From: Eledone cirrhosa
Taxonomy: Eukaryota
Direction of reading: 5' to 3'
DNA: 64,000 nucleotides
Assembly (NCBI GenBank): GCA_964016885.1
Contig: OZ024743.1
Coordinates: forward strand, 64,728,001 to 64,792,000
Positions 1 through 64,000 of the stretch are shown piece by piece (the stretch's first letter is position 1; every line of letters begins with the position of its first letter). The notes under the pieces were generated by a model. The model was not told the DNA's origin and did no database searches. It saw nothing but the letters and a program-made list of their open reading frames with translations. Both the position numbers and the translations under genes were made by a program.

Positions 1-1740
1 ATTATCCCACAGGTTAGTTCTAATTGCTCTTCTTTAAACCTAAATTTATGGTTTGGTACTTCTGAAGTGATTGGCTGGTTCAACAAATTGGATAATAAAA
101 ACAAACTAAAATTTATTCAATTCGATATTGCCAGCTACTATTCCTCCATTTCGCCTTCACTTCTCAATAATGCTCTATCTTTCGCACTTAAATATTCTGA
201 CATCACCACAGATGAACTTCACATCATCCTCACCGCACGTAAAACCATCCTAGAGTTCAACAACGAATATTGGACCAGAGCCGATACCTCTAACAACTTC
301 GACATCACAATGGGAGCATCCGATTCATCCCAATTGACTGATTTAATTGGTATCTTCATTTTGAACTCTCTGAGTCGGAAAATTCCTCAACTTCGCGGTG
401 GAATTTATCGTGACGATGGACTCTTTACTATCCTAAATTGCAATATAGTTAAACTTAATATTATTAAGAACAATATACGTAATCTCTTTAACCAACATAA
501 CCTAAAAATTGAATTTGATAATAGTACCAAACTAGCTAATTTCTTGGATGTATCTCTTAATCTTGACACTGGCCTATATTACCCTTACCATAAAAACAAT
601 GAGAATCTTAATTATGTTAACTTTAAATCTAACCATCCTACCAATATCAAGAATGCTATAGTTAATAATATTGGAAATAGAATATCTAACATATCTTCTA
701 ATAAAAACATCTTTGATGCTAACGCCAATTACTATAATAACGCACTTTCTAAAGCCGGCTATCCAGATAAAATCAAATATAATAAAGAAACAAATTCTAG
801 GAAAACTTACAGTAGAATATTTAATCATAACCATTCCAATAATTTTAATAAAAGACCTAGATACAAAAACATAATCTGGTATAATGCTCCTTTCTCCATC
901 TCTATTAATAACAATATTCCTAAATTATTTTTTAGTGCCTTAAATAAATGCTTCCCTCCCTCACATATCTATAGTAAAATATTTAACAAACACACCATCA
1001 AATTTTCGTATTCTACATCCTCCAATATTTCCAACATCATCTCTAAACACAACAACAAAATATTAAATACTAAATCTCTTCCTTCCAATATTGAATTTCA
1101 TAATAACAATAATAGTACTCCTGACGTCATTATAAACCCTAGGCTAACTTCTCTAAACCCAAATGCAACGTCAAACACAACTTCGCTAAATGTTCATAAT
1201 CCAACTCTAAATCAAGAAACTATTATTCCTATTATTCCTATCGCAAACAACTTCTCCAATCCAATTCCTTCTATAGATAACACTAGATCACTCATTAATA
1301 ATCTCTCTAATTGCAACTGCCGCATTAAAAATAAATGTCCTCTCAACAACCATTGCCTCGATAAAAACTTAATTTATGAATGTAAAATTATAACTAGCAC
1401 CAATTCCTTCACCTATTTTGGCTCCACTTCCACCTCTTTTAAAGCTCGTCTCTATAATCATCATTCATCTTTCAAATACAAACTTAAAAGAACTAACACT
1501 GCTCTCTCAGAACTCATATGGTCCTTAAAAGACAAAAACATTAAATATAACATCTTTTGGAAAAAGATTTCTTCTGCATCCTCGTACTTGAACAGCTCTC
1601 TATCTAAAATCTGTAATCTCTGCCTAAATGAAAAATTTACCATTATCTCTAACCTAGAATCCATAATAAATAGACGCTCGGATTTGTTTTCCATCTGCCT
1701 GCATAAATTCCATAGAACTTTTCACAAAGTATACAGTTAA
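1..1740 (+). mobile_element. Penelope-like retroelement ORF (RT + GIY-YIG endonuclease), Neptune-like, open beyond the window edge
   Basis: Frame open from base 1 to the stop at 1740. RT motifs FDIASYY, GASDSSQLTDLIG, YRDDG; then CNC-x5-C-x5-C zinc motif, GIY-YIG-like NLIYECK...TYFGST...FKARLYNH, and C-terminal CNLC...CLH. Confidence 0.92.
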
Positions 1741-1789
1741 TATTCAATTCTTTATCAATTTAGAATCTTTTCTCAAAGGCACATATACA

Positions 1790-2235
1790 TACACCTCTTT
1801 AAAATATACCCATCTACCTTACTTTAAAGGGCATTATACACTCTATAATACTCGTTTACTCATTACCCTCATCCTATCTTCTCGTAAAACAATAACATTT
1901 GTTTTTGACATTTTGAATATTCATCCGCAATCATTATTATTTTTTTCCCTCTATCATAAATCTTTTTAATCTCAATTTCATCCTTAATTTATTATTATAT
2001 ATTTTTTTTTAATATATACTCATATATTCTTTAAAATATACCCATCTACCTTACTTTAAAGGGCATTATACACTCTATAATACTCGTTTACTCATCACCC
2101 TCATTCTATCTCCTCGTAAAACAATAACATTTGTTTTTGACATTTTGAGTATTCATCCGCAATCATTATTATTTTTTCTCTCTATCATAAATCTTTTTAA
2201 TCTCAATTTCATCCTTAATTTATTATTATTTTTTT
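1790..2235 (+). repeat. Tandem duplication (~232 bp x2) in the PLE 3' region
   Basis: tctttaaaatatacccatctaccttactttaaagggc... starts near 1796 and again near 2028 with high identity. Confidence 0.85.
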
Positions 2236-2424
2236 CTCCCCATCAACGAACTCATTATTAATACATATGAATTCAATATACAAACTTTAACTTCACATTA
2301 TTTTTCTCAAATCCTTCTACACATAAACTTTTTCTCTTTGCTAATTTTAAAATTCCTACATTTCTTCTTTTGACGTTAGAATATTCACCCACAATTATTA
2401 TTTTTTTCTCTCTATCTTCATACA

Positions 2425-2790
2425 TAATTTCCCTTCGTTAATTTTCAAATTCCTTTAATTTATACATTATCTTCCAACGGTTCCCAACCTCTCTATATTA
2501 AAACATTATATCTTTTTCTCAGTTATAAAAACTATCTCTTTCTCTCTATCACCCATCTCTCCCTTTCCACCTTCACTCTCATCTCCTCCCCTTTTTTTCA
2601 TCCTTTCCAACCCCCCCTCCCTAAATATAATATATTTTTTCCTCGCACATATCCTCCCTTCGTTAATTTTCAAAATTTTTAATTTATACAGTATCTTCCA
2701 ACGGTTTTCAACCCCTCTATATAAAATATATCTCCTCTCAGTTATAAAAACTATCTCTTTCTCTCTATCACCCATCTCTCCCTCTCATCT
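2425..2790 (+). repeat. Second tandem duplication (~230 bp period) in the PLE 3' region
   Basis: ccttcgttaattttcaaa...cagttataaaaactatctctttctctctatcacccatctctccct repeated near 2432 and 2657. Confidence 0.75.
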
Positions 2791-2937
2791 CCTTCCCTTT
2801 TCATCCTTTTCTCTCCCCCCCTCTCTAAATAAAATATTTTTCCCAATATCACACATCAATCTAAAACCACTTTTCATATGTTGATTTAAAACTGCACTAT
2901 CAACAAGTGTTTTTTTAGCCTTCATATCATGTTCTCC

Positions 2938-3008
2938 TGTTTTATCTGATGAAAACACAAATATTATTGTTTGATGATGTTTGTTTTTGAAATGCGCATA
3001 ATAAAATA
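2938..3008 (+). ncRNA. Minimal type I hammerhead ribozyme in the PLE pseudo-LTR
   Basis: Stem I tgttttat/ataaaata; CTGATGA 2946-2952; 15-bp stem II aaacacaaatattat/atgatgtttgttttt; GAAA 2989-2992; palindromic TGCGCA; AUA cleavage triplet ending at 3000. Confidence 0.8.
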
Positions 3009-3129
3009 TATTGAACTCCTTTAACCATCTTTTGATCTTATATTATGCATACTCCAGTCCCACAAACTGTAGAGTGCTTCTTATCCGATATCTGCATTGC
3101 TTTATTGTACTACAATAAAACTCACCTCC

Positions 3130-3132
<3 letters not shown>

Positions 3133-3223
<91 letters not shown>
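3133..3223. repeat. (TA)n microsatellite ending the PLE
   Basis: Pure TA run directly after the pLTR-like segment. Confidence 0.95.
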
Positions 3224-3228
<5 letters not shown>

Positions 3229-3415
3229 ATGTCCCTCTTCCCTTGATGTCATAAACATGCTTAATGGTTAATCAATCCCTGTTACCAGTCTTCAACAAAA
3301 TCCCTGCAATCTTGGCAGCAATTCCTGCTAAATCGTCTTCTGCAGACCTTTACTTCAACTGACTTAGACCAATGAAGATATAACTAAAACATAAAGTCAA
3401 ATGTACCTAAACAGT

Positions 3416-3825
3416 GTCATCATCATTATCATGGTCCCTTAACCCTTTTCGGGGTCAAACTCTGCATCAACTGTCTCCATCTCTGGCGGTCAAGGGCGAG
3501 TATTTGGGCTTGGTTGTGGTAAAGTTCTTTCCTGTCCACTCGGCTATGTTGTCTGTCTACCACTTCCTCTGTCTATCCCACCTTCTCTTTCCCCCGCACT
3601 GTTCCTTGTAGAATTGTTTTAGAGAGTCCATCTGATCTTGTTACATGCCCCATACCACCCCCAGCTTCCTCCTCTTCACTGTGGCCAACAGATCTTCAAA
3701 ATAGTTCACGTGCTGCTTGATTCTTTTGCGGACCTCCTTGCTCATGATGTGTTCTGTGTAGATTTCCAGGATTCTTCTATAGCATCTATCTCCACTCTTT
3801 AGATCTTTCTCTGCAGTTCAGGGGT
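3416..3825 (-). mobile_element. Degraded RTE-like LINE 3' fragment
   Basis: Minus strand gives disrupted RT C-terminal-like text (W.DNIAEWTG) ending in an (ATG)n-type tail near 3420. Confidence 0.45.
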
Positions 3826-4286
3826 CAGGAGCTAAACAGTGTAGCAATATATAAATATTGAGCTAAAACCTGCCGTGTCTTGACAGTATATTTGATATTT
3901 TTGTAGTTAAGAAAAGCAAAAGCAATATTTCTTCTAGGCTGTTTATTGTGCGATTTGTGTAAGCCAAACAAGCGCAGCATTGACGTGGATGATAGCGAGG
4001 CTACGGCGCTGGAATAGCCAAGTACCCTAGCCAGGAGCACCATTTGACACTTCAGTAAGGCAACAATTATAAGAACTACGCTGTTAGTGGCCCAGCTCCC
4101 CACAAACAGAAAATAGGTTTACCGATAATTACTGGTATTTTAGAATTCTGTTCTGTTCGGCTACAGTTCCTACAACATCCAAGAAGATGAGGTAAAAGAG
4201 TCACCGATTCTTATTAGGTATCTACCTCTAGCCCAAGGGCTAAGGGTAAAATAATTGGACCTTTTCTCATTAACCGTGGACAATCC

Positions 4287-4368
4287 GGTTGACTCTGGAA
4301 TTGAGGGGTTGCTGACTCTGGAATTGAGGGGTTGCTGACTCTGGAATTGAGGGGTTGCTGACTCTGGA
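4287..4368. repeat. 23-bp minisatellite x3.5
   Basis: gactctggaattgaggggttgct at 4291, 4314, 4337, partial at 4360. Confidence 0.95.
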
Positions 4369-4889
4369 TAGGGCCCACTTTATTATCAGGTTCAACACGG
4401 TATGGCGAACGAAGTGACCCGCATTTAGTTGACATGACAATCCATGAAGACTAGTGAAATCAAGGGGCTGACCACGTCTACATTCTAATCCACCCCACAC
4501 CCACACACACAAAAGTCAATCTCTGGGAGAGATGGAGACGCAGAGCTCAACTAAGCATAGTAGGCAACCGATGCTGGCCACGGGCAAAGTATCAACCCAG
4601 TCCCCCAAGAATTTGACACCTGCAGAAAGTAGGCGGCACCTTGAGTGTCAATCTGATTGAAAGTAACCCTTAACCAGGGTCTTAAGGATCCTTATTTAAA
4701 AACAGTGGCAGAGGAATTGATAGAGTCGTTAGAATGTCGGATAGAATACCTTGTGGTGTTCGTTCTGGCTCCCTGCTCTCTGAGTTCAAATCCTGCTGAG
4801 GTCAACTTTTCCTTTCACCCTTTCGAGTGCGATAAAAAAGTACCAGTCTAGTACTGGGGTTGATTCTTCCTCTATATTTCTTTCTCACT

Positions 4890-5015
<126 letters not shown>

Positions 5016-5814
5016 AAGTATTTTACAGGTTTTTATTGTATATAAACTTCCCCCTTTGTATTTGTCCCCTTCTTCTGTGCCCCTGTGGCTAATAAAGAAA
5101 CATATCTATCTATCTTTCTTTCTCGGGAAGAAATCAGCTTTATTCAAACCTAGAGAGAGACGGACTTAAAATGCCAGGCTTAAAATGTCCAAGAAACGCC
5201 GTATGTCAATACGGTGCCCTTATGACTCCATTAGGAGTTGCGGGACCATGCCATACCTTTTGAAAGCCGAACGTACTATTACCCACTGTTTCTTTGAAAG
5301 GTGAGTGAATTTAAAGAAACGTTAATTCAATACTGGACATAGCATTTTCTAATGTTCCTTTGAAATTAGAGTGAAGTGATTTGAAGAAACGTTATTGCAA
5401 TACTGAAGATATTTCTATCCGAGACTTAAAGAAACATTGTCTCAAAACTGGAGTGTTTGGGTAGAGAGAATACGTTGATACCTGGTAGCGTAAGTATTAG
5501 AAATGGACAGGTACACTGGTTCTCACCTGGCTCTCACTTCTGACTCTGGGACATTTCTCAGCAACACCCTGATAACTGCTTCTGTTGTGAGGGACTGGTC
5601 ATTTGGAGAGGGGATGGGCACCGCCAATCATTTCTAAGGCACATTGAAATGCCATGATGAAAACGTCTAGAGAGGCACTCTAACAGCGTCTTGCTGCACC
5701 AGTTACAGGAACTTAAATGGTGATATATATATAACATTTAATGTAGTGCGTCATTGTTTCTACGAAATCTGCTAAAATCTCTTCAGCAAGAGAGAGACAA
5801 TATTAATAAGTATT

Positions 5815-6240
5815 GGCGGTGGATTGGCAATATCGGTAGAGAGTCGGACGCTATGCTTTGCAGCATAGAGTTATGGCCCTTCATATTCTGAGTTCAAATC
5901 CCGCCGAAGTTAACTTTGCCTTTCATCCTTACGGGGTCGATAAAATAAAGTACCAGTAATGCACTGGGATAATTGCTGGCTTTGTGCAAAAAGTAGAAAC
6001 AATTATATATAACATTAACAAGGCGATAGATTGTCAGTATCAATAAAGCGCCGAACATCATGCTTTGTAGCATAGAGTTACGGCCCTTGGCGTTCTGAGT
6101 TCAAATCCCGCCGACGTTAGGTTTGCTTTTCATCCTTACGGGGTCAGTGAAATAAAGTACCAGTAACGCACTGGCGTCGATATAATCAACTTTGCGCTTC
6201 CCCAAAAATGCTGGCCTTGTGCCTATATCAGAAACCATTA
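5815..6240 (+). mobile_element. Two tandem tRNA-derived SINE copies with conserved core (gcctttcatccttacggggtcgataaaataaagtaccag)
   Basis: A-box-like tggcaatatcggtaga and B-box gagttcaaatcc before the core. Family recurs near 4705, 8679, 9173, 14340, 15435, 16320-16780(-), 18210-19640(-), 33525(-), 38655(-), 45925(-), 49255(-), 56500(-), 61780(-), 63405(-). Core resembles a MetaSINE-type domain (from memory). Confidence 0.8.
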
Positions 6241-6442
6241 TCTATCTATATACTACTAAAACTCTGTGATTGCTTGCCTGCTTGCTTGTCTATAATGTAA
6301 TACAGCCAAAGGGCGCGTAATGGGAAAATACTTGGAAAGGAAGTTGACCCTGAAATGGGAATACAAATGAAATAAAACAAGTTTCGCGTAAATTGGAGCA
6401 CGGGTTCCCGAGATATGGGGTTTTCTGGGTACCTTCATAAAC

Positions 6443-6870
<428 letters not shown>

Positions 6871-7693
6871 TGGGCCTTCCAGTTACATTTCACATTTTTA
6901 AGTGAACATTTTAAAAAAATATTTTGAAGTGAACGTGACCCAACGGGTCATGGGTGGTCTAGTTATAAATAACATTTGGCAATTGCAATACTGGATGAAT
7001 TGTTATTCTGACTCTCACTTCTGGCTCTGGGATATTTCTCATCCACACTTTGGTAACTGCTTATGGTGCACCGCTAAGTACTTATAAGACTGATTGAAAT
7101 ACCAGAATGTACACACAGTCATACGTCTAGAATAGCACCCCAACAACGCCTAGCTGCTCGAGTATTCTTTTTACAGGTGACATATTTTGCCTGGTCACCG
7201 CTTTAAGAATTGTCCGCCAGTCTCGTTGGATATATTGTTTCGTCCCACTGAAATGTTATCTTTTAACTTGTGAAATGGAAATTTAATACTAACGTAAATA
7301 TAGTTTGTTATTTATACTGTATATTTGCTTATTTTGTTGAATGTCATATTTATATTCGCTTCATAACTCTTTTTTGTTACCGTTTTGCCCAAAGTCAACC
7401 CCCATCGAGCAAACTCATACAGTTTTATGTATAATGAACCTTGGACAACATTATCCAATGTACCCTTTATAAAGAAAGCAGCTTGTAATTTAAGAAGAGC
7501 TTGGCTACTATTTCTAGTAAGTCAACCGGGCACTACCATGCTATTAGCTGTCTCAATCGTAAACATCGTTTATTTCCGTATTACCACGACTTCTGACAGC
7601 TAATACCATGAACTATATTTTCATAGTCATGGTTATCAATGTAGAAAACAAGTCATTTTCACCAACAGTGGAGTTAACTTAAATGAAAATATA

Positions 7694-7712
7694 GGTGGCC
7701 CTTAAAAGGGCC
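7694..7712 (-). promoter_or_regulatory. Histone-mRNA-type stem-loop motif (second arm)
   Basis: Plus-strand ggtggcccttaaaagggcc is the reverse complement of GGCCCTTTTAAGGGCCACC. Confidence 0.55.
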
Positions 7713-7865
7713 AAATTAAAAAACAAATATATGATTATCAAATTTTTTTCACCAACCCTATACATGAAATTGACAACCATAACTATGAAAATATAAATGA
7801 TTAAATCCAATTTATTTGATAACCATGACTTGTTTTCTAATTAACTTAAATTTGTTTTCTAATTT

Positions 7866-7884
7866 GGCCCTTTTAAGGGCCACC
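7866..7884 (+). promoter_or_regulatory. Histone-mRNA-type 3' stem-loop motif
   Basis: GGCCCT-TTTA-AGGGCC-ACC: 6-bp stem, UUUA loop and ACC, matching the metazoan histone stem-loop consensus. Function unproven. Confidence 0.55.
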
Positions 7885-9449
7885 TATATTTTCATTTAAG
7901 TAACTCCACTTACATGCTTTATTAAAATAACGCGTGGTAATACGGAAATAAACGATGTTTACGATTGAGAAGGTTGACGAAACTTTCACTACTGACAGCT
8001 AATAGCATGGTAGTGCCGTCAACCGATTACATAGTGGCTCCCACGTTGTTTGTTTGTAATTCAAACGTGTTGATAACTTTACATCGATAATTCGGTGGTG
8101 TTCGCATTTCTGACATCACTTTTTACTAGAATTTCACAAATAAAGTAGGGTAACTATTTATTATTACACCCCTATCTGAAACATGTGTCGTGGAGTTCTC
8201 GGATGGGGAACCACAGAAAACGAATAATTTACAAATTTATTGTTCACAATTGTTAAAATCACATTACAAATTGTTCATAATTCTTACAGAATGAATATAT
8301 AAACACATAATATATACAATTAATTATTGCTAGGAACCTTATAAATATAACGCGCAAAAATATATATCAAAGCGTGAGAAAAAACGACCATCAATTCTCC
8401 ACCAAGTGCAACAATCGGTCTCACAGCACATCACAAGGGTCAACGGAAATTTTTGAGACAGGCCAACACGCTAGCACCATTACCACAGGTGATGGCGAGG
8501 CTAAGGTGCTGAAACAGACAGACACGCTCACGCACCTCACCTGACACGTCGGTAAGGCCAGCCGCTAACGATGACAAGTACTTCGGTTCTGAAGGTCATA
8601 TTCGTTCAAAACATTAGAAAATCATAGGATACGATTCACTTTCAAAATTCTAATCAAACCTACAAACCAACCTCTCTTTGGATTGGCAATATCGGTAGAG
8701 AGTCGGACGCCATGCTTTGCAGCATAGAGTTATGGCCCTTCATATTCTGAGTTCAAATCCCGCCGAAGTTAACTTTGCCTTTCATCCTTACGGGGTCGAT
8801 AAAATAAAGTACCAGTAATGGACTGGGTAATTGCTGGCCTTGTGCTTAAAGTAGAAACAATTATTACATTAAAAATTTACCTCTTTTTTTTTTTTTTTTT
8901 TTTTTTACAATTTCATAAACAGTATTGTAATATTTGAAAAGGAATGTAGCATATGTATTCAGTTCTTCAACATCTTGTAATATAGATTTGTGTATTCGTA
9001 ATTACAGCTTGCTATCTTCAACTTCATTATCTCACTCTTTATCATTCTCTGGAAGAAATCTGCTATATTCAGACCTGGAGAGAGATGGGCTCTATCTGAT
9101 TTTAAAATGCCCAAGAAACGCCTTCAGGAGTTAAGGGGGAAAAAACATTACTGCTTGCTCTCTTCCCCTTCAGGCAGCGAATTGGCCAAGTTGTTATAAT
9201 GTTTATTAGAATGCTTTGCAGTGTTTGTCCAGCTCTCTGCTCCTTGAGGTCAAATACTGCTGAGGTCAACGTTGCCTTTCATCCTTTTCAGGTTGATAAA
9301 AGCATGTACCAGTTCAGTTCTGGAGGTGATTCTTCCTGTATCCCTTTCATGACTACATGTCTAATGAATACACTTTATTTTAATTAATCAATAAAGAATT
9401 TTGAATGACTTACTTAAATTATTAATTATTTCATTACTAAAATAGTAAC

Positions 9450-10653
9450 TTAAGGAAGCAGGGACTAGAGAGAAAGGGCCTCAAAGTCAACATGACAAAG
9501 ACTAAGGTCCTTATAAGTAGACGAGAAAACAGAACCCAGATCCCCTCAGGGAAATGGCCTTGCTCAGTATGTAGGAAAGGTGTAGGTAGGAACTCCATTC
9601 TTTGCCCCAAATGCAAACAATGGGTACACAAGAGATGTAGCGGGATCTCAGGAAGCTTAATTAAGAATGTAGGATTCACATGCAGCAGCTGTGCTGAAAC
9701 AGCAAGCAAACAGCCACAGGAAACAAGTACCACCAATCTCTGGGAGGGCCCTGTAGAAACAGTAGACAGCTTCTGCTACCTAGGTGACCGAATTAGCAAC
9801 GGAGGTGGGTGCTCAGAAAGTACAATAACTAGGGTAAGAACGGGATGGAAGAAGTTTAGGGAACTACTACCACTGCTAGCTGCAAAAGGCTTCTCCCTCA
9901 GAATGAAAGGCAGACTGTATGATGCGTGTATCCGAACAGCGATGTTGCATGGTAGTGAGACCTGGGCGCTGAAGGTGGAAGACTTACGTAGATTAGAGAG
10001 AAACGAAGCCTGCATGCTCCGATGGATGTGTAACAGTAATATACGTGAACGACAAAGCATAAATGAATTGAGAGAGAGACTGAGCATAAGAGGAATCAAA
10101 TGCTGCGTGCAGGAGAGGCGGTTACGCTGGTATGGACATGTGATGCGTATGAAGGATGACAGCTGCATAAAAAGGTGCAGAGCACTAGAAGTTGATGGAA
10201 ACCGCGGAGTGGGGAGACCCAAGATGACTTGGGATGAGGTGATAAAAGCCGACCTTACCCAACTACACCTCTCAAAGTCAATGACACACGACCGTGACTT
10301 CTGGCGTCACGCAGTAATACAGGGTACCCGACCTCCCATGGGTACATGCTGAAGCATATAAACAATATGCCCCCCCCCCCCCCCACCGCAAGGTGGTCGT
10401 GGAGGTGCCACGGCAAAAAAGCACCCAGCCCACACTGTAAAGTGGACGTGTAGGCGCCACGAAAAAGCACCCAGCACTCACTGTAAATGAGGTTGGTGTT
10501 AGGAAGGGCATCCAGCTGTAGAAATCAAGCCAGATCAGTTCCTGTATGAGCAAGGCATGGTCAGCCGACCAGACACTGCCCACAACAGGACAACCCGTCT
10601 AACCCATGCTAGCGTGGAAGAACGGACGTAAAACGGTGATGATGATGATGATG
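9450..10653 (+). mobile_element. 5'-truncated RTE-clade LINE (RT C-terminus with PHD-like finger, repeat-bearing 3'UTR, (GAT)n tail)
   Basis: ORF 9492-10352: KTKVL...C4HC3 finger...DSFCYLG...MLHGSETW...RRLRWYGHVMRM...GRPKMTW; tail aacccatgctagcgtggaag...gatgatgat. Sits inside an older repeat (cf. 45440-45650). Confidence 0.9.
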
Positions 10654-10848
10654 AAGGTTCTTGTAAAAAATTATGTTGGAAGATTTCTATTTAAATAGGA
10701 AACCTTAAAATGGGTGACTTTATTTCATAGAGCCAGAGCCTGCTTTGGCCAGGTTGGTAAATAAAGGGTCTAATCTTATTCTCATTTCCTTTCTCTTACC
10801 CTTTCTCCAAGTTAATTTTTTTTTTATTTGATTTTTCTCCCACAGCTT

Positions 10849-11004
10849 ATGAAAAACTTCATGGCAGGATTGCGACTTGCTTTTAATTTTGGTTTGTGGA
10901 AGCCTTTGCAATCAGAATGGACTTTTGCTGCTCAGTGCATCCAACCTGAAGAAAAAGAACGTATTTCTCAGTTCATGTTCAAAAAAGATGCCAAAGCTGC
11001 AATG
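10849..11004 (+). CDS. AASDHPPT: AASDHPPT coding exon 1
   Basis: MKNFMAGLRLAFNF...DAKAAM|gtaagt. Confidence 0.9.
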
Positions 11005-14000
11005 GTAAGTTATAATGTGGATTTATTTCTAGATATGAAGGTTTCAATCATCACCATCAAGGGTTGGACAGGTTATCACAGATCAAGTCAGTACTTCAGT
11101 GGAACTACTGACTTCTCAGATGGTCATTTTCATACATTCCTGTACTCTATTGAATATTCTGAGATGTATGTATATATTCATTATGAAAATATAAACACAT
11201 AATAAATATACTTAATTATTGTCAGGAACCTCTCAAATATAATGCACAAAAAATATATGATCAAAACAAGAGAAAAAGAAAAGAAAACACCCATCAATTC
11301 ACCACCAAGTGCAACAATCAGCTGCCGACCATAAAGGTCAATGGAGTATTATTGTTGTTTAACTGCAGATCAATCCTAATACAGCAGAAATGAAATTTAC
11401 AGTTCACACCTATATAGGTTTTGCTGCTCTCCTACAAGGATGTATCTCATAAAGAGGTTTCTCAGGTATTTTAATGATAAGGTTGTCACACCTATGTAAG
11501 TTTAGCTGATCTCCTATAAGGTTGAAGCTCATCATCATCATCATCATCATCATTTCATTTTACGTCCACTTTTTCCCTGCTTGCAAGGGTGGGACGTGAA
11601 CTGATTCTGGCTTAATTTCTACAGCTGGATGCCCTTCCTAATACCAACCTCATTTACAGTGAGAGCTGGGTGCTTTTTTGCCGTGGCACCTCCACGACCA
11701 CTTTGCAGTGGAATGATATGGACCCCAGTCCTATCATCTCATTTCTACAGCTGAGTAAACTGGAGCAATGTGAAATAAAGTGTCTTGCTCAAGGAAACAC
11801 ATCACCCAGTCTGAGAATTGAACTCACAACCTTTCGATTGCAAGGCCTATGCTCTAACCACTAAGCCATGTGCCTCCATAAAGCTCATAGGAAGGTTTTT
11901 CAGGTGTTTGATAAGGTCTCCAGTGTTGTTACAGCTCACACATATGTAGGTTTAGCTGCTCTCCTACAATGTTGTGTCTCATTGGAGGTTTCTCAGGTAT
12001 TTTAACATATCATCATCATCATCATACGTCGTCTTCTAGACTTGCATGCGTTGGACAGGCTGTCACAGACCCAAAACCAGATGGGTTTGAGCAATCCATC
12101 TTGCTCATTACGTTCCATATTTGGCATAGTTTCTATAGCTGGATGCCCTTCCTAGCACCAACCACCTTACTGGGTGTGCTTTTCATGACATCAGCACTAC
12201 TATTTTACAGAGTGAATTTGGAGCATTTTATCATGACACCCATACTACCATCTTATAGGGGATGGGTTCTGCCAAGTTTCAAATGCCCAAGACAGGCCAT
12301 ATATCACAACACCGCCCCTACAACTCCATCAGGAGTTACAAATGAATACATACATACAGGACTAAACAGAAATTATTTTTTAAATTCCTATTACTTAAAT
12401 TACCAATAACAGCAGCAAGGTGTTTATTAATTTTCTCTCTCTTTCTCATTCTTCAATTGTCTAGGCTGGTCGATTACTAATCCGTAACTGTCTAAGCAGT
12501 TTACTGCAGATACCATATTCCTCGCTGGAACTAAGCCGGACAGACAAAGGAAAGCCTTACTTATCAACTATAGACAATGCTATCAGTAAAACTGCACCCC
12601 ACTTCAATATTGCTCACCATGGTAGCTTCACTGTGTTAGCTACCCACCCTCATATTGACATTGGGGTGGATATCATGAAAGTAGAAGCTCCAAGTAGGTA
12701 AACTGCTATATTGCTATTTTTATCTTTTTTGTTTATATTATTTATAAAGGTGTATGTTTATGTTACATGTGTGAGGAGTAGTGTGGTCTCTGGGAGTGAG
12801 GTGTGGGTGATGAACATGGAGCAGTGGAGAAGGTCAGAAAGAATGGAAGGAAAAGGTATACGAGGCGTGTCACTCTGTAAAGTAGTTGGTGTTAGAAAGG
12901 GCATCCAGCTGTACAATCCAAGCCAAAACAAAGCATGTGAACAAGACCTAGTCACCTGATTAGTCAGGCCTCAGCATGTGGCAGCCGTCTAACCCATGCA
13001 AGCATGGAAAATAGACATTGAACGATGATGAGACATGGTCAATGAACATGGAGCACAAGAGATGGCTGGAAAGAACAGAAATGAGAATGGTCTGATGAAT
13101 ATGTGAAGTGTTGCTGAGAAAAGAACAGTATATGTTTACATACAACTGTGTGTGTGTGTGTGATACATGTTTACATACAACTGTGTGTGTGTGGGTGTTT
13201 TGTTTCATGGTTTTCTCCCACACATAAACCCTTTCCCTTACAAACTCTTCATTTAGCTCCGTATAAGAAAACTTCCGGAAAAATTTCCTCCTAGTTCTTC
13301 CACGTGGAATCTATTTCAGTGGGAAGGACAGTTGAGAAATTCTTCCACGATATGAGAAGACAATTCACTGAGTTCGAGTGGAAAGTGATCCAGTCAGCAG
13401 GGAATGAGTTCAACCAGCTTCTAATGTTTTACAGACATTGGGTATGTTTTAAATGTATTTTCTATTATAACAGTAGTTGTGCTGGCCCCACAATAAAATC
13501 ACCCAGTTCACTGTGTAAAATGGTGGTGCTGGTCCCACAATAAAAGCACCCAGTTCACTCTGTAAAGTGGTAGTGTTAGTGCCACAATAAAAGCACCCAG
13601 TCCACTCTGTGAGATGTTGGTGTATTGACAAAAAACACCCGGTCCACTCTGTAAAATGGTAGTGCTGGTATCTTGACAAAAGGCACCCAGTCCACTCTGT
13701 AAAATGGTAGTGCTGGTATCTTGACAAAAGGCACCCAGTCCACTCTGTAAAATGGTAGTGCTGGTACCATGACAAAAAACACCCAGTCCACTCTGTAAGA
13801 TGGTAGTGCTGGTGTCATGATAAAAAGCATCCATTACATGCCTTAAAGTGGTTAGCAAACCCATGCTAGCATGGAAGATGGACGTTAAACGAAGATGATG
13901 ATGAGAGCATTCAGCCTTAGAAACAAATTCCCCAAAAAAGGAGCAAATAAGTGGCTCTGTAATGTATCCATCATCGTACCCAACACAAGTGCAAGTTGTA

Positions 14001-15371
14001 GTTGATAAAATAAAGTACCAGTAAAAATCTGGGGTTCAGTTTAATCTACTGTGTCCCTGCCCAAAATTTCTGCCTTTGTACCTATATAAAAAATGGTGGG
14101 GATGAAGATGATGGGGCCAAATGGAGAAGATTGTCATGGAACCTGCAAGGTTAACAAACTCTGCTTTAGCAGGGAAAAGGGCTGTAAAACGCTTGTTGTT
14201 GTTTGCCTCAGTGAGCAATTATGATTATTAAGGAAGTGAAGTAGCACGTTTAGTTTAGTCCCTTTACATTTTTTCCATCCAATTTGCATGTAAACCCCAA
14301 CATTTTTTCTACCTTGTCTTTCTAACATCACCTTCATCTTTGGTAGCAAATAGATTAAATTATAAAATGCTTTGCAGTATTCGTTCCAGCACTCTTTATT
14401 CTTAGTTCAACTCCAGCGGAGGTCAACTTTGCCTTCCATCCTTTCGATGTCAAGAAAAAAAAGTACCAGTCTAGCACTGGGGTGGATTATTCCTCTATAT
14501 AAGTACACACTGTAAAGTGGTTGTGTAGATATCACTTCACCAAAATGGTAGCAAGAGCTTTCATCCTTACGGGGTCGATAAAATAAAGTACCAGTAACAT
14601 ACTAGGGTCGATTTAATCAACTTTCCCCTCCCCCAAATTATTTGTGCCTATACTAGAAATCATTATTATTATTCTAATTACCGTTATTGTCATTATTATT
14701 ATAATTGTTGTTTGTTTTCCAGTGTTTGAAAGAAAGTGTAGTGAAGTCCCTCGGGGCTGGAATTGGATTTGGCCTGGAAAGACTGGAATTTCATGTGGCC
14801 ACTCCATTGCTGACCAGTGACAACACTGTTACTGACACTGTTTTCCTGTTGGATGGTAAGATCAACAAGGAATGGACCTTTGAGGAGACCCTGTTGGAAG
14901 GTGATCATTGTATTGCTGTAGCTTACCATTTCATACCTGAGAAAAATATTTTACCTGAAATCAAAGCAAATCAAAATAAAAAGGTTTTTATTGTTTTTTA
15001 TTTGTTTTTGTATAAATTGTTTTGTATTTTTGTAGTCAGTGGATTTTTTTTTTTTTTTTCTAATTATAAAATGCACCCAGTCCACTCTGTAAAGTGAAAG
15101 TACTGGTATCAAGGTAAAATGTACCCACCCCACTCTGTAAAGTCGTAGTGTTAATACCAAAATGAAATGCACCCAACTCACTGTAAAGTAGTGGTGCTGG
15201 TGCCAATATAAAGCACCCAGTCTACCTTGTAAGGTGGCAGTACTTATGTCATGATAAAATACTCCCAATATAAAGTGGTTGGCAGTTGGAAGGGCATTCA
15301 ACCACAGGAAACTAAGCCCAAAATGTAATCACCTGACTAACCCATGCAAACATGGAAAATAAACATCAAAA

Positions 15372-15402
<31 letters not shown>

Positions 15403-16978
15403 AAGATTTATTATTATTCATACTAACATACAAGGGCGGTGGATTGGCAGTACCGGTGGAGCATCGGACACCATGCTTCGCAGCACAAAGTTACGGCCCT
15501 TTACATTCTGAATTCAAATCCCACAGAGGTTAACTTTGCTTTTCATCCTTACAAGGTCAATGAAATAAAGTACCAGTAATGCATTGAGGTCAATTCAATC
15601 AACTTTTCCTTTCCCCAATATTTTTTTACAACTGATAGGATGTCGATTTTTTTTTTTAGCCTAAGACATATAATCAAAGGCATTCCCACTGTGATTTTCT
15701 TTTCAGGTACAGTGTATCTTGGACTACACTATCCAATCTGTCTGTGAGACTAAAACTCACGCCTGCCATATGCCAGACACAGCAGTTGTGAGTTCTAGTC
15801 CCACAGGTGACGCTGTCCACTTTTTTCCATCTCTAGATGCTTATATGTCCAACATGTTTGACTATTTTCCAAAATCCTGTATTGAAGCTGTTAACTTTAA
15901 GCCAACATCATCATCATCACCATCACGACTACCACCATCATCATCTTCTTCTTCTCCCATTTATTCCTGAGAGGGTTGTGGGGCCAGAGTCCTCAAACAC
16001 TCCTTCCAGCAGGTCCTGTCAGAAGCAACCATCTCCAATCGATCCAGCTTGATCCCCAAGTGAGACCAGCCAAGCTCATAGATGTTATCCAACCATCTTG
16101 CTCTGGGTCTCCTGCCAGTTGGTTTCGCCCATAAAACCTGTCCAACGATTCTTTCCTGAGACATTCTAACCAGAGCTGTGATTTTTCAATTCGGAGAAGT
16201 AGTGGCTCTACCTGGAGTGACTCTCTGATCTTTGAGCTACACACTCTATCAAGTAATGTTACTCCAAAGACCCTTCAGAGGAACCCCAAAGCCAATATAC
16301 ACTTAAAATTCATAATAATAATGGTTTATGATTTAGACACAAGGCCAACAATTTTGGGGGGAGGGGAAAGTCGATTAAATCGACCCGTGTTAAACTGGTA
16401 CTTTATTTTATCAACTCCATAAGGATGAAGGGCAAAGCTAACTTTGGTGGGAATTGAAATCAAAACGTAAAGGGTCAAAACTCTATGCTGTGAAGCATGG
16501 TGTCCAATGCTCTACCAATCCACTGCCCTCATTCATAATAATAATGGTTTCTGATTTAAACACAAGGTCTTTTGATAATAATAATAATAATAATTGTTTC
16601 TACTTTTGGAACAAGGCCAGCAATTATCCAGTGCATTACTGGTACTTTATTTTTATCGACCCCGTAAGGATGAAAGGCAAAGTTAACCTCGGTGGGATTG
16701 GAACTCAGACCATAAAGGGACGTAACTCTATATATCAAAGCATGGCGTTCAACTCTCTACCGATACTGCCAATCCACATAATAATAATTTTTCTTTTTCT
16801 TCCCCAGGAATCCAAATCACCTGTTATTGATGATTCAGGTGTTAAACTGTTTAAAATTCTTTCATTTCAAGAATTGACAGCCAGTGCCTTACCACAGACA
16901 GACGCTGATCTAGAATACTGGCTCAACTTTAATTCTAAATTAGAAAGACCTGAAAGACAGAAGAAATCCATCACATAA
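10849..16978 (+). CDS. AASDHPPT: L-aminoadipate-semialdehyde dehydrogenase-phosphopantetheinyl transferase (Sfp-type PPTase), 5 coding exons, ~312 aa
   Basis: join(10849-11004,12465-12693,13320-13441,14723-14983,16808-16978); GT-AG introns, phases 0,1,0,0. Motifs IQPEEKERI.QF.FKKDAKAAMAGRLLIR, KGKP, FNIAHHG, IGVDIM, FYRHWCLKES. Start may be ATG 10861; an acceptor at 10845 implies an upstream non-coding exon. Confidence 0.93.
11533..11880 (-). mobile_element. tRNA-head SINE with RTE-derived 3' tail
   Basis: Same family as 53669-54403; flanked by a probable TSD aagctcat (~11525 and ~11882); interrupts an ~80-bp tandem repeat spanning 11400-12010. Confidence 0.8.
12465..12693 (+). CDS. AASDHPPT: AASDHPPT coding exon 2
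   Basis: ctag|AGRLLIR...KGKPYL...GVDIMKVEAP|gtaggt; absent from the ORF track. Confidence 0.9.
13320..13441 (+). CDS. AASDHPPT: AASDHPPT coding exon 3
   Basis: ttcag|GRTVEKFFHDMRRQFT...FYRHW|gtatgt. Confidence 0.9.
13480..13903 (+). mobile_element. RTE-3'UTR-derived element with ~42-48-bp tandem array
   Basis: Unit aaaagcacccagtccactctgtaaaatggtagtgctggt..., ending in aacccatgctagcatggaagatggacgttaaacgaagatgatg. Relatives at 15065-15400, 27480-27630, 27940-28490(-), 30830-31150(-), 55110-55770(-). Confidence 0.75.
14723..14983 (+). CDS. AASDHPPT: AASDHPPT coding exon 4
   Basis: ccag|CLKESVVKSLGAGIGFGLERLEF...WTFEE...NQNKK|gttttt (weak donor). Confidence 0.85.
15935..16285 (-). mobile_element. 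3' fragment of a second RTE-like LINE family
   Basis: LLRIEKSQL...MSQERI...RPRARWLDNI; other copies 26725-27160(+), 30470-30800(-), 37500-37795(+), 62920-63270(+). Confidence 0.75.
16808..16978 (+). CDS. AASDHPPT: AASDHPPT coding exon 5
   Basis: ccccag|ESKSP...LSFQELTASALP...EYWLNF...stop. Confidence 0.85.
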   Translation, partial: ESKSPVIDDSGVKLFKILSFQELTASALPQTDADLEYWLNFNSKLERPERQKKSIT

Positions 16979-17452
16979 CCTTTGAATGAACTAGAATTTT
17001 GTGTACGTCTATATATGTGTATGTATCAGTCTGTGTGTCTGTAAGTATATCCATCTATGTGTATGTCTGTGAGTATCCGTCTATATGTGTAAATGTATGT
17101 GAGGGTGTGTGGGTCAGGTCAGAAACCTGCTAATGGCAATCATGTAAGCCAATACAAGAAGGGCTAAAGCCCGACGCGAACTTTCTTTCCCCTTTTCCAT
17201 TTAAAGTGTGAAACTAAATACTTTTTGTACCTGTTCCTCTCTGATGACCCTGTGATAAACAGGTAAAACTCGAGTAACAAGGCTCACTAACCTTGATAAA
17301 ATATATTTTATTAAGGTTAAAAAGTGAGTCTTATACACACACACGCGTGTGTGTTGAACATGAGATTACTCTCTTCCTCTCCTCTCTTTCCCCCTCCCTA
17401 TAATGTGTGTCGAACATGAGATTAAAAATGTATTTGTTTTACATTATTTTGT

Positions 17453-17458
17453 AATAAA
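17453..17458 (+). terminator. Probable poly(A) signal of AASDHPPT
   Basis: AATAAA ~475 nt after the stop, followed by a T/GT-rich tract. Confidence 0.55.
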
Positions 17459-20084
17459 TTTCTAAATCTATCTTTTAGTATTGATTTGTTTTTTCTACAG
17501 AATTGGGTTTAACACCACCCCATGGTGCTAGGGTAGTAGACTTAATCTGTCTGGTTTAACCCCCCCATCCTTGGGTGTTAGACTTCATCAGTCACTTGGT
17601 TTAACACCAACTCGTGCTTGGGTGCATTTAACAGAATCCACACCATGTATTCTTGCAAAAAAGTGAAGAGACATTTGATAATACAGTCGGGCATGCACTG
17701 TGTCTGAAACAACAACTTTGACCATCGGTCTACTCAACAACTACAAAAATCAAGTCAATAAATATATTGTCATTTTTTTCTTCTTTATATCATTTCAAAT
17801 GTACATAAAAATGTGTAAACCCAATATCAACTTTGGGCCAGGCATTAATTACAACGTGATATAAAATATTTACCACAAAAATTCTATGTACAAATCTTTT
17901 ACAATATTTCAACTCCAATGTCTATTTACAATTCCAGTGAATAGTTTTAAAACAGTGATTTCTAACTTAGGCCACAACAAATATATTTGTTTTTTTAGTT
18001 TTATCTAAAGGAGAGGGTGTAATTGATTTAATTAACCCCAAGCTCCACACTTCTCAATAAACTGACTAGGACTTATAACAATTCCCTCAAGAATTTCATA
18101 AATAATGTGACAGGCAAATTTGAACTCTGAAGATAAAGGGACATAACTCATTACCAGACGGTATTTAGTTTGACAATTTACAATGTATGACCCCCCCACT
18201 GCCCAATGATGATAATAATGGTTTCTACTTTATGCACAAGGCCAGCAATTTGTGGGGAGGGGGAAAGTCGATTATATCGACCCAAGAAGAATGAAAGGTT
18301 AAGTTAACCTCAGCGCATAGTAGCTAAATGCTGCAAAACATTTTGTCTGACACACTGCCCTCAATAATAATAGTTTCTAATTTAGGCACAAGGCCAGCAA
18401 TTAAACTGACCTCAGTATTTAACTGGAACTTTATTTTATCACCACAGGAGGATGAAAGGCAAAGTTGACCACGGCATGATTTGAACTCAGAATGTAGGAA
18501 GTTGTAACTAAATAGTGTAAAGTATTTTGTCCAACGTTCTGCCACTGTCCAATAATAGTAATAATGGTTTGATTTTTGGCGCAAGGCCAGCAATTTGGGG
18601 AAGTGGTGTAAGTCTATTACATCAACCCCAGTTTTTGACTGGTATTTTATTTCATCGACTCTGACAGGATGAAAGGCAAAGTTGACCACAGTTGGATTTG
18701 AACTCAGAACATTCAGCCAACAAATACTGTAAAACATCATATCAGACACCCTAATAACCCTGCCAAGCGACAAGGCTATAAATTTGAGACGAATTAATTT
18801 ATAGTCAACCCCAGTACTTGACTGGTATTTCATTTTATCACCCCTACTCAGCATAGAAAGCAAAGTTGATCTCAGCATGCCAGGATAAATAAAATATTTC
18901 AACCAACATGCTAATCTAAAAGTCGAAAGTCTGTCTCAAGCCAGGAGGATCATCAGTGAAGTGACTGAGAGTACAAGACTTCCCCCTGGACAGGATGCTA
19001 GTCCATCTAAGGGTTAAACTCCCAGCTATTGCTGGTACTCATTTTCAGCTGAGTATACTGGAGCAACGTGAAATGAAGTGTTTTGCTCAAGAACAAAACA
19101 CACAACCCAGCCCAGGAATTGAACCCATGATAATATCATTGTAAGTCCAACACCCTTACTACTAGGTCACACACCTCTACCAAGCTAATGCCTGGATAAA
19201 TAACAAGGTATTTCAACCAACATATTAATGCTTTTGCCAATAATAATAACAACAACAACGATTTCTAGTTTAGAAACAAGACCAGTAATTTGGGGGAGGG
19301 GAAAGTCAATTATATTTAGCCCAGTATAGGACTGCTATATCATTTTATCGACCCCAGAAAGATGACAGGGCAAAGCTGACCTCAACAGGATTTGAACTCA
19401 GAATGTAAAGAGCAGGAGCAAATGTCACAAAACATTTTACCTGACTCTAACAATTCTGCCAATATACTGCTCTTAATAATAATAGTAATGCTTTCTGTTT
19501 TAGACACAAGGCCAACAATTTGGGAGGAGAGAAAATCGATAAAAATAGACCCAGTGTGTGACTGGTACTTTATTTTATCAATCCTGTAAAGATGAAAGGC
19601 AAAGCTAACTTTGGCGGGATTTGAGCTCTTAATAGTAATAACAACAATAATAATAATAATGGCGATATTTTACAGTCACAAAGCCACATATTTGTAGGGA
19701 ATGTACTTAATCACATGAACTGACTCCAATATATTACTGATACGTTTTTGTTGTTTTTTGTTTTCCCCTCCTTATCAAATCCTTTCCCTACTGAGACAGG
19801 GGTTAAAAAGTAAAAAACAACTGTCCATTTTTTCCATCACTCTCACTTTCATATACACCTAAGAAAACACAGAGGGGGTGGGGCAAGAAGTGATTAAAAA
19901 GCATGTTGTCAGCCTGTCAGCTGGAATACAACGGACTAATAGGATGTGTGTAATTATTACCAACAACCCTTAATACTAAGTATTTAAAGTAATTGCTCAC
20001 AAAAATCATTAGAAAATATATTTTTTTAGAGCAGGGGTAGGAAAAAATTTGAACCTCCTGATTCCACAAAGTATATATTTATTA

Positions 20085-20400
20085 ACTCTGTATTCTTGAG
20101 CTCACAATCATGAGGTTGTGAGTTCGATTCCTTGACCTGGCAATGCATTGTGTCCTTGAGCAAGACACTTTATTTCATGTTGCTCCATTTTACTCAGCTG
20201 GAAAAATGAGTTACAACATCACTGGTGCCAACTTGTATCAGCCTTTGCCTTTCCCTTGAACAACATTGGTGGAATGGAGAGGGGAGACTGGCATGCATGG
20301 GCGACTGTTGGTCTCCCCCTCACAAAAACAATGCCAAGGGTTGTGCCTCAGGGGGGAATTTTCTCAATGCAAACCCATGGTAAATTCATGAATGAAGGTG
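20085..20400 (+). mobile_element. SINE with V/CORE-like central domain (ccttgagcaagacactttatttcac...cactcagctgg)
   Basis: B-box gagttcgattcc before the core; relatives at 18960-19180(-), 31981-32300(+), 56890-57185(+). Confidence 0.65.
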
Positions 20401-21129
20401 ACTTATCATTGCAAAGTGTGTAAATTACTTGAAAATTACTAAATATAAACCTTTGTATTATATTTTTTCGCCCATAAACATAAACTTTGTGTAAAATTCC
20501 TGATACATGTCTACATTTAAACCGGCCATATCTGGCCAGAATTCTCTCACCTCTTTCTGTTCAAACCTGCCATAACTGGCTGCTCATACTTATGTTATGG
20601 TATTGTTCTCAAAATAAATAATATCAAAATCTCGTAGATTCAATATTATGTGAGATAATTATGTGAAATAAAGTGTTTACCGTGAATATATGATAGTAAA
20701 TATAGAGTAATGTAAATGCTAAAGGGTCAAAAGAATTTCTGAAACAAAAGTTTGCGAAAATAAGAACAACTGACACACACACACACACACACACACAGTA
20801 TGTAAAAACAATTGTTGACAACTATAAGAGAATGGTCTCAATATACTAACCCTATGGGGGTTCAGTAACTAGGAAAATCTGGAATTCAGGGTAAGGAGAT
20901 CCAAAAGAAAAAAAGAAAAAAACATTAGACAGATAGATGGAATCAATATTGGTAGAAGCCATGAATATAGAACAAAAACCAAATTAAAACACAACCAAAC
21001 TGACAATGCATTTTTCTTACTTGTGAGTCAGTCATGGAGAGGCAGTAGACTCCACTAAAGGCCCCTAAGAGCAAGGTGGTGGTAGAGGTGGTGATGCTAA
21101 ACTGGGTGACATATTAGGTTTACTTGCCA

Positions 21130-21130
<1 letters not shown>

Positions 21131-21170
<40 letters not shown>

Positions 21171-21345
21171 CATACATACGTACATACATACATATATACA
21201 CATACATAAATACATACATACAAATATACGTACATACATACATATGTACATACATATATATATATACATACACACATACATACATACTCACACACACACA
21301 CAAGTGCTAATAAATACCTTCATACACACACACACACACCACCCA
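21131..21345. repeat. (TA)/(TACA)/(CA) microsatellite in the probable TAF1 3'UTR
   Basis: Direct reading. Confidence 0.9.
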
Positions 21346-21954
21346 CCCATGTTCAGTTTAAAATAATCATACCCAACTTAACAATTCAAACATAACATTA
21401 AGATGAAGTAAAAAAAAAAAGAGGGAGGTACATTAACATGTATTTGTTTCCAGTTTCCATAGCAACAAATTTCAGGTTAAATTCCATATTTCACATATAT
21501 CACATTCTCCTTCAACCTTCCTTTTCTTTCATATTTTGTAAATTATCTTGAAATGATGTTTTGGTTTCACCTACATTTTCTTCTTTCATCTCAAGAATGT
21601 CACCATAACACCTTTTACATACTCACACATTTTGGGGAAACCTTCAACACAGGTCCTTATAATCAGTATTGTAATCGTTATTATTATCATTATCATTATC
21701 ATTATTATTTACTCTGACTATGCTTTTCTAAGCAGAAATAAATAAACAGGGAGGTTGTATCTACTTTTGTTTCTTTGGTAATGTCCCCTTTCCTTTACCC
21801 AATGTAAACCCCACTCTGTTGTGTTTGTCCTTGTATTGTCTGCCCCAATATCTTGGGCTCTTGTGGCCAATAAAAGAAGTCACCATTATCATTATTGTTG
21901 TTGTTGTTGTTGTTGTTGTTGTTATTATTATTATCTAGGTTTATTACGTCCCAT

Positions 21955-63793
<41,839 letters not shown>

Positions 63794-63799
63794 CTGCAA

Positions 63800-63832
<33 letters not shown>

Positions 63833-64000
63833 AATTATTGTGTACAGTGCTCAGGTGCACTACAACTCATCAAATAATAATAATAATTGTTTCTACTTTT
63901 GGCACCAGGCCAGCAATTACCCAATGCATTACTGGTACTTTATTCTATCGACCTCGGAAGGATGAAAGGCAAAGTTATATTGCTTCTATTTTAGGCACAA

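Follow-up and report, generated by a model that had tools for sequence, protein, structure and literature searches.

Merlin elements, captured host fragments and histone mRNA 3' ends

Transposons with terminal inverted repeats (TIRs) that carry fragments of host loci are familiar in plants as Pack-MULEs. For animals, the main text of PMC8277862 describes Pack-TIRs, which are mostly single-copy, contain fragments with a median length of 224 bp and are explained by FoSTeST, a model based on template switching. Merlin elements are characterized by TIRs of 24-462 bp starting with 5'-GG and by target site duplications (TSDs) of 8 or 9 bp (PMC8101967). The word "Merlin" does not occur in the main text of the former study, nor does "histone" in the main text of the latter. 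Two recently active Merlin families have been reported for O. vulgaris in PMC13282606, whose accessible text makes no mention of histones. No report of a transposon with a histone stem-loop was found in the literature searched, a body of papers with few subscription titles and with repeat databases outside it, and scanning metagenomes for the hairpin pattern described below returned 0 matches.

The element analyzed here lies in a stretch of 64,000 nucleotides from Eledone cirrhosa, referred to as the window. It resembles members of the Merlin/IS1595 (IS1016-like) group in its GG-starting TIRs, its 8-bp TSD and the 302-aa PF12762 DDE transposase of its coding relatives, but the copy in the window has no ORF and its family contains host histone H4 DNA in both arms. 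With animal Pack-TIRs, as portrayed in PMC8277862, it shares a host-derived fragment of comparable size within a TIR element: the host sequence lies between the TIRs, its parental locus (L136) can be named and cargo-free relatives exist. Capture of nearby DNA by template switching with subsequent transposition, as in FoSTeST, fits the data. Whereas the animal Pack-TIRs of that study are mostly single-copy, this family comprises hundreds of copies with cargo in both arms that is kept in coding elements under selection. In comparison to the histone mRNA 3' end (RF00032; SLBP/U7), the hairpin presents the canonical stem and loop of a real H4 gene, with host-type downstream bases in the coding copies, but differs in its TTT 5' flank, the lack of an upstream histone ORF and the presence of an upstream poly(A)-like hexamer.

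Structure of the window element and its family

The window element (7529-8017) is a non-autonomous Merlin of 489 bp without an ORF (Table 1). An initial annotation had proposed a Merlin-like element with an exact 8-bp TSD and GG TIRs; its boundaries were confirmed, its TIRs are perfect over 24 bp and the assignment to Merlin is strengthened by the PF12762 transposase of its coding relatives. Beyond the TIRs, the arms contain two further inverted segments, one 38 bp long (100%) and the other 62 bp (92%). Two outward-facing hairpins, GGCCCT-TTTA-AGGGCC-ACC at 7866-7884(+) and 7694-7712(-), consist of a 6-bp stem and a 4-nt U-rich loop, a pattern with two matches in the element versus 0.01 expected from shuffled sequences. 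That each arm carries a histone stem-loop, as initially suggested, is in agreement with the Rfam model RF00032 (Histone3), against which the hairpins score 37 and 34 bits at a gathering cut-off of 34 bits. MIR8562 and other weaker Rfam matches in the element were rejected, as they lie far under their cut-offs and reflect the foldback, which as DNA folds with a z-score of -23.6.

Table 1. Features of the Merlin element in the window
Feature	Position	Strand	Remarks
Left TSD (gtcaaccg)	7521..7528	.	exact 8 bp
Left TIR, 24 bp	7529..7552	+	GG start; perfect match to right TIR
Left subterminal inverted repeat, 38 bp	7551..7588	+	100% complementary to 7933-7970
Left H4-derived block, 46 bp	7667..7712	-	97.8% to L136; stem-loop 7697-7712, ACC and downstream bases
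Transposon-native block	7785..7865	+	counterpart of the transposase 3' UTR segment that precedes the hairpin
Right H4-derived block	7866..7923	+	stem-loop 7866-7881, ACC 7882-7884, downstream bases to 7915
Right subterminal inverted repeat	7933..7970	-	pairs with 7551-7588
Right TIR, 24 bp	7994..8017	-	perfect match to left TIR
Right TSD (gtcaaccg)	8018..8025	.	exact 8 bp

The left H4-derived block ends early, at about +30, while the right block is 96% identical to L136 over 51 columns up to 7915, followed by a 6-bp deletion and 8 more matching bases. The transposon-native block contains a poly(A)-signal-like ATTAAA at 7800-7805, where coding copies have AATAAA, and its final three bases are TTT in place of the host ACC flank. 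No histone-like ORF was recognized by eye among the open frames of at least 170 aa in the window, consistent with the initial remark that none is nearby. Positions 1-1737 and later long frames (e.g. 9441, 22677, 41367, 42496) resemble what are presumably retrotransposon reverse-transcriptase/endonuclease fragments.

The family is dispersed, with at least 223 matches (40 of 796 candidates scored) and 109 exact copies of the TIR 24-mer. Among 22 copies with both ends, 12 are flanked by an exact 8-bp TSD and 15 by one with at most one mismatch. A repeat of ~170 bp, which we take to be SINE-like, interrupts the subterminal arm of some copies (L180:1745-1915, L052:2100-2290) and also occurs separately at window positions 8690-8860.

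Transposase-coding relatives

A search with PF12762 yielded 150 scored matches, and 30 loci were taken for inspection. This TIR type and an intact hairpin were combined at only two of these loci (L049 and L055), L052 having a downstream fragment only, which ruled out the idea that every Merlin in this genome bears the hairpin. Subfamily A, found by a search with that protein, encodes a 302-aa Merlin transposase (PF12762 at 68.8 bits) with its nearest named relatives in Octopus bimaculoides and O. sinensis (73-85% identity), in keeping with an octopod host. The expectation that in autonomous relatives a DDE ORF stops upstream of the stem-loop was borne out: the hairpin lies in sense orientation 3' of the transposase stop, usually at about +140, in 28 of the 30 closest coding copies. 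Many coding copies additionally contain the hairpin block in antisense orientation ~250 bp upstream of the ORF.

The window element is linked to these coding copies by L180, in which the same TIR type and an 8-bp TSD accompany a decayed transposase. Since the window element aligns mainly to the L180 arm upstream of the ORF, and this arm is an inverted duplicate of the 3' block, the window element can be regarded as an internal-deletion derivative. Its descent from autonomous elements was thus correctly anticipated. The further proposal that it represents two copies of an autonomous 3' end stands with respect to the coding-relative origin, but missed that the coding elements already had the hairpin in both arms.

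A tree was built from 37 transposase genes (matches of at least 600 bp reaching the 3' end, with shorter and duplicate matches excluded). With midpoint rooting only, all hairpin-bearing transposases fall into one clade of 32 rows (support 100/100), 28 of which have a sense hairpin within 800 nt; of the remaining four, two are truncated at the locus edge, one has an interrupted arm and one an inverted arm. No hairpin is present in the five rows that fall outside this clade. They include L089, a complete 1.9-kb sister element with TIRs and an 8-bp TSD but no H4 DNA, and L177, L273 and L176 are likewise cargo-free relatives. Because the hairpin-bearing transposases form one clade and the outside rows lack the hairpin, the capture was likely a single derived event. 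After the capture, the transposase evolved under purifying selection (pN/pS 0.32 for subfamily A versus L180), while individual copies decay neutrally (pN/pS 1.16).

Several coding copies (L185, L186, L187; L181-L184 and L188-L193 with L246-L255) are organized either as TSD-flanked palindromes (head-to-head, 2.8-3.3 kb) or as very large elements that carry a ~900-bp tandem repeat; of the latter, L189 spans 7.5 kb with a 9-bp TSD and others are homologous over more than 10 kb. A near-perfect 146-bp palindrome is located upstream of the transposase (L182:2949-3094 and equivalents), and its central loop occurs in both orientations (flip/flop). At G000:C18:4.8-12.7 Mb (L097, L103-L120), a dense array of subfamily C includes several copies with an identical TSD, suggesting that a single insertion was multiplied by segmental amplification and not by independent jumps.

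Origin of the hairpin in a histone H4 gene

The search with RF00032 returned, besides the transposon copies, histone H4 genes with the same downstream bases. Sequence comparison indicates that the hairpin DNA almost certainly derives from one of these host loci, the H4 gene L136 (G000:C7:67.458 Mb) in an H3-H4-H2A cluster, which is the best-matching donor. Different subfamilies preserve different parts of it. The MITE L124 contains L136 sequence from the last nine H4 codons and the stop through the 3' UTR and the hairpin into the flank (-26 to +238; 13 mismatches in 280 columns), the H4 segment of subfamily C begins at +30, and subfamilies A and B retain a block of ~63 bp (~+37 to +100). In subfamily D, a segment of L136 from +65 to +636 without the hairpin is fused to a truncated transposase. 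Combined, the subfamilies cover L136 from -26 to +636. Divergence from the donor by substitution amounts to 4-8% in the flank versus 1 of 63 sites in the core block. The initial annotation overlooked this origin in a host H4 gene.

The direction of transfer, from host to transposon, follows from H4 paralogues with unrelated flanks, as the hairpin is found at the normal distance from the stop, 31-43 nt, in 11 of 12 such genes. The 16-mer is admittedly little more than a simple palindrome and histone clusters often contain Merlin insertions, so that a chance or convergent hairpin, or transfer in reverse from transposon to histone gene, might be considered. Both are exceedingly improbable given that the homology spans H4 codons and ~660 bp of a single locus, that the hairpin and its downstream bases are common to paralogous H4 genes, that no TIR of the family occurs in the 9.9 kb around the donor and that L124 holds H4 coding sequence within its TIRs. 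The H4 DNA was likely captured once by an ancestral element and then spread to hundreds of sites; the genome contains 547 exact copies of the hairpin 29-mer, a few of them in host genes. Secondary cargo junctions show overlaps of 1-2 bp (judged by eye), and the ends of the original capture have been eroded by later deletions.

The idea that whole H4 genes ride in Merlins was rejected, since ordinary histone clusters surround those H4 genes that were examined; the Merlin adjoining L098 is a separate insertion behind H3. Among the intact H4 genes L133-L144, 11 of 12 start with MTGRG, the exception being L141, which starts with MSGRG and has a longer 3' UTR.

Passenger or working signal

These observations are best explained by a multicopy, Pack-TIR-like capture of an H4 3' end that probably persists as a passenger rather than as a working signal. 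In this scenario, an element near a histone cluster would have captured the H4 3' end by template switching, during gap repair or by fork switching, and a foldback rearrangement would have copied the block to the second arm. The captured DNA was trimmed to the ~63-bp block present in both arms, and the window copy would have been mobilized in trans by its coding relatives through cut-and-paste transposition. For the transposase mRNA, the 3' end would be formed at a conventional poly(A) site shortly before the hairpin, specified by AATAAA. This hexamer is located at +74 and followed by GU-rich sequence, the hairpin starts 66 nt further on at +140, and this arrangement is intact in 14 of 16 copies; ATTAAA occupies the hexamer site in 38 of 41 window-type copies. 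We infer use of this poly(A) site from a hexamer that stands in AT-rich DNA. Within individual copies, hairpins decay like their neighbors (4/256 versus 86/7725 in the CDS, i.e. 1.6% versus 1.1%; in subfamily B, 19/608 versus 66/3261 upstream), and purifying selection on them was not seen. In a transcript spanning the entire window element, the arms are predicted to pair with each other and the hairpin is lost (pair probability 0.0).

The host histone genes provide a reference for the features that a functional signal might be expected to present. Among the 52 host stem-loops found, A occupies position -3 in 51 and T occupies -3 or -2 in none, while TTT directly precedes the stem in 120 of 123 copies of subfamilies A and B. 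PMC10388802 assigns two 5' adenines to the minimal site for wild-type SLBP affinity. The A/B lineage thus lacks the A-containing 5' flank, in line with the early caveat about a flank that is not A-rich, whereas subfamily C has retained ACC in 38 of 40 copies. A second caveat, the missing purine-rich U7-binding element, carries no weight in either direction, because the host histone genes do not show an evident one either; nearly all have (A/T)GT at about +17/18, and the element retains the host-type AGT at +18. A U7 snRNA was not matched at the Rfam cut-off (best 29.7 bits versus 34), and this candidate was discarded for want of evident complementarity to the host downstream motif. Since U7 was not found by Rfam, it may be divergent in this lineage. 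The three bases after the stem in host histone genes are often not ACC. Two extra H2A-type stem-loop regions ~180 bp apart (L238; G000:C14:40859851 and 40860034) have no histone ORF directly upstream and represent a 3' end that was tandemly duplicated in place.

The initial annotation envisaged that the transposase mRNA ends at the stem-loop and is thereby tied to S phase. In an elaborated form, the captured block would be co-opted so that SLBP/U7 cleave this mRNA just past the hairpin, with expression that peaks during S phase or draws on maternally stored RNA and thereby favors copy gain. In favor of this model, the sense hairpin follows the stop in nearly all close coding copies, and the coding lineage was trimmed to just the stem and the host-conserved downstream bases, +37 to +100. 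The sole change of the core from the donor, loop base 4 to A, occurs in 10 of the 52 host genes. The genome contains an SLBP gene (G000:C13:30.099 Mb), folding predictions for the sense 3' UTR retain the hairpin (pair probability 0.85-1.0), and both the purifying selection on the transposase after capture and the ACC flank of subfamily C speak against a mere passenger, a verdict that is also tempered by the midpoint root of the tree. In five divergent coding copies, whose third codon positions differ by 5-10%, the core block is free of substitutions at all 45-63 sites compared per copy, and versus L180 there are 0 changes in 63 sites where 6.0 are expected at the third-position rate (P about 0.003, calculated by hand). 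This conservation is, however, not specific to the hairpin, because the adjoining transposon-native 80 bp are equally conserved (0-2 of 57-80 sites) and evolve slowly even in comparison to L089: at ~0.4 of the third-position rate against this pre-capture sister (6/76 versus 19%), P rises to about 0.08 (again calculated by hand). The same conservation could result if subfamilies exchanged arms. The loss of the 5' adenines, the AATAAA upstream of the hairpin, the antisense duplicate of the block in the other arm and the existence of hairpin-free sisters leave the S-phase claim unsupported, and co-option is accordingly judged unlikely. The same doubtful standing applies to its more specific version, in which a Merlin inserting preferentially in histone clusters took up an H4 3'-processing cassette and trimmed it to a working core for S-phase-coupled or maternal transposase expression.

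At the level of DNA, the block could be a subterminal palindrome bound by the transposase, a cruciform that pairs the ends, or a break-prone hairpin that sets rearrangement junctions. Its presence in each arm, about equally far from the respective end, and the large foldbacks made by this family agree with such a role, and several junctions coincide with the hairpin or fall within it (its first G being the A/B 5' junction, with half-hairpins downstream), although this clustering was judged by eye. L089 and subfamily D, however, have intact ends and TSDs, so that elements without a hairpin have transposed too and the hairpin is not required for transposition, which makes a DNA-level role very unlikely.

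Even as a passenger, the captured block provides an unusually complete record of capture in an animal, as one genome holds the donor gene together with a sister element free of cargo, intermediates in which trimming is partial and descendants by the hundreds, and it illustrates that cargo can survive in a transposase-coding lineage. The transposon copies of the H4 hairpin exceed the host stem-loops found about tenfold and will mislead Rfam-based histone annotation. With their flank intact, copies of subfamily C could act as SLBP decoys if transcribed. Should the signal be used after all, the SLBP/U7 pathway would have been hijacked by an mRNA that does not encode a histone, and cut-and-paste transposition would have a direct means of being timed to replication.

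Merlins in histone clusters

The proximity between element and donor that gap-filling and FoSTeST models need has a plausible source in the enrichment of Merlins in histone clusters, which would offer a route to capture. In 258 kb around histone genes, 6 exact hairpin 29-mers of the transposon type were found versus 0.047 expected, belonging to 5 elements in 3 cluster regions. An unrelated Merlin family of matching genome-wide count (546) served as a control and gave 1 exact match versus 0.047 expected, and 3 elements when up to 3 mismatches were allowed. As this control family also exceeds expectation, Merlins generally seem to be enriched in histone clusters. An insertion preference for these clusters is possible, the comparison being with a genome-wide expectation and not with gene-dense DNA. 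Merlins of several unrelated families are concentrated within a few kb of histone genes; the Merlin-bearing cluster loci are L234 (C2:142.16 Mb), L228 and L122 (C2:321.54-321.57 Mb), L127 and L233 (C7:93.72-93.73 Mb), L242, L227 and L230.
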